A DNA stretch of 64,000 bases, taken from Chitinophagaceae bacterium (GTDB taxonomy: Bacteria; Bacteroidota; Bacteroidia; Chitinophagales; Chitinophagaceae). Each line of letters starts with the position of its first letter. The first letter of the stretch is position 1. The stretch is taken from the NCBI GenBank assembly GCA_031422725.1, contig JANPMI010000223.1, forward strand, positions 973 through 64,972. The letters are read 5' to 3'. Positions 1 to 64,000 of the stretch are shown piece after piece. A program made the position numbers and the translations under genes. The notes under the pieces are model-generated. The model did no database searches, was not told where the DNA came from, and worked only from the letters and a program-made list of their open reading frames with translations.

Positions 1-32
1 GTTATTCATAAAAAAATTTACTTACAGCATTT

Positions 33-74
33 AAAAATTGGAGGAGTGTTTTATGTACACTCCTCCAATTTTTA
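33..74 (-). terminator. intrinsic terminator hairpin (possibly bidirectional)
   Basis: Perfect 13-bp stem attggaggagtgt (37-49) / acactcctccaat (57-69) with a 7-nt loop, flanked by AAAA and TTTT. It lies 63 nt downstream of the minus-strand CDS that stops at 137. Confidence 0.7.
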
Positions 75-136
75 TATCGTTAGACATTCCGGGATAAATA
101 AAATTATTATAAATTTTATAACAAAGTGGTTTAAAC

Positions 137-880
137 TTATTTAGAACTCAAATCAGCCCTTAAAAAAAGTAATTCACTCCAACTTTCGTCAATAAATTCA
201 GCGGCATCTTTAGAGTATTGTGCTAAAGAACCCTCTCCGTTTACAGCTTCAAATCTTTCTTTAAAAGGTTTACGAAAGCCTGGTGCTCTTTCTTTCAAAC
301 CTTGCTTATACCTTGTCACTATAGTGTACTGTGATTCTCCGGAAGAACTAGCAACATAAACAGCAACGCTTACACCGCTGGCTATCCATGTTTTTCTCAA
401 TCTCTTTATCATATTTTCTACATTATCACCCTGACCAATTTTGGGATATACATGGGAAATATTGATTTTATCAGAAAAATCACCCAATGCCACTGTGCTT
501 AAAGAATCCTGGTAAACAGAATAGCCACCCGATTGCCTGTCTGTTAAATAAATAGCTACACTTTTATTCCAATCCAGGTTATGCTCTGTTCCTAAATTAC
601 CCCTTACATCCTCTGCCTCCCAGCTTGTTGGTCCTTCAGTAATATGATACCCTCCCATATCCGGACCTGACTGGATGGCAAACACCCGCCAGTGGGCGGT
701 ACCACTATGGTACTTTTGTGCATGTGTAGCCAGGGCTTTTTCAAACTCAAGCACTTTGTCCACTTTTGGAAATACCCGATGGGTGGAAATCAAATTTTTG
801 GTTTGGCTTATACCAAGAATAGGCATAAGCATAGCAGCCAAAAAAAATGTGTTGAGCATTGCATTGAATTTGTGTTTCAT
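137..880 (-). CDS. secreted hypothetical protein
   Basis: ORF 137..973 trimmed to the internal ATG at 880, where MKHKFNAMLNTFFLAAMLMPILGISQ looks like a signal peptide. No family recognised by eye. Confidence 0.55.
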   Translation of the reverse strand: MKHKFNAMLNTFFLAAMLMPILGISQTKNLISTHRVFPKVDKVLEFEKALATHAQKYHSGTAHWRVFAIQSGPDMGGYHITEGPTSWEAEDVRGNLGTEHNLDWNKSVAIYLTDRQSGGYSVYQDSLSTVALGDFSDKINISHVYPKIGQGDNVENMIKRLRKTWIASGVSVAVYVASSSGESQYTIVTRYKQGLKERAPGFRKPFKERFEAVNGEGSLAQYSKDAAEFIDESWSELLFLRADLSSK

Positions 881-1109
881 TTCAAATTTGTTTTTGGTGA
901 ACGAATGGTTAAGATTGTAATCCTCTACAAAACTCACTTCAAACAGCCTTTTTTGTGAGTACAAATCCGCCATTCAAGTTCAATTTCTCAGCAATCAACA
1001 GGACAAATTGTGCACCGTCAGGATAAATTCATCATTTTTCGCAAAGCCGGGCCGTTTTGTTTTGGGGAGATAAAGGATAAAATGCCGCAGAGGTTATCTT
1101 TATACCTGC

Positions 1110-4100
1110 ATGCCAAAACCCCTCAACCATATTAAACTGCTGATTGTATTTTTTTTTATTGGAATTGGATTGGCCGCCTTTAGCCAAAAAGAAAAAGCCT
1201 ACGAGAGCATTTCCATTGCACAGGGTTTATCGCAGGGTATGGTATTTGATATGCTGCAAGACCAAGACGGGTTTATTTGGGCGGGTACCAAAAACGGCTT
1301 AAACCGGTATGATGGCTATAGTTTTAAAGTTTTTGTGAATGACCCTTATAATAATCACTCCCTCAGCAGCAATACCATTGTAAAATTATTTGAAGATAGC
1401 AAAGGCAGAATATGGGCCGGTACGGAAAACGCCGGGGTAAACCTTTATGATAAAAAAAGCGGTGTCCTTTACCGTATTGCAAATGACCCTAAAAATAGCA
1501 ACAGTCTTTCTGGAAATGGAATTAGAGCTATTGAGGAAATACCAGATGGAAGAATACTTATTGCAACAGATGCTGCAGGTCTTAACATTGTAACCATTAC
1601 CAATGATTTTTTAAAGAAAGAAGTGGCACCACCTGTTATAAAATTTTCGTTGCCCGGCAATACACAGGTATATGGCATGGGAAAAGATAATACGGGGAAC
1701 ATATGGATTGGCGGCATGAATGGGGCGGTTTATCAATTCGATTTAAAAAACAACAGTTTTGTCCCCTTGTCAAACGGAAGGTTGTATAACAATGGTTTTC
1801 TTAATAAAGATGGTACTATTGTTATTAATGGCAACCTGTTCCTTGATAATGGGAAAGACATCATTCCTTTATTTGATACGAAAAAAATGCCAGAAGGCAA
1901 TATCATTTTCAGACCCAATAGTGCATTGTGGGAGCTTCATCACCGTGAATTTCATTTTTACGATATCACCAGATGGGAAAAAGGGAGAGCAATAAACTGG
2001 AATGAACAATTACCGATTGATACTACTTCAAGAATTTGTTACCCGTTTATCATAGACCGTTCTGGTATAGTGTGGAGTGGCTCTGTTGGCTATGGATTAC
2101 GTAAATACAATACCAGCAACGCCATCTTTACAACACAGGTCAAAGGCAAAAGCGTCCGCTTAATTATACCAACAGTAAACAATGAACTTTTTTGGGTGGA
2201 TTATGGATACAAGTGGAGGCATATAAAAAAGGACACACAAGTTATTGATGCATTTAAAGAAATACAGGCAGTAGAACAGATTGATAATTTTATTATTTCT
2301 TCAAAAAACGATTACTGGATTAAAAGCGATAGAACGGGTTATTATGCTTACAACCCTGCAACTGCCTCTCTTACTGCATATCCGATAATAAATGCCAATC
2401 AACCATTTGGCAAAAAGCAACCTTTTTTAGAAGATAGTAAAGGCAATATTTGGTTGCCGGGGCAAGATGGTATGATTTCAGTTTATAACAAAGTTGCCAA
2501 TAAGCTTGATAGTATCAATATTAAAAAAGGAAGCGATAAAGTTTTATGCACGGCTTTGTTTGAAGATAAAGCAGGTGTGTTCTGGATTGGTTCTGAAAAT
2601 GGGTTTGCAAAAATTGTTCTTTCAAACAGCAACATTTCATCAGCACAGGTACAATGGTTTTACAATAATAGCAATAACCGAAATTCACTCAATTATAATT
2701 TTGTTTCTCATTTTTTGGAAGATCCGTTTAAACCGGAAAAATATTTGTGGCTGGCTACAAAGGGCGGCGGCCTGAACAGGTTGGATAAAACAACCGGTGA
2801 TTTTTTTCATCTCACTGCAAAAGATGGATTGCCTGATGATGTGGTGTATGGCATACTTACAGATGATGCAGGAAATATTTGGGGCAGTACCAATAAAGGT
2901 ATTTTTTGCATGACAGCAACACCCAGTCTCAATACCGTATCATTTAGTTTTAGAAACTTTACAAAAACTGCCGGTCTGCAGGATGATGAGTTTAACTCCG
3001 GGGCTTTTGCTAAATTACCCAATGGCAACCTGGCTTTTGGCGGCGTAAACGGATTAAATGTTTTTAACCCGGCAGCCGTTTTGAAAAGTGGATTTACACC
3101 CAATGTTTTTATTACAAATATTTTAGTAGGGAATAAAGTTGTACTACCTAACGATAATACAGGAGTATTGCAACAAACTATTGAACAAACACCATCCATT
3201 ACATTAAATCATTTACAGGATATATTAACACTTGAATTTTCGTCCCTTGATTTTACAGCGCCTAATCAAAATAAATACCGGTACCAGTTGGTTGGCATAG
3301 ATAAAGATTGGGTGGAAAGCGGTACCCGGCGTACTGCTACTTATTTGCACCTGCCATCAGGCAGTTATGTTTTTAAAGTACAGGGAAGCAATAGCCAGGG
3401 TGTATGGAGTAATAAGACAGCTGAATTAAAGATTAGGATAAACCCTCCATGGTGGCGTACCTGGTGGGCTTATATTTTGTATGCTTTATTGTTAGGGTTT
3501 GGCATCAGAAGTTATTTTAAATTCAGAATAAACAAAGCTAAACTGCAATCGGAATTAAACTTTGAACAACAGGAAGCCAAAAGAATAAAAGAGCTGGATG
3601 CAGTAAAAACACAACTATACGCCAACATTACCCATGAATTCAGAACTCCGCTTACCGTTATTTTGGGCATGGCCAGCCAGTTGAAAAACGATCCTGAGAA
3701 ACACCTGCATAATGGCGTAGATATGATTGTACGCAATGGGGAGAATTTATTGAACCTGGTAAATGAAATGCTGGATTTGTCGAAGCTGGAAAACGGTAAA
3801 ATGACATTGAATTTGATTAACGGGGATATCATTAGTTTTCTAAGGTACATTGTAGAATCGTTTCAGTCATTAGCAGTTAGCCAACAAAAGCAATTTCACT
3901 TTTTAGCAGATACAGATGAATTATTAGTAGCCTATGATGCCGAAAAAATCAGGCAGATAATTACGAATTTATTTTCTAACGCCTTAAAATTTACGCCGGC
4001 ATTGGGTAATGTATATGTAAGTATTTCTCAGGAGGCCGCTACAAACAATGATAAAACAATTTTAGTGTTGAAGGTAAAAGACACCGGTATTGGCATACCT

Positions 4101-5207
4101 GAAAATCAGATACCTCACATATTTGACCGTTTTTATCAATTAGACAACAGCCATACCCGCAAGGCAGAAGGAACAGGCATTGGGCTTGCACTCACCAAAG
4201 AATTAGTGAAATTAATGAATGGTACAATTGCTGTAAAAAGCCCCCCGGTAGGAGCTACAAAAGGGACTGAGTTTATTATTACTATCCCATTAACCAAAGC
4301 CAATTTAGCAGATGATGAAAGTATTATTATACCGCCATTTAAAGAAAACAGCAAGGCAATAAAAACAGAAGAAAAACCAAACTCATATCTAATTGATCCG
4401 GTAAATACCAGCAGTGCCAATCCATTAGTTTTATTGGTAGAAGATAATGCAGATGTGGTAGCCTACACAGCAAGCTGTTTGCCTGATTATAAATTAGCCG
4501 TAGGTAAAGATGGCAGAGAAGGTTTTGAAATAGCAGTAGATGTAATACCCGATTTAATCATTACGGATATAATGATGCCTTTTGTTGATGGTTTTGAAAT
4601 GTGCCGGAAGCTGCGCCAGGATGAACGGACAAGCCATATCCCCATCATCATGCTTACCGCCAAAGCAGATATGCAAAGCAAATTAGAAGGTATTGAAAAA
4701 GGGGCTGATGTATATTTAGAAAAGCCTTTTCATAAAGAAGAGCTATTGCTGCGAATAAAAAAATTATTAGAGCTTAGAAAGAACCTGCAACAATATTATA
4801 GTAAGCAAATTGGTATAATAGATAATACCCGAGCTTCACCAAAAGACGAAATTGAACCAAGTATACAAGAAAAGTCTGAACATGAATTTGTAAAAAAAGT
4901 GAGAGAAATTGTGGAGGCTAATTTTGCCAATTATGAATTTAGTGTAGAGCAATTATGCAAATTGATATTTATGAGCCACTCTCAATTGCATCGTAAACTG
5001 GATGCACTTACAGGTTGCTCTCCCAATAAATTTATCAGAATCGTTCGTTTAAATAAAGCAAAAGAGTTATTGGCTAATCCAGCTTTAAGTATTGCTGCTA
5101 TTGCATTGGATTGTGGCTACAATGATCCGGGATATTTTACAAGAGTGTTTAAACAAGAGATGGGTTTAACGCCGCAAGAGTGGCGGAGTAATAAACCCAA
5201 TCAATAA
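1110..5207 (+). CDS. hybrid two-component system sensor histidine kinase / response regulator with AraC-type HTH (HTCS)
   Basis: 1365-aa ORF with an ATG start. Long periplasmic beta-propeller-like repeat region, then TM WWAYILYALLLGFGI. H-box ITHEFRTPLT, ATPase boxes DTGIGI and GTGIGLAL, receiver LLVEDNADV...ITDIMMP, C-terminal AraC HTH GYNDPGYFTRVFKQEMGLTPQEWR. Confidence 0.9.
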   Translation: MPKPLNHIKLLIVFFFIGIGLAAFSQKEKAYESISIAQGLSQGMVFDMLQDQDGFIWAGTKNGLNRYDGYSFKVFVNDPYNNHSLSSNTIVKLFEDSKGRIWAGTENAGVNLYDKKSGVLYRIANDPKNSNSLSGNGIRAIEEIPDGRILIATDAAGLNIVTITNDFLKKEVAPPVIKFSLPGNTQVYGMGKDNTGNIWIGGMNGAVYQFDLKNNSFVPLSNGRLYNNGFLNKDGTIVINGNLFLDNGKDIIPLFDTKKMPEGNIIFRPNSALWELHHREFHFYDITRWEKGRAINWNEQLPIDTTSRICYPFIIDRSGIVWSGSVGYGLRKYNTSNAIFTTQVKGKSVRLIIPTVNNELFWVDYGYKWRHIKKDTQVIDAFKEIQAVEQIDNFIISSKNDYWIKSDRTGYYAYNPATASLTAYPIINANQPFGKKQPFLEDSKGNIWLPGQDGMISVYNKVANKLDSINIKKGSDKVLCTALFEDKAGVFWIGSENGFAKIVLSNSNISSAQVQWFYNNSNNRNSLNYNFVSHFLEDPFKPEKYLWLATKGGGLNRLDKTTGDFFHLTAKDGLPDDVVYGILTDDAGNIWGSTNKGIFCMTATPSLNTVSFSFRNFTKTAGLQDDEFNSGAFAKLPNGNLAFGGVNGLNVFNPAAVLKSGFTPNVFITNILVGNKVVLPNDNTGVLQQTIEQTPSITLNHLQDILTLEFSSLDFTAPNQNKYRYQLVGIDKDWVESGTRRTATYLHLPSGSYVFKVQGSNSQGVWSNKTAELKIRINPPWWRTWWAYILYALLLGFGIRSYFKFRINKAKLQSELNFEQQEAKRIKELDAVKTQLYANITHEFRTPLTVILGMASQLKNDPEKHLHNGVDMIVRNGENLLNLVNEMLDLSKLENGKMTLNLINGDIISFLRYIVESFQSLAVSQQKQFHFLADTDELLVAYDAEKIRQIITNLFSNALKFTPALGNVYVSISQEAATNNDKTILVLKVKDTGIGIPENQIPHIFDRFYQLDNSHTRKAEGTGIGLALTKELVKLMNGTIAVKSPPVGATKGTEFIITIPLTKANLADDESIIIPPFKENSKAIKTEEKPNSYLIDPVNTSSANPLVLLVEDNADVVAYTASCLPDYKLAVGKDGREGFEIAVDVIPDLIITDIMMPFVDGFEMCRKLRQDERTSHIPIIMLTAKADMQSKLEGIEKGADVYLEKPFHKEELLLRIKKLLELRKNLQQYYSKQIGIIDNTRASPKDEIEPSIQEKSEHEFVKKVREIVEANFANYEFSVEQLCKLIFMSHSQLHRKLDALTGCSPNKFIRIVRLNKAKELLANPALSIAAIALDCGYNDPGYFTRVFKQEMGLTPQEWRSNKPNQ

Positions 5208-5214
5208 TACAGGG

Positions 5215-6429
5215 CTATAACTTTTCGTTGGCCTTAAGCAGCCTTAAAAGATTACCACCCAATATTTTTGTTATATCTTTTTTACTATAACCTCTTTTCA
5301 CTAACCCCTCTGTAATCTTTGGAAAGTCTTCCACCCCATCCAATCCGGCGGGTAAAGAATTAACGCCATCAAAGTCACTGCCCATACCTACATAATCTAC
5401 TCCCACTAATTTTACAATATAGTCAAGATGGTCAAGCAGCAGCGATAATGGTGGTCGCAGATCTTTTACTTCATCCGGATATTTATTAAATAAATAGACT
5501 TGCATGAAGTATGGCTCAGGATTTACTTTCAGCATTGAATCCATTTCGGTTTTATGCTTTGCCGTAAAGGCATCACTCCTTGCTTCAAAAGCAGGATCAA
5601 GAAAACCGCTGTAAAAATTAAGATGGATAACACCACCGTTTTTAGCCACGGCTTTTATCTGTTCATCTTTCAAATTTCTCCGGTGCGGACAAAGTGAATA
5701 AACACAACTATGAGAAACCAATACTGGTTTTGTTGTAACAGCAATAGCATCCCAAAATGTTTGTTCACCCACATGGGAAAGATCAACCAGCATCCCCAGT
5801 TCATTCATTCGTTTTATTATTTGCTTTCCAAAATCAGTCAACCCCTTTTTTCTTACGGAGTCTGTTCCCCTCTCCACGGAGTGGAGAGGGGTTGGGGGTG
5901 AGGTTTCTGTCAACGCCGAAGTTGCCCAATCAGTAGAATTATTCCAGGTGATGGTCATATACCTTACACCTCTTTTATACAAGGCATCTAATTTGTTCAA
6001 ATCATTCTCCATCATGTGCCCGCCTTCCACACCAAAGAGCACCGCCAGTTTTTTTTGTTTGGCTGCTGAAATAATATCGCCGGCAGTAAATGCCTGCATC
6101 ATTTTATCAGAGTTTCTGTTTGTCCATGCCAGTACCGTATCAATTTCTCTGTTAGCCCAGGCATAAGGATTTTCCATATTACCATCACACCAGATAGAAA
6201 AAAATTGGGCATCCACCCCGCCTTCTTTCATCCGTTGCAAATCAGAATGTGTTTTTGTTTTTAATTGCTGATCAAAACTTACACCACCATCAATAGCTGT
6301 CGTAGGAATGTCGTTATGCGTATCAATCAATATGGAGTTGAAATGAATTTTCTTTGCCCGTTGGGCAGCAGTACTCAGCGACGTAAGCAGTAGTAACAGC
6401 ACTAAGAAATGCAGGCAGTAATTTTTCAA
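5215..6429 (-). CDS. membrane dipeptidase, peptidase family M19 (signal peptide)
   Basis: Motifs IDTHNDIP, VDLSHV, GSDFDG and VSHSC are typical of renal-dipeptidase-type enzymes. The start codon is TTG (no ATG near the signal peptide KNYCLHFLVLLLLLTSLSTAAQ). Confidence 0.85.
   Translation of the reverse strand: MKNYCLHFLVLLLLLTSLSTAAQRAKKIHFNSILIDTHNDIPTTAIDGGVSFDQQLKTKTHSDLQRMKEGGVDAQFFSIWCDGNMENPYAWANREIDTVLAWTNRNSDKMMQAFTAGDIISAAKQKKLAVLFGVEGGHMMENDLNKLDALYKRGVRYMTITWNNSTDWATSALTETSPPTPLHSVERGTDSVRKKGLTDFGKQIIKRMNELGMLVDLSHVGEQTFWDAIAVTTKPVLVSHSCVYSLCPHRRNLKDEQIKAVAKNGGVIHLNFYSGFLDPAFEARSDAFTAKHKTEMDSMLKVNPEPYFMQVYLFNKYPDEVKDLRPPLSLLLDHLDYIVKLVGVDYVGMGSDFDGVNSLPAGLDGVEDFPKITEGLVKRGYSKKDITKILGGNLLRLLKANEKL
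5867..5891. repeat. perfect 25-nt palindrome embedded in the dipeptidase CDS
   Basis: cccctctccac (5867-5877) gga gtggagagggg (5881-5891): an 11-bp stem with a 3-nt loop, followed by ttgggggtgagg. Read directly from the sequence. Confidence 0.85.
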
Positions 6430-6508
6430 AGCAATAAGTGTTGGTTAAAAGATGGGGGAAATTACTTTTCTTTCTGCACTTAATCCGGATAAAACCCAAC
6501 GAGGGAAA

Positions 6509-7291
6509 TTATTCTTCCTCCTCTCTTAAGAAAGGCAAAGGCCGCAATCCTTTTTTGAAACGAGTAAAGGATTCTTTGATAAACAACTGAAAGTCGTAAT
6601 CGCCGGCAAATTTTGTAAACATAAAAGAAGGCCTGTACAGTTGCATAAAACTGTCTAATTCATTACCGGTTAACAAAGTAAGCCGCCGCACCAGTGCTTT
6701 GCTGAAACGAAAATCAATAAACTTATCCTGCTCCTGCAAGAACAGACGTTTTTGAAAGGAAGCGATGCTGCGGTTTCGTTTAAAGCGGAACATGTTGATG
6801 ATTTCGTCCAGGTCAAACCCTGCGCCAACGCCATACTGCGGAGTTACCGTTTTTATTTTTGGCTTTTCGTAATTAAAAATCTTTGCATAATCAATCCTGT
6901 TTTGAATGGAATCCAGCTTATAATTTTTGGGCCTGATCTTTACTTCTTTTAACGTAGGTACATTGACAAGCAGTGAAATATCAAATGACATCGGGGTGGT
7001 TATTTTTAATACAGGAAATTTTACCGTTGGTTTATTCAGGTAGCTGAACCAGATAGAATCCTGCTCCATTACTTCTATTTCGTAATAACCGTCAGAATTG
7101 GTGATAGCACCAGTGCCGGATGTGGATAGCACACTGACAGCTTCCAGCGGATAATTCCGGGAACTATCATACACCATTCCCCGTATCTTATAAGTTTGTG
7201 CAGCAGACGGGAGAACAATAGCTGATAAACAAATAATTAGAAAAGGGATAATATAGAAAAATGGCCGTGACAATATTTGTATTCCCGGCAA
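6509..7291 (-). CDS. carboxypeptidase-regulatory-like domain protein
   Basis: Signal peptide, then YKIRGMVYDSSRNYPLEAVSVLSTSGTGAITNSDGYYEIEV, which is a CarboxypepD_reg-type beta-sandwich signature. TTG start. Confidence 0.65.
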   Translation of the reverse strand: MPGIQILSRPFFYIIPFLIICLSAIVLPSAAQTYKIRGMVYDSSRNYPLEAVSVLSTSGTGAITNSDGYYEIEVMEQDSIWFSYLNKPTVKFPVLKITTPMSFDISLLVNVPTLKEVKIRPKNYKLDSIQNRIDYAKIFNYEKPKIKTVTPQYGVGAGFDLDEIINMFRFKRNRSIASFQKRLFLQEQDKFIDFRFSKALVRRLTLLTGNELDSFMQLYRPSFMFTKFAGDYDFQLFIKESFTRFKKGLRPLPFLREEEE

Positions 7292-7318
7292 GTAACGAAA
7301 GAAAATGCAAATACTTAG

Positions 7319-7918
7319 TTAAGTTGATTTTTCGATTGTTTCTTTAATCACTTCCGGATAATGCTTATGCTCCAGTTCCCGGATACGCCGGGCCAGGGTA
7401 TCTGCAGTATCATTTTCCTGAACAGGACAGGTAGCCTGGAAAATTATTTTTCCATGATCATATAATTCATCCGTGTAATGAATACTGATGCCGCTTTCTT
7501 TTTCCTTGTTGGTAATTACAGCTTCATGAACATGATGACCGTACATGCCTTTGCCGCCATATTTTGGCAATAAGGCCGGATGTATATTGATAATTTTTTC
7601 CGGGTAAGCTTTTATCAGCGCAGCAGGCAGTTTCCAGAGAAAACCAGCCAGTACAATAAAATCAATCTCCTTTTCTTTCAACTCCTTTATATATACATCA
7701 CCATGAAAGAATTTTTCTTTTTCAAGAATGAGGGAAGGAATATTTTCTTTTGCTGCCATTTTCAATACCCCGGCCCCGGGTTTGTTGCAAACAACAAGGG
7801 TAACCCGGATATCCGGAATTTTTCTGTCCGCCAGTGCGGAAGTACCTGGTTTGAAGTAATCAATAATTTTTTCTGCATTACTTCCTCCCCCCGAAGCAAA
7901 AATGGCAACTCTTTTCAC
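7319..7918 (-). CDS. purN: phosphoribosylglycinamide formyltransferase
   Basis: The GTG start at 7916-7918 gives VKRVAIFASGGGSNAEKII. Other motifs: VLAGFLWKLP, NIHPALLPKYGG. The longer ORF to 8146 overlaps the divergent gene and adds sequence that is not PurN-like. Confidence 0.85.
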   Translation of the reverse strand: MKRVAIFASGGGSNAEKIIDYFKPGTSALADRKIPDIRVTLVVCNKPGAGVLKMAAKENIPSLILEKEKFFHGDVYIKELKEKEIDFIVLAGFLWKLPAALIKAYPEKIINIHPALLPKYGGKGMYGHHVHEAVITNKEKESGISIHYTDELYDHGKIIFQATCPVQENDTADTLARRIRELEHKHYPEVIKETIEKST

Positions 7919-7971
7919 CGGGCAAATATACAAGTCAATAATATGAGTAACTTGAAAGGAAATAATTGCCC

Positions 7972-8439
7972 GTGATAAAAGGATTATATGAAACCCATTT
8001 GCTGGTAGAAAATTTAGAAAGGTCCATTGACTTTTATAAAAATGTACTGGAACTGGAGCATTGTTATACAGAGGAAAAAAGGCGGATTGCTTTTTTCTGG
8101 ATAGGTAAACCAAAAGAGTATATGCTTGGTCTTTGGGAAAAACCAAAAAATGAAATGGAGATAAGACATTTTGCTTTTCGCTGCGATGCCTCAGCTATTT
8201 TACATCAATCGGTTGCGTATTTAAAAGAAAGAAACCTTAAGCCGTACAATTTTCTGAAAGATGAAAGAGAAATACCGATGGTATTTGCCTGGATGCCGGC
8301 CATTGCCATTTATTTTGATGATCCCGATGGAAATGTGCTGGAATTTATTGCTGTGCTGCCGGGAACAGCAAGGCCGGAACTGGGAGTAATATCATACGAA
8401 GAATGGTTGAAAGCTGAAAATAAAGCGATCTCATTGTAA
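7972..8439 (+). CDS. VOC (glyoxalase/bleomycin-resistance/dioxygenase) family protein
   Basis: IKGLYETHLLVENLERSIDFYKNVLEL is a typical VOC N-terminus. The start is either GTG at 7972 or TTG at 7966. Confidence 0.75.
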   Translation: MIKGLYETHLLVENLERSIDFYKNVLELEHCYTEEKRRIAFFWIGKPKEYMLGLWEKPKNEMEIRHFAFRCDASAILHQSVAYLKERNLKPYNFLKDEREIPMVFAWMPAIAIYFDDPDGNVLEFIAVLPGTARPELGVISYEEWLKAENKAISL

Positions 8440-8460
8440 CTGTTTTGACTTTTTTGATCT

Positions 8461-8775
8461 TTATGATTCGTCTGATTTCTGATCTCTGACCTCTGACTTC
8501 AAGATTCCCATTTTAACCCCTATTTTCCGGATATATTTTATAAAAAAGGGAAATTGTCCAAAGGGAATACTTACTATTAATACGGCCATTGGCCAGATCA
8601 GTGTAATCAGCAAGATATAAACCACCGCCCAGAGCCAGTCCTGCTGAATTGCGAGAGCATTCATTATCTTTTTACCAGCAAAACCAGTGGCACTTCCACC
8701 AATGGCAAATGTGCAGAGTATTAAAGCCAGTTGAAGGCCTTTTACTTTCCATTTTTTTTGTAATCGTTCAAACAT
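8461..8775 (-). CDS. small integral membrane protein
   Basis: 104 aa, ATG start, 2-3 hydrophobic helices (LQLALILCTFAIGG, WLWAVVYILLITLIWPMAVLIVSIPF). The C-terminal approximately 12 aa are encoded by a heptamer repeat tract. Confidence 0.5.
   Translation of the reverse strand: MFERLQKKWKVKGLQLALILCTFAIGGSATGFAGKKIMNALAIQQDWLWAVVYILLITLIWPMAVLIVSIPFGQFPFFIKYIRKIGVKMGILKSEVRDQKSDES
8471..8498. repeat. four tandem heptamers TCTGAYY
   Basis: tctgatt|tctgatc|tctgacc|tctgact read directly from the sequence. It overlaps the 3' end of CDS 8461..8775. Confidence 0.8.
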
Positions 8776-8989
8776 GGTGCAATCTGTGTCAGGTTTATCG
8801 AACCGTGGTATAAGTTAAGAGGCGCAAAAATGCAGAAAAAACTTTCAACAATTGGTTCATTTTTTATATCTGTTGAACTTTACACACAGGTTGACGAATT
8901 TATGACAAACAATTTTACAGCCTGATTAAAAAGGTTTAAAAATCCTGTGAAAGGCAGGCTGGTAGCGGGTTAAAAAAAAGTTAGACCTG

Positions 8990-9022
8990 TTGTCGTTTTG
9001 TTAAGTTCCTGACTTATTTTTG
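8990..9022 (+). promoter_or_regulatory. candidate Bacteroidota sigma-A promoter for the actA operon
   Basis: TTG (8990-8992), 22-nt spacer, TATTTTTG (9015-9022). This matches TTG...TAnnTTTG and lies 50 nt upstream of the actA ATG. Confidence 0.35.
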
Positions 9023-9071
9023 CGGCAGATTAACGGTTTTTATCCACATTTTTTCAGAGTCAATTGTATCT

Positions 9072-10331
9072 ATGATTCCCTGTAAACCAATCGGCCAGAG
9101 ACTGACTTTTTTACTTCTTTCTTTTCTTATTGTTTCGTCAATTAATACTATTTCGGCACAGGATGGAAAAGCCTTGTTCCAGGGTAAATGTGCCAGTTGT
9201 CATAATCCGTTGAAAGAGGGAACAGGTCCCGCATTGGCCGGATTAGAAGACAGGCACAAATGGGCAGATCATAATGAACTACTGAAGTGGGTACAGAATC
9301 CTTCGGAATATATGGCTTCAGACCCATACACACAGGGATTAAAAACAAAGTATGGCTCCATGATGTCAGGATTTCCGGATCTTACAATTAAAGATATAGA
9401 TGCAATAGTTACTTATATTAATACCGCTGCAAAACCAGTGGTTGTTACAGGGCAAAATACCGAACCAGAGAAAAGTAATAGCAATGCCGTCATCTTCGGC
9501 GTTATTTCTCTGATTCTCGCTATTATTGCTCTTATCCTGATGCAGGTGAACAGTAACCTGAAAAAAATGAGTGATGATGCAGAAGGCATTCAACGCCCCG
9601 AGCCTGTTCCTGTATATAAAAATAAAGTTTACATCGCCATGACCGCTTTGCTTTTCTTTGTGGTAGGTGGTTATTATGTTACCAAAGGAGCCATTGGATT
9701 AGGCCGCCAAAAAGGCTATCAGCCTGTTCAACCTATTTATTATTCACATAAAGTGCATGCGGGCATCAACCAGATCAACTGCCTTTACTGTCACGGATCT
9801 GCGTGGGAAAGCAAAACCGCCGGTATCCCTGCGGTGAATACTTGTATGAATTGCCACAAGTCTATTAATACTTATGAAAAAGGACCGAAGCTTTATGATG
9901 AGAACGGTGATGAAATAAACGGAACTGCAGAGATTGCTAAATTATATAAAGCCGCCGGATTTGATCCTGCCAAACCAAACAGTTGGGATCCTTCAAAAGC
10001 TAAACCAATTGAGTGGGTAAAAATTCATAACCTGCCCGACCATGTTTATTTCAATCACTCACAGCATATCAATACCGGCAAAGTGCAATGCCAGACCTGC
10101 CATGGTGAAATAACTGCGATGGATGAAGTGAAGCAAGTGTCGGAATTAAGCATGAGCTGGTGTATAAACTGTCACCGGGAAACCAAAGTGGATTTTAATT
10201 ACAGTGAAGGCAAGGGTAATAAATTTTACAGCATTTACGAGAAGTTTCATAACGATATTAAGAACCATAAGATGGATAGTGTAACGGTGAAAGATATTGG
10301 CGGTTTGGAATGTCAGAAATGTCACTATTAA
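9072..10331 (+). CDS. actA: alternative complex III subunit ActA, multiheme cytochrome c with an extra N-terminal monoheme domain
   Basis: Six CXXCH motifs: CASCH, CLYCH, CMNCH, CQTCH, CINCH, CQKCH. Signal peptide and one internal TM (VIFGVISLILAIIALILM). First gene of the act cluster. Confidence 0.85.
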   Translation: MIPCKPIGQRLTFLLLSFLIVSSINTISAQDGKALFQGKCASCHNPLKEGTGPALAGLEDRHKWADHNELLKWVQNPSEYMASDPYTQGLKTKYGSMMSGFPDLTIKDIDAIVTYINTAAKPVVVTGQNTEPEKSNSNAVIFGVISLILAIIALILMQVNSNLKKMSDDAEGIQRPEPVPVYKNKVYIAMTALLFFVVGGYYVTKGAIGLGRQKGYQPVQPIYYSHKVHAGINQINCLYCHGSAWESKTAGIPAVNTCMNCHKSINTYEKGPKLYDENGDEINGTAEIAKLYKAAGFDPAKPNSWDPSKAKPIEWVKIHNLPDHVYFNHSQHINTGKVQCQTCHGEITAMDEVKQVSELSMSWCINCHRETKVDFNYSEGKGNKFYSIYEKFHNDIKNHKMDSVTVKDIGGLECQKCHY

Positions 10332-10335
10332 TATA

Positions 10336-10367
10336 ATTAGCTAATTAGCCATTATGCTGATGTGCTC
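10336..10367. repeat. degenerate tandem octamers (tract 1) in the actA-actB spacer
   Basis: attagcta|attagcca|ttatgctg|atgtgctc, period 8. Confidence 0.65.
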
Positions 10368-10398
10368 ATGAAGGAAACTAAAGATAGACTTGGAGCCA

Positions 10399-10460
10399 AT
10401 TAGCATATTAGCACATTATCGAATCAGCACATTATTGAATTATCGAATCAGCATATTATG
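10399..10460. repeat. degenerate tandem octamers (tract 2) running into the actB start codon
   Basis: attagcat|attagcac|attatcga|atcagcac|attattga|attatcga|atcagcat|attatg. A 21-nt unit attatcgaatcagcaYattat recurs at 10415 and 10439. Confidence 0.75.
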
Positions 10461-13400
10461 AGTAACAAGTACTGGCAAAATTTCGGAGAGCTGAATGACC
10501 CGGAAAATCTCAAAAAATTCAACCAGGATGAATTCCCGGAAGAGTTACCATTTGAAGGTTTTGATGATAAAGGATTAATAGATGCCAAAGCTCCACGAAG
10601 GGATTTTTTAAAATATCTTGGTTTTAGTACCGCTGCTGCTACTTTAGCTGCCAGTTGTAAAGTTCCGGTACGCAAAGCAATTCCTTATGCCAACAAACCG
10701 GAGAACCTTGTACCGGGTGTGGCAAAATATTATGCTACTACTTATGTGCAGGATGGTGATGTGATACCGGTGGTGGCAAAAGTAAGAGATGGCCGCCCTA
10801 TTAAAATAGAAGGAAATGTTTTAGAAAACAGTTTATATGCAACCGGTGGAACATCCGCCAGGGCACAGGCCTCTGTACTGGATTTATATGATATGTACCG
10901 GGCAAAATTTCCGTTGCATAAGGTGAAAGATAAATTTGAGGAAGTTCCCACTTTTGAACAGCTCGATAAAATGGTGGGTGATGCAGTGATAGCAGCAGGT
11001 GGTTCGGTGGTATTGCTCAGTTCAACTATTGTTTCTCCTTCTACAAAAGATATTATTTCAAAGTTTCCCAATTTAAAGCATGTACAATACGACGCTGTTT
11101 CTTACAGTGGCATGCTGCTGGCCAATGAAGCCAGTGGTTTTGGAAGAAAATTGCCTTCATATGATTTTGGAGCAGCCAAAGTAATTGTCAGCCTCGGTGC
11201 TGATTTCCTTGGCACCTGGCTTAGCCCGGTTGAAAATGCCAAAGGATATTCCAAAGGAAGAAAGATTGATGAGAAGAATCCTTCCATGAGCAAACATTAT
11301 CATTTCGAAGGTCACCTGAGCATGACGGGTTCTAATGCTGACGAAAGATTTACGCATCGTCCATCTGAAACGGGTGCTGTTGCGTTGGCGTTATTGGCAG
11401 CATTAAATGGCGGAACTGCATCTGTTGCTGATGCCAAATTGAAACAAGGGATTGAAAAAGCTGCTGCCGATTTAAAAGCACATAATGGTGCTGCATTGGT
11501 TATTTGCGGAAGTAACGATAAAAATATTCAGACCATTGTAAATGCCATCAACAGTGCCATCGGTGCCAATGGCACTACGATAAACTGGAATCAGCCTGTT
11601 AATTACCGCCAGGGAATTGACAGTGATATGGCAGATCTTATTGCACAAATGGAAGCAGGGCAGGTTGGTACATTAATGATACAGGGTGCTAATCCGGCTT
11701 ACACCTGGTATGATGCAGACAAATTCAAAGCAGCCCTGAAGAAAGTGAAAGTGACTGTTTCATTCAATGGAAAAATGGATGAAACAACTGAGCTCTGCGA
11801 ATACATTATTCCTGATCATCACTACCTGGAAAGCTGGGGTGATGCAGAACCTAAGGCAGGTGTTGTAAGTTTTCAGCAACCGACTATTTATCCATTATTC
11901 AAAACCCGTCCTTTTCAAACTTCCTTATTAAAATGGGGTCAGCCTGCCGGCCAGACCGGGGGCAGCACACAGGATTACGAAATATATTTTAAAGAATACT
12001 GGATTGGTAAATTAGGTTCAGAAGATGCATTTAATAAAGCACTGCAGGATGGTATAAAAGAAGATGCTGTTATAACAGGTAGCGGCGGTACCTATGCTGG
12101 CGGAGCAACAGCGGCAGCCATAACAGCGATTGAAGGATATAAAAAAGCAGGTGGCACAGAAGTAGTTTTCTATGAGAAAGTATCTATAGGAAATGGATCA
12201 CAGGCAAGTAATCCCTGGTTGCAGGAATTGCCTGACCCCGTTTCAAAAGCAACCTGGGACAACTATGCGTTGATCTCTATGAAAAAAGCAGAAGAACTGG
12301 GCATTAAACTGAATACAGATTATGAATACCACCCGGAAAAACCTGTTATCGAATTAACGATTGGTAAAAACAAAGTTGAATTACCAATACTGGTGTTGCC
12401 GGGAATGAATGCTGATACCATTGCAGTAGCAGTGGGATATGGAAGAAGTGAAGCGATGGGTGTAACGGCGGCGGGAGTTGGTAAAAATGTTTATGGATAT
12501 ACTACTTATAATGGCAGCACCGTTGATAATTATGTAACCGGTGCCAGCACTGCTAATTTGCATAAGAAATATAAAATTGCACAAACACAAATTCATAATT
12601 CTTACGAGGACCGGGAAGAAGTAGTAAGAGAAACTACGCTGGCAGCATTCAAAAAAGAACCGAATGTTATTCCGGAGTGGCGACAGGAATTGAAAGATGC
12701 TTATTATAAAAACTCCAATGGAAATTTCAGAGAAGCTACTTTATATCCGCAGCATGATCAGCCCGGCATCAAATGGGGGATGAGCATTGATATGAATGCC
12801 TGCTTTGGTTGCGGTGCCTGTGTAGTAGCCTGTAGTGCAGAAAATAATGTTTCTGTTGTTGGTAAAAGAGAAGTACTCCGGTACCATGACATGCACTGGC
12901 TGCGTATTGACCGCTATTTTATTTCCGATGAGAAAGATCCCGATAATCTGAAAGGCGTTGTATTTCAACCAATGCTTTGCCAGCATTGTGATAATGCACC
13001 ATGTGAAAATGTGTGCCCGGTAGCTGCTACCAACCACAGCGAAGAAGGAATTAACCAGATGGCTTATAACCGTTGTATCGGTACAAGATATTGCGCCAAC
13101 AACTGTCCTTTTAAAGTGCGGAGGTTTAACTGGGCTGATTATACAGGGGCAGACAGCTTCCCCAATAATAGAGATCAGCAATTGGTAGGTAAGCTGGATA
13201 GTGTAATTGAGCAAATGAATGACGACCTGACAAGAATGGTATTGAATCCAGATGTTACTGTTCGTTCAAGAGGTGTAATGGAAAAATGTTCTTTCTGTGT
13301 ACAGAAATTGCAGGCTTCTAAATTAGATGCGAAAAAAGAAAACAGGATACTAAAAGACGGTGATGCAAAAACGGCCTGCCAGATGGCTTGTTCTGCCGGT

Positions 13401-13667
13401 GCTATTGTATTTGGCAATGCACATGATAAAGGAAGCCAGCTGAACAAAGTTCGCAATGATAACCCGCAGCGGAGTTTTTATGTGCTTGAGCAATTACATG
13501 TGCTGCCAAACATTACCTACCTGGCTAAAGTGAGAAATACAGATGAGCCGGATGAAAAATGGAATCGTCATATAGGGGATCATAAGGAAGCGGGACATGC
13601 AGACGAAGGACATAAAGCTGACAGCACATTGCCATCAGCACAAAAAGTGGAAGGGGCGCAGCATTAA
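10458..13667 (+). CDS. actB: alternative complex III subunit ActB (molybdopterin-oxidoreductase-like domain fused to a 4Fe-4S ferredoxin domain)
   Basis: Twin-arginine signal RRDFLKYLGFSTAAATLAA. Fe-S motifs CFGCGACVVAC, CQHCDNAPCENVCP, CIGTRYCANNCP. 1069 aa. Confidence 0.9.
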   Translation: MSNKYWQNFGELNDPENLKKFNQDEFPEELPFEGFDDKGLIDAKAPRRDFLKYLGFSTAAATLAASCKVPVRKAIPYANKPENLVPGVAKYYATTYVQDGDVIPVVAKVRDGRPIKIEGNVLENSLYATGGTSARAQASVLDLYDMYRAKFPLHKVKDKFEEVPTFEQLDKMVGDAVIAAGGSVVLLSSTIVSPSTKDIISKFPNLKHVQYDAVSYSGMLLANEASGFGRKLPSYDFGAAKVIVSLGADFLGTWLSPVENAKGYSKGRKIDEKNPSMSKHYHFEGHLSMTGSNADERFTHRPSETGAVALALLAALNGGTASVADAKLKQGIEKAAADLKAHNGAALVICGSNDKNIQTIVNAINSAIGANGTTINWNQPVNYRQGIDSDMADLIAQMEAGQVGTLMIQGANPAYTWYDADKFKAALKKVKVTVSFNGKMDETTELCEYIIPDHHYLESWGDAEPKAGVVSFQQPTIYPLFKTRPFQTSLLKWGQPAGQTGGSTQDYEIYFKEYWIGKLGSEDAFNKALQDGIKEDAVITGSGGTYAGGATAAAITAIEGYKKAGGTEVVFYEKVSIGNGSQASNPWLQELPDPVSKATWDNYALISMKKAEELGIKLNTDYEYHPEKPVIELTIGKNKVELPILVLPGMNADTIAVAVGYGRSEAMGVTAAGVGKNVYGYTTYNGSTVDNYVTGASTANLHKKYKIAQTQIHNSYEDREEVVRETTLAAFKKEPNVIPEWRQELKDAYYKNSNGNFREATLYPQHDQPGIKWGMSIDMNACFGCGACVVACSAENNVSVVGKREVLRYHDMHWLRIDRYFISDEKDPDNLKGVVFQPMLCQHCDNAPCENVCPVAATNHSEEGINQMAYNRCIGTRYCANNCPFKVRRFNWADYTGADSFPNNRDQQLVGKLDSVIEQMNDDLTRMVLNPDVTVRSRGVMEKCSFCVQKLQASKLDAKKENRILKDGDAKTACQMACSAGAIVFGNAHDKGSQLNKVRNDNPQRSFYVLEQLHVLPNITYLAKVRNTDEPDEKWNRHIGDHKEAGHADEGHKADSTLPSAQKVEGAQH

Positions 13668-13745
13668 TAAAGAATGGTTGAATAGTTGTGTAATGAGATT
13701 TGTGGCTTAGTTAGAATTTAATTCTTGGAATTTTTATAATCATTT

Positions 13746-15200
13746 ATGGCATTACTCAGATACGAATCACAGGTAAGACCGGCGCTGATTGAAGGCGACA
13801 AAGATTACCACCAAGTAACCGAAGATATTTGCCGCCCGGTAGAAGCCAAACCATCAAAACTTTGGTGGATAGGATTTCTTATTTCAGCGGCTATGCTTGG
13901 TTTTGGTATTCTTTCCGTAACGATGGAGGTAATATATGGTACCGGCCAGTGGAACCTGAATAAAACAATCGGCTGGGGCTGGGACATTACCAACTTCGTA
14001 TGGTGGGTAGGTATTGGTCACGCCGGTACATTGATTTCTGCCATCTTGTTATTATTCCGCCAGGGATGGAGAACCGGGGTGAACCGTGCTGCTGAAGCGA
14101 TGACAATTTTTGCGGTAATGTGCGCCGGTCAGTTTCCTATCTGGCACATGGGCCGTGTGTGGAATGCATTCTTCGTTCTTCCTTATCCAAACACAAGAGG
14201 TCCGCTGTGGGTGAACTTTAACTCACCATTACTCTGGGACGTATTTGCGATATCAACTTACTTCACCGTTTCTTTATTATTCTGGTACTCTGGTTTAATA
14301 CCTGACCTGGCCACCCTTCGGGACAGAGCCAAAAAGAAATGGAGAAAAATGTTTTATGGTGTGGCCGCTTTCGGCTGGACAGGCAGTACCAAACACTGGC
14401 AGCGTCATGAAGCATTGTCATTAGTGTTGGCCGGTTTAAGTACACCACTTGTATTATCAGTACATACTATTGTATCCTTCGACTTCGCCACTTCAGTTGT
14501 TCCGGGCTGGCATACTACCATCTTCCCGCCTTACTTTGTGGCGGGTGCCATCTTCTCCGGTTTTGCGATGGTGCAAACCCTGTTAGTGGTTACAAGAAAA
14601 GTATTAGGACTGCAAGAGTACATCACTCTTGAACATATTGAGGTAATGAATAAGGTAATTGTCCTGACTGGTTCTATTGTGGGTATTGCTTACCTGACAG
14701 AGCTTTTCATGGCCTGGTATTCAGCGGTGGATTATGAAAATTTTGCCTTCTTCGAAAACCGCCTGAACCTGAACAGTCCTTATGGGTGGAGTTACTGGAT
14801 CATGATGGGGTGTAACGTATTGTCACCACAAATATTCTGGTTCCGCAAAATGAGAAGGAACCTGGTACTCACCTTCTTTATGTCCATTTTGATAAACATA
14901 GGTATGTGGTTCGAACGTTTTGTAATCATCGTTACTTCTGTTTACCGTGACTATTTGCCAAGTGCCTGGAGTACTTATTACACTCCTACCATTTGGGAAG
15001 TGGGATTTTATTTGGGAACATTCGGGTTGTTCTTTACCTGTTATTTCCTGTTCTCCAAATTCTTCCCCGTTATTGCGATTGCGGAAATCAAACATATATT
15101 AAAACGCAGCGGAGAAAATTATAAAGAGAAGATGGATGAGATAGAAGAAGAAAGTACGGAGGAATTTACAAAGAAGCATGGTCATGATCATGGGGCTTAG
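13746..15200 (+). CDS. actC: alternative complex III subunit ActC (NrfD/PsrC-type quinol-interacting membrane subunit)
   Basis: 484-aa polytopic membrane protein. Its position after actB and NrfD-like helices (WGWDITNFVWWVGIGHAGTLISA) support the call. Confidence 0.88.
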   Translation: MALLRYESQVRPALIEGDKDYHQVTEDICRPVEAKPSKLWWIGFLISAAMLGFGILSVTMEVIYGTGQWNLNKTIGWGWDITNFVWWVGIGHAGTLISAILLLFRQGWRTGVNRAAEAMTIFAVMCAGQFPIWHMGRVWNAFFVLPYPNTRGPLWVNFNSPLLWDVFAISTYFTVSLLFWYSGLIPDLATLRDRAKKKWRKMFYGVAAFGWTGSTKHWQRHEALSLVLAGLSTPLVLSVHTIVSFDFATSVVPGWHTTIFPPYFVAGAIFSGFAMVQTLLVVTRKVLGLQEYITLEHIEVMNKVIVLTGSIVGIAYLTELFMAWYSAVDYENFAFFENRLNLNSPYGWSYWIMMGCNVLSPQIFWFRKMRRNLVLTFFMSILINIGMWFERFVIIVTSVYRDYLPSAWSTYYTPTIWEVGFYLGTFGLFFTCYFLFSKFFPVIAIAEIKHILKRSGENYKEKMDEIEEESTEEFTKKHGHDHGA

Positions 15201-15333
15201 AGAAAAGCTATGAGCCGTTATCCGCCGGTTGGAGGATATGGGCAGGTAGATTTAATAAAAGAATGAAACGTTTTTAGAGTTTCTTTCAGTCGGTTGACAA
15301 TCGAACGAAACTCATAGCTAAAAGCTAAAAATA

Positions 15334-15924
15334 ATGGCGATAAAAAAATTTGTAACAGGAAGTTTTTACGATGAAGCAGTCTTATTCTCTGCCGTAAAAA
15401 AGACACGCCGTGCCGGGTATAAGATTCATGATGTCTTTACTCCATTTCCTATTCATGGATTAGATAAGGCAATGGGTCTCCGTGATACAAGCCTGCATAC
15501 TGCTGGTTTTGTTTATGCAATCACCGGTACCGCTACAGCAGTTGGTTTTATTACCTGGGCACTAACAATGGACTGGCGGTTAAATTTTGGAGGCAAACCT
15601 TTTTTTGCTTTACCCGCATGGATTCCCATCATATTTGAATTAACGGTATTGTTTGCGGCAGTGGGGATGGTACTTACATTTTGTTATTTATGCCAATTGG
15701 CTCCATTTGTCAGAAAAGATCATTTTAATCTTCGTTCTACGGACGACACTTTTGTAATGGCACTGGAGTGTACCGATAAAACCAATCATGATGAAGCAAT
15801 GAGTTTTCTGCAAAGTATTGGTGCTTCCGATGTGCAGGTACAGTATAAGGAAACAGGATGGTGGCTGGGCCGTTATGATAAAGAGACAAAAAGATTTGAA
15901 AGAAAACCAGAAGCGGCGCATTAA
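15334..15924 (+). CDS. actD: alternative complex III subunit ActD (DUF3341-type)
   Basis: 196 aa with two TM helices after an amphipathic N-terminus. Conserved position between actC and the monoheme actE. Confidence 0.78.
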   Translation: MAIKKFVTGSFYDEAVLFSAVKKTRRAGYKIHDVFTPFPIHGLDKAMGLRDTSLHTAGFVYAITGTATAVGFITWALTMDWRLNFGGKPFFALPAWIPIIFELTVLFAAVGMVLTFCYLCQLAPFVRKDHFNLRSTDDTFVMALECTDKTNHDEAMSFLQSIGASDVQVQYKETGWWLGRYDKETKRFERKPEAAH

Positions 15925-15940
15925 TAATTTATAATAACTG

Positions 15941-16570
15941 ATGATGAAAAAATTTTGGGTCATAACAGGGTTTGCAGCAGCGCTGGCCGCAATGGTAAGT
16001 TGCAATAAGGTCCGCCGCAGTCCGGGCAGGGCCTATATGCCGGATATGGCTTACAGCCGGGCTTATGAAACGTATGCTTCTACAGAAGGCTTGCAGAAAA
16101 AAGGCATTCACTATACAGCAAAGCCTGTAGAGGGAACTGTAGCCAGGGGCGATATGTATGCTTACGCATTGAAAAATGATTCAGCAGGATATGCTGCATC
16201 TGCAGGGGTTTTAAACCCACTGCCGTCACTTGCTGCAAAAGATTACCTGGAAGCTTCCAGGCTGTACCTGATTAACTGCGGTATTTGCCACGGAGAAAAG
16301 CTGGATGGAAACGGACCTTTATACAAAGGTGGAGACGGGCCATACACTCCCAAGCCTGCCACATTGGTGGGGGATGCCAAGTACATGGCAATGGCGGAGG
16401 GCACCATGTTTCATTCCATCACTTATGGTATAAATGCAATGGGCAGTTATGCATCACAGCTAAGCACTAAACAACGATGGATGATTGTACATTATATTAA
16501 AGAGAAACAAAAAGTAAGTGCAGGAAGCACTACAACAGCAGTGGCAGATACTACTGCAAAAACGAAATAA
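15941..16570 (+). CDS. actE: alternative complex III subunit ActE, monoheme cytochrome c lipoprotein
   Basis: Lipobox-like AAMVSC and a single CGICH heme motif. Confidence 0.8.
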   Translation: MMKKFWVITGFAAALAAMVSCNKVRRSPGRAYMPDMAYSRAYETYASTEGLQKKGIHYTAKPVEGTVARGDMYAYALKNDSAGYAASAGVLNPLPSLAAKDYLEASRLYLINCGICHGEKLDGNGPLYKGGDGPYTPKPATLVGDAKYMAMAEGTMFHSITYGINAMGSYASQLSTKQRWMIVHYIKEKQKVSAGSTTTAVADTTAKTK

Positions 16571-16607
16571 TAAAGATAATTTTTGAAGCAATAATAAACG
16601 AACACTA

Positions 16608-17834
16608 ATGTCAATACGGGAAAAATTTGTAGTGCCAAAAAGATACAATACTATAGCTATTACATTAATGGTTATAGGCCTGTTAGCTATTGTTGGTTTG
16701 TATGTAACACACGGAGGGAAAGATGATGCACACCAGCAGGCCCGTTTCTGGGGGTCATTGTTGCAAAACAGTGTATATTTTTTACTGCTCGTAAATGCAG
16801 CTATGTTTTTTATCTGCGCCACTACGTTGGCATGGGGCGGATGGCAGATGTCATTCCGCAGGGTTTCAGAAGCTATTTCAACCTGTGTGCCGGTGGTGGG
16901 AACTATTTGCGGAGTTATCCTTTTACTCATTTGCTTTGGCAGTAATCATGAATTATATCACTGGACAGATACAGAACATGTGAAAAATGATGTGATTCTG
17001 AATTTCAAAAAAGGATTTTTAAATAAAAACTTTTTTGCAGGCTGGACCATCTTTACAATAGTTGCCTGGTCATTACTGGGTTGGAAGATGAGAAAACTTT
17101 CCCGCAGTATTGACGATAAGCCGTTAACCGTGACGGAAGGGAAAAAATATATTTGGAATAATACCGTTTGGGCGGCAATTTTTATTGTTGTTTTTGCCTT
17201 GACGGTTATGTCGTCCATACCCTGGCTTTGGCTGATGAGTATTGATGCACACTGGTACAGTACCATGTACAGCTGGTACACTTTTGCCAGCACTTTTGTA
17301 GCGGGTATGGCGCTGATAACATTGTTTGTGGTGTTCCTGAAAAATAATAACTACCTGGAGCTGGTAAACGAAGAACACCTTCATGACCTCGGTAAATTCA
17401 TGTTTGCCTTTTCGGTGTTCTGGACTTACTTATGGTTTTCCCAGTTTATGCTTATCTGGTACGCCAATATTCCGGAGGAAACAACTTATTTCAAACCAAG
17501 GGCACAGGGAATATACAGCGGTATTTTCTGGATGATGTTTATAATCAATTTCCTCGCTCCGTTGTTAATATTAATGAGGAGGGGATCCAAGAGAAATTAT
17601 TCAACCATAACATTTATGGCCTTGCTGATCATCTTTGGGCACTGGCTGGATTTTTTCCAGATGGTATTTCCCGGCCCGTCGCCGGATCATGTGCCCATGA
17701 TACTCTATGATTTTGGCGTGGCATTAGGCTTTGTAGGATTGATCATGTTTGTAACCGGCAGGGCATTAAGCAAGGCACCGTTGCTGGCGAAGAATCATCC
17801 GTTTATTAAAGAAAGTGTGATACACCATACTTAA
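16608..17834 (+). CDS. actF: alternative complex III subunit ActF (second polytopic membrane subunit)
   Basis: 408-aa multi-TM protein in the last position of the act cluster. Confidence 0.78.
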   Translation: MSIREKFVVPKRYNTIAITLMVIGLLAIVGLYVTHGGKDDAHQQARFWGSLLQNSVYFLLLVNAAMFFICATTLAWGGWQMSFRRVSEAISTCVPVVGTICGVILLLICFGSNHELYHWTDTEHVKNDVILNFKKGFLNKNFFAGWTIFTIVAWSLLGWKMRKLSRSIDDKPLTVTEGKKYIWNNTVWAAIFIVVFALTVMSSIPWLWLMSIDAHWYSTMYSWYTFASTFVAGMALITLFVVFLKNNNYLELVNEEHLHDLGKFMFAFSVFWTYLWFSQFMLIWYANIPEETTYFKPRAQGIYSGIFWMMFIINFLAPLLILMRRGSKRNYSTITFMALLIIFGHWLDFFQMVFPGPSPDHVPMILYDFGVALGFVGLIMFVTGRALSKAPLLAKNHPFIKESVIHHT

Positions 17835-17937
17835 GAAAATTGGATAGTTAAAAGTTATTTTAGTTCGGATAGTATAAGTGAATTTGAAGTTGTTGGGATT
17901 TTGAATTTTTATTTTGAATTTTTAATTGCTGATAGAT

Positions 17938-19017
17938 ATGCAAACATTATTCATAGTTGCAATTTTAGGACTGGGGTTTCTGATCACTTTTCAGATAGCC
18001 AAGGCCAGTGAGTATGTGGCCGTCTTGCGGGGCGAAGAAAAAGCCAGAAAGCAAACGAACAAAATCAATGCATTTATGCTCCTGGCATTTCTGATCATTG
18101 GGTTGATTGGTGTTTATTATTGCAATGAAACCTATAAAGGAAGAATCCTGGGAGAATCCGCTTCTGATCATGGAGTGCTGATTGACAGGATGCTTTATAT
18201 AACAATAGCCCTCACCGGTTTTGTATTTCTGGTTACCCAGTTTTGTTTATTCTGGTTTCCATTTAAATACCAGGAGTCGGATAAAAGAAAAGCTTACTAC
18301 TACCCTCATAACAACAAACTTGAATTAATCTGGACAGTTATTCCTGCCATAGCCTTAACGGTGCTGGTAGGATTTGGATTATTTTATTGGTTTAAAATTA
18401 CAGGTGATCCGCCTAAAGATGCGATGCAGGTAGAGGTTACCGGTAAACAGTTTGGATGGGAGTTTCGTTATCCCGGACATGATGGTCCTGATGGCAAAGG
18501 CGTTTTTGGTAAAAAATATTTTAAAAACATAGACCCGGCAAAAAATAACCCTGTTGGACAACTATGGGATGATCCTGCTAATCATGATGATGTTTTTACA
18601 GAACAGGAAATGCATTTGGTGGTAAACAAACCGGTAAAACTTATAATTGGTTCCAAAGATGTAATACATGATGTGGGGCTTGTACATTTCCGGATGAAGA
18701 TGGATGCCGTGCCGGGTACACCTACTACTATGTGGTTTACCCCAAAATTTACCACTAAGCAAATGATTGAGAAAACAGGCAAAGCCAATTTTGTTTATGA
18801 ACTATCCTGTGACCAGATGTGCGGAAAAGGACACTATAGTATGAGAGGTGTGGTAGTAGTGGAAACCCAGGAAGAGTTTGATGCCTGGCTGGCTGGCAAA
18901 AAACCACAGTACCTGGTGGCTAATCCTGATAAAGATCCCGCAGCGGTTAAAAAGGATTCAGTCATAAGCACTACATCTGCCGGAGGAGCCCGGACAGAAA
19001 TGAAAATGAGAAATTAA
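17938..19017 (+). CDS. coxB: cytochrome c oxidase subunit II (no fused cytochrome c domain)
   Basis: CuA site CDQMCGKGHYSM and two N-terminal TM helices. The ATG at 17938 is preferred over the TTG at 17926. No CXXCH anywhere in the protein. Confidence 0.9.
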   Translation: MQTLFIVAILGLGFLITFQIAKASEYVAVLRGEEKARKQTNKINAFMLLAFLIIGLIGVYYCNETYKGRILGESASDHGVLIDRMLYITIALTGFVFLVTQFCLFWFPFKYQESDKRKAYYYPHNNKLELIWTVIPAIALTVLVGFGLFYWFKITGDPPKDAMQVEVTGKQFGWEFRYPGHDGPDGKGVFGKKYFKNIDPAKNNPVGQLWDDPANHDDVFTEQEMHLVVNKPVKLIIGSKDVIHDVGLVHFRMKMDAVPGTPTTMWFTPKFTTKQMIEKTGKANFVYELSCDQMCGKGHYSMRGVVVVETQEEFDAWLAGKKPQYLVANPDKDPAAVKKDSVISTTSAGGARTEMKMRN

Positions 19018-19057
19018 AACAAGATAACAGCAGCAGCTGTTGCTAAAATAAAAGAGT

Positions 19058-20866
19058 ATGAGTGAAGCAATGAATGTACATTCCGGAGTGGCCACCGCAC
19101 ATGCAGCACATCATGATGAGCATCATGGCCATCACCACCAATCCTTTATTACGAAGTATATCTTCAGTCAGGATCATAAAACAATTGCCAAACAGTTTTT
19201 GATCACCGGTATTATATGGGCTATTATTGGCGGTTTATTTTCTGTATTGTTTCGTTTGCAGTTGGGTTATCCTGAACAAAGCTTCCCGATTCTTGAAACT
19301 TTTTTTGGTAACTGGGCCAAGGGCGGACAGATACAACCGGAATTTTATTATGCCCTCATCACCATGCACGGAACTGTACTCGTATTTTTTGTATTGACAG
19401 CCGGCCTGAGCGGAACTTTTGCCAATTTTCTTATTCCATTGCAGATTGGTGCAAGAGATATGGCTTCTCCGTTTCTGAATATGCTTTCTTACTGGTTTTT
19501 CTTTATGGCCAGTGTGGTAATGATTTCTTCCCTGTTTATTTCAACCGGCCCTGCTTCCGGCGGATGGACCGTGTATCCGCCATTGAGTGCATTAGGGCAG
19601 GCAGCAGAGGGCTCCAAACTGGGAATGGATTTGTGGATAGTCAGTATGGCCCTGTTCGTTGTATCATCATTATTGGGTGGCCTTAATTATATCACTACTA
19701 TCCTTAACCAGCGTACAAAAGGCATGAGCATGACACGGCTTCCGCTGACGATCTGGGCCCTGTTCTTTACCGCTGTACTCGGAGTTTTATCATTCCCTGT
19801 GTTATTATCCGGCTTAATCTTATTGTTATTCGACCGCAACCTCGGTACCAGTTTCTATTTGAGTGATATTGTCGTAAATGGTGAAGTACTTCCGAATGAA
19901 GGAGGCAGTGCCATCCTGTTCCAGCATTTGTTCTGGTTTCTTGGTCACCCGGAAGTGTATATTATTCTGCTGCCGGCGATGGGAATGGTATCCGAAATAT
20001 TATCGGTGAACAGCCGCAAACCCATCTTTGGATATATGGCGATGCTGGGTTCTTTGTTTGCTATTACTATTCTCGCCTTCTTGGTTTGGGCGCACCACAT
20101 GTTTGTCACGGGATTAAACCCCTTCCTCGGTTCGATATTCGTACTATTAACACTATTGATTGCGGTGCCGTCGGCCATTAAAGTATTTAACTGGTTAACG
20201 ACTCTTTGGAGAGGTAACATACGTTTTACTCCGGCAACATTATTTGCCATCGGATTTGTTAGTTTATTTATATCTGGTGGATTAACAGGTATCTTCCTGG
20301 GGAACTCAACGATAGATATTCATTTACATGACACTATGTTTGTGGTGGCTCACTTCCATATTGTAATGGGGGTGGCATCCTTCTTTGGCATGTTTGCCGG
20401 TGTGTATCACTGGTTCCCGAAAATGTTTGGCCGTTACCTTAACAGTACGCTGGGCTATATCCATTTCTGGGTTACCATGGTTGGTTCTTATCTTATTTTC
20501 TGGCCGATGCACTACCAGGGTCTTGCTGGTATTCCACGTCGTTACTTAGATAAAAGAGGCTGGGTTTCTTTCAATGATTTTCCGGAACTGGATAAAATGA
20601 TCACCATCGTTTCTATTATAGTATTTGCTGTGCAGTTGATGTTTGTGTTCAACTTCATCTATTCTATTTTTAAAGGTAGAAAAGTAACAAACCTGAATCC
20701 CTGGGGAGCTAATACACTGGAATGGACAACACCATTGCGTCCGGGTCATGGTAACTGGGAAGGAGAAATTCCTGAAGTGCACCGCTGGCCGTATGATTAT
20801 GCTAAAGACGGAAGAGAGTTTATTCCGCAGACAGAACCGGTTGGGGAGAATGAGAGTAAGCATTAG
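19058..20866 (+). CDS. ctaD: cytochrome c oxidase subunit I
   Basis: 602 aa with heme-copper oxidase signatures (WFLGHPEVYIILLP, HHMFVTG, VAHFHIVM). His-rich N-terminus HAAHHDEHHGHHHQ. Confidence 0.95.
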   Translation: MSEAMNVHSGVATAHAAHHDEHHGHHHQSFITKYIFSQDHKTIAKQFLITGIIWAIIGGLFSVLFRLQLGYPEQSFPILETFFGNWAKGGQIQPEFYYALITMHGTVLVFFVLTAGLSGTFANFLIPLQIGARDMASPFLNMLSYWFFFMASVVMISSLFISTGPASGGWTVYPPLSALGQAAEGSKLGMDLWIVSMALFVVSSLLGGLNYITTILNQRTKGMSMTRLPLTIWALFFTAVLGVLSFPVLLSGLILLLFDRNLGTSFYLSDIVVNGEVLPNEGGSAILFQHLFWFLGHPEVYIILLPAMGMVSEILSVNSRKPIFGYMAMLGSLFAITILAFLVWAHHMFVTGLNPFLGSIFVLLTLLIAVPSAIKVFNWLTTLWRGNIRFTPATLFAIGFVSLFISGGLTGIFLGNSTIDIHLHDTMFVVAHFHIVMGVASFFGMFAGVYHWFPKMFGRYLNSTLGYIHFWVTMVGSYLIFWPMHYQGLAGIPRRYLDKRGWVSFNDFPELDKMITIVSIIVFAVQLMFVFNFIYSIFKGRKVTNLNPWGANTLEWTTPLRPGHGNWEGEIPEVHRWPYDYAKDGREFIPQTEPVGENESKH

Positions 20867-20870
20867 GGCA

Positions 20871-20905
20871 GAGTTGGGAGTTGTTAGTCAGGAGTGAGGA
20901 GTCAG
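20871..20905. repeat. five tandem heptamers GAGTNNG, starting 5 nt after the coxI stop codon
   Basis: gagttgg|gagttgt|tagtcag|gagtgag|gagtcag. The reverse complement (ctgactc...) belongs to the same word family as 8471-8498. Confidence 0.7.
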
Positions 20906-20953
20906 AGACTTTCAAATATAAAAGATCTTTTTTACTTCATATGTTTTGACGAA

Positions 20954-21069
20954 AACCCCGGAGGGGTTGAATGTGAATAGCATCGGGTGAAACCCGGAGA
21001 AATGAAAGCGACAAATGTATTTGAACCCCGTAGGGGTTCAATGTGAATAGCAACCGGGTGAAACCCGTT
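20954..21069. repeat. two tandem copies (70-nt period) of a double-hairpin element
   Basis: Copy 1 (20954-20997): aaccccggaggggttgaatgtgaatagcatcgggtgaaacccgg. Copy 2 (21024-21067): aaccccgtaggggttcaatgtgaatagcaaccgggtgaaacccgt. Each has hairpins aacccc-NNN-ggggtt and cgggt-gaa-acccg. Confidence 0.8.
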
Positions 21070-21290
21070 GCAAATAAAAAACAGAAAGTGAATTTTTGAA
21101 AGTGTGGGAACAGTCGCAAATGCTCATCCGTGTTAATGTCGTATAAGTGTGCGACGCAACGAAGATGATAGTAGTACAGATGTTGGGGACATAAAAAATA
21201 GAGGTGATTGCTTCGGCTTCGCCTCGCAAGCGGAAGCGGATGAAGAAGGTTAAAGATTATTTACAATTAGTATAGCTTTCGCTGAGTATC

Positions 21291-22121
21291 ATGGTGGTGT
21301 TCAGCAGTGTGATAAGTTTTTTGCTGACACAGGGGTCTGACAGTTATGTGAACAAATGGAAGATGATACTATTGCTCTTTGCAGGTGGGATGCTGGTAAC
21401 AGGCAGTGCCAATGCCATTAACCAGGTAGTTGAAAAAGATACGGATGCGATGATGAAGCGGACAGCAAAACGTCCTGTCGCTTCGGGCCGCATGAGTGTA
21501 ACGGAAGGATGGGCTTTTGCCATTATTACTGGTGCACTGGGAGTGTTTATCCTGGGAAATTATTTCAACTGGCTGGCGGCAGGATTGGCAGCGTTTAGTT
21601 TGTTTCTCTACGCATTTATTTATACGCCGTTGAAGAAAGTAAATTCAATCGCAGTATTAGTAGGTGCAGTGCCGGGGGCATTGCCTTGTTTGATTGGCTG
21701 GGCAGCAGGTGATAATAACCTGGGAACCGGCGGTTGGGTTTTGTTTGCGTTTCAGTTCTTTTGGCAGTTTCCTCATTTTTGGGCCATTGCCTGGGTGTCG
21801 CACAAAGATTATTCAACAGCAGGGTTTAAGTTGCTGCCTGCAAATGAAGGGCCAACAAAATTTACAGCGATGCAGACAATTGCTTATTCGCTGCTGCTGG
21901 TGCCGGTTACGATAGCACCTTATTATACCGGGATGTGTAATTATAATAATACACCGGGAATAATAAGTTTGATACTGATTGGCCTGGCAAATTTATTTAT
22001 GATTGGAAGATGTGTGACATTATATAGAAAGATGGATGTGGGATCGGCAAGAAAAGTGATGTTTGGAAGTTATATGTATTTGCCGGTGGTGATGCTGGCC
22101 TTTTTACTAAGTAAGTCGTAA
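21291..22121 (+). CDS. cyoE: protoheme IX farnesyltransferase (heme O synthase)
   Basis: UbiA-family motifs NQVVEKDTDAMMKRTAKRPVASGRMS. The ORF starts inside what looks like TM1. An upstream in-frame segment is cut off by TAG at 21273 (see findings). Confidence 0.85.
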   Translation: MVVFSSVISFLLTQGSDSYVNKWKMILLLFAGGMLVTGSANAINQVVEKDTDAMMKRTAKRPVASGRMSVTEGWAFAIITGALGVFILGNYFNWLAAGLAAFSLFLYAFIYTPLKKVNSIAVLVGAVPGALPCLIGWAAGDNNLGTGGWVLFAFQFFWQFPHFWAIAWVSHKDYSTAGFKLLPANEGPTKFTAMQTIAYSLLLVPVTIAPYYTGMCNYNNTPGIISLILIGLANLFMIGRCVTLYRKMDVGSARKVMFGSYMYLPVVMLAFLLSKS

Positions 22122-22134
22122 TAATATTGTACTG

Positions 22135-22707
22135 ATGGATATTGTGAGTAATCAACAACGAAAAAAAATTCATCCTCACAAGTTTACTTTGTGGGTGGCG
22201 ATTGGAAGTATCCTGATGATGTTTGCCGGTTTGACAAGTGCTTTTATTGTAAAAAGCAACCAGACAAGCTGGATACCTGTGGCCATACCAAAAGTATTCT
22301 GGCTATCTACGGCTGTTATTATTGCCAGCAGTATAACAGTGCAAATGGCTTTGCGTTCTTTTAAGCAACGGGAAATGAATCAATACAGGCTGCTGATTGG
22401 AATAACGCTTTTGCTTGGAGCAGGTTTTTTATGGTTGCAATGGATAGGATTCGGGGATTTGTGGGCACAGCAAATAACCCTGAAAGGATCTGGTGCCGGA
22501 CAGTTTCTTTATGTGATTTTTGGATTACATGCTATTCATGTAATTGGCGGAGTGATTACTTTATTAGTAATGTTTATTAAAGCTTTTGCAGGTAAAATAA
22601 AATTGTATAGCTCTGTACCTGTGGAAGTGGCAGCAACCTACTGGCATTTTGTGGATGTGTTATGGATATACCTGCTGTTATTTTTTCTGGTTATTGGCGG
22701 AAGTTGA
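22135..22707 (+). CDS. cytochrome c oxidase subunit III family protein (short form)
   Basis: 190 aa, five TM helices, C-terminal YWHFVDVLWIYLLLFF motif typical of subunit III. Confidence 0.8.
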   Translation: MDIVSNQQRKKIHPHKFTLWVAIGSILMMFAGLTSAFIVKSNQTSWIPVAIPKVFWLSTAVIIASSITVQMALRSFKQREMNQYRLLIGITLLLGAGFLWLQWIGFGDLWAQQITLKGSGAGQFLYVIFGLHAIHVIGGVITLLVMFIKAFAGKIKLYSSVPVEVAATYWHFVDVLWIYLLLFFLVIGGS

Positions 22708-22756
22708 GTTGTAAATAATATTAAACGGATATTTTTTAATTTGGAATTTTAATAAT

Positions 22757-23632
22757 ATGGCTACACCGGCAACAGTACATCAGACCAAATGGTGGAGTGG
22801 AGGTAAAAGTCCCTTTAACCTGGAGTATGGCAAAGTGATGATGTGGTACTTTTTAATGAGTGACGCTTTTACGTTTGGTGCATTTCTGATATCGTATGGC
22901 TCCATTCGTTTCAGCCAGAACTTCTGGCCCGATCCAAATGTGGTGTTCAATGCTTTTCCGGGTGCAGGGCATGCCAACCTTCCATTGGCTTTTGTGAGTG
23001 TAATGACGTTTATACTGATCATCAGTTCTGTTACCATGGTGCTGGCCGTACATGCCGGACACAAAGGAGATAGGAAGGGTGTAATGAAATGGATGGTGTG
23101 GACTATCATTGGTGGCCTCGCATTCTTAGGTTGCCAGGCATGGGAGTGGCATCACCTTCTTACCGGCGAACATGCTGTGCTTGTTGATGGTAAAATTGAA
23201 ATGGTTGTCCAGAACATGAGAGGCAATCCCTGGGGTGAACTGGTAGAAAATAATACAGCCATTACCGCAGCATTAAATAATACATCACATCAAACACTGG
23301 TACAATTGGTACATGACCATAGTCATTCACATACAATGGCGGAACTGGCAGCTATGTCAGATGCACAGCTGCGGGGCATGATGGATGTAGCAGAAATGCA
23401 TGTGCGGGAAAAAGGGCCGGTGGCATTTGGTGGTTATTTCTTTGGCATCACCGGTTTCCACGGTTTCCATGTATTCTCCGGGGTTATTATCAATATTATA
23501 ATGCTGATTATGACGCAGAAAAATATATTTCAGAATAAAGGCCATTACCTGATGATTGAGAAAGCTGGTTTATACTGGCACTTTGTGGATTTGGTTTGGG
23601 TATTTGTATTCCTTTGTTTCTATTTGATATAA
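22757..23632 (+). CDS. cytochrome c oxidase subunit III family protein (long form with a soluble insertion)
   Basis: GFHGFHVFSGV and YWHFVDLVWVFVFL motifs. An approximately 90-aa hydrophilic insert contains HDHSHSH. Confidence 0.8.
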   Translation: MATPATVHQTKWWSGGKSPFNLEYGKVMMWYFLMSDAFTFGAFLISYGSIRFSQNFWPDPNVVFNAFPGAGHANLPLAFVSVMTFILIISSVTMVLAVHAGHKGDRKGVMKWMVWTIIGGLAFLGCQAWEWHHLLTGEHAVLVDGKIEMVVQNMRGNPWGELVENNTAITAALNNTSHQTLVQLVHDHSHSHTMAELAAMSDAQLRGMMDVAEMHVREKGPVAFGGYFFGITGFHGFHVFSGVIINIIMLIMTQKNIFQNKGHYLMIEKAGLYWHFVDLVWVFVFLCFYLI

Positions 23633-23654
23633 ATAAATAAAGTACTAGTGTAAT

Positions 23655-24122
23655 ATGGAACATACATCAACAGTATCACCGGAAGTAACTTTTGAACAGC
23701 ATCATTCCGATGAGGAGTTTAAAAAAAGAGTAAAGAAGACAACTATTCTTCTTTCTGTTATTACAATAATAGAGCTGGCCATCGGTTTAACTATTTATAG
23801 CCTGAATAAAGGAGAAGCTAACAGGGATTTCCTGATACTTGCTTTCAAAGGAATAGTTTGTATCCTGACGTTGGCTAAAGCCTATTACATCGTTTCTGTT
23901 TTCATGCACCTGGGTGATGAAATCAGGAATATGATTATGACCATTGTGGTGCCGTTGATGCTTTTCATCTGGTTTATTATCGCTTTTATTTATGAAGGCA
24001 ACTCCTATAAAAACCTTCGTAATAAATACGATCCGTATTTTAAGGAATCTACAATGCCGAAAGAAAAAGGAAAAACAGAGAAACCTGAGGAGCAACCTGT
24101 TAAGAAAAGTGGCAAAGAATAA
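23655..24122 (+). CDS. cytochrome c oxidase subunit IV-like small membrane protein
   Basis: 155 aa, three TM helices, located immediately after the subunit III genes. Lys/Glu-rich tail. Confidence 0.6.
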   Translation: MEHTSTVSPEVTFEQHHSDEEFKKRVKKTTILLSVITIIELAIGLTIYSLNKGEANRDFLILAFKGIVCILTLAKAYYIVSVFMHLGDEIRNMIMTIVVPLMLFIWFIIAFIYEGNSYKNLRNKYDPYFKESTMPKEKGKTEKPEEQPVKKSGKE

Positions 24123-24147
24123 CCAGGTATATTATTTATATAGAAAC

Positions 24148-24189
24148 AAAACCATTAAACCGCTTTCTGGGTTAATGGTTTTGTTTTTT
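24148..24189 (+). terminator. intrinsic terminator after the oxidase structural genes
   Basis: Stem aaaaccattaa(a)cc / ggttaatggtttt with loop gctttctg, followed by gtttttt. Confidence 0.7.
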
Positions 24190-24269
24190 AGAAAATCTCA
24201 ATCTGTGCAGGAAACAGCAGGCTGTGTTAAAGGTGAAGTCTGATTAACGGGAGAATAAAAATTGAAACA

Positions 24270-25067
24270 GTGAACAAGAAAGCTCTATATGCGGTAATGC
24301 TGGCAATGTTGCTGCCATTGGTTGCATATTTTATTGTACGGCAGAAAAGTGAAACGGCAGTAGCGATGCCCCGGCATTATTTTCCGGACTCTTTAGTAAA
24401 CATAACTAAAAAAGGGAAAAAAATAATTGATACAGCCTGGCACCAGGTGGGAGATTTTACATTAACCAACCAGGAAGGAAAAAAAATTTCCTGGGATGAC
24501 CTGCGGGGCAAAATTGTTATTGCCGATTTCTTTTTTACGCATTGTCCTACTATTTGTCCGGGCCTTACCCGGAATATGAAACGGCTCGCAGAGTCTCTCA
24601 ACAATGGAAAAAGGGTAGGAGACAAAACAAACAAAAGGGTTCATTTTCTTTCTTTCAGTATTGATCCGGAAAGGGATTCGGTGGAGAGATTAAAATATTG
24701 GGCAGACCGTTTCCAGGTGAACCCGGAACAATGGTGGCTGCTTACCGGCAGCAAGAAGGAAATCTATGACCTGGCGATTAATGAAATGAAGATTGGTATC
24801 GTGGATGGAAAGAACGTTGATACCAATTTTATACATACCGATCATTTTGTATTAATTGACAGCAACCGCCATGTGCGGGGATATTATCATGGACTTGACT
24901 CTGCTTCCCTGGGAAAATTGTCAAAAGACCTCGTATTGCTGACGATGGAAAAAGATCCCAAAGAAAAAAGTTTCTTTGATGGGAAATTAGAACTGATGGC
25001 TATTGTTTTTCTATTGGCCATACTGGGAGTGGGATTGCTTTTATTTTTTATCAGAAAAAAATCATAA
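24270..25067 (+). CDS. SCO family copper chaperone (Sco1/SenC)
   Basis: Thioredoxin-fold CPTICP motif, N-terminal TM plus an additional C-terminal TM. GTG start. Confidence 0.85.
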   Translation: MNKKALYAVMLAMLLPLVAYFIVRQKSETAVAMPRHYFPDSLVNITKKGKKIIDTAWHQVGDFTLTNQEGKKISWDDLRGKIVIADFFFTHCPTICPGLTRNMKRLAESLNNGKRVGDKTNKRVHFLSFSIDPERDSVERLKYWADRFQVNPEQWWLLTGSKKEIYDLAINEMKIGIVDGKNVDTNFIHTDHFVLIDSNRHVRGYYHGLDSASLGKLSKDLVLLTMEKDPKEKSFFDGKLELMAIVFLLAILGVGLLLFFIRKKS

Positions 25068-25069
25068 CG

Positions 25070-25654
25070 ATGCTGCCTGCTGCCTGGAAAAAGAATGATA
25101 AAAAAGCAAGGATATTTATTTTCCTTTTTTCTGCCATTGTATTTACAGCTGTGGTGGTACTCAGCCGGGTAAAATTAAGTGTCAACCTGGGTTTTGATGT
25201 GCACCTGTTTGCCAAGGCCAATGCGGTTATCAATTCTTGTGTGGCCGTGTTATTAATTGTTGCATTAATTGCTGTGAAAGCAAAAAACTACAAGCTTCAT
25301 AGAAATATAATGCTGACAGCGATGTTTTTATCTGTTCTTTTTTTGGTGAGCTATATCTGTCATCACCTGTTTGCCGGGGAAACCAGGTTTGGTGATGTGA
25401 ATCATGATGGTATTGTGAGTGAGGTGGAGAAAGTAGCTGTGGGCAGCAGCCGGATGATTTACTATATAATACTTGGCACACATATTCCGCTTGCAGGTAT
25501 CATCCTTCCTTTTATTCTTTTCTCTGCTTACCGTGGATTGACAGGCGAATATGACAAACATAAAAAATTAGTACGCATTACCTGGCCCATCTGGTTTTAT
25601 GTAGCGGTGACGGGGGTGCTGGTGTATTGGATGATTAGTCCGTATTATAGCTGA
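25070..25654 (+). CDS. DUF420 family membrane protein (CtaM-like oxidase assembly factor)
   Basis: 194 aa, 4-5 TM helices. It starts 2 nt after the SCO stop, and family placement is by overall pattern and context. Confidence 0.7.
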   Translation: MLPAAWKKNDKKARIFIFLFSAIVFTAVVVLSRVKLSVNLGFDVHLFAKANAVINSCVAVLLIVALIAVKAKNYKLHRNIMLTAMFLSVLFLVSYICHHLFAGETRFGDVNHDGIVSEVEKVAVGSSRMIYYIILGTHIPLAGIILPFILFSAYRGLTGEYDKHKKLVRITWPIWFYVAVTGVLVYWMISPYYS

Positions 25655-25923
25655 CACCCGGCTTCCTTGTCAGCGCAGATAATCACTTACTTTTTCCTGA
25701 ATAAATTTCTTCACTGATGCCCATGTCTGGTTTTTCAGGCTGATGGGTTCTTCGGTTTCTTCCGCATCTATAAAATAAGTGAGTACAAAAGGAACAGAAA
25801 CCAATAACTGGGATAAAAAAACTGAATTTTGCCAGGCATGAAAAGTTTGGAGCATTATCTGTTCCATCTGATTTTATGTGACAGTAGAGGGGTCGTGGTG
25901 TATTGTATTAGTCCGAATTATGG

Positions 25924-26313
25924 TTAAAAACCGATTTCCTCCACCGGGTCCCAAAACAGTTCTTTAAAATCAACCACCTGGTCGTTCTTTACTTTAATAC
26001 CTTCTTTCTTTAATAATTTTTCCATATTGCCGGGAGGTGAGAAATGATGCTTGCCGGATAAGATGCCGAGGCGGTTTACTACACGGTGTGCAGGTACTTT
26101 TGGTTTTATTCTTCCTGCTCCATTCATAGCCCAGCCCACCATACGGGCAGATGATTTGGTACCAAGACAGGCAGCAATAGCACCATAAGAAGTAACCCTT
26201 CCTTTTGGTATTTGCCGGGCTACTTGAAACACCAGCTCGAAGAAATTTTCGTCTCTTTTGCCGGAAGGTTTTACTGCCTTTAGCTTTTCTGATGATTTTT
26301 TTGAGACAGGCAT
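25924..26313 (-). CDS. MGMT-family DNA-binding protein lacking the catalytic cysteine (alkyltransferase-like, ATL)
   Basis: VTSYGAIAACLG...RMVGWAMN...VPAHRVVN: the canonical PCHRV site reads PAHRV here. Confidence 0.75.
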   Translation of the reverse strand: MPVSKKSSEKLKAVKPSGKRDENFFELVFQVARQIPKGRVTSYGAIAACLGTKSSARMVGWAMNGAGRIKPKVPAHRVVNRLGILSGKHHFSPPGNMEKLLKKEGIKVKNDQVVDFKELFWDPVEEIGF

Positions 26314-26328
26314 GCTATGAAGATAAAT

Positions 26329-26517
26329 CTATTTCTGATTTCCCTTTTCCTGTAAGAGAATAGATTTTTTTGGCTCAGGAACACTTTCATACTTATAAGG
26401 GCAATGTTTGCAGCCATTACCACAGCAGAACCCTTTATCAAGATGGTATTGTTCTGTCAGAACAATATACCCATCTTCATTGATGTAATAATGTATGCCC
26501 TCAGTCAGTTCCTTCAT
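26329..26517 (-). CDS. small cysteine-rich protein (DUF5522-like)
   Basis: 62 aa with GFCCGNGCKHCPY. It overlaps the trmB stop by 17 nt, which suggests translational coupling. Confidence 0.55.
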   Translation of the reverse strand: MKELTEGIHYYINEDGYIVLTEQYHLDKGFCCGNGCKHCPYKYESVPEPKKSILLQEKGNQK

Positions 26518-27211
26518 GCCCCTTTAATATTTGTTTTAGTTCGTCGTCTTTTTCTTTGCCTCGTAAATTTTCCGGCAAAGAGAAACAGAGATAGTGGATG
26601 CGGTTACTTCCGGCAATGTCTAATGATTCGTAATGTGTTTTAATTTTCAATTCTTCCCCAATTCCTTCTTCTTTATATACATCACCCAGATCCTTATGCA
26701 AAGTGCAGCCATATAATTCAATAACTAATTTGGTGAAAAGGTACAGATCCGGGCTGTCTGTTTTCAGATGTATTAAACCACCGGGGACGAGAAATTGTTT
26801 ATAAATGCGTAAAAATCCCGGATGAGTCAATCTTTTTTTTGCTTTTGACCTCCGCAGTTGTGGGTCAGGGAAAGTGATCCAGATTCCGGCTATTTCATCT
26901 TTTGCAAAATATTCGCCGGCCCTATCAATTTGTGTCCGCAGAAAAAAGACATTAGAAAGATTTTCCTGCAATGCTTTTTTGGCACCTGCCCAGATGCGGT
27001 TGCCCTTCAGGTCAACCCCAATTAAATTGGTATGAGGATATAACCGGGCAAGCCCAACAGCATATTCACCTTTGCCACAAGCCAGTTCAAGGGTAATGGG
27101 ATTTTCATTGTTGAAAAACTTCTTCCATTTTCCGGCGGTATCTTTTGGAAATTGCAGCACATTAGAAAATGTATTTAACTCTTCAAACCGGATTAATTTT
27201 TTTTGCCCCAT
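26501..27211 (-). CDS. trmB: tRNA (guanine46-N7)-methyltransferase
   Basis: LELACGKGEY (SAM-binding), FPDPQLRRSKAKKRL, LKTDS. Confidence 0.9.
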   Translation of the reverse strand: MGQKKLIRFEELNTFSNVLQFPKDTAGKWKKFFNNENPITLELACGKGEYAVGLARLYPHTNLIGVDLKGNRIWAGAKKALQENLSNVFFLRTQIDRAGEYFAKDEIAGIWITFPDPQLRRSKAKKRLTHPGFLRIYKQFLVPGGLIHLKTDSPDLYLFTKLVIELYGCTLHKDLGDVYKEEGIGEELKIKTHYESLDIAGSNRIHYLCFSLPENLRGKEKDDELKQILKGHEGTD

Positions 27212-27284
27212 CGGCGGCGAAGATAAATTAAATTTTATCCGGAAGTAAAAGCAAGCAATGGGCAGCTTTGTAAAACCGGTTACC

Positions 27285-28169
27285 TTAATATTTTTTATCG
27301 CTGATAAACTTTTTAACTGCAGGCGATAGCTTCAGTGAGTAGTTCTTGTTTATATTAATGATGGTAAGTTTTTCCAGCCTGGTAATACTCTCAGGCAGGG
27401 TAGTAAGTTTATTTGATTCAAGATATAATTCTGCCAGTTTACCAAGATTGCCGATACTTTCAGGAAGCGACAAGAGTTGGTTTTCGTTTAAATCAAGTAC
27501 AATAAGACTGGTAAGTCTGGTAACACAGTTTGGTAATGTTGTAAAACGGTTATAAGGAAGTGCAAGATATTTAAGATTGACAAGACTACTGATACTTTCA
27601 GGAAGTGAAGTCAGCAGGTTTCCGCCCAACCCGATCTCAGTAAGATTGTTGAGTTTAGAAATACTCTCAGGGATAAAGGAGAGCAGGTTTCCATATAAAT
27701 ATATTTCTGTGAGATTAGCAAGCTTGTCTATAAAATCCGGAACTGTTGTAAGCTTATTGTTGTTAAGATAGAGTTGCTTAAGGTTTATCAATTTTGTAAT
27801 GGTGCCAGGAAGAAAAGAAATGTTATTACTGCTTACATCTAATTCTGTAAGGGTAACCAGTTTGGCTACAATTTCCTCGATCGTATTGAGCCTGTTATTA
27901 CTCAGATTAAGTTCTGTGAGATTCTTTAACTGTGTAAGGCTTTCAGGTATAGAAGTAAGTTTGTTTCCGGCCAGGTCAAGCGTTGTAAGATTGGTAAGCA
28001 GCATAATCTTTTCCGGAACTTCAGTAAGCTTTTTATTATTTAACGACAGGATAAAGACGTCTGATGGATTCTTTAGTGCTTCATCTAAGGAGGAATATAC
28101 TTTGTCTTTTTGTGCATTACTCAGCAACCCCAAAAAGATTAATACAAAGGCGATGGTTATTTTTTTCAT
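27285..28169 (-). CDS. secreted leucine-rich repeat (LRR) protein
   Basis: Signal peptide followed by about 11 tandem 23-aa LRRs (LxxLxxLxLxxNxLxxLPESI). Confidence 0.85.
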   Translation of the reverse strand: MKKITIAFVLIFLGLLSNAQKDKVYSSLDEALKNPSDVFILSLNNKKLTEVPEKIMLLTNLTTLDLAGNKLTSIPESLTQLKNLTELNLSNNRLNTIEEIVAKLVTLTELDVSSNNISFLPGTITKLINLKQLYLNNNKLTTVPDFIDKLANLTEIYLYGNLLSFIPESISKLNNLTEIGLGGNLLTSLPESISSLVNLKYLALPYNRFTTLPNCVTRLTSLIVLDLNENQLLSLPESIGNLGKLAELYLESNKLTTLPESITRLEKLTIININKNYSLKLSPAVKKFISDKKY

Positions 28170-28211
28170 GGGATGAATGTCGGCATTTTTTGGTTTACTA
28201 TTTACCCGGAA

Positions 28212-28244
28212 TAAAAAAGCCTCCGTAAAAACGAAGGCTTTTTA
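28212..28244 (-). terminator. intrinsic terminator of the upstream ncRNA
   Basis: Minus strand reads aaaaaGCCUUCG-uuuuua-CGGAGGCuuuuuu: a 7-bp stem with one G:U, followed by a U-run. Confidence 0.7.
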
Positions 28245-28246
28245 AA

Positions 28247-28430
28247 TGCTGTAGGGGAAGGGATCGAACCTTCACGGGGCAGTTAGCTGTAGCACAAAGT
28301 TCGGTGGTCGACCCCGGTCGTCTCAACATTTCTGCTGGGACGGCTCTATGCTACGTTTATCCTGTTTTCCCCACCCCCGAGACAAGAGGGCATGTCTGCC
28401 ATGCTTTCGCAATTTCATCACCCCACAGTG
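28247..28430 (-). ncRNA. compact tRNA-like / tmRNA-like structured RNA (family unassigned)
   Basis: Minus strand. The 5' GUGGGG (28426-28421) pairs with CCCUAC (28256-28251), including a G:U as the third pair. Canonical T arm GAAGG-UUCGAUC-CCUUC (28273-28257). GNRA hairpin UGC-GAAA-GCA. Helix GGCAG (28400-28396) / CUGCC (28282-28278) sits at the anticodon-stem position and encloses 113 nt. Flanked by a promoter match and a terminator. Confidence 0.6.
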
Positions 28431-28461
28431 TGTGTCTTGTTATTTTAAGAACTTGATAGAA

Positions 28462-28493
28462 CAAATATAGGCTGTTAGAACAATTGATTCCAA
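28462..28493 (-). promoter_or_regulatory. candidate promoter of the ncRNA
   Basis: Minus strand TTG (28493-28491), 21-nt spacer, TATATTTG (28469-28462), matching TAnnTTTG. It lies about 35 nt upstream of the paired 5' end. Confidence 0.4.
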
Positions 28494-28577
28494 AATTTCT
28501 AATAAATATTTTGAAATTATAGAAATTATTCAAATATTTGATAATTATTATAAAAAAATTCTAAAAACGACTCTTAA

Positions 28578-29042
28578 ATGACTGCTAAATTAAATTTTGA
28601 TAAACTGGACCTCCAGATTATTCATAACATGATGGAGAATGCTGAAGTTTCTTATGCCGATCTTGGAAAGAAATTGTTTGTATCCGGCGGTACTATTCAT
28701 GTCCGTATAAAAAAACTACAGGAGGCCGGAGTTGTTAAAGGCACAAGGCTGAAGGCAGACCTGAAACAACTTGGCTATGATGTAATTGCTTTTATTGGTA
28801 TTTATTTAAAAGAAAGTTCTTTGTACGATGCCGTGGCTAAGGACCTGCAAAAAATACCGGAGATTGTGAGACTGAATTATACTACAGGTAACTATAGCAT
28901 GTTCGCCGAGATTGTCTGTAAGGACATAACACAGTTAAGATTTGTACTTCACGACCAGTTACAAAAGATAAAAGGCATTGAACGAACAGAAACGTTTATT
29001 TCGCTGGAAGAAAGTTTTAGCCGTAATGTGAAAGTGATGTAG
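28578..29042 (+). CDS. Lrp/AsnC family transcriptional regulator
   Basis: N-terminal HTH LDLQIIHNMMENAEVSYADLGKKLFVSGGTIHVRIKKL plus a C-terminal RAM-like domain. Confidence 0.85.
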   Translation: MTAKLNFDKLDLQIIHNMMENAEVSYADLGKKLFVSGGTIHVRIKKLQEAGVVKGTRLKADLKQLGYDVIAFIGIYLKESSLYDAVAKDLQKIPEIVRLNYTTGNYSMFAEIVCKDITQLRFVLHDQLQKIKGIERTETFISLEESFSRNVKVM

Positions 29043-29050
29043 AAGAAAAA

Positions 29051-30136
29051 TTAAAGTTTGCCTCTCACATTCAGCGCATCTCTTAATCCATTTCCCAGCA
29101 GATTAAAAGCCAGCACCAATAACATAATTGCAAAGCCCGGAGCTAATGCCAGCATAGGATTTTGAGTGATGATGAAATTATAATTCTCTTTTATCATTAA
29201 TCCCCAGCTTGGTTGTGGCGGCTGCACACCAACACCCAAAAAACTTAATCCTGCTTCAATAACAATAGCTGACGCAAAGTTGCTTGCGGCAATTACTATC
29301 ACCGGCCCCATAATGTTGGGCCATATATGCCGGACAATAATTCTGAAGTTGGAAAATCCTAAAGCTCTTGTTGCTTCTACATATTCCAGTTCCCGTACAC
29401 CTAATACCTGTCCCCTTACTAATCTTGCCACATTCACCCACATGGTTAAACCAACGGCAATAAAGACCTGCCAGAATCCTTTTCCAAGCGCCAGTGTAAT
29501 GGCAAAGACGAGTAATAAAGTGGGAATACTCCAGATGACATTGATAAACCACATAATAATATCATCGGTGCGGCCACGGAAATATCCGGCTAAAGAACCA
29601 AGCACCAGGCCAATGCTGAGTGAAATGATAACCGTAATTAACCCTACACTTAAACTAACCCTGGTTCCCACAACGATACGGCTTAGAATATCACGGCCAT
29701 ACTTATCGGTACCGAGCCTGTAGGTTAACTGGTTAATTGGTTTATCAGGTAAGAAGGCTTTGCTATAGGCTTGTCGCTCTGAAACACCGTCATCTATATA
29801 TTTTTGAATTATAATACTATCGCCTTTTTCTTTATGGCTTACAATGGGTACATAATAGTAAGTATCTTCTTTGCCGGAGATCAATTGTTTTAAAAATCCG
29901 GTGGCACCAACATCTTTATCTTTTTTTACTTTAAGGAAGCTTTGTTTGAAGCCCGGGTTCTCTCCACCGATTTCTAAAATAATACGATTTGCAAAAGGAG
30001 AAGGGTCGGGAGCAATGAAATATGCAAAAATAGCAATCAGTACGGCGATGATAATTACCATCAAACCAACAACAGCGCCTTTGTTTTTTTTCAGTCGCCG
30101 CCATGCTGCTGCCTGGAATGATTGAGATTGACTCAT
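29051..30136 (-). CDS. ABC transporter permease (DppC/OppC-like)
   Basis: Six TM helices and an EAA-like loop YVEATRALGFSNFRIIVRHIWPN. No ATPase or binding-protein gene is adjacent. Confidence 0.85.
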   Translation of the reverse strand: MSQSQSFQAAAWRRLKKNKGAVVGLMVIIIAVLIAIFAYFIAPDPSPFANRIILEIGGENPGFKQSFLKVKKDKDVGATGFLKQLISGKEDTYYYVPIVSHKEKGDSIIIQKYIDDGVSERQAYSKAFLPDKPINQLTYRLGTDKYGRDILSRIVVGTRVSLSVGLITVIISLSIGLVLGSLAGYFRGRTDDIIMWFINVIWSIPTLLLVFAITLALGKGFWQVFIAVGLTMWVNVARLVRGQVLGVRELEYVEATRALGFSNFRIIVRHIWPNIMGPVIVIAASNFASAIVIEAGLSFLGVGVQPPQPSWGLMIKENYNFIITQNPMLALAPGFAIMLLVLAFNLLGNGLRDALNVRGKL

Positions 30137-30149
30137 GCAGGGAAGATAC

Positions 30150-31265
30150 TTATTTTACTTTTCTTCCTTTCCATTCATACTTTCCATACTGCCCAAAAAG
30201 ACCGGAGATGATGGTGTAAATAATATGCAGGGGTTGAAAAAAGAAAAACAACTTAATGGCCCATTCTTTATTAAAGAAGTTGCACAGGGATATGAAAAAA
30301 GGAAATTCGATTATTGTTTTTGCTATCCATAAACCAATAAGAAAAATCCAGTATTGCGGCCACCAGCAGCCTGCCACCAGCAATAGCAGAAAGGATAAAT
30401 TATACAGGTAAACCAGCAGCAATACAGCGAAAATTCTTTTATCATCATAATTTGTTGCCTTACTGGCCCAGCGGATACGTTGATTGAAAAAAGCTTTCCA
30501 TGTTTTAATTGGCTGGGTAGAGACAATGGCATCTTTCGATTTTAAATACTGAACCCTGTCAGGGTATTGTTTCCATATTTTATGCATCAGCAGCATATCA
30601 TCACCCGAGGCGATGTGATCAATTCCGGCAAAACCGTTTACTACGGTAAAGGCTTTTTTTTCATAGGCAAGGTTGGCGCCGTTGCACATAGATAGCTTCC
30701 TTTTCGACACTGCTGCACCGGTAATTCCCTGCAATACCATAAAGTCCATGGCCTGAAACATTTGTACCAAAGATGAATTGCAATTAATTTTAACGGGTGC
30801 TGTAATGAATACTGATTGCTTTTCTTCTTTAAAAGCGGCAATTATTTGTAACCAACCCGGCATTGGTAAGCAATCAGCATCTGTTGTTACAATCAATTCA
30901 CCGGTAGCAGCAGCAATGCCTGTTTCAATAGCTTTCTTTTTATAAGAATTAATATTATTTTCTTTCAGGTGTATTAGTTTCACAGCCGGAAATTGGTGCA
31001 CTACCTCTGCTGTACCGTCTGTCGAATGGTCGTCCACTACAATTACTTCAAATAATTCTTTCGGATATGTTTGATTTTGTAATTCCTGCAATAGCTGACC
31101 AATATTCTCTTCTTCATTTCTGGCCGGAATGATAATACTGATTTTTGTTTTTGGAGATAAAACAGAAGGAACGTATTCCGGGATTGATTTCCAGGCAAGC
31201 CAGTAATAAATAATCAACAGGCCGTAGCAAACAAATAGTGGTATGATGATATATAGAAGAATCAT
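30150..31265 (-). CDS. membrane-anchored family 2 glycosyltransferase
   Basis: IIIPARNEEENI, VVDDHSTDGT, TDADC, QRIRWA. The ATG at 31265 is preferred over the TTG at 31277. Confidence 0.8.
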   Translation of the reverse strand: MILLYIIIPLFVCYGLLIIYYWLAWKSIPEYVPSVLSPKTKISIIIPARNEEENIGQLLQELQNQTYPKELFEVIVVDDHSTDGTAEVVHQFPAVKLIHLKENNINSYKKKAIETGIAAATGELIVTTDADCLPMPGWLQIIAAFKEEKQSVFITAPVKINCNSSLVQMFQAMDFMVLQGITGAAVSKRKLSMCNGANLAYEKKAFTVVNGFAGIDHIASGDDMLLMHKIWKQYPDRVQYLKSKDAIVSTQPIKTWKAFFNQRIRWASKATNYDDKRIFAVLLLVYLYNLSFLLLLVAGCWWPQYWIFLIGLWIAKTIIEFPFFISLCNFFNKEWAIKLFFFFQPLHIIYTIISGLFGQYGKYEWKGRKVK

Positions 31266-31285
31266 GCAGTTGAACAAAGCTAATA

Positions 31286-32113
31286 TCAGTGCAGCAAAGC
31301 AGGGAGAATTTCTTCTACATGTTTTTCATGGAGTACCTGGTGGCCGGAATGAATAACAGTAAGTGTGCAATACTCTTCAATACCCGTTCTGAATTTTTCA
31401 CCAACGGAAGAAAGAATGATGCGGTCATGTTTGCCGTACAATAAACGAACCGGTGTTTTATTTTCTCTAATGAGATTTTTAACCTTCTTTAAATTGGGTT
31501 TCAATTTTCGTAAGGTCGTCCAACGGGTGTATAATAACTGTCTCACTTCCGAATCGCCAATATAATAATTGACGAATTTGAAAATACTGGCATTAACCAT
31601 TTTTATTTTATTCAACAGCTTTAAAAAACCGAAGAACCAACCGGGCTTCTTCATGGTAAAGGCAAAAAATTTATTACCCAATTGTGTGTGGGCAGCCAGC
31701 CAATACCAGAAATTTACTTTCAATCCATCAGGCGCCAGCAAAACTATCTTTTCAATTTTTTCAGGTATGGCCTGGTAAAGGCTTAGGGCAATGCGGCCAC
31801 CGAGGCTGAAACCGAGAAGGGTGAATTTATAGTCTATAGTTTGTAGTTTATGACTGTTTTGCTGCAAAATTCCCTCTAAAATCTGCCACAGGTCTTCATG
31901 GGTAAAAATAAGTCCATCATTCCACTCCGTCTTGCCATGAAAGGGAAGGTCTATTGAAAAGAAAGTATATTGATTACCAGCATATTTGTCCAGGAATATG
32001 AACATACTGGCATCCTCTCCATATCCATGAAAACAGATGGCCACCTTCGGGCCAGAACCAAAAAGATAATAGCTGATAGTAGAATTTCTATAAGTAAGCA
32101 GGCGGAACTCCAT
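31286..32113 (-). CDS. alpha/beta hydrolase
   Basis: Nucleophile elbow GFSLGG and HG oxyanion motif FHGYGED. The ATG at 32113 is preferred over the TTG at 32131. Confidence 0.75.
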   Translation of the reverse strand: MEFRLLTYRNSTISYYLFGSGPKVAICFHGYGEDASMFIFLDKYAGNQYTFFSIDLPFHGKTEWNDGLIFTHEDLWQILEGILQQNSHKLQTIDYKFTLLGFSLGGRIALSLYQAIPEKIEKIVLLAPDGLKVNFWYWLAAHTQLGNKFFAFTMKKPGWFFGFLKLLNKIKMVNASIFKFVNYYIGDSEVRQLLYTRWTTLRKLKPNLKKVKNLIRENKTPVRLLYGKHDRIILSSVGEKFRTGIEEYCTLTVIHSGHQVLHEKHVEEILPALLH

Positions 32114-32151
32114 AGGCGTAAAAGGGAACAAGGATTTTACAGAAAATTAAG

Positions 32152-32186
32152 TTGACTATTTCAAATATAATATTAATTTTGAATAG
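32152..32186 (+). promoter_or_regulatory. marR promoter with an overlapping imperfect inverted repeat (candidate operator)
   Basis: TTG (32152-32154), 19-nt spacer, TAATTTTG (32174-32181). Inverted repeat ctatttcaaat (32156-32166) / attttgaatag (32176-32186). Confidence 0.45.
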
Positions 32187-32202
32187 TTGCACAAACAACT
32201 AT

Positions 32203-32643
32203 ATGCCAAACAACCAATTTAAGAAAGGAGAACTTTATAGTTTTGTTACCGGCAAAGCTTCTACTGCCATCGCCAGGCGTTTGCAGAAGAAATTCAACAC
32301 TGCCGGGCTTAATCTCACTATTGAACAATGGAGTGTCCTTTATCATTTATGGAAACAGGAGGGGATCAGCCAGCAGGAATTATGCAATGCCACTTTTCGT
32401 GACAAACCCAGCATTACCCGGCTGGTAGATAATCTTGAAAAATTAAATTTGGTTAAACGTGTCGCTTCGGAAAATGACAGGAGGATTAATTTGATTTACC
32501 TGACAAAGCAGGCCCAGAAATTACAGGAAGAAAGTATGCTGCTGGCAGAGACAACGCTGAATGAAGCATTAGAAACAGTGCCTGCTGATAAAATAGATGT
32601 TTGTAAAGAAGTATTGCAGATTGTGTATGATAATTTGAAATAA
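32203..32643 (+). CDS. MarR family transcriptional regulator
   Basis: Winged-helix segment LTIEQWSVLYHLWKQEGISQQELCNATFRDKPSITRLVDNLEKLNLVKRVASENDRR. The ATG at 32203 follows the promoter match. Confidence 0.8.
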   Translation: MPNNQFKKGELYSFVTGKASTAIARRLQKKFNTAGLNLTIEQWSVLYHLWKQEGISQQELCNATFRDKPSITRLVDNLEKLNLVKRVASENDRRINLIYLTKQAQKLQEESMLLAETTLNEALETVPADKIDVCKEVLQIVYDNLK

Positions 32644-32747
32644 AACCCCTGTTTCCTAAAGGGAGACTTAGGTGAATGAGTTTTTATGTTTTGATAAGTT
32701 CTTTGTCCCGGACAGGCAAAAAAAAATAAAAATTAAATCTTAATACA

Positions 32748-34556
32748 ATGAGTACTGCAACAGAAACAAAAAAAGTCCCGATAGCTATCGGGATGAAAGG
32801 TGGCGAATGGCTGGTGAAAGAGTCTTCTTCATTTGAAACTTTTATTCCTGAAGAATTTAATGAAGAACAGTTGATGATACGGGATATGTGCAACCAGTTC
32901 CTGACGGCGGAAGTATATCCCAATCTTGACCGCATCGATAATCTGGAGCCGGGATTGATGAAATCATTGATGACAAAAGCAGGCGAGCAGGGATTGCTGG
33001 CCACTTCTTTTCCGGAAGAGTATGGGGGACTTGGTAAAGATTTTGTTACCTCCACTATTATTAATGAATACCTCGGGGCAGGCCATTCATTTTCGGTGGC
33101 TGTTGCTGCACATACCGGTATCGGCACGTTACCGATTTTATATTTTGGTACACCGGCGCAAAAAGAAAAGTACATCCCAAAACTTATCAGCGGCGAATGG
33201 GCAGGTGCCTATGGATTAACAGAACCCAACAGCGGCAGCGATGCGTTGAGTGCAAAAACTACAGCAAAGCTGAGTGATGATGGCAAGCATTATGTATTGA
33301 ACGGACAAAAATGCTGGATTACCAACGGCGGATTTGCACAGGTATATACTGTATTTGCAAAAATAGATGGGGACAAATTCACTGGTTTTATTGTAGAAAG
33401 AGGAACAGAGGGATTTACACAAGGTCCGGAAGAACATAAGATGGGCATCAAAGGTTCTTCTACCGTGCAATTGTATTTCCAGGATTGTAAAGTGCCGGTG
33501 GAAAACCTGCTGGGTGAAATTGGTAAAGGACATAAGATTGCTTTCAACATTCTTAATATTGGCCGCTTGAAATTATGTGCAGCAACTATTGGCGGCGCAA
33601 GAAGTGCCACCACGGATAGTGTTGTGTATGCAAAAACAAGAGAGCAATTTAAGCAACCGATTGCCAATTTCGGCGCAATTAAACACAAGCTGGCTGAAAT
33701 GGCCATCCGGATTTTTGTTGGCGAATCAGCGTTATACCGTACAGCAAAATGGGTGGATGATAAAGAGCATGAATTACTTTCTTCCGGCAAACCGGAGAAC
33801 GAATCGTTATTAGGCGGTGCTGAAGAGTATGCTATTGAATGTGCCATGCTGAAAGTATATGGAAGTGAAGTATTGGATTTTGTGGTGGATGAGGGGGTCC
33901 AGATTCATGGTGGTAATGGTTTCAGCGCCGAGTATAATATTTCAAGAGCTTACCGTGACAGCCGTATCAATAGAATTTATGAAGGCACTAATGAAATTAA
34001 CCGTTTGCTTACCCTGGATATGACATTAAAAAGAGCAATGGGCGGAAGATTAGATATGATGGGCCCGGCAATGGCAGTGCAAAAAGAACTGATGAGTATT
34101 CCTGATTTTGGTGCAGAAGATGAGGCAGCATTTGCCAAAGAGAGAAAATTGGTGGCCAATCTGAAAAAAGCAATTTTGATGGTATCCGGTGCTGCTGTGC
34201 AGAAATTAATGATGAAGATTGATACAGAGCAGGAAGTGCTGATGAATATTGCTGATATGGCCATTGAAACATTCAATGCCGAAAGTGTGTTACTGAGAGT
34301 AATGAAGATGGTGGATCAACGGGGAGAAACGGCTTCTCAGCTTCATCTTGACATTATGCGGACATACCTCTACGATGCTGCAGACAAAGTAAATAAATCA
34401 GGCAAAGATGCTGTTAATGCATTTGCTGACGGCGATGAGCAGCGGATGATACTGATGGGTTTGAAAAGGTTTACCAAAGCCGAGCCCTTCAACAGTAAAG
34501 AGGCGAGAAGAAGGATTGCTGATAAAATGATTGCAGAAGGGAGGTATTGCTTTTAA
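32748..34556 (+). CDS. long-form acyl-CoA dehydrogenase
   Basis: GAYGLTEPNSGSDA, KCWITNGG, QIHGGNGF, YEGTNEI, plus an approximately 200-aa C-terminal extension. Confidence 0.9.
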   Translation: MSTATETKKVPIAIGMKGGEWLVKESSSFETFIPEEFNEEQLMIRDMCNQFLTAEVYPNLDRIDNLEPGLMKSLMTKAGEQGLLATSFPEEYGGLGKDFVTSTIINEYLGAGHSFSVAVAAHTGIGTLPILYFGTPAQKEKYIPKLISGEWAGAYGLTEPNSGSDALSAKTTAKLSDDGKHYVLNGQKCWITNGGFAQVYTVFAKIDGDKFTGFIVERGTEGFTQGPEEHKMGIKGSSTVQLYFQDCKVPVENLLGEIGKGHKIAFNILNIGRLKLCAATIGGARSATTDSVVYAKTREQFKQPIANFGAIKHKLAEMAIRIFVGESALYRTAKWVDDKEHELLSSGKPENESLLGGAEEYAIECAMLKVYGSEVLDFVVDEGVQIHGGNGFSAEYNISRAYRDSRINRIYEGTNEINRLLTLDMTLKRAMGGRLDMMGPAMAVQKELMSIPDFGAEDEAAFAKERKLVANLKKAILMVSGAAVQKLMMKIDTEQEVLMNIADMAIETFNAESVLLRVMKMVDQRGETASQLHLDIMRTYLYDAADKVNKSGKDAVNAFADGDEQRMILMGLKRFTKAEPFNSKEARRRIADKMIAEGRYCF

Positions 34557-35305
34557 TTCCACTGTTCCCTGTCAAAGTCTAACATGGCTGCTCTTCCCGG
34601 GGCAGCCGTTTTTGTATTCTTATAAATAGCTGACAGTTCTTTACGGGTTGTTTTAAACTCAATTAACATCTGCACTCTTTTTCTTTCAATCATAATTCCT
34701 GCACACATTAACAGCGAAGAAAAAGTTACTACCAGGAAATATACAAGGAATGTATCAGCTATATATGGCGTTTTGAATATATAATACATTAAGTATATAA
34801 TTGTATAACATCCATAAGCGAAAAGCAGTGCTGCAACAATTAATGCTTTACCGGTAGCTTTCCGGTGCATGATAGCAATCTTGGTCTGGCGGATAAAAAG
34901 AGAAAGACACAATCCAAATACGATTAACAGCCCCGGCCCAAGTATAATGGTCAATGCATCAACATTCATTCCCAGTATCAATATTACTGTCGCTTCAAAC
35001 AATACAAAGCCCAGTATTGTTATTTTCATCCGGCGGGTAAAGGCAGGAGAGGTACTGTAATAAGTAAGAAAAAAAAGCATTAATGGAACATCAAGCAGGT
35101 TATTAGATAATCCCCAGTAATGAACCACCTCATTGTTTGCAGTGATATAGCCTTCTGTCATCAGGTTATATATGAAAACAGAAATGTAATAGATCAGCAA
35201 GGCGGGAAAACTTTTGTACCCGCCCAGTCGCAGGATGAGGATGAAAAAAATTGGTAAAAAAAGGGCAAACGAAGAAACAAAGCCCATTACAGAATTCCAG
35301 GTCAT
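34553..35305 (-). CDS. polytopic membrane protein of unknown function
   Basis: 250 aa, about 7 hydrophobic helices, short basic cytoplasmic tail. The stop overlaps the convergent acyl-CoA dehydrogenase stop by 4 nt. Confidence 0.5.
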   Translation of the reverse strand: MTWNSVMGFVSSFALFLPIFFILILRLGGYKSFPALLIYYISVFIYNLMTEGYITANNEVVHYWGLSNNLLDVPLMLFFLTYYSTSPAFTRRMKITILGFVLFEATVILILGMNVDALTIILGPGLLIVFGLCLSLFIRQTKIAIMHRKATGKALIVAALLFAYGCYTIIYLMYYIFKTPYIADTFLVYFLVVTFSSLLMCAGIMIERKRVQMLIEFKTTRKELSAIYKNTKTAAPGRAAMLDFDREQWN

Positions 35306-35500
35306 ATTCTATTGGTTTTTCAAAGGATAAAAATTCAGGCAGATAACACCCCGGTAGCGTTACCGGCTGCAATATTAACGGGAGTTATATGTGCATAGTG
35401 CTTTGTTATAGGAGTTTATACTAAAATTCAGTAAAAGCGAAATAGTATTTCGTAATTCTACTGTTAATGCCATCGAGTGTTTTTATGCTAACTTGCTGTG

Positions 35501-36679
35501 ATGATACGATTGCCCTTTTTTATAAGCCTGCTATGCTGTTTTTCGGTCTCGGCCCAGGTAAGAACAAATAATTTTATTATAGGCAAAACAACAGGCTCAT
35601 TACCTTATCTCGAGTATGGATTAGGCGCAGACCGGCTGGGGGGAGCCAAAATGACTTATTTAGATACAAACATTGTTGTAAAGGTAATTGACAGCAACAT
35701 TGGTAATTATAAAATACAATTGTCTAAAGACCATTTTGCCTATTTACCCAAAACAAATTTCAGGAAAGACAGCACCATAAAAATTCAACCTTACTATTTA
35801 ACCAACAGCTGGATGGTAACGGGTGATTCGGCCAGTGATTACCTGATAGTAAACCTGGAAGAAAATCTTCCTTACAAAAGTATGCAGCAAATCAATCCTT
35901 CTAAAATTGTGATTGATGTATTTGGAGCAACAAGCAATACCAATTGGATAACACAACGGTCTGCCGCAAAAGAAATTACCAATGTTTATCATGAACAGAT
36001 TGAAGATGATGTGTTTCGTATCATTATCGAATTAAAACATCAGCAACACTGGGGCTACAGCATTTATTATAAAGATAAGCGGCTGATGGTAAAAGTAAAG
36101 CGTCAACCAGAAGACCTTAGCCTGGATAATATGAAAGTGGCAGTGGATGCGGGCCACGGCGGTGATAATAACGGTGCTTCGGGAGTAAAAACAGGTATCG
36201 CTGAAAAAAAATATACGCTGCTCATCGCACAGCAACTGGAAGAAGCATTACTGGACAAAGAGGCTACTGTGTTTATGACAAGAACAAAAGACACAGCTAT
36301 CGGGATGGTGGAAAGAACAGAGATGATAAAAAAAGAAGACCCGCATTTTCTTATCAGCATTCACCTTAATTCATCAGTTAAAGATAGTGTGAGAGGCGTA
36401 AGTACTTATTACAGGTACATTGGTTTCCGGCCATTAACACAATACATTCAGCAAAGTATGCTGAAAATTGGTTTGAAAGATTTTGGAAACATTGGCAGCT
36501 TCAACTTTGCCCTCAGTGGCCCCACTGAGTATCCCAATTGTTTGGTGGAAGTAGCTTTTCTCAGCAATAAAGAAGACGAACAGTTAATACTTAACCCCGG
36601 ATTTCATAAAGCTGTAGCCACCCAAATTGTGGAAGGCATAAAAGAATGGCTGAAGGCTTGCAAAAAAGATGATGACTAA
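35501..36679 (+). CDS. N-acetylmuramoyl-L-alanine amidase (Amidase_3)
   Basis: Signal peptide, then catalytic-domain motifs VDAGHGGDNNGASG, ISIHLNS, LVEVAFLSNKEDE. Confidence 0.85.
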   Translation: MIRLPFFISLLCCFSVSAQVRTNNFIIGKTTGSLPYLEYGLGADRLGGAKMTYLDTNIVVKVIDSNIGNYKIQLSKDHFAYLPKTNFRKDSTIKIQPYYLTNSWMVTGDSASDYLIVNLEENLPYKSMQQINPSKIVIDVFGATSNTNWITQRSAAKEITNVYHEQIEDDVFRIIIELKHQQHWGYSIYYKDKRLMVKVKRQPEDLSLDNMKVAVDAGHGGDNNGASGVKTGIAEKKYTLLIAQQLEEALLDKEATVFMTRTKDTAIGMVERTEMIKKEDPHFLISIHLNSSVKDSVRGVSTYYRYIGFRPLTQYIQQSMLKIGLKDFGNIGSFNFALSGPTEYPNCLVEVAFLSNKEDEQLILNPGFHKAVATQIVEGIKEWLKACKKDDD

Positions 36680-36728
36680 TCTCCCTTCGCTGATTTTTAT
36701 TTTTTATAGAGACTGAAGTTACAGAGGG

Positions 36729-37127
36729 CTAATCTTCCGGCGGAAAATGTTCGCCACGGTGACAAGTTTTGCAGCTTACCACATGCAGGTATTCCGGCCT
36801 TTCATTTTTATCAAAGTAGAAATTATTTTTATTGATATCAATAACCATCCGCATCATATTCCGTGCATTTTCTTTCATTGGCTCAGCATCTGATGCATAG
36901 TCAAGACTGTCCTTTATATTTTTCACCGGCACATGACAGAAGTTACATTTAACCCCCAATGCAATATTATAGGTTTGCATAATGCTGTCTAATTTGGCAT
37001 CGCTGATATCTTTGGGCAGTATTTTCAGGTTTCTGTCTTTTTGCTGATAAGGTTTTACAGCAGCCACACCTAACAGTACGAAAACCGTAAGTACAGAAAA
37101 AACCAGCATTTTCTTTTTATGCAACAT
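36729..37127 (-). CDS. small diheme c-type cytochrome
   Basis: N-terminal TM/signal anchor and two CXXCH motifs (CNFCH, CKTCH). Confidence 0.7.
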   Translation of the reverse strand: MLHKKKMLVFSVLTVFVLLGVAAVKPYQQKDRNLKILPKDISDAKLDSIMQTYNIALGVKCNFCHVPVKNIKDSLDYASDAEPMKENARNMMRMVIDINKNNFYFDKNERPEYLHVVSCKTCHRGEHFPPED

Positions 37128-37268
37128 GATTGTCAGACGGGTTTTTGTTTACAAAAGTGGCATTGCCGGATATTTTTACCGGGAAGGAACAATATTGGCT
37201 TTTGACTGATGAAAATACAAATTAACCATCGTTTCCGCTATTAGTAAATGACAATAGGCCATCTTATC

Positions 37269-37276
37269 TACATTTG
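37269..37276 (+). promoter_or_regulatory. candidate -7 promoter box
   Basis: TACATTTG matches TAnnTTTG and lies 19 nt upstream of the ATG at 37296. Confidence 0.3.
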
Positions 37277-37295
37277 AGGTCTTAAAATTTATAGT

Positions 37296-37649
37296 ATGAG
37301 TAATCTTGTAAAAGAGTTTAATGACTACAGAACAAGGATGAACGATGTTATTCTAAGCAAAGACAACCTTGTTATCAAACGCCTCTGGAATCTTGATACC
37401 AATACCTATGCGGAAGGAAGTCTTGATGTTAAAACGAAAGAACTGCTGGGCCTGGTTGCCAGTATGGTGTTAAGATGCGATGATTGCATCAAATATCATT
37501 TAGGGAGATCTTATGAACTCGGCAGTACTACCGAAGAGCTATATGAAGTATTTGCTGTGGCTAATATCGTTGGTGGCACCATTGTTATTCCTCATACGAG
37601 AAGGGCGGCAGAATATTGGGAGGAATTACAGGGAATTAAAAATGAATAA
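37296..37649 (+). CDS. carboxymuconolactone decarboxylase (AhpD-like) family protein
   Basis: 117 aa with a CxxC in CDDCIKYH, typical of AhpD-fold proteins. Confidence 0.72.
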   Translation: MSNLVKEFNDYRTRMNDVILSKDNLVIKRLWNLDTNTYAEGSLDVKTKELLGLVASMVLRCDDCIKYHLGRSYELGSTTEELYEVFAVANIVGGTIVIPHTRRAAEYWEELQGIKNE

Positions 37650-37713
37650 TTAAGAATTATTAATGAATTTTACAGCGGAAAATTCTTAATTTTTCATTCT
37701 TAACTATTAATTG

Positions 37714-38742
37714 ATGTCAACAGAAACTATAGCCCCCGTTTTAACCGCCAAAGATTTTGCCACCGACCAGGAAGTTCGCTGGTGCCCCGGCTGTGGCGAC
37801 TATTCCATCCTTGCCCAGGTGCAAAAAGTAATGCCGACCCTTGGTATTGCCCGGGAAAATATTGTTATCGTTTCAGGAATCGGTTGCAGCAGCCGCTTTC
37901 CTTATTATATGAATACCTATGGTATGCACTCCATACATGGCAGGGCTACAGCTGTCGCTTCCGGATTAAAAGCATCAAGACCAGAACTTAGTGTGTGGAT
38001 TGTTACTGGTGATGGGGATGGTTTAAGTATTGGCGGCAACCATACCATACATTTGCTGCGCAGAAATTTTGATGTAAACATTTTACTCTTCAATAACCAG
38101 ATTTATGGATTGACGAAAGGACAATATTCTCCTACTTCAGAAGAACATAAAGTGACTAAGAGCACCCCGATGGGAAGTATTGACCATCCGTTTAATCCAT
38201 TAGCATTAGCATTGGGTGCAGATGCAACATTTGTGGCCAGAACTATGGACCGTGACCCCAAACATTTACAAGCCATGCTGATCAGGACACATCAGCATAA
38301 GGGGGCATCTTTTTTAGAGATATACCAGAACTGCAACATTTTTAATGATGCCGCTTTTGAAATTTTTACCGAGAAAAGCAGCAAGCCACAGGAAACACTT
38401 TTTCTGGAACAGGGCAAGCCTTTAACATTTGGTGCCAATAATGATAAAGGAATTAAGCTGGATGGATTTACACCAACCGTTGTTAATCTGAACGAAGGAC
38501 ATAGTGCCGGTGATCTGTGGGTACATGATGAACATGATATTTATAAAGCACAGATATTAGTCCGCATATTTGACGACCCGAAAATAGAAGGACATTTGCC
38601 AAGACCATTTGGTGTTTTCTATCAGACCAACAGGAGTTGTTATGAAGATGTGATGGCTGCACAATTAGCAGAAGCCAAATCAAGAAAACCTGCTGATTTG
38701 GATAAATTATTAAAAGGGAATGAGGTGTGGACGATTGTGTGA
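37714..38742 (+). CDS. korB: 2-oxoacid:ferredoxin oxidoreductase beta subunit
   Basis: RWCPGCGDYSIL and TPP-binding VTGDGDGLSIGGNH, NNQIYGLTKGQ. The ATG at 37714 is preferred over the TTG at 37711. Confidence 0.85.
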   Translation: MSTETIAPVLTAKDFATDQEVRWCPGCGDYSILAQVQKVMPTLGIARENIVIVSGIGCSSRFPYYMNTYGMHSIHGRATAVASGLKASRPELSVWIVTGDGDGLSIGGNHTIHLLRRNFDVNILLFNNQIYGLTKGQYSPTSEEHKVTKSTPMGSIDHPFNPLALALGADATFVARTMDRDPKHLQAMLIRTHQHKGASFLEIYQNCNIFNDAAFEIFTEKSSKPQETLFLEQGKPLTFGANNDKGIKLDGFTPTVVNLNEGHSAGDLWVHDEHDIYKAQILVRIFDDPKIEGHLPRPFGVFYQTNRSCYEDVMAAQLAEAKSRKPADLDKLLKGNEVWTIV

Positions 38743-38763
38743 GTTAGTAATTTAAAAATTAAT

Positions 38764-38792
38764 AATGCCTTCAGGTTGCGAAGGCATTTTAA
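38764..38792 (+). terminator. intrinsic terminator after korB
   Basis: aatgccttc-aggttgc-gaaggcatt followed by ttaatt. Confidence 0.6.
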
Positions 38793-38841
38793 TTAATTAA
38801 AAAGATTATATCCATTAAGTTATCTGCCTGAAAACTCCTTT

Positions 38842-39564
38842 ATGAAGCAACTGCTCATCTCAGCATTTTTTATTTTATCTGCGGCTATTGCCAACAGCCA
38901 GTTCTCTTTTAATTACAATGGCCGGGAATACTTTGTTTTAAAGTCAAGTATGTTTAAAGATTCAACAGGCAAGCAATACAACTACAATGAAGCCATGCTT
39001 GTAATGATGGGCGGAGAGTATGAGATTTTCCCCCCAAATCCAAAAGATGCAAGCAAAGGTTTTTTATTATCGGGGATCAGTAAAGAAGAACAATTGAAAA
39101 GGGCCATGGCTGCTCCCAAACCCTCAGAGACAACAGCCTTTAAAACAGGAAAGAAGTTTGATGAGTTTAGTGCCAATGATATGAACGGCAAACTGGTGGA
39201 TACTAAACAACTAAAAGGAAAAGTATTGGTGATCAATTTTTGGTTCACCACCTGCCCGCCCTGCAAGGCTGAACGTCCTTACCTGAATCAAATAGTAAAT
39301 GATTATAAGTCTGATTCTAATGTAGTCTTTATTGCCATTGCATTGGACCAGAAAGAACAGCTGGAACCTTATCTTAAGGAACATGAATTTAAGTATAACA
39401 TTATACCAGCAGGAAAGAAGATAGCCGATTCGTATGATATACCCGGATATCCCACACAGGTAATTGTAGATCAGGAAGGGAAGGTAGCTTTTCACACCTT
39501 GAGTTACTATTACGTTACTGACTACTGGATGCGTAAAACGATAGATGAGCTAAGGGGGAGATAA
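38842..39564 (+). CDS. TlpA-family thiol:disulfide oxidoreductase
   Basis: Signal peptide and thioredoxin fold with FWFTTCPPCKAERPYL. Confidence 0.8.
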   Translation: MKQLLISAFFILSAAIANSQFSFNYNGREYFVLKSSMFKDSTGKQYNYNEAMLVMMGGEYEIFPPNPKDASKGFLLSGISKEEQLKRAMAAPKPSETTAFKTGKKFDEFSANDMNGKLVDTKQLKGKVLVINFWFTTCPPCKAERPYLNQIVNDYKSDSNVVFIAIALDQKEQLEPYLKEHEFKYNIIPAGKKIADSYDIPGYPTQVIVDQEGKVAFHTLSYYYVTDYWMRKTIDELRGR

Positions 39565-39598
39565 ATCGAAAATGTATTCTCTTTTGGAGCATTAAGTA

Positions 39599-40483
39599 TC
39601 AGGTACTGGTAGCCAACTCCCTCGCAGCATTTTCATACACCTTCTTCTCTTTCCTCTTATACCACCATTGCGGCACTGTCTTTTTCATCAGCGTATCAAT
39701 ATTGCGCATACCAATTAAACTCCAGATGCCTTTTACTTTACCTGCAAGAGATGGTTGCAGGGCCCGGAGGCTCATAGCAAAACCACTTTCCAAATATTCC
39801 ATATGGTGCCAATAACCGGCAGGCATAAATAATGTATCACCAGGTTCCAAAATAAAATCAAAGCCTTCGGCAAGCTTCAACGCCGGAAATTTTTCATAGT
39901 CAGGCGAGCCGTTTTGTTCATAGTAATTAGAAAAGTCGGCAAGGCTTAATACTTCATACGGTTTGCGGTAGAGCTTGTGCTGTTCTTTATTAGGAAACAT
40001 CAGCACCCTTTTTCTGCCGGCAAATTGGGTGTGCAGAATATGAGAGAGGTCAATATCGTAGTGCATGTGGGTAATACTGCCGGCACCGCCGGTAAAAAGC
40101 ATCGGGTATTTTTTTACAAAACCCTTCATCAGGTGTTCGGGCCAGGTAAAATCTTTTATCAGTTGCGGGGCATGGTCAAAAATGTTGAACAGGAAAATGC
40201 GCCAGGCAGCAGGGCCACTGCTGATCATGTCAATGTATTCACCAAAGGTTTTGTAATCATCAGCGGTATTGATGGGGGTGTAAGCATCGCTTTTTACATT
40301 GTTGTAAAGCGGTACTTTTTTATCTCCTACTAATTGCTTGAAATAATCCCAGTTCCACCGGGTATTGGCGGGCCAATTGTGGGACAGATTTTTAATTACC
40401 ACAGGCACACCGGGGCGGTAAAAATCTCTTTTAAACACCTCTGGGTCAATTGTATCAAAGGTGGCTACCGGCTTTAACTGCAT
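39599..40483 (-). CDS. cupin-like (JmjC-type) domain protein
   Basis: Candidate metal-binding residues in ITHMHYDIDLSHILHTQ and PAGYWHHMEY, consistent with the JmjC/cupin_8 pattern. Confidence 0.7.
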   Translation of the reverse strand: MQLKPVATFDTIDPEVFKRDFYRPGVPVVIKNLSHNWPANTRWNWDYFKQLVGDKKVPLYNNVKSDAYTPINTADDYKTFGEYIDMISSGPAAWRIFLFNIFDHAPQLIKDFTWPEHLMKGFVKKYPMLFTGGAGSITHMHYDIDLSHILHTQFAGRKRVLMFPNKEQHKLYRKPYEVLSLADFSNYYEQNGSPDYEKFPALKLAEGFDFILEPGDTLFMPAGYWHHMEYLESGFAMSLRALQPSLAGKVKGIWSLIGMRNIDTLMKKTVPQWWYKRKEKKVYENAARELATST

Positions 40484-40599
40484 GGCAATTCTTTAGTTTT
40501 TGTAAAGATAAGTAGCGGTGAAAATACGAATTGCCGGTTAAATGACGATTTAAGGACAAGGATTTGCTAAAACTTGTATTTTTAAAGCGAACCTGCAAT

Positions 40600-41208
40600 A
40601 TGTTTTTACAAATTCATCCCCATAATCCCCAGCCCCGGCTGATAAAACAGCTGGTGGAAAGCCTGCAACAGGGAGGCATCATCATTTACCCAACCGATAC
40701 GGTATATGGGCTTGGGTGTGATATACTCCAGCAAAAGGCAGTGGAACGGATATGCCGCATCAAACAGGTGGACCCTAAAAAGGCGCAACTTTCTTTTGTT
40801 TGCAGCGACCTGTCGCACCTCAGTGATTTTACAAAGCCGCTATCCAACCCAATCTACCGGATGCTGAAAGAATATTTACCCGGCCCCTACACTTTTATTT
40901 TGCCCGCCAGCAAAATGGTCCCCAAAATTTTGCAAAGCAAAAAAGATACAATCGGTCTTCGTATTCCAGCCAATAATATTGCGATGGCAATTATTAAAGA
41001 ATTAGGCCGCCCGATACTCAGTGCTTCTCTTCCAGGAGAAATGCCGGAAGACTATACAGACCCGGAAGTGATGTATGAAAATTTTATGAACGAAGTGGAC
41101 TATGTGATTGATGGTGGCATTGGCGGCACGGTACCATCAACCGTTGTTGATTGTACCGGTGATGAGCCGGTGCTGATACGGGAAGGGCTGGGGGAGTGGA
41201 ATAATTAA
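40600..41208 (+). CDS. tsaC: L-threonylcarbamoyladenylate synthase (YrdC/TsaC type)
   Basis: IIIYPTDTVYGLGCD, TIGLRIP, PILSASLP, STVVDCTG. The ATG at 40600 is preferred over the TTG at 40564. Confidence 0.85.
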   Translation: MFLQIHPHNPQPRLIKQLVESLQQGGIIIYPTDTVYGLGCDILQQKAVERICRIKQVDPKKAQLSFVCSDLSHLSDFTKPLSNPIYRMLKEYLPGPYTFILPASKMVPKILQSKKDTIGLRIPANNIAMAIIKELGRPILSASLPGEMPEDYTDPEVMYENFMNEVDYVIDGGIGGTVPSTVVDCTGDEPVLIREGLGEWNN

Positions 41209-41223
41209 TCGTTCTTCAAACAT

Positions 41224-41811
41224 TTATGCATTTTCAGGTAATAGCCTGAAACTTTTACGATGATATTCGCATAATCCAAATTTTTGAATTGCATGCCGGT
41301 GTGCAAGTGTGCCATATCCCTTATTGCTATGCCATAAATAATGAGGGAATTGATTATGCAGTTGTATCATGTACTCATCCCGGTAAGTTTTGGCTAAAAT
41401 GCTGGCAGCTGCAATAGAAGAAAAACGGCCATCTCCTTTTACAAAACATTGATGCGGTATTTTTTTATAAGCAGTAAAGCGGTTGCCGTCAATCAGCAGC
41501 AGTTCAGGATTAACCATCAGCTTATCCAATGCAAGATGCATGGCTTTGAAAGAAGCTTTCAAAATATTTATCCGGTCTATTTCATCATTATCAATGCTGG
41601 CTACCGCAAATGCCACTGCTCCCACTTCAATTATTTTTCTCAACTCATTTCTGTCTTTTTCTTTTACCTGCTTACTGTCATTTAATAATGGATGATGAAA
41701 ATCTTGGGGTAAAATAACCGCCGCTGCAAACACCGGTCCGGCATAGCACCCACGGCCGGCCTCATCGCAGCCGGCTTCTATTCGATCTTGCTGGTAAAAA
41801 GGGTTCAGCAT
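41224..41811 (-). CDS. rnhB: ribonuclease HII
   Basis: CDEAGRGCYAGPV, LNDSKQV, IDGN, ASILAK. Confidence 0.9.
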   Translation of the reverse strand: MLNPFYQQDRIEAGCDEAGRGCYAGPVFAAAVILPQDFHHPLLNDSKQVKEKDRNELRKIIEVGAVAFAVASIDNDEIDRINILKASFKAMHLALDKLMVNPELLLIDGNRFTAYKKIPHQCFVKGDGRFSSIAAASILAKTYRDEYMIQLHNQFPHYLWHSNKGYGTLAHRHAIQKFGLCEYHRKSFRLLPENA

Positions 41812-41832
41812 ACAGGTGCAATTTCATAAATA

Positions 41833-42966
41833 ATGCTGAACAAAAATTATTTTCACCCGGTGGCTGCATTTAACTTTGCGGCCACCATGAAAGAAAGAAA
41901 AATTCCCCGTTCTTCAAAACCTGTTGCCATCTGGCTGCTGGTAGGGGTAGCAATGATTATTATCCAAATTCTATTGGGCGGGATTACAAGATTAACCGGT
42001 TCAGGGTTGTCCATTACAGAGTGGAAGCCTATCATGGGAGCCTTACCACCGATGAACGAACAGGACTGGAACACAGCTTTTGAAAAATATCAGCAGATAG
42101 CCCAGTATAAGTATCTCAATTCACATTTTACATTGGGAGATTTTAAATTTATTTATTTCTGGGAATGGTTTCACCGGGTGTGGGCAAGATTGATAGGGAT
42201 TGTATTCATTATTCCATTTATCATCTTTATACTACAAAAGCGTTTTAAAAAGGATATGATACGGCCGATGATTATTCTTTTCCTGCTCGGGGCTTTGCAA
42301 GGGTTAGTGGGATGGATAATGGTGCAGAGTGGCCTGGAAGATTCAGAACTCTTATATGTAAGTCATTATAAACTGGCTATTCATTTTATTTTAGCACTTG
42401 GACTTTTATGTTACACCGTTTGGTTTGCATTGGATTTATTAATTCCCAGGGAGCAAATCACTTTTCATAGGCCATTGCGAAAGTTTGCCAGTTGGATTCT
42501 TGTATTATTAATTATTCAACTTGTGTATGGGGCTTTTATGGCAGGATTAAAAGCAGCTTCTTTTGCACCCACATGGCCCTCTATTAATGGTGCCTGGTGG
42601 CCGTCAAATGTTCATTCATTTGGCAACCGGGAGTTTCCGGGGCTTTCTTTTTTAACTGACAACCCCCTGGTGCTACACTTCATCCACCGTAATCTTGCTT
42701 ACATTATTTCTGTTTTGATATTTATATGGTGGTGGCGGGCCAGTAAGGTGAAAGGAACAAAACTGTTTCAAAAAACCAAAGCATTTCCTTTGTTGATTGT
42801 TCTGCTACAACTGTTGCTGGGTGTGCTTACAGTTATTCATGCTGCTGATACCAAAGCATTCCTTTGGTTGGGTGTAGCTCACCAGTTTGCTGCCATGCTG
42901 CTTTTGCTTTCATTAGTATGGATGGTATATATTACCCGGGCAGAACCCAGTATTCAGGGGTCGTAA
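41833..42966 (+). CDS. ctaA: heme A synthase (COX15/CtaA)
   Basis: Eight TM helices with conserved His-containing helices (FWEWFHRVWARL, LHFIHRNLAYI, VAHQFAAML). An alternative ATG lies at 41887. Confidence 0.8.
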   Translation: MLNKNYFHPVAAFNFAATMKERKIPRSSKPVAIWLLVGVAMIIIQILLGGITRLTGSGLSITEWKPIMGALPPMNEQDWNTAFEKYQQIAQYKYLNSHFTLGDFKFIYFWEWFHRVWARLIGIVFIIPFIIFILQKRFKKDMIRPMIILFLLGALQGLVGWIMVQSGLEDSELLYVSHYKLAIHFILALGLLCYTVWFALDLLIPREQITFHRPLRKFASWILVLLIIQLVYGAFMAGLKAASFAPTWPSINGAWWPSNVHSFGNREFPGLSFLTDNPLVLHFIHRNLAYIISVLIFIWWWRASKVKGTKLFQKTKAFPLLIVLLQLLLGVLTVIHAADTKAFLWLGVAHQFAAMLLLLSLVWMVYITRAEPSIQGS

Positions 42967-43028
42967 CATCTTCATTTGAAGAAGCTGGCTTTTATCAGTA
43001 TTTTTAGTTGTAACCATTTTATCTTACA

Positions 43029-45305
43029 ATGAAAGCCTGGCTGCGGGGATTTTTTTATTCTTTTCCCATACAATTGGTGTTCCTGCATTTCAGGAAATAC
43101 CAGGTATTGCTGCTGTTCTGGTTCATCATGTTCAGTACCGTGAACGGAAGTTTTATGAAAACCTTTGGCGCCGATTCATTATTCCTGGCACCGGAATACC
43201 TGGGTAATGTAAATTCTATCAGTTCGGCTATCGTAGGAGCTGCTGTGGGCATGTTTATTATGAGCTGGAATATTTCCAGTTTTATTTTATTCAGCAGGCA
43301 TTTTCGCTTCCTCTCTGCCACTACTAATCCTTTTTTAAAATATTGTATTAATAACTCTATCATCCCCGGAGTTTTTCTGCTCTTTTATTTTTTTAAAACT
43401 TACGAATTCGATCATTATAAAGAACTGATAAGCACTACAGAAATTCTTTTCCTGTTTGGTGGTTTTACAGCCGGGCTGATTTTTATTCTGGCGGCTTCTT
43501 TTATTTATTTTTTTCGGGCCGACCGGTCAATCCTGCGCAGAATGATGCCGGTGATGAGTAATCCCAAATCATATATCACCCACCTGAACCCCATCAAAGA
43601 AGTTTATCATGGGGCAGCATTAATGAAAGTAGAATGGTATTTTGAATCGCCACTGCGGCTGAAACCTGTCCGGGATGTATCTCACTATACTGATGAATTT
43701 GTGGCATCTATTTTTAAACGGCATCACTTCGCCGCTATTCTTTCCGTATTTGCCGCTTTTTTATTTCTTGTCTGCATTGGTTTTTTGCTGGATAACACTT
43801 TCTTTCAATTGCCAGCAGCAGCCAGTATCACTGTTTTTTTTTCCATACTGATTGGGGTAGCCGGTGCCGTTACTTATTTTTTGCAAAGCTGGAGTATCCC
43901 CTACCTGATCGGCTTGCTATTATTGCTGGGTGTTTTTTATAAATTGGACTGGATTGATCCCCGCAATAAAGCTTATGGCCTCAACTATTGGAATAAAAAT
44001 GAACGTCCTTCTTATTCGAGAGAAGGTTTGCTGGCTCTTTGCAATAAAGATAGTGTGGAGGCTGACAAGCAGAATATGATCAGCATTTTAAATACCTGGA
44101 AGAAAAACCAGGATAGTGATAAGCCAATGTTGGTACTGATAAATACCAGTGGCGGCGGGCATCGCAGTGCTACATTTACCATGAGTGTGCTGCAGCACTT
44201 AGACAGCATTACGAAAGGCGGCATCATGCAAAAGATTTTTTTAATCAATGGTGCTTCCGGTGGAATGATTGGTGCTACTTACTTCCGGGAATTATACCGG
44301 CAAAAACAAAAAGGAATGAACATTAACCTGCAGGATGATCAGTACATAGATGATATTGCCGGTGATTTGCTGAATCCGCTGTTTACTTCTTTTTTTGCGA
44401 GGGATTTAATATCTCCGGCACAAAAATTCAAAGTGGGCCCTTATGAGTATGTAAAAGACAGGGGGTATGCCTTTGAACAAAAATTGAGCAGTAATACCAG
44501 GGGGTTTTTAGATAAACAATTGAAAGATTATACAGCTGATGAAAAAGCGGCCAATATTCCGCTGATGTTTTTTAATTCTGTGGTTACAAGAGATGGACGC
44601 AAAATGATTATCAGCACACAGCCTGTCAGGTTTATGATGCAAAGCCCCGCCGATTCTAATAATATTCCGGTGGAAGATCCAGATGCCATTGACTTTGTTT
44701 CCTTTTTTGCCAAACAGGATCCTTACAGTATCCGTATGCTGACGGCTATGCGGATGAATGCTACTTTCCCGGTTGTATTGCCAAATGTCTGGCTTCCTTC
44801 AGACCCCGTTATTGATGTGATGGATGCTGGCCTGCGGGATAACTACGGACAGGAAGCAGCGTTGCGGTTTTTAACTTCGTTTGATGACTGGATAAAACAA
44901 AATACCAGGGGAGTACTGATAATTCAGATAAGAGACAGGGCTGCCGGTGGTTGGGAAGCTCCCTATCTTTCTGATGATATCAGCGATCATATCACCAAAC
45001 CCTTTTTGTTGTTGCAGCATAACTGGTTTAAGATGATGGAGTATTCTCAAAATGGATTACTGAATTATTATACCACGCATAGCGGCAATAATATTTATAA
45101 AGTTGCTTTTCAATACGCAGCTGATAAAGAAGAAAATAAAGCGGCTTTAAGTTTTCACCTTACCCGACGGGAAGAAAAAGACATAATAAATTCCATTCAT
45201 TCAGCAGGTAATCAAAAAAGTTTTGAACGGACACTGGCATTGTTAGCCGCAAAACCCAGCCCGGATTCTACCGTTCCGGTTTTCCGTACACCTTTATGGC
45301 AGTAA
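43029..45305 (+). CDS. patatin-like phospholipase with a large N-terminal polytopic membrane domain
   Basis: About 330 aa of TM helices, then oxyanion GGGHRSA, nucleophile GASGG and catalytic Asp in MDAGLRDNYG. Confidence 0.85.
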   Translation: MKAWLRGFFYSFPIQLVFLHFRKYQVLLLFWFIMFSTVNGSFMKTFGADSLFLAPEYLGNVNSISSAIVGAAVGMFIMSWNISSFILFSRHFRFLSATTNPFLKYCINNSIIPGVFLLFYFFKTYEFDHYKELISTTEILFLFGGFTAGLIFILAASFIYFFRADRSILRRMMPVMSNPKSYITHLNPIKEVYHGAALMKVEWYFESPLRLKPVRDVSHYTDEFVASIFKRHHFAAILSVFAAFLFLVCIGFLLDNTFFQLPAAASITVFFSILIGVAGAVTYFLQSWSIPYLIGLLLLLGVFYKLDWIDPRNKAYGLNYWNKNERPSYSREGLLALCNKDSVEADKQNMISILNTWKKNQDSDKPMLVLINTSGGGHRSATFTMSVLQHLDSITKGGIMQKIFLINGASGGMIGATYFRELYRQKQKGMNINLQDDQYIDDIAGDLLNPLFTSFFARDLISPAQKFKVGPYEYVKDRGYAFEQKLSSNTRGFLDKQLKDYTADEKAANIPLMFFNSVVTRDGRKMIISTQPVRFMMQSPADSNNIPVEDPDAIDFVSFFAKQDPYSIRMLTAMRMNATFPVVLPNVWLPSDPVIDVMDAGLRDNYGQEAALRFLTSFDDWIKQNTRGVLIIQIRDRAAGGWEAPYLSDDISDHITKPFLLLQHNWFKMMEYSQNGLLNYYTTHSGNNIYKVAFQYAADKEENKAALSFHLTRREEKDIINSIHSAGNQKSFERTLALLAAKPSPDSTVPVFRTPLWQ

Positions 45306-45314
45306 AGATTTTTT

Positions 45315-46217
45315 TTAGCGGGGCTGAATCAGCCGGAAGCATTTTTTCTTTACTTCAATTTCCACTTCATCAGCCATTTCTGCAGGATCACCGTCAATAT
45401 GCAACGGGGCTTGGGAAGGATTGCTGATGCTGAGTTTATCCGTTTGAAAGTAAATGATTCCGTGTTTCTTTATTTCAAGGCTACCGGTCTCTAATTTATT
45501 TTTGCCCCTGATTTGTTTAAATGTTTGTACCAGCACACTAAGTTTACTTTGGCTGGTGGCAATGACAATATCCAGCAATCCATCACTCAGGCAGGCTTTG
45601 GGAGCTATAGTGAAATTGTTTCCATACTGGTTACTGTTGGCAATGCTGATAAAATAAGCATCAATGGTAAATCTTTTACCCTTAACCTTTAATTCAAAAG
45701 GATAAGGTGTAGCTGCAAAGAAATTCTTTACCACCTGTTTTATATAAGTTCCAAATCCTCTTTTTGGTTGTTGTGCAAAATCATGCGCCACTTTAGCATC
45801 AAAACCCAAACCACAAAGCATGCAGGCAAATTGCCCGTTAATATAAAAACCATCAATAGCAGCAGGTTTCCCATTGAAAATAATATCCAGGGCTTTGTCC
45901 GGCGCTACTGGAATCTTGGCGGTAAAAGCTAATCCATTACCGGATCCACAGGGAATAATACCAAAATTCACACTGGAATTCATCAGACTGCTTACTACTT
46001 GGCTTATGGTGCCATCACCTCCGGCCACCACTACATCAGTAATCTTTTGTTCTTTTATTATGGACTTCAAAAAAGTATAATCACCGCTTTCAACAGAAGG
46101 AAAAAGCAGGAAAGGAATTTTCTCAGCTTCCGTTCTCTTTTCTATAAGTAGATACAGATCCTTTTTTGGCTTGCTGCCTGAAATGGGATTTATAATATAA
46201 ATGATATGTCGGGACAT
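45315..46217 (-). CDS. diacylglycerol/lipid kinase (YegS/BmrU family)
   Basis: VVVAGGDGTISQV and GIIPCGSGNGLA. Confidence 0.85.
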   Translation of the reverse strand: MSRHIIYIINPISGSKPKKDLYLLIEKRTEAEKIPFLLFPSVESGDYTFLKSIIKEQKITDVVVAGGDGTISQVVSSLMNSSVNFGIIPCGSGNGLAFTAKIPVAPDKALDIIFNGKPAAIDGFYINGQFACMLCGLGFDAKVAHDFAQQPKRGFGTYIKQVVKNFFAATPYPFELKVKGKRFTIDAYFISIANSNQYGNNFTIAPKACLSDGLLDIVIATSQSKLSVLVQTFKQIRGKNKLETGSLEIKKHGIIYFQTDKLSISNPSQAPLHIDGDPAEMADEVEIEVKKKCFRLIQPR

Positions 46218-46220
46218 TCG

Positions 46221-46640
46221 TTATCGCAGCTTCAGTGTACACAAATGTACTCTTCTGATGCGGACTAAAATATCCGGATTAAGGGGGGAGGCCACCGTGT
46301 ATATATTTATTTCTTTTTTCCCGGCAAATAATTTCCGCAGTTTAGACAGGGATATTTTGACCCGGGTGGTGCTGTCAATAGAAAGCAGCTGGTTATCTTT
46401 TTCATCAAAAAACAAAAATGAACGTTTCCAGAAGGTTCGATCAGATTCTGTATAGATGATTTCAAGGTAACCATTCTTTTTCCAGTCCGTTGATTTTATG
46501 TTTTTCAGGTTCTTTGTTTCATCTTCCTGATTGGTGTTAATTAATATTTTATTATGCAGTTTTATTTTCCAGCTATCAGTCTGCGCCTGTGCAAAAAAAC
46601 CGGTTAAAATCAACCCGGTTATGAAGAATAAATTTTTCAT
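46221..46640 (-). CDS. secreted hypothetical protein
   Basis: Signal peptide MKNLFFITGLILTGFFAQAQ. Tightly packed between the fabH-like and lipid kinase genes (3-nt gap). Confidence 0.5.
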   Translation of the reverse strand: MKNLFFITGLILTGFFAQAQTDSWKIKLHNKILINTNQEDETKNLKNIKSTDWKKNGYLEIIYTESDRTFWKRSFLFFDEKDNQLLSIDSTTRVKISLSKLRKLFAGKKEINIYTVASPLNPDILVRIRRVHLCTLKLR

Positions 46641-46709
46641 AGTATGTATAAATTCAATGATCCTGCCAAAATAATGAGTAAAAGTTAATAGCGAAGGCTG
46701 CCGGTTATT

Positions 46710-47759
46710 TTACCAGCGGAGTAAAACACTGCCCCAGGTAAAGCCGCTGCCAAAAGCTGCGAGGCAAACCAGGTCGCCATCTTTTATTTTCCCCTGTTCC
46801 CATGCTTCGCAGAGTGCAATCGGAACAGAGGCAGCGGTAGTGTTACCATATTGCTGAATATTATTATAGACCTGATCATCTCTTAGTTTCAGTTTTTGCT
46901 GCACAAACTGTGCAATCCGCAAATTTGCCTGGTGAGGAATAAGCAGGTTGATGTCTGATGTTTGAAGGCCATTGGCAGTAAGTGCTTCCATTATTACTTC
47001 CGGAAACTTTACCACCGCTTTTTTAAAAACAGACTGACCATCCATAAAAGGAAAATTCTGGGCCTTGTCAATCATTTCATGGCTCATAAACATATCACCA
47101 ATTTCATTTTCATTAAAGTCGGCTACTTTTTGATCCAGCCAGTGATTAGCATGGGTACCGGGATTATACATAGCCAGAATTTCTGCTGCCTCACCATCGC
47201 TGTGTAAATGGGTAGAAAGAATTCCCTGTTTGTCATTATTAGTTGGCTGCAACACAACAGCACCGGCACCATCACCAAAAATGACGGAGATATTTCTCCC
47301 CCGGGTAGTAAAGTCAAGACCAAAAGAATGTTTTTCTGCACCCACCACTAAAATGTTTTTATACATACCGGTTTTGATAAACTGGTCTGCTACACTGAGT
47401 GCATATATAAAACCGCTGCATTGATTGCGGACATCTAATGCCCCGATTTCTTTCATCTTCATAGCCCGTTGCAACAACACACCACAACCCGGGAAATAAT
47501 AATCAGGGCTTAGTGTAGCAAAAACAATGAAGTCAATATCCTGCGGGCTGATGCCAGCCCTTTCAATAGCAATTCTGGCGGCTTCCACACCCATGGTGGT
47601 GGTGGTTTCTTTGGTCCGGTGGGCATAGCGCCGTTCTTTGATGCCGGTACGTTCCTGTATCCATTCATCGCTGGTGTCCATATACTTCAACAGGTCCTTA
47701 TTGGTTACTACATTGTCAGGAACATAATTGCCGATTCCGGCAATTTTTGATTTATACAT
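46710..47759 (-). CDS. fabH: 3-oxoacyl-ACP synthase III (FabH-like)
   Basis: Catalytic triad contexts NQCSGFIYAL, IPHQANLRI, GNTTAASVP. The ATG at 47759 is preferred over the TTG at 47768. Confidence 0.85.
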   Translation of the reverse strand: MYKSKIAGIGNYVPDNVVTNKDLLKYMDTSDEWIQERTGIKERRYAHRTKETTTTMGVEAARIAIERAGISPQDIDFIVFATLSPDYYFPGCGVLLQRAMKMKEIGALDVRNQCSGFIYALSVADQFIKTGMYKNILVVGAEKHSFGLDFTTRGRNISVIFGDGAGAVVLQPTNNDKQGILSTHLHSDGEAAEILAMYNPGTHANHWLDQKVADFNENEIGDMFMSHEMIDKAQNFPFMDGQSVFKKAVVKFPEVIMEALTANGLQTSDINLLIPHQANLRIAQFVQQKLKLRDDQVYNNIQQYGNTTAASVPIALCEAWEQGKIKDGDLVCLAAFGSGFTWGSVLLRW

Positions 47760-47810
47760 AGCAGGCAATTAAGAAAGAAAGATAGGAAATGAAATGGTTT
47801 TACCCTACAA

Positions 47811-48110
47811 CTATTTCAGGCTGAGCAGATGTAATGAACTTATGATTAATTGATAAAGGCATAAAATCCCCAGTGACGAGTAAATAAATCCCCAAACTAC
47901 AAAGGTCATTCCTGCCGGAGTAAAAATCGTTTCATATTGTGCAGAAATTTCTCCCTCATTTTTTGAGTTAATCGTTTTAGCCTGAACTATAAAATTGGTC
48001 AATAAATGAACTATGAAACTCAATACATTAAAAATAGCCAGTGACTTTAATTTTCGTATAAAAAACTTTTCTATACAGCATAAGCAGAGAAAAGTTGTAC
48101 CATTTCGCAT
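47811..48110 (-). pseudogene. N-terminal fragment of a TspO-like membrane protein
   Basis: IFNVLSFIVHLLTNFIV...ISAQYETIFTPAGMTFVVWGFIYSSLGILCLYQ resembles the first 2 TM helices of approximately 250-aa TspO-like proteins. The ORF stops after about 100 aa. Confidence 0.35.
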
Positions 48111-48439
48111 TTGATCATATACTGGCACAATGTTTTCCTTTTTCTTTCCCTAACTTATAACAGACCAACCAATGAAGGCAATTCTTTTGTTAGCCGCAAT
48201 TCACATTCTGATTATTTATCAATCACAGAAAAACAGGACAACTGTAAAAATACCCATCTCGCAACCGGGAGATATAGCCGGAGAAGGAAAGTTTGTCAAG
48301 CCTTCTGCAATTATTTTTTCGGAAGGGGTTAAGGCGATTAAAAACGACAAACCCGGGTTTGTTTCTGTATTATTTACAAAGGCGTTGCCTTTTTAATAAC
48401 CATTCAGCATATTATTGATCAATAGCTATTCCGCTGCAT

Positions 48440-48643
48440 TCAGGAGGCTTTCCCTTTGTTAGATGATATACTTTCAATCCAAGCCTTAATTTCAACAGGT
48501 GTCCGGTGCATTTTTTTTGACAGGCGATCCAGTAGTTTCTCTTCCTCACCGGGTAAGTAATCAAGATCCTCATCGGTGAGGTTAACATTGCTTTCTTTTA
48601 TTTTTTCCTTCACTTCATTCCAGGAAGTCAGCATTTTAAGCAT
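48440..48643 (-). CDS. CsbD-like small stress protein
   Basis: SWNEVKEKIKESNVNLTDEDLDYLPGEEEKLLDRLSKKM follows the CsbD W..K.K....LTD.DL...G pattern. The internal ATG at 48643 avoids overlap with the upstream gene. Confidence 0.5.
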   Translation of the reverse strand: MLKMLTSWNEVKEKIKESNVNLTDEDLDYLPGEEEKLLDRLSKKMHRTPVEIKAWIESISSNKGKAS

Positions 48644-48660
48644 TGCTATTTTTTTTGTAG

Positions 48661-48996
48661 TTAATTGAGATGAAAGAACATTAATTCTTTTATAGTGTCG
48701 GCACAATGGTCGCAGATGGATCCGCAATGCTCAATATCCTCTTCAGGATGCTGCATACATTCATTATAACATTCCCGGCAGTACAAAAAGCAATCAAAAA
48801 CATTTTTTTGAACTGTTACAGGATCATTAATAAAAAGAGCAACAACAGACAGACAGGATTGGGCACAATTCCGGCAGCTTTTTATCAACTTTTCTTTTGG
48901 CAAAAGATTTTTCAGCTCGGAATGTATGCAGGCTTCGCATAATAACCATGTATTCATGCAAGCTTTGATATAATTATCAGTTTTCCGGAGTATCAT
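48661..48996 (-). CDS. cysteine-rich four-helix-bundle protein (DUF326-like)
   Basis: Repeated C..C...C spacing: CMNTWLLCEAC, CRNCAQSC, CFLYCRECYNEC, CGSICDHCADTI. Confidence 0.62.
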   Translation of the reverse strand: MILRKTDNYIKACMNTWLLCEACIHSELKNLLPKEKLIKSCRNCAQSCLSVVALFINDPVTVQKNVFDCFLYCRECYNECMQHPEEDIEHCGSICDHCADTIKELMFFHLN

Positions 48997-49051
48997 TAGT
49001 TGGGGCTGGCCTCTTGTGGTTATTGATAAATGAAATTGTTCAGGTGAATAG

Positions 49052-49078
49052 CCCTGCACGGCATTGATCCGTGCAGGG
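49052..49078 (-). terminator. strong hairpin between two minus-strand genes
   Basis: ccctgcacgg-cattgat-ccgtgcaggg: a 10-bp perfect stem. There is no clear U-run, so function is uncertain. Confidence 0.35.
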
Positions 49079-49087
49079 TTATACTCT

Positions 49088-49546
49088 TTATGCTGATTGT
49101 GTATCCCGCATTCTTTTTATTTTATCATGCGATCTTTTCAGCTTTGATTTTTGTTCGTTAAGGAGACTTCTTACTTCTGCTGTCAGGTCATCAGTTTCCA
49201 ATGCAGAATCATAGGCTCTTTGTGCAGCATCTTCACCAAACTCACAGGAGGCAAGTATTGCTTTGCGGCTGTGACCTGTAACGGCAGCCTTTACATCCAT
49301 CCACACTCTGTAAATTTTGCCTCTTGCTGTTGTGCCTTCAGCGGGGGTTTCCCCGGTTTTTTGTACATGTTTTTCCAGCTCAGCCACATACGTTTTGCTT
49401 TCATCAGCCATGTCTGTAAAGAGTGAACGGAGGTCAGCATCCCCACTGTCAGTTTCTTTTGCTGCTTTTTCATAACCAACTATCCGGTCATTGTTAATCT
49501 CTATCAGGTCATTTACTGTTTCAGCTATTTTTTCGTTTAGTTCCAT
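49088..49546 (-). CDS. PA2169/DUF2383-type four-helix-bundle (ferritin-like) protein
   Basis: TVNDLIEINNDRIVGYEKAAKET...LRSLFTDMADESKTYVAELEKHV. Confidence 0.68.
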   Translation of the reverse strand: MELNEKIAETVNDLIEINNDRIVGYEKAAKETDSGDADLRSLFTDMADESKTYVAELEKHVQKTGETPAEGTTARGKIYRVWMDVKAAVTGHSRKAILASCEFGEDAAQRAYDSALETDDLTAEVRSLLNEQKSKLKRSHDKIKRMRDTQSA

Positions 49547-49765
49547 AATAAGAATTTTAAAAGGTTAAAAAATTTTTCTCTTCATAAAAATGAAAAAAAT
49601 CATGCCAGCATACTATCATGCAGAGCCATAAGACCCGTGATGGCATTTTCTCATTTAAGGATAAATAAAATGAGGAAAATCTTACACAGCATTCCCCGTG
49701 TTTGTTGCCGGGATCAGGCTGATAACAACTGGTATCACATTTGAATCAGTATTTAAAATTGCGTT

Positions 49766-50263
49766 ATGACCACCGATACCAACCTCCGCTTTATCAGTGA
49801 AAAAATAGGAGAGCTTCGCACTGCAGTTATGTACAGCATGTGCAATAGCCTGGTTAAACTTCCCAATGATATTGTAACAGCTGTGAAAGTGGATGAAGAA
49901 GGACAGTTATGGTTTTTATCTCACCTGCCTTATCAATTGCTTACTGAATGCGAAAAAGAGTTTCCGGTACGACTGCATTTTTTTAGAAAAGGGCGTAATT
50001 TTTTTGTGGAAGTAAGCGGTAAAGCAACTATTGTAAACAAAATTACCACTGCTAATTCTTTTGCATCTCCAGACAATACCGTTCCAAAAGCTTTGCTTAT
50101 CAAAATGTCTATGAGCAATATTGAATATGTAGAACCGCATACAGCACTCCCAAAATCTAAATGGCAGGAACTGGCGCAAAAAACTTATCAATGGATGCTG
50201 GGCAATAAAAGTTTTCAGCATGGGGAACGTTCAGTATTTGGAAATCTTCATCAACCACATTAA
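49766..50263 (+). CDS. pyridoxamine-5'-phosphate-oxidase-like split-barrel protein (general stress protein 26-like)
   Basis: FISEKIGELRTAVMYS...VKVDEEGQLWFLS...VRLHFFRKGRNFFVEVSGKATIV pattern. Confidence 0.5.
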   Translation: MTTDTNLRFISEKIGELRTAVMYSMCNSLVKLPNDIVTAVKVDEEGQLWFLSHLPYQLLTECEKEFPVRLHFFRKGRNFFVEVSGKATIVNKITTANSFASPDNTVPKALLIKMSMSNIEYVEPHTALPKSKWQELAQKTYQWMLGNKSFQHGERSVFGNLHQPH

Positions 50264-50265
50264 TT

Positions 50266-50676
50266 ATGAGTAAAACACTACAGCTTATTCATCAGAAAAT
50301 TGAAACCATGCGACATGGACTACTTCGTGTCCGTGAAGGAACTGAACAACAAAGGATGCAGGTGAGTACTTCAGTTTATGACGGGCATCATCTTAACTGT
50401 GTTTTTAAGGATAATGATTCGGAAGGAAAGTTGCTGAACAAGGAAGTAGTTCTTATCCAAAGAAATGATAATGATTATTTATATATAACGGGTCATATTG
50501 AAGATGAAGTAAAGAAAAACTGTAAAGTTGTTTCTTTACGAATTATAAAGGCATGCTGGTTTACCCGGAAAAAAAGGGGTAGGGTTGCCTGGCTGCAACA
50601 GAAATATATGTATGAATCACCGGGGTACAAATTGAAAAAGCATCATAGTTTTTTTAAAGAGCAAGTATTGGCATGA
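50266..50676 (+). CDS. hypothetical protein, probable divergent paralog of the preceding gene
   Basis: Starts 2 nt after the previous stop. The N-terminus LIHQKIETMRHGLLRV mirrors FISEKIGELRTAVMYS. Confidence 0.4.
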   Translation: MSKTLQLIHQKIETMRHGLLRVREGTEQQRMQVSTSVYDGHHLNCVFKDNDSEGKLLNKEVVLIQRNDNDYLYITGHIEDEVKKNCKVVSLRIIKACWFTRKKRGRVAWLQQKYMYESPGYKLKKHHSFFKEQVLA

Positions 50677-50797
50677 TCTTTTCATTAGTATAACCAGTTC
50701 TCTTTATATCATATATTCAACGGGTAACCTGAGAATAAGTTTAAAATTTTTTTTGTCAGATTTAATACTTGCAGAGAAAATTTAATTAAAGAGAATA

Positions 50798-50828
50798 GAA
50801 GGGTTTTGGTTAACGCCAAAGCCCTTTG
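50798..50828. terminator. bidirectional terminator hairpin between convergent genes
   Basis: aagggttttgg-ttaacg-ccaaagccctt. Confidence 0.55.
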
Positions 50829-50836
50829 TCTATTAA

Positions 50837-51841
50837 TTACTGATCAGCCCCTGTTTCTTTTAGTTGTAAAACTTCAACAGCAAATTTTTCACATTCTTCT
50901 GCTACTGTTTGTACATCCTTTGATTTTACATACGAGCCAATAACATGATCGCCGGCATTGGGGATTGCCACCTGTCTTTTCAGGCTATCAGGAGTGCTAA
51001 GTTGATTAAACATTCTTTTCATAGCAGAAACTTTCACCACATCATCCTGGTGTTCTTCATCTTTATAATAGTAAAGCAGTAAAGTGGGCTGGGTTATTTT
51101 TTTGAAGGTGGATTGTTTCATGGTTGTTTCCAGTAATTCTTCTAATTGCACTGTTGATTCAATCCTGTATTTATTATTCCAGTATTGAGCATATAAAGCA
51201 GTGGTGTCCCTGGCATAATTATAATTTCCTTTTATCATCCTGGCAAGTTGCAGTCCCCAGTGATTGTTCAGCAACCAGGCTTTGCCATCTTTAATTGCAA
51301 TATTGGGAGAAAGAAGAATAAGCCCGGCAATATCAGGATATTCAGCCGCCAGTTTTAAGGCTAATGTGCCACCGGTAGAAGTTGCCATCAGGATAATCTT
51401 TTTACCCAATTGTTTTCCAATGGCATAAGCTTCCTTAGCAGAATTCCATACTGCATCAGCAGTAAAATCCACCAAAGGTTCTGTGGTGTCTATTCCGTGT
51501 GCAGCTAACCGGCTCAGGTAAAGGTTACACCCAAACTTCTGGGCAAATTCATAGTGTACCGGGTCGCCTTCTTCCTGGCTGGCAGAAAAACCGTGGAGAT
51601 AAACAACTGCATATTCTGTTTTTTGTTTTAAAGAATCATTCAGCCACAAAATTCTTGCTTCATTATCCGGTTTCAGTTTGTGCCTCGCTTCGTTACTGTT
51701 GATATACTGTTCTAATGCTGCTGCTTCAGCAGGGATGGCTGGCAGATCTTTAGTAAACTTTGGTGAAGCAGGCCGTGGTCCCAGGAAGTAAACGATAATC
51801 AGCACTAAAAGAATGATGCCGAGCCATTTGAGCAGTTTCAT
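50837..51841 (-). CDS. alpha/beta hydrolase (lipase/esterase-like) with an N-terminal anchor
   Basis: VVYLHGFSAS oxyanion region and nucleophile elbow ATSTGG. Confidence 0.72.
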   Translation of the reverse strand: MKLLKWLGIILLVLIIVYFLGPRPASPKFTKDLPAIPAEAAALEQYINSNEARHKLKPDNEARILWLNDSLKQKTEYAVVYLHGFSASQEEGDPVHYEFAQKFGCNLYLSRLAAHGIDTTEPLVDFTADAVWNSAKEAYAIGKQLGKKIILMATSTGGTLALKLAAEYPDIAGLILLSPNIAIKDGKAWLLNNHWGLQLARMIKGNYNYARDTTALYAQYWNNKYRIESTVQLEELLETTMKQSTFKKITQPTLLLYYYKDEEHQDDVVKVSAMKRMFNQLSTPDSLKRQVAIPNAGDHVIGSYVKSKDVQTVAEECEKFAVEVLQLKETGADQ

Positions 51842-51967
51842 GTTGCAGTTTTGATAAAACTACTGTAAATACCCCTTTAAAGGGCATTAAGCCTGCATTA
51901 AATGTCTGTTTCGTTTGCTCCCCCAACCAAATTGGCGTACCTTCGCCGTCCGTTTGAAAAAGAGATT

Positions 51968-53779
51968 ATGGAGATAAGAAACATTGCGATAATAGCCCAC
52001 GTTGACCACGGTAAAACTACCCTGGTTGATAAGATTTTACATGCCACCAAAGTTTTCCGGGATAACCAGGAAACAGGTGAATTGATAATGGACAGCAACG
52101 ATCTGGAAAGGGAGAGAGGCATCACTATTTTTAGTAAGAATGCTGCTGTGGTTTATAAAGACGTTAAGATAAATGTGATTGATACTCCCGGTCACGCCGA
52201 CTTCGGTGGTGAAGTGGAAAGGGTATTGAAAATGGCAGATGGTGTTTGCTTATTAGTGGATGCTTTTGAAGGGCCAATGCCGCAAACCCGGTTTGTGTTG
52301 CAAAAAGCATTGCAACTGAACCTGAAGCCTATTGTAATTATTAATAAAGTAGATAAGCCTAACTGTCGCCCTGATGAAGTGCATGATGCAATTTTCGAGT
52401 TATTTTTCAACCTTGATGCAACAGAAGCACAATTGGATTTTCCAACCTTTTATGGTTCGGGAAAAAATGGATGGTTTAATGATTCATTAGAGCAAATTGA
52501 GGGCATTGAGCCTTTACTGGATGGTATTGTAAAATATGTGCCACCGCCAAAAGTAAATGTAGGGCCGGTGCAGATGCAGATCACTTCATTGGATTATTCT
52601 TCTTTTCTTGGCCGGATTGCTATAGGTAAAGTAAGCCGTGGTGTATTGAACGAAGGACAGAATGTAGTTTTAATGCAGGCTGATGGCAGTATTAAAAAAA
52701 CAAAAGTGAGAGAGTTATATGTGTTTGAAGGAATGGGTAAAAAGAAAGTAACTGAAGTAATAGCCGGGGACTTGTGTGCTGTAGTGGGCATTGAAGATTT
52801 TAATATCGGCGATACGCTGGCTGATGCAGAAACTCCTGAGGCACTACCGGTAATAAGTGTAGATGAGCCAACGATGAATATGTTGTTCTCCGTAAATAAC
52901 TCACCATTCTTTGGTAAAGACGGAAAATTTGTTACATCAAGACACCTCCGTGACCGGTTGATGAAAGAAACGGAAAAGAACCTTGCCTTAAAAGTAGAAG
53001 ACAGTGAAGAAGGCGATAGCCTGATGGTATATGGCCGTGGCATCCTTCACCTCGGTATTCTGATTGAGACTATGCGCCGGGAAGGTTATGAGTTAACAGT
53101 AGGCCAGCCGCAGGTAATTGTAAAGGAGGTTAACGGTAAAAAATCTGAGCCTTACGAAAACCTGGTAGTGGATGTGCCGCAGGAATTTGCCAGTAAAGTA
53201 ATTGACCTGGTGAGCCGCAGAAAAGGTGAGATGCTGGTAATGGAAACCAAAGGCGAAATGCAGCATTTGGAATTTGAAATCCCTTCAAGAGGATTAATTG
53301 GCCTGCGTACTCAAATGCTTACGGCTACCACCGGGGAAGCTGTAATGGCACACCGTTTTACTGAATACAAACCATGGAAAGGGCCAATACCCGGAAGAGG
53401 TAATGGTGTATTACTTTCCAAAAACACAGAAAAGACAACAGGTTATTCTATAGATAAATTACAGGACAGGGGAACATTTTTTGTTGACCCTGCGGAAGAA
53501 GTATATGCCGGGCAAATCATAGCCGAAAATATTAAACCCGGCGACCTGGTGGTAAATGCTACGGAACCCAAGAAATTAACTAACCACCGGGCCAGCGGCA
53601 GTGATGATCATACCCGCATTCAACCAAAAACTTTAATGAGTCTGGAAGAATGTATGGAATATATACAACAGGATGAGTGTATAGAAGTAACGCCTAACTT
53701 TATCCGGATGCGGAAAGTGATACTGAATGAAGATGAGCGGAAGAAAGTGCAGAAAAAAATGGAAGCACAGGCAGTATAA
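51968..53779 (+). CDS. typA: translational GTPase TypA/BipA
   Basis: MEIRNIAIIAHVDHGKTTLVD, DTPGHADFGGEVER, NKVD. The ATG at 51968 gives the canonical N-terminus. Confidence 0.95.
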   Translation: MEIRNIAIIAHVDHGKTTLVDKILHATKVFRDNQETGELIMDSNDLERERGITIFSKNAAVVYKDVKINVIDTPGHADFGGEVERVLKMADGVCLLVDAFEGPMPQTRFVLQKALQLNLKPIVIINKVDKPNCRPDEVHDAIFELFFNLDATEAQLDFPTFYGSGKNGWFNDSLEQIEGIEPLLDGIVKYVPPPKVNVGPVQMQITSLDYSSFLGRIAIGKVSRGVLNEGQNVVLMQADGSIKKTKVRELYVFEGMGKKKVTEVIAGDLCAVVGIEDFNIGDTLADAETPEALPVISVDEPTMNMLFSVNNSPFFGKDGKFVTSRHLRDRLMKETEKNLALKVEDSEEGDSLMVYGRGILHLGILIETMRREGYELTVGQPQVIVKEVNGKKSEPYENLVVDVPQEFASKVIDLVSRRKGEMLVMETKGEMQHLEFEIPSRGLIGLRTQMLTATTGEAVMAHRFTEYKPWKGPIPGRGNGVLLSKNTEKTTGYSIDKLQDRGTFFVDPAEEVYAGQIIAENIKPGDLVVNATEPKKLTNHRASGSDDHTRIQPKTLMSLEECMEYIQQDECIEVTPNFIRMRKVILNEDERKKVQKKMEAQAV

Positions 53780-53816
53780 GTATCTGCTCATGAAATTAAG
53801 GGTAAGAAAATTACCG

Positions 53817-53850
53817 GAAGCATCAGTTTATAACTGATGCTTTTTCTTTT
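53817..53850 (+). terminator. intrinsic terminator after typA
   Basis: gaagcatcagtt-tat-aactgatgctt followed by tttctttt. Confidence 0.75.
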
Positions 53851-53912
53851 CTGAGAAATGGAGGAAATAAATTTTATCCGGATTAAAATATTTATAGTTG
53901 ACCAGGCAGGCA

Positions 53913-53920
53913 TAGCTTTG
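53913..53920 (+). promoter_or_regulatory. candidate -7 promoter box
   Basis: TAGCTTTG matches TAnnTTTG and lies 31 nt upstream of the ATG at 53952. Confidence 0.3.
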
Positions 53921-53951
53921 ATATACCACAATTATTAAAACGACTTCTTTC

Positions 53952-55226
53952 ATGCAAAAAAGAATGCTCATAATACCGGGCTATAAATTATTTCCTGCTG
54001 CTACAGGCGGTTCCTACTATTCGTTAGCATACCTGGAAAAACAGATGCATGATTTTGATATTAGCATAATTATCACTCCAGAGAATATTTCGGAAGAGGA
54101 TTTGGAAGAATTTTACAGCCGCTTTCCTGCGCTACATGTAATAAAAGCCAGGTTTTCAAATAAAGGAGGGGTGAATAAAGTAGCGAAGGGGCTTCTAAAA
54201 TTATTCAGAAAAACAAAAAAAATAAATTGGCCGGCGAAGCTTAGAAAAATACCCAAGGTTTCAGAGATGATTATTAAGGACGCCCAACTTGTTGAGGAGA
54301 TATCATTGATTGCTGCCAACGGTAATTACGATATTATTCAGACAGAACATGTCATTAACCTTCCGCTTATTTCGCAATTGCCTGCGGAAAGTTTGAAAAT
54401 TTTTGTACACTATGAAGTGTTTTATGCCAGGTCTCTGCAGGATATGGAACGTCTGTATTACAAACCAGCCTATGCCGGGTATATTAATGAAATAATAAAG
54501 GCTGTGGAAGTAGCCTGTTTAAATAAGTTTGATGGAGTGATAACACTTTCTGAATATGATAACGAATTACTTCAGCAGGCAGGAGTAACAACACCCATCA
54601 GGGCAAGCAATTGTCTTGCTATTAAAAGTGCCGACCTGAAAAAAACATTTTTACCGGCCACCCCGCCCCATCTTTTATTTTTGGGAAGTGAAAATCATTT
54701 TCCCAACCGTGATGGCCTTTCCTGGTTTCTGCAGGAGATTCTTCCTGAAGTAATAAAACAAAAGCCGCAAGTGAAACTAATGGTTACCGGTGAATGGAGT
54801 AATGAATTTAAAGAACAGTTCAAACAGTTGCCCGTTACTTTTACCGGATTTGTAGAGTCGCTGGATGAGTTGCTCAGTACTGGAATATTAGTGGCGCCCA
54901 TCCGGATTGGTGCCGGGGGAATTCATATAAAAATTATTTCAGCAATGACGAAAGGGACACCTGTTGTGTCAACCGTTACCGGGGCGGCGGGTATCCCGCA
55001 TATCCTGCACGGGCATGATATTTACATAACCGACATTTCTTCTCAATTTGCAGCATATCTACTTGAATTATTAGAAAAATCGGAATTGCGGCAAAAGCTG
55101 TCAGACAATATTTTTGCTACAGCTGTTAAGATCAGTGAACACGGTGACTTTGCCGCCGAAAGAAATGCAGACTATGAATTTTTTGAAGAGACAAGGAATT
55201 CAAAAAAGGGCAAACAGGCGGTATAG
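53952..55226 (+). CDS. GT-B fold glycosyltransferase (family 4-like)
   Basis: N-terminal PGYKLFPAATGGSYYS and C-terminal GIHIKIISAMTKGTPVVST (E/K-x7-E-like region). Confidence 0.78.
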   Translation: MQKRMLIIPGYKLFPAATGGSYYSLAYLEKQMHDFDISIIITPENISEEDLEEFYSRFPALHVIKARFSNKGGVNKVAKGLLKLFRKTKKINWPAKLRKIPKVSEMIIKDAQLVEEISLIAANGNYDIIQTEHVINLPLISQLPAESLKIFVHYEVFYARSLQDMERLYYKPAYAGYINEIIKAVEVACLNKFDGVITLSEYDNELLQQAGVTTPIRASNCLAIKSADLKKTFLPATPPHLLFLGSENHFPNRDGLSWFLQEILPEVIKQKPQVKLMVTGEWSNEFKEQFKQLPVTFTGFVESLDELLSTGILVAPIRIGAGGIHIKIISAMTKGTPVVSTVTGAAGIPHILHGHDIYITDISSQFAAYLLELLEKSELRQKLSDNIFATAVKISEHGDFAAERNADYEFFEETRNSKKGKQAV

Positions 55227-55244
55227 TTTTTCACATAAATGCAC

Positions 55245-56168
55245 TCATCCTGTACTGCTTAGTTTTTGAGCAAGGTATATGCTGCCCTTAATTTTTGAAA
55301 AGAAGGAGAAGCCCTTTTTATAATAGAAAAAACGATTCCTGTTTTTAAAAATAAATGACCGCCATTTTGCAGCAGTAGCTTTTTGCCTGATTAAAAGAAT
55401 ACAATGTTCCATAAATTTTTTATCATCATCCCTCATTCCTTTTATTTGAATAAAAGTTTCAAGGTATGCAGCCCAGGTGGCCGCTAAGGACGATTTAGGT
55501 ATGAACATCTTTTCATACGAATTGTTTTCATGTATGCGCCGCCAAACACTTATTTTATCAATCCATTGTATTCCGCCATTTACACTTGCCACCATACCAA
55601 TCCACCAGTCGTAAGGAACATTTTTAAACGGTATTATTTTTTCTTTCAGCGATTTATGTATAATAATAGTATGCCCTTCAGTGCAGTTGCGGCAGGCAAG
55701 CTCTGTAATTTTTTCGCCGGTAAGGCCCCGGGTGTACGGGGTGGTTTTGCTGAAATCAATCGCCATCCCATCCTTAAATTTTTTAGAAGAACAATATAGC
55801 ATTTCAGCTTTTCCGTTCCAGTTATTAAGCATGTGCTTTATTTTTTCCAGGTGCCAGATATCATCCTGGTCAGCGATAGAGATCCATTCTCCGGTGGTAA
55901 GCATAACAGCTTTTTCAAAATTTTTGTTGAATCCGAGGTTTATTTCATTCTGATAAAATTTTATCCGTTCATCTCTTTGGATGTATTCATTTATAATTTG
56001 CCGGGTATTATCGGTGGATACATCGTCAACTATTACTATTTCAAGATGTTTATAGGTTTGATGGATGATACTATCGAGTTGTTCCCTGATATAAGCACCG
56101 CCATTATAAGTGCACATGGCAATGGAAACAAGCGGGGCGGTTTTGGTATGTAAAATAGACTGGCTCAT
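55245..56168 (-). CDS. family 2 glycosyltransferase
   Basis: VSIAMCTYNGGAYIREQLDSI, VIVDDVSTDNT, ADQDDIW. The ATG at 56168 is preferred over the TTG at 56228. Confidence 0.8.
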   Translation of the reverse strand: MSQSILHTKTAPLVSIAMCTYNGGAYIREQLDSIIHQTYKHLEIVIVDDVSTDNTRQIINEYIQRDERIKFYQNEINLGFNKNFEKAVMLTTGEWISIADQDDIWHLEKIKHMLNNWNGKAEMLYCSSKKFKDGMAIDFSKTTPYTRGLTGEKITELACRNCTEGHTIIIHKSLKEKIIPFKNVPYDWWIGMVASVNGGIQWIDKISVWRRIHENNSYEKMFIPKSSLAATWAAYLETFIQIKGMRDDDKKFMEHCILLIRQKATAAKWRSFIFKNRNRFFYYKKGFSFFSKIKGSIYLAQKLSSTG

Positions 56169-56385
56169 CAGCAGGTTAGAACAGGGGTTATGTTGCAATG
56201 TCGGAAATTTTATTTCAACAGGTATCAAAAATTACGATTTGCCTTTTTCCCCAGGGTTATTAATTCTAAGCAGATGGGTTTATGGGGGAAATGATTGGCC
56301 GGTAAGGTGGGTTTGAAGAAGCAAATGTTACGATAAACAGCAAAGGCTTTTTCAAGAGCATGATTATTAATAAATAAAGGAACCT

Positions 56386-56393
56386 TAACTTTG
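56386..56393 (+). promoter_or_regulatory. candidate -7 promoter box
   Basis: TAACTTTG matches TAnnTTTG and lies 16 nt upstream of the ATG at 56410. Confidence 0.3.
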
Positions 56394-56409
56394 TGCAAAA
56401 TTTTGAGGC

Positions 56410-56634
56410 ATGAAAAGGTGGGTATTGATGATGTATTTTTTTATCTTTTTTTATCTTTTATCTTTTCAATATTCAGCAGCACAATGTTCTATCTGCACCA
56501 AGACCGCCCAGCAATTGGGCGAAAAACCGGCCAAAGGAATGAATTCGGGTATTCTTTACCTTGCCTTTGCTCCCTTTGCTATAGTGGGATATATTGGCTA
56601 CAGATGGTGGAGGAATAATAATAAACAGGCCTGA
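56410..56634 (+). CDS. small membrane protein with a CxxC motif
   Basis: Signal-like MKRWVLMMYFFIFFYLLSFQYSAAQ, then CSIC, then TM ILYLAFAPFAIVGYIGY and the basic tail RWWRNNNK. Confidence 0.45.
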   Translation: MKRWVLMMYFFIFFYLLSFQYSAAQCSICTKTAQQLGEKPAKGMNSGILYLAFAPFAIVGYIGYRWWRNNNKQA

Positions 56635-56702
56635 TACCAGTCGGTAATAATTGACACTAGCTTCCCTTAATTTCTTACCTTAACCAGCTAAACTAATTTG
56701 CT

Positions 56703-59126
56703 ATGCGAGAGCTGTTACTGCTTTTTATTTTATTACCGGTTTATTTAGCTGCTCAAAAACTTCCTTCCATTGAGGACAAAACCAAAGACCTGAAAAAGTA
56801 TGAAGGGCTTCTAAATTTTTACTGGGATGAAAATGCCGGTAAAATATGGCTGGAAGCAGATAAGCTGGATACGGAACTGCTTTATGTGATTTCTTTACCT
56901 GCAGCATTAGGCTCCAATGATGTTGGATTAGACAGGGGTTTGTTATTACCAGGCGGCGGCCGTATTGTAAAGTTTATAAAAGTGGGCAGAAAAATCCTGT
57001 TAGTACAACCTAATTACAATTACAGGGCTATTACCAATGATGTGGCAGAGAAAAGGGCAGTAGAACAATCTTTTGCCCAATCAACCTTGTGGGGTTTTAC
57101 GGCAGAAGCAGAAACAGGTAATCATTACCTGGTGGACGCCACTGATTTTTTATTGCGGGATGCCATGCAGGTTTCCAATCGCCTTCGCTCTGCTCAGCAG
57201 GGAATTTATACATTAGATAAATCAAGGTCTGCTATTTATTTGCCCCGTACCAAAAATTTTCCATTAAATACAGAATTTGAAACTACTGTAACATTTACAA
57301 ACAGTGATGGGGTTACCGGAAACTTTCTAAACTCGGTGACACCATCTGCCGAGGCAATCACCTTGCGGATGCATCATTCATTTGTACAATTACCGGACAA
57401 TAATTATAAGCCGAGGGTATTTGATCCAAGAAGCAGTTTTATGCCTGTATCTTTTTATGATTACAGTACACCGGTTGCAGAACCAATTGAAAAATTCTTT
57501 ATAAAACGCCATCGCTTAGAGAAAAAAGACCCGACTGCTGCCATTAGCGAAGCGGTGAAACCAATTATTTATTATCTGGATAATGGAACACCGGAACCGA
57601 TACGTAGTGCATTACTGGAAGGAGCAGGCTGGTGGAACCAGGCTTTTGAAGCAGCCGGATATAAAAATGCTTTCCAGGTAAAACTATTACCCGAAGATGC
57701 AGATCCCATGGATGTCCGTTATAATGTTATTAATTGGGTACACCGCTCCACCAGGGGTTGGAGTTATGGGGCATCAATCTCTGACCCACGAACCGGTGAA
57801 ATAATAAAAGGGCATGTGTCACTCGGTTCACTTCGTGTAAGGCATGATTATTTAATTGCACAAGGATTGCTGGCTCCATTTGAAAATGGGATGCCGGTAG
57901 ATGATAAAATGCTGAAGATGGCATTGGAAAGATTGAAACAATTATCTGCACATGAAGTAGGGCATACACTTGGATTGATGCATAACTATGCAGCCAGTGT
58001 AAGTAACCGGGCCAGTGTGATGGATTATCCGCATCCAACCGTTAAACTAAATACTGCCGGAGAAATTGATTTAAGTAATGTGTATGATAATAAAATAGGG
58101 GATTGGGATAAGATTTCTATTACATATGGCTACCAGGATTTTCCTGCTGGAATTAATGAACCAGTTGCCTTAAATAAAATCTTATCAGATGCGGAAAAAA
58201 GGGGATTACAGTTTATTTCCGACCGTGATGCCCTTGCTCCCGGCGGCCTTCATCCGCAAGCACACTTGTGGGATAATGGAAACAATGCCGTGAATGAATT
58301 AAGTGATGTAATGAAAGTCAGAGCAAAAGCTTTGTCAACTTTCAGTGAAAAAAATATCCGCCCCGGTATGCCAATGGCTATGCTGGAAGATGTGCTGGTG
58401 CCGGTTTATTTTTACCATCGTTACCAGATAGAAGCAGTAACAAAATTGGTGGGTGGCATGTATTACACTTATGCATTGCGGGGCGACGGGCAACCTGTCA
58501 CCAGGGCTTTATCAAAAGAAGAACAGCGAAAAGCTTTGAATGTAATCATTGACTGTTTGGACCCGAAATTTTTACAACTCCCCGATAGAATTGTGCAACT
58601 GATTCCGCCACGGCCTGCAGGATATAATTTTTCAAGAGAACTGTTCCGCAAAAGAACCGGGTTGGCATTTGATGCACTATCACCCGCCGAAACAGCTGCC
58701 GACCTTCCTCTCTCTTTTTTATTTAATGCTGAACGATTGAACCGTATGGTGCAATATGAAGCGGCAAATAATGGGTTGGGGGTTACAGAAATGATTAATA
58801 CATTGATAACAAAAACATGGAAAGCCCCACGGTTACCGGGAATGGAAAAACTGATTCAATTACAAACAGAACAAGTGTTGCTGACTTACCTTTTATCAGC
58901 AAGTGTTAATGACAACAATTCTTTTGCTGTAAAATCGAATTTAAAAAAAGTGCTAACTGATTTAAATACATTTATTGAAATACAAAACAAAACTGCAACC
59001 GACGAAACTTACAAAGGACACTTACAACTGGCATTGGAAAGAATGAAAGATCCGGAGAAGGCCAAGCCCACAATACATAAAGAAATTCCTCCGGGAGCAC
59101 CTATTGGATGTGATTGGGATGAGTAA
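56703..59126 (+). CDS. secreted zinc-dependent metalloprotease (zincin HExxH)
   Basis: Signal peptide and HEVGHTLGLMHN zinc site in an 807-aa protein. Confidence 0.85.
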   Translation: MRELLLLFILLPVYLAAQKLPSIEDKTKDLKKYEGLLNFYWDENAGKIWLEADKLDTELLYVISLPAALGSNDVGLDRGLLLPGGGRIVKFIKVGRKILLVQPNYNYRAITNDVAEKRAVEQSFAQSTLWGFTAEAETGNHYLVDATDFLLRDAMQVSNRLRSAQQGIYTLDKSRSAIYLPRTKNFPLNTEFETTVTFTNSDGVTGNFLNSVTPSAEAITLRMHHSFVQLPDNNYKPRVFDPRSSFMPVSFYDYSTPVAEPIEKFFIKRHRLEKKDPTAAISEAVKPIIYYLDNGTPEPIRSALLEGAGWWNQAFEAAGYKNAFQVKLLPEDADPMDVRYNVINWVHRSTRGWSYGASISDPRTGEIIKGHVSLGSLRVRHDYLIAQGLLAPFENGMPVDDKMLKMALERLKQLSAHEVGHTLGLMHNYAASVSNRASVMDYPHPTVKLNTAGEIDLSNVYDNKIGDWDKISITYGYQDFPAGINEPVALNKILSDAEKRGLQFISDRDALAPGGLHPQAHLWDNGNNAVNELSDVMKVRAKALSTFSEKNIRPGMPMAMLEDVLVPVYFYHRYQIEAVTKLVGGMYYTYALRGDGQPVTRALSKEEQRKALNVIIDCLDPKFLQLPDRIVQLIPPRPAGYNFSRELFRKRTGLAFDALSPAETAADLPLSFLFNAERLNRMVQYEAANNGLGVTEMINTLITKTWKAPRLPGMEKLIQLQTEQVLLTYLLSASVNDNNSFAVKSNLKKVLTDLNTFIEIQNKTATDETYKGHLQLALERMKDPEKAKPTIHKEIPPGAPIGCDWDE

Positions 59127-59133
59127 ATAGGAA

Positions 59134-61035
59134 TTACCGGATAACAAGTTTCTGAACCGCTTCGTTAACCCGCAGGAAATAAATGCCGGCAGGTAAGTGT
59201 GGTAAATCTATTGTCGCCGGACTGTTTAAAAGATTTTTTTGAAAAATAATCTTACCGGACAGATCCAGCAATTTCAGGCTGGCGGGATAATTAAAATTTC
59301 CGGTTATAAATATTTTGTTTGTAGCAGGATTGGGATAAATACTAAACTCATTATACTTTCCTGTTGTCACCTGTCGTACAGGGGAGTAAGACAGCGTATT
59401 ATTTTTTTCAATAAACTTTATCCGGTAATAAATCCTCCCAGCCGGTGGGTTTTCATCAATAGTTGAATAATTGCGGCTTTGATCATTACCGGGGATGGTT
59501 TTTAACTCCATCCATTGATTGGGAACGTCGGATCTTTCTACGATAAATCGTTTTACATCTGCAGGGTTATCAATTTCCCATTCTAATAAAACTTTTTTAG
59601 CGATATAAGAGGCACTGAATGAAATCAGTTTTACAGGAAGCAGCAACAGGCAATAGCCTGCCGGATCGGTTGACCTGGAAAAAGTGTAATTGGAAATAAT
59701 TTGCCCGCTGCTACCAACTCCGGCCGCTTGGGCTGGAGCACATGTTCCGTCTCTGCCACTTTCAACGCCAGCCAAACCTCCGTTTGCTGTAACGGTTATT
59801 GCCGGAATAGAACTTGTAAAGTATACAGCACCTCCGCTTCCACCACCAGCACCACCATAACAACGGCCAATAGTGCCACCGTCTGCGGAATTCCCTCCAT
59901 TACCACCATTTGTCCTGATGGTAGCATTGCCGGTATAATTTGTTACATGCATAATAATTGTACCGCCTGCACCACCGCCCCCTGCACCATCTGACTGAGA
60001 ATCTCCGCCACTGCCACCATTTGCCGAAATCAATTCATTATTCCCGATAAGATTATTAGCCCATATAAAAACTATTCCACCCCCATTACCTCCATGAACA
60101 GAGGAAAATCCATTGTTGGAATGTCCGGCACCACCCCCGCCACCGGAGAATATTTTTGTTCCTGACCATGTACCCAAGGCTTTTCCACCAAGGCCACGAA
60201 GTGTAGTGCTGCATCCCATAGAACTGGAATTGCCGCCACCAATGCCTCCTGCTGTTAAGTTTGCTCCACCACCGCCACTGTTATTGTGGTTATTACCACC
60301 TCCACCTCCATTTGCAGGGGCACCCCGCCCCCCTGTTTGTGATGTTGCCAGTGTAACAACACCTTCACCTTTGTATGCCCCGTTTTGAGGCGAGGTGGAT
60401 GTAGCCGTATATGCATAATTTGAAGCTGGAACAACATTGCTGCAGGCGGAAGAACTAAGCAGATAGCTACCTCCGCTATATCCGCTAGTGTCTGCCCATA
60501 CGGGTTTTGTAAGAGTAATATCCTGATCGGCAAAAATGGCGATTATTCCACCCGTACCTGCCGCACTATCCCAGGACAATGCTTTTACTGTATCAACAAC
60601 ATCAGCAGAAGTATATTCGGCAAACTGTACCAATTGCACTTTGCCGGTGGAAGTATTATAGGTGTTTAATAAATTATGGAAAAGAAAAACAGAATCGCCG
60701 ATTATATAACAGACGGTTCCGATTTCATAATTACCGGCTTCGTTTAATGAAGTAGTATCTCCAAATGTGGCAATATTTGTAGTAATGATTGAAGCCCCTT
60801 TCATTTGCACCAGCATCACCCTGGTGTTTACATTAACCGCAGCAACATTGGTAACACGGACACAGGCTTTGGCAGGAATTATTTCAACTACTTTATGATA
60901 AGTGTTGACAATGCCACTTATATTAGTGGTTTGACAGTAAAGGGAAAATGAAAAAAATACACTAAAAAGAATAACACCTGTAATCCTTTTGAAAACGGCA
61001 GGGATCAATTTGCAGTACTGGTAAATCTTTTCCAT
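59134..61035 (-). CDS. glycine-rich beta-helix-like secreted protein with a T9SS C-terminal sorting domain
   Basis: Long GGxGG/NGGxGG tracts and C-terminal FSIYPNPATNKIFI...GIYFLRV...KLVIR, typical of a type A T9SS CTD. The ATG at 61035 is preferred over the TTG at 61047. Confidence 0.8.
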   Translation of the reverse strand: MEKIYQYCKLIPAVFKRITGVILFSVFFSFSLYCQTTNISGIVNTYHKVVEIIPAKACVRVTNVAAVNVNTRVMLVQMKGASIITTNIATFGDTTSLNEAGNYEIGTVCYIIGDSVFLFHNLLNTYNTSTGKVQLVQFAEYTSADVVDTVKALSWDSAAGTGGIIAIFADQDITLTKPVWADTSGYSGGSYLLSSSACSNVVPASNYAYTATSTSPQNGAYKGEGVVTLATSQTGGRGAPANGGGGGNNHNNSGGGGANLTAGGIGGGNSSSMGCSTTLRGLGGKALGTWSGTKIFSGGGGGAGHSNNGFSSVHGGNGGGIVFIWANNLIGNNELISANGGSGGDSQSDGAGGGGAGGTIIMHVTNYTGNATIRTNGGNGGNSADGGTIGRCYGGAGGGSGGAVYFTSSIPAITVTANGGLAGVESGRDGTCAPAQAAGVGSSGQIISNYTFSRSTDPAGYCLLLLPVKLISFSASYIAKKVLLEWEIDNPADVKRFIVERSDVPNQWMELKTIPGNDQSRNYSTIDENPPAGRIYYRIKFIEKNNTLSYSPVRQVTTGKYNEFSIYPNPATNKIFITGNFNYPASLKLLDLSGKIIFQKNLLNSPATIDLPHLPAGIYFLRVNEAVQKLVIR

Positions 61036-61128
61036 CACACCCGACAAATTAGTAAGATTTTCTTGACGGGAGAATAAGTAAAATCCACAGCCCTTAATAA
61101 CTTATGTAGTGTAGTAATTACTAAGTGG

Positions 61129-61413
61129 CTATTGTGTATTTTCCTTGAGTGAATTATGTGTGCCATCACAAAATGGTGGTATCCTTGTCTGCTTGCACTG
61201 GCAAAACCACACTTCTTCTGCTTTATCAAACATCACTTTCACACTCCGGAACGGAATACCTTCTATCTTTTTATGACTATTGTCGCAAAAAGGTTCTTTT
61301 TCACTGAGGCCGCAACTGCACCAGGAATAAACCTTACCTGGCTCAACCAGTATTCCTGCCGGTTCGCATATTGCAATTTGGGGAAGCCCTTCATTGGGAA
61401 TTAGTTCCATCAT
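61129..61413 (-). CDS. CDGSH iron-sulfur domain protein (two CDGSH motifs)
   Basis: CSCGLSEKEPFCDNSH and CQCKQTRIPPFCDGTH. Confidence 0.8.
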   Translation of the reverse strand: MMELIPNEGLPQIAICEPAGILVEPGKVYSWCSCGLSEKEPFCDNSHKKIEGIPFRSVKVMFDKAEEVWFCQCKQTRIPPFCDGTHNSLKENTQ

Positions 61414-61416
61414 AAA

Positions 61417-62313
61417 TTATTTATCAATAATAAATTTATACAGGTTGAAATCACCTTGCTGGTAAGCGGCTTCAATTTCTTTCTTTAATGCCAGTTTGTT
61501 AACACCCTTCATTCTTTTTTGTTCAATAAGATAATAAGCTCTTTCTGCCAGTAACCAGAATGTTTTATCATTCAGGTGTGCTTTTTGCAACTGGTGTAAA
61601 ATAATATCAAGCAATTCTTTTATACCTTCTTTTTGAGATGCCACCGTTTTTACTACCGGTACTTCATTGTAATGTTTGCTGAAAGTAGGTGCCAGCATCA
61701 GCCGGAGATTTTTTACAAAGACATCTGCATCGGGCCGGTCAGCTTTATTAACAACAAAGACATCTGCAATTTCCATCAGCCCGGCTTTCATTGTTTGCAC
61801 TTCGTCACCTGCTTCGGGAACCACCACCACCACCGTTACATCAGCCAGTCCTGCAATTTCAATTTCACTTTGCCCTACCCCAACAGTTTCAACAATAATA
61901 TGATCAAACCCAAAAGCTTTAAGCAAGTCAGTAATCTCTATAATTTTCGGATGGAGTCCTCCCATGGAGCCCCTGGTAGCTAAAGAACGGATGAATACAT
62001 TGGGGTGAGTGTACCAGTCGCTCATCCTGATCCTGTCACCCAGCACAGCACCAAGATTGAATGGGGAAGAAGGATCAACACAGAGTACCGCTACTTTTTT
62101 TCTATCATTCACCAACAGGGCAATGAGTGAATCTGCCAGGGTACTCTTGCCTGCACCAGGCGGCCCCGTGATGCCAATAATTTTTGCTGATGCAGGAGGA
62201 ATTGATTGCAACAGCATTTCATAACCCGGTTGTTCATTCTCTATCAGCGAAATACTTCTTGCCAATGCTTTTACATCACCCTGCTGCATTTGTTGTAATA
62301 ATTGCTGCCACAT
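61417..62313 (-). CDS. meaB: methylmalonyl-CoA mutase-associated G3E GTPase (MeaB/ArgK)
   Basis: P-loop GPPGAGKST, ETVGVGQSE, NKAD. Confidence 0.85.
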   Translation of the reverse strand: MWQQLLQQMQQGDVKALARSISLIENEQPGYEMLLQSIPPASAKIIGITGPPGAGKSTLADSLIALLVNDRKKVAVLCVDPSSPFNLGAVLGDRIRMSDWYTHPNVFIRSLATRGSMGGLHPKIIEITDLLKAFGFDHIIVETVGVGQSEIEIAGLADVTVVVVVPEAGDEVQTMKAGLMEIADVFVVNKADRPDADVFVKNLRLMLAPTFSKHYNEVPVVKTVASQKEGIKELLDIILHQLQKAHLNDKTFWLLAERAYYLIEQKRMKGVNKLALKKEIEAAYQQGDFNLYKFIIDK

Positions 62314-62606
62314 AAAAAAAAATGAAATTGTATGTTTACGGGAACAAATTGCCCTATCCCTTATGGAACGGGGCTGAGGTACAAAAGTATGCTGAACAAG
62401 TTACAGAACGGATGGAGAAACCCTGTCATTTTTCTTTTACTGTTATTATTATTACAGCTTTATTTGTTAGAGGTTCCGAAGTACAGTTTGGTATTTTCAT
62501 TTATTCCTTCCTTATTTTATAATGGTGGAAATGGAATATTAAGCCAAATAATGAAGAGAGTTCAAATGTTAATCTATCCGCCGAAAAGGTGTAATCTTTG
62601 CAGGGT

Positions 62607-63368
62607 ATGCAATCATTATCAATAGTAATAGTTTGTAAAAATGAGGCTCCTGTTATCGGCCGGATGCTGCAAAGCTTGCAGGGACTTACGGATGATATTG
62701 TTATATATGATAATGGCAGTACTGACGGTACACTGGAAATAGTGGGGCAATATGGAGTGGCACTGCATCAGGGCCGCTGGGAAGGTTATGGAACAACAAA
62801 ACAAAAAAGCACTTCCCTGGCAAAGTATGATTGGGTGTTGTCGCTGGATGCTGATGAGATAATGGATGAAGAGCTGAAGCAATCGTTGCTAAACCTTCGG
62901 CTAACAGATGAAAAAATAGTATATGGGCTGCTGCGAAAAAATTTTATAGGCGACAGGCATTTGAAATACGGTGAATGGGGGTATGATTTACAAAACCGCC
63001 TGTTTAACCGGAGAATGGTAAACTGGGATGATGCGGAAGTACATGAAACATTGGTTTTGCAACAAGGTATTGCGGTAAAAAGACTCAGTGGCTATGTGCT
63101 TCACCAAACAATGAAAGACATTGCTGATTATTCACAAAGAACTGTAAAGTATGCCATGCTGTGTGCTGAAAAATATTTCAGGAAAGGTAAAAAAGCAAGT
63201 TGGGTTAAAATAAGACTGGCACCCGGGTTTACTTTTTTCAAATTTTATTTTTTCCAGCTTGGTTTTCTCGATGGCCACTATGGATATGTGTGTGCCTGCA
63301 TGTCTGCCCATTACACTTTTCTGAAATATACATTGCTTAAAGAACTCTATCAGCAAAAAAAACAATGA
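62607..63368 (+). CDS. family 2 glycosyltransferase (LPS-core type)
   Basis: LSIVIVCKNEAPVIGRML, DNGSTDGT, LSLDADE. The ATG at 62607 is preferred over the TTG at 62598. Confidence 0.8.
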   Translation: MQSLSIVIVCKNEAPVIGRMLQSLQGLTDDIVIYDNGSTDGTLEIVGQYGVALHQGRWEGYGTTKQKSTSLAKYDWVLSLDADEIMDEELKQSLLNLRLTDEKIVYGLLRKNFIGDRHLKYGEWGYDLQNRLFNRRMVNWDDAEVHETLVLQQGIAVKRLSGYVLHQTMKDIADYSQRTVKYAMLCAEKYFRKGKKASWVKIRLAPGFTFFKFYFFQLGFLDGHYGYVCACMSAHYTFLKYTLLKELYQQKKQ

Positions 63369-64000
63369 CGATGGACCCTGCCATAGCCAGGCTGCTGGAA
63401 AGTTATTTTGATAAAATATTTGTTGTTTCAATAGAAAGAGCAAAGGACCGTCATATCCGGGTTAGCAAACAACTGGAAGGACTGACATTTGAGTTTTTTT
63501 GGGGTACTGATAAGCAGGAATTAGATTGGGAAAAAATTAAAACAGACAATGGGGTGTATGATGATGCAAAAGCAAAAAAGAATAACCGGTATAGCAAGGG
63601 ATTAAATCCGGGAGAAGTGGCTTGTGCACTATCGCATCGCAGGTTGTATGAGCATATTGTAGAAAAAGGATATAAACGGGTGCTGGTATTTGAAGATGAT
63701 GTATTACCTGTATCGGAAAATCTATCTCAGTTGCCTGCCACTCTTGCTGAGCTTCCACCTGATTGGGGTCTGGTTTATCTGGGCTATACCAAGCATGAAA
63801 AAGTAACGCCGGCACTGAAACGCAAACAGGCTTTTTACAGGGTTATCAGCCCGTTGCGGTTGATAAAATGGAACAGCACTATGATTAAAAACCTGTTGCC
63901 GGTACTTTATTCCAGGCATTTGAAAAAAGCAGGCTATCATGATTGCACCCATGCTTATGCTGTTACGGTTCAAACAGCAACTGCCCTTATTTCAAAACAA
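63365..64000 (+). CDS. family 25 glycosyltransferase (LPS/LOS biosynthesis), 3'-truncated by the window edge
   Basis: Open frame from the ATG at 63365 (ATGA overlap with the previous stop) to the window end. FVVSIERAKDRH, GEVACALSHRRLYEHI, VLVFEDDV. Not in the ORF track because no stop is reached. Confidence 0.7.
   Translation, partial: MTMDPAIARLLESYFDKIFVVSIERAKDRHIRVSKQLEGLTFEFFWGTDKQELDWEKIKTDNGVYDDAKAKKNNRYSKGLNPGEVACALSHRRLYEHIVEKGYKRVLVFEDDVLPVSENLSQLPATLAELPPDWGLVYLGYTKHEKVTPALKRKQAFYRVISPLRLIKWNSTMIKNLLPVLYSRHLKKAGYHDCTHAYAVTVQTATALISKQ

Follow-up and report, generated by a model that had tools for sequence, protein, structure and literature searches.

A widespread tRNA-derived RNA with an expanded variable arm and aspartate-type recognition nucleotides, paired with AsnC-type regulators in Bacteroidota and carried by phages

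Decoding by a tRNA requires U33 and a purine at position 37 of its anticodon loop, and a U1-A72 first pair is typical of tRNA-Asn and tRNA-Gln. The identity of tRNA-Asp is defined by five strong determinants, G73, G34, U35, C36 and C38, with G2-C71 as a minor one, and the bacterial molecule carries a G1-C72 pair, which positions its acceptor end in E. coli AspRS (PMC9976931). A U1-A72 pair confers amidation by bacterial GatCAB, which is hindered by U20a, a supernumerary nucleotide of the D loop (PMC1635274, PMC9976931). Serine identity consists of a long variable arm together with G73, and the exchange of A73 for G73 can turn leucine identity into serine (PMC9976931).

The window analysed here, a stretch of 64,000 nucleotides from a Chitinophagaceae bacterium, encodes a real RNA of about 180 nucleotides on its minus strand, which extends from U1 at 28427 to G73 at 28249 and C74 at 28248 (28248-28427) and is recognized by our covariance model R1 with 192.5 bits. 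A structured minus-strand RNA of this size had been noticed at this place in a preliminary description of the window, and more than 300 homologues were now gathered from Bacteroidota chromosomes and uncultivated phages. In alignment A4, compensatory changes on both sides are found in 34 of the 47 base pairs modelled in R1, and 97.1% of the cells are paired, compared to 45-55% in slid controls, with none of 500 shuffles reaching the observed pairing values. Ranking by the covariance model places members of the family at 72 bits or above, followed by ordinary tRNA-Leu genes at 40-51 bits. Among the 80 Chitinophagaceae loci that extend far enough, the RNA is located upstream of a regulator gene in essentially all. 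The family is a conserved, covarying RNA descended from class II tRNA.

This family is apparently undescribed. The ARAGORN and Rfam searches that had been recommended gave no match on the element: at gathering score, no covariance model of Rfam 15 matches anywhere in the window, and at E-values up to 10 only chance matches appear, which fall on the terminator and not on the RNA. No Rfam family covers the RNA at 10 other loci, RF00005 leaves it unmatched in 11 sources, and ARAGORN makes no call on it in the window and at about 100 loci. None of 193 native sequences is called by ARAGORN, while after trimming of two expansions in silico 132 of the 193 are called as tRNA-Asp(gtc), with no other call, and the program then draws a cloverleaf. 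Our literature searches returned no description of such an RNA family. The earlier proposal of a new tRNA-derived RNA class is supported, for a class that covaries, derives from class II tRNA and lacks a match in Rfam 15 or in the literature searches.

The window RNA folds into a complete class II cloverleaf, its body resembling tRNA-Leu. All helices covary, and the nucleotides typical of such a tRNA (T loop UUCRANY, G18 G19, U8, A14 and R15-Y48) are invariant or nearly so. In its acceptor stem, the 5' strand UGUGGGG (positions 1-7, 28421-28427) pairs with CCCUACA (positions 66-72, 28250-28256), which is followed by G73 and C74. Within it, the previously recognized helix GUGGGG/CCCUAC is present and covaries across homologues, as does the T arm GAAGG-UUCGAUC-CCUUC (28257-28273), which is preceded by G47 and U48 (28275-28274). 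The acceptor stem comprises seven base pairs, from U1-A72 to G7-C66, and abuts the T stem. Its G:U is therefore pair 4:69 in the 7-bp register and not the G3:U70 that had been assigned as a mark of alanine identity. The G:U is also not conserved, since 47 of 104 aligned members and 88 of 89 phage members have other pairs (in the aligned members, G:U is found 57, A-U 40, U-A 4, G-C 2 and C-G 1 times). The unpaired base following the stem, formerly read as A73, is G73 in all members, and both G73 and C74 are invariant (104/104 aligned members and 89/89 phage members), so that with a discriminator G and no conserved G3:U70 the suggested alanine identity is lost. U1-A72 and G2-C71 are found in 104 of 104 members, and acceptor pairs 3-7 covary. 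In the T stem, 100% of cells are paired and three of the five pairs have changed on both sides; no variation is seen in the T loop UUCRANY or at U48.

On the 5' side, the segment 28392-28420 contains U8, G9 and a class II D arm of tRNA-Leu type, with the stem AUG/CAU (28418-28416 with 28394-28392) and G18 G19 in its loop (28400-28399). Among phage members, the D stem covaries as GUG/CAC (31), AUG/CAU (25), ACG/CGU (10) and GCG/CGC (3), and the D-arm string is common to the RNA family and to ordinary phage tRNA-Leu genes. The GNRA hairpin UGCGAAAGCA (28411-28402), which had been noted at the D-arm position, was inserted into the D loop in particular lineages and is absent from most relatives. 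An alternative hairpin, GGCA-GACA-UGCC, was rejected because its C-G is changed to C.A in many independent lineages (position 26 being G or A) and because the D stem covaries instead. The anticodon arm consists of a 5-bp stem, CCCUC/GGGGG, and the 7-nt loop UUGUCUC (28385-28379) at 28390-28374, which is preceded by G26 (28391). Its stem covaries (CCCUC/GRGGG, CCCCC/GGGGG, CCUUC/GAAGG, CCUCC/GGAGG, CCCAC/GUGGG), and its loop contains G34 U35 C36 at 28383-28381 and C38 at 28379, whereas positions 32, 33 and 37 vary. The nucleotides engaged in tertiary pairs (U8, A14, A15-U48, G18 G19 and the T loop UUCRA) are all present. The preliminary description had instead proposed an anticodon stem GGCAG/CUGCC, whose loop would hold a 113-nt insert. 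GGCAG turns out to be the invariant D-loop/D-stem sequence G18 G19 C A G, CUGCC is part of CUGCCCC, which covaries with GGGG-(4-nt bulge)-CAG, and the expansion resides in the variable arm (28372-28276), with a normal anticodon arm beside it. In summary, the earlier account located the RNA, its acceptor helix, its T arm and its flanking elements correctly and erred in placing an insert in the anticodon loop and in the alanine identity.

The expanded variable arm measures 97 nucleotides in the window (28276-28372) and between 36 and 154 nucleotides across the family. It starts with P4a (28372-28369 with 28279-28276), a 4-nt bulge (28368-28365) and P4b (28364-28362 with 28282-28280), which lead to a conserved internal loop where GAUAAAC (28361-28355) faces AGCUAA (28288-28283). 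Beyond this loop, P5 (28354-28344 with 28299-28289) carries the variable hairpin P6 (28342-28319) and P7 with its conserved loop GGUCGACCA (28316-28302). Each of P4, P5, P6 and P7 includes pairs changed on both sides, and natural short forms exist in which the arm is reduced to P4, the bulge and the conserved loop. The pseudoknot UUGUCUCGG/UUGAGACGA that had been suggested for this region draws on a hypervariable hairpin and was rejected. The short reading frame that had been noted here is broken in relatives by 1-nt deletions and by insertions of 32 and 58 nucleotides, its codon changes track helix covariation, and the short forms of the RNA lack the region altogether. Within the P7 loop motif GGGUYGACCAC, an invariant GAC (28307-28309) forms the complement of the anticodon-loop GUC, and neither triplet varies among members, although the P7 loop motif is missing in about 13% of them. 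A fourth pair prolonging a GUC:GAC loop-loop contact, between position 37 and the base 5' of GAC, is not supported, and the two do not covary (U.U 79, U.C 14, U-A 5, A-U 2, C-G 1). In the internal loop, most members have AAC/AAU or GAC/GAU as the triplet.

The recognition nucleotides of the RNA are a chimera of an aspartate set and a U1-A72 first pair. The set G73, G34, U35, C36, C38 and G2-C71 is present in 104 of 104 members. In an unbiased set of 89 phage members, for which the arm motif and T loop were the sole selection criteria, GUC is found in 85 (the remaining four look mis-parsed), G73 in 89, C38 in 80, and G2-C71 and U1-A72 in 88 each, with A or U taking the place of C38 in a few of these members. 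To our knowledge, the combination of an Asp anticodon with U1-A72 occurs in no known tRNA. With this first pair, the RNA departs from the G1-C72 of bacterial tRNA-Asp. It has the long D loop of class II tRNAs (G18 G19 C A G A), into which a hairpin is sometimes inserted, and the extra bases are A and G and not U. The two positions of the anticodon loop on which decoding depends are not maintained: among the 104 aligned members, position 33 is U in 80, C in 21, A in 2 and G in 1, and position 37 is U in 100, A in 3 and C in 1. In the phage set selected without bias (n=89), position 33 is U in 47, C in 37, A in 3 and G in 2. Position 37 is mostly U in both sets and a pyrimidine in about 95%. The RNA thus differs from decoding tRNAs both in this loop and in its arm of 36-154 nucleotides, compared to at most about 21.

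In Bacteroidota chromosomes, the RNA has its own putative promoter and is divergent from an AsnC-type regulator gene. The flanks had been described accurately as an LRR protein gene and an Lrp/AsnC-family regulator gene, with a TAnnTTTG box upstream of the RNA and a U-tailed hairpin downstream. The box TATATTTG (28462-28469, minus strand) is of the Bacteroidota -7 type with a predicted promoter role, and in 77 intergenic regions it is kept 10-40 nucleotides upstream of the RNA 5' end; its position in the window implies a leader of about 28 nucleotides that would be removed at U1. Downstream, AAAAAGCCUUCG-UUUUUA-CGGAGGCUUUUUU forms a hairpin resembling an intrinsic terminator (28211-28243, minus strand), which matches only the terminator parts of unrelated Rfam models, and the hairpins at this site differ among relatives. 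An AT-rich block that separates this promoter from the gene of the regulator (CAAATATTTGAAnAATTTCTATAnTTTCAAAATA..., 28488-28543) is conserved in alignment A1 and in the intergenic alignment and constitutes a candidate operator and regulator promoter, to which the regulator might bind.

The regulator gene itself (28578-29042, plus strand) starts 150 nucleotides from U1. Its product finds its best match among PDB entries in 2cg4, the AsnC of E. coli (E = 1.5e-33, followed by a match at 72 bits), with which it shares 42% identity without gaps, and it scores 163 bits against the NCBIfam AsnC equivalog, under the curated cutoff of 227 and ahead of the next model at 62 bits. A divergent AsnC-like gene is found at a median distance of 146 nucleotides upstream of the RNA at 80 of the 94 evaluable metagenome loci, where identities among the regulators lie between 37% and 95% and the remaining neighbours differ. 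The layout mirrors that of asnC and asnA in E. coli, a divergent pair separated by a 151-bp gap. Genes for AsnA, AsnB, AspRS and GatB were not found near the RNA in 2.87 Mb of loci, a negative that is weak for GatB, for which the query was approximate, and no asparagine-related family is among the 25 listed when the remainder of the window was surveyed with Pfam. Chitinophaga pinensis and Niastella koreensis are scored as containing gatCAB together with asnS and glnS, and GatCAB is absent from some Bacteroidota, namely Flavobacterium and Bacteroides (PMC4206432, Table S1). In Chitinophaga and Niastella, asnA is absent and asnB present (PMC4206432, Table S1), and a second route to asparagine is therefore unneeded.

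In phages, the RNA is either solitary or located within tRNA arrays, where it lies 5-12 nucleotides from the flanking tRNAs, whose genes likewise end in N73-C-A/U. Its carriers include phages of 40-90 kb without other tRNA genes. Canonical tmRNA accompanies the RNA on at least 10 phage contigs, and canonical tRNA-Asp genes are found on five RNA-bearing contigs (L134, L137, L144, L160 and L238). A blastn search of GenBank phages returned a single match, to an unannotated 636-kb uncultured phage. No conserved protein neighbour is shared by more than 11 of 57 phage loci, and the commonest neighbours are ordinary phage genes such as those for PD-(D/E)XK nucleases and portal proteins.

The explanation that we favour, to which we assign about even confidence, is that of a new non-decoding tRNA-like RNA which probably accepts aspartate and has a link to asparagine metabolism, with charging and amidation being what we infer from its conserved nucleotides. 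Through such an RNA, tRNA charging may be coupled to the metabolism of asparagine and not to translation, as suggested by its aspartate marks, the AsnC-type neighbour in Bacteroidota and its presence in many phages. In the initial steps, which we regard as likely, the AsnC-type regulator would control transcription from the shared intergenic region, and the precursor would be cut by RNase P at U1, trimmed at its 3' end and completed with CCA as for neighbouring tRNA genes. AspRS could then attach aspartate by reading G73 and the GUC/C38 loop, a step that we find evenly balanced. That the RNA takes no part in ribosomal decoding is a stronger proposition and quite probable, since the family has not kept U33 and purine-37 and bears an extra arm of great size. 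More tentatively, GatCAB might accept the aspartyl-RNA by virtue of its U1-A72 pair, in which case the RNA would be an asparagine-forming or asparagine-reporting carrier outside translation. Against this explanation stand U1-A72 itself, where bacterial tRNA-Asp has G1-C72, the long class II D loop in view of the hindrance of GatCAB by U20a, the combination of G73 with a long extra arm, which is also a serine signature, and the score of the regulator below the curated AsnC cutoff. The replacement of C38 in a few phage members, the asnB genes of Chitinophaga and Niastella, the lack of AsnA, AsnB, AspRS and GatB genes in the 2.87 Mb around the RNA and the absence of GatCAB from some Bacteroidota count against it as well.

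A specific form of this proposal, which we consider rather doubtful, would make the RNA a dedicated cofactor of an RNA-dependent asparagine pathway apart from translation. In this case, a discriminating AspRS would load aspartate onto the non-decoding scaffold through the GUC and G73 marks, GatCAB would amidate it through U1-A72, the RNA level would be tuned to asparagine supply by the AsnC-type regulator, and the role of the giant arm, GAC loop included, would be either to bring in the enzymes or to cover the anticodon. If true, this would explain why GatCAB is retained in Chitinophagaceae and other bacteria despite AsnRS and GlnRS, and the phage-borne RNA would be a metabolic or charging-state device.

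Among the rival explanations, we find it unlikely, though the strongest of them, that the RNA acts without being charged, as a decoy or regulator that mimics tRNA-Asp and binds a protein reading the GUC loop and acceptor end, such as AspRS, an enzyme of tRNA modification or, from a defence system, a toxin or anticodon nuclease. In a variant, the target would be the anticodon of a cellular tRNA, caught by the arm through its GAC loop and the RAY triplet of its internal loop in the manner of a T-box specifier. The wide distribution in phages, including those without other tRNA genes, the altered positions 33 and 37, the complementarity of the invariant GAC to GUC and the preferred AAC/AAU or GAC/GAU triplets would all be accounted for, but the invariant G73-C74 end, the U1-A72 pair and the constancy with which cellular genomes pair the RNA with an AsnC-type regulator would be left unexplained, the GAC motif is dispensable in some members, and its adjoining base does not covary with position 37.

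We hold it improbable that the RNA is a working decoder, an unusual isoacceptor of tRNA-Asp whose extra arm is giant, which reads GAY codons and which in phages might confer resistance to host anticodon nucleases. Such a role would agree with the full cloverleaf and its tertiary-pair nucleotides, the GUC anticodon, the location inside tRNA arrays and the tRNA-Asp calls on trimmed versions; it conflicts with U33 being found in only about 50-77% of members, with the prevailing pyrimidine at position 37, with the replacement of G1-C72 by U1-A72, with the canonical tRNA-Asp on the same contigs and with the regulator pairing, for which a housekeeping tRNA offers no obvious reason. There is an equally slim chance that SerRS, which also charges tRNA-Sec and allo-tRNAs, uses the RNA as a serine acceptor in view of its tRNA-Leu-type body, its G73 and G2-C71 and its long extra arm, and that the seryl-RNA feeds a non-ribosomal or tRNA-dependent conversion. 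The long arm and G73 are serine identity elements (PMC9976931) and G2-C71 is invariant, but the D arm and A15-U48 are of leucine and not of serine type, the G1-C72 of bacterial tRNA-Ser is absent, and the invariant G34 U35 C36 would lack an explanation because SerRS ignores the anticodon. Finally, the previously considered miniature or second tmRNA, charged with alanine, bound by SmpB and encoding the tag GENRINVA, for which the window copy offers an acceptor-stem G:U and an eight-codon frame ending in UAG, is refuted by the unconserved 4:69 position of that G:U, the discriminator G, the full covarying D stem and anticodon arm, the frame broken by indels whose variable codons follow helix covariation, the absence of any tmRNA signal in ARAGORN and Rfam even at E-values up to 10, and the coexistence with canonical tmRNA on phage contigs.

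The questions opened by a non-decoding, aspartate-marked RNA concern the job of GatCAB in bacteria that already contain AsnRS and GlnRS, the targets of AsnC-type regulators in bacteria without asnA, and the reason why phages hold tRNA-like genes that are invisible to tRNA finders. The conserved recognition nucleotides make charging, amidation and regulator binding directly testable. Since standard annotation pipelines miss the genes of this family entirely, a covariance model such as R1 would allow their annotation.

In comparison with known systems, the RNA is closest to class II tRNAs and in particular tRNA-Leu, with which it shares an acceptor stem of 7 bp, a T stem of 5 bp closed by the loop UUCRANY, a D stem of 3 bp in which 13:22 is mismatched, the D loop AA..GG.AGA, the nucleotides U8, A15-U48 and R26, an anticodon arm of 5 bp and seven loop nucleotides, and the placement of an extra arm between anticodon and T arms. 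It differs from tRNA-Leu in the size of this arm (36-154 nucleotides with conserved internal motifs, compared to about 13-21), in G73 instead of A73, in the first pair U1-A72, in a loop that carries GUC without conserved U33 and purine-37, and in escaping ARAGORN and Rfam RF00005 in its native form. With tRNA-Asp and tRNA-Asn of the AspRS/GatCAB pathway it has in common G2-C71 and all five strong determinants for aspartate, as well as U1-A72 as the determinant for GatCAB, whereas its class II body and long D loop set it apart, as does an anatomy apparently not built for decoding. Like tmRNA (ssrA), it contains a tRNA-like acceptor and T-arm module, exceeds a tRNA in size, probably matures by RNase P cleavage and appears in phage RNA gene clusters; unlike tmRNA, which occurs once per genome and has a long P2 helix, pseudoknots and no anticodon arm, it has full D and anticodon arms and no G3:U70, A73, conserved tag frame or model match.

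Other relatives in kind are found among stable phage RNAs and tRNA-derived RNAs of unusual architecture. Species 1 and 2 of phage T4 (rnaC and rnaD, 119-139 nucleotides) similarly reside beside tRNA genes in a tRNA cluster, and the 3' portion of rnaC forms a T-arm-like hairpin and an acceptor-like end. Homology to rnaC and rnaD was not found, with R1 scoring rnaC at 7.5 bits with filters off and T4 tRNA-Leu at 32 bits. Allo-tRNAs, the tRNA-Other of B. cereus and the Y-RNA-like YrlA of bacteria are likewise tRNA-derived, with altered architecture or non-decoding roles (PMC5389517, PMC3399842, PMC4201824). In the descriptions available to us, YrlA comprises a tRNA-like module without an acceptor end, allo-tRNAs have 8/4 or 9/3 acceptor/T stems, and none of the three shows a 100-nt arm or an AsnC link. 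The RNA family described here further lacks an rsr/rtcB neighbourhood and an Rfam match. If it is what it appears to be, the RNA would constitute a widespread tRNA-derived addition to the short list of tRNA-like RNAs that act outside decoding.

The tRNA-like RNA of 180 nt is encoded on the minus strand of the window (28427-28248; RNA positions are numbered from U1), in the intergenic region between a gene for an LRR protein (27285-28169) and a gene of the Lrp/AsnC family on the plus strand (28578-29042), which also harbours a TAnnTTTG box (28469-28462, minus strand) and a U-tailed hairpin (28243-28211, minus strand). ARAGORN detects neither a tRNA nor a tmRNA in the entire window, Rfam 15 returns no match for the window at gathering scores, and a search of 28150-28550 with E-values up to 10 produces chance matches to the terminator hairpin only. 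We found no description of the RNA family in Rfam 15 or in the accessible literature searched. The RNA folds better than shuffled sequences (z = –2.9), which is weak proof when taken alone. Two or three genes downstream reside genes for the tRNA m7G46 methyltransferase TrmB (26501-27211, minus strand) and an MGMT-like protein (25924-26313, minus strand), an arrangement common to the window and the homologous loci L004, L006, L007 and L008; the gene immediately 3' of the RNA differs, encoding either an LRR protein or DUF3078.

The regulator encoded in the window shares 84-97% identity with many Chitinophagaceae proteins, and the RNA is present in the same orientation in orthologous intergenic regions of regulator-encoding contigs and 80 species-level genomes. 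Further copies were obtained in four pattern scans. A 23-nt pattern covering the most conserved part matched 56 viral contigs from IMG/VR, with full-length homologues in 52, a pattern leaving the anticodon loop free added extra variants, a pattern of the arm motif and T loop only matched more than 120 viral contigs (a lower bound), and a metagenome scan identified at least 120 loci. Since parts of the anticodon loop were prescribed in two of the patterns, we examined sets in which this loop was left free; the Chitinophagaceae set was gathered by synteny, and the acceptor end was absent from every search pattern. Several genomes contain a tandem second copy, and such duplicates are common, with two copies each at L068, L080, L086, L057, L049, L069, L186, L189 and L247. 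In Niastella, the regulator-proximal copy is a short form of 125 nt devoid of the arm helices P5-P7 and the GAC motif.

The family covariance model R1 was built from a 78-sequence alignment and a hand-derived structure. In alignment A4 (105 members, 104 distinct), which was fitted to R1 and is thus biased toward the structure, standard pairs occupy 97.1% of cells, and compensatory changes, which the preliminary description had proposed to seek in aligned relatives, are found in 34 of 47 pairs. The observed values are not attained in any of 500 shuffles, pairing falls to 45-55% if the partner is slid by 1-3 columns, and the covariations can also be seen in the MAFFT alignment A2. The RNA folds into a complete cloverleaf. 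Its acceptor stem of 7 bp contains the invariant pairs U1-A72 and G2-C71 and covarying pairs 3-7, and is followed by the connector U8, G9 and a D arm whose 3-bp stem shows covariation in phage members (GUG/CAC 31, AUG/CAU 25, ACG/CGU 10 and GCG/CGC 3 among the arm-motif-scan matches listed) and whose loop includes A14, A15 and G18 G19. A purine at position 26 precedes an anticodon arm with a covarying 5-bp stem and a 7-nt loop, the single nucleotide U44 leads into the long variable arm, and G47 and U48 precede a T arm with a covarying 5-bp stem and the loop UUCRANY, before the 3' end at G73 and C74. Upstream of the RNA, 99 of 104 members, among them copies in phage tRNA arrays, have an A at position –2 (28429), and 92 of 104 have C or U at position –1 (28428). 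The latter base could form a pair with G73, which may influence where RNase P cuts, as in precursors of tRNA-His.

The preliminary description correctly recognized the acceptor helix and the T arm, both of which covary. The alanine-like features assigned there are not retained: the G:U pair is located at 4:69 instead of 3:70 and varies in A4 (G:U 57, A-U 40, U-A 4, G-C 2, C-G 1), with a single G:U among the 89 unbiased phage members listed, and the base past the acceptor stem is G instead of an unpaired A. The presumed anticodon stem GGCAG/CUGCC joins a segment of the D loop and D stem, the invariant G18 G19 C A G, to the 3' side of the extra arm, which covaries with GGGG...CAG (GAGG/CCUC, GGAG/CUCC, UAG/CUA, CGG/CCG). 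The expansion is therefore a variable arm and not an insert in the anticodon loop. The GNRA hairpin described in the D arm exists as an optional insertion (28411-28402), which is missing from most relatives and grows up to 60 nt in others; at this locus and at L014, L025, L030, L046, L099 and L128 it is capped by GAAA, GUAA or GCAA.

In a search with R1, family members score at least 72 bits, followed by ordinary tRNA-Leu genes at 40-51 bits, and the D-arm string of the RNA is found unchanged in phage tRNA-Leu genes. After removal of the D-loop hairpin and reduction of the extra arm to 4 bp and a tetraloop, ARAGORN identifies the window RNA as tRNA-Asp(gtc), with exactly the cloverleaf derived from covariation. 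Equivalent trimming across the family leads to calls for 132 of 193 sequences, every one tRNA-Asp(gtc), compared to 0 of 193 for the native sequences. The RNA is thus a conserved, covarying cloverleaf derived from tRNA-Leu and carrying a giant structured variable arm.

Every member has an arm core in which helices of 4 bp and 3 bp flank a 4-nt bulge and lead to a conserved loop; the loop strands are RAUAAAY and RGCUAAC and contain four invariant A's. The shortest natural arms (36-39 nt) contain the core alone. In most members the arm is extended by P5, by the hairpin P6, which is optional, and by a short P7 that closes the motif GGGUYGACCAC. This motif is missing from about 13% of members, and its GAC is complementary to GUC of the anticodon loop. 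Both triplets are invariant, and no covariation was detected between the position adjoining GAC and position 37. Position 87 covaries with 117 (G-C 44, A-U 28) and 88 with 135 (A-U 43, U-A 21); these pairs cross (window 28346-28345 with 28316 and 28298), which suggests a tertiary contact at the junction, alternative conformations or shared ancestry. The pseudoknot postulated earlier has its partner in a hypervariable hairpin, and the proposed tag frame GENRINVA is not conserved, with 1-nt deletions and insertions of 32 and 58 nt in the arm bulge and codon changes that coincide with compensated helix positions. The last three bases of RAUAAAY (28357-28355, AAC) are the Asn codons AAC/AAU in most members, the Asp codons GAC/GAU in one phage clade and AAG in about 10%, which may be a coincidence. 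The CUAA/AUAAA loop bears a loose likeness to a tetraloop receptor.

U1-A72, G2-C71, G73, C74, G34, U35, C36 and C38 are shared by 104/104 members of A4. Among the metagenome matches listed, 90 of the 94 members that could be parsed share the acceptor-end nucleotides U1-A72, G2-C71, G73 and C74. Matches listed from the arm-motif scan contain G73 and C74 in 89/89, U1-A72 and G2-C71 in 88/89, C38 in 80/89 and GUC in 85/89 cases, the remaining four resembling mis-parses. All four nucleotides (U, C, A, G) occur at position 33, and about 95% of members have U at 37. According to a 2023 review of tRNA identity, G73, G34, U35, C36 and C38 are the five strong determinants of aspartate identity and G2-C71 a minor one (PMC9976931), and U1-A72 confers amidation of Asp-tRNA-Asn by bacterial GatCAB, which is barred in tRNA-Asp by G1-C72 and U20a (PMC9976931, PMC1635274). 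The invariance of the aspartate set and U1-A72, combined with variable positions 33 and 37, thus agrees with AspRS, and possibly also GatCAB, recognizing the RNA. Constraints required for decoding have been lost, and the conservation pattern is not that of an RNA decoding on the ribosome. Serine is a rival identity because G73 together with a long arm is its signature too, and leucine is unlikely since it requires A73 (PMC9976931). The RNA would mature as tRNAs do, be aspartylated by AspRS and act outside translation; a main point against aspartylation by AspRS is U1-A72.

The RNA is widespread among phages, either within tRNA arrays at 5-12 nt from flanking tRNAs, sometimes adjoining tmRNA and GOLLD genes, or isolated, in phages of 40-90 kb, between the modules for replication and packaging. 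The earlier reading as tmRNA is contradicted by canonical tmRNAs, identified by ARAGORN and Rfam, on phage contigs that also bear the RNA. Such tmRNAs are located at L099:1341-1732, L106:3393-3776, L108:2331-2708, L113:11193-11570, L128:9574-9957, L137:7002-7414 and others, several with unusually long predicted tags (e.g. DVELSTMTFEDAMAFVGADYAVAA). The cluster in L106 contains GOLLD RNA (Rfam RF02032, 271 bits; 962-1384, minus strand), tRNA-Leu (855-941) and the RNA (669-844), besides several tRNAs and the phage tmRNA. Other tRNA-like phage sequences of 120-145 nt at L111:7212-7355 (–), L154:34-155 (+), L100:9978-10117 (–) and 4586-4711 (–), L139:3165-3300 (+), L131:1730-1868 (+), L093:13154-13281 (–) and L134:9073-9198 (–) combine class II D arms and T arms with differing long insertions and score 24-42 bits with R1, two of them attaining the gathering score of the Rfam tRNA model; they seem to belong to additional families of expanded tRNA-like RNAs that lack annotation. 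The phage tRNA at L141:5575-5661 (+), called tRNA-SeC(tca) by ARAGORN, is tRNA-Leu-like (R1 39 bits) and may be a Leu-type opal suppressor instead.

In Bacteroidota, the divergent pairing with an AsnC-type regulator is conserved. Among the matches listed, 80 of 94 evaluable metagenome loci contain a divergent AsnC-like gene upstream of the RNA, starting at a distance of 130-652 nt (median 146). Regulators at RNA loci are 37-95% identical to the window protein, and the remaining neighbours vary, including SufBCD, a 2-oxoacid dehydrogenase with a T9SS-tailed protein, a CLC channel and an ammonium transporter. The NCBIfam AsnC equivalog scores the window regulator and six divergent ones at 117-172 bits, below its curated cutoff of 227, compared to 83 or less for other Lrp-family models, and the best solved structure for the window regulator is E. 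coli AsnC (42% identity, gap-free). Chitinophaga pinensis and Niastella koreensis possess gatCAB, asnS, glnS and asnB and lack asnA, and a 2014 survey called it unclear what GatCAB does in bacteria of this kind (PMC4206432). Through amidation by GatCAB, the RNA might be coupled to the supply or sensing of asparagine, the least certain step of our proposal, against which speak mainly the long D loop, with respect to GatCAB, and the presence of asnB, with respect to asparagine supply. E. coli K-12 asnC and asnA are transcribed divergently across a gap of 151 bp; the RNA gene, likewise divergent from its AsnC-type gene, thus stands in the place of E. coli asparagine synthetase A.
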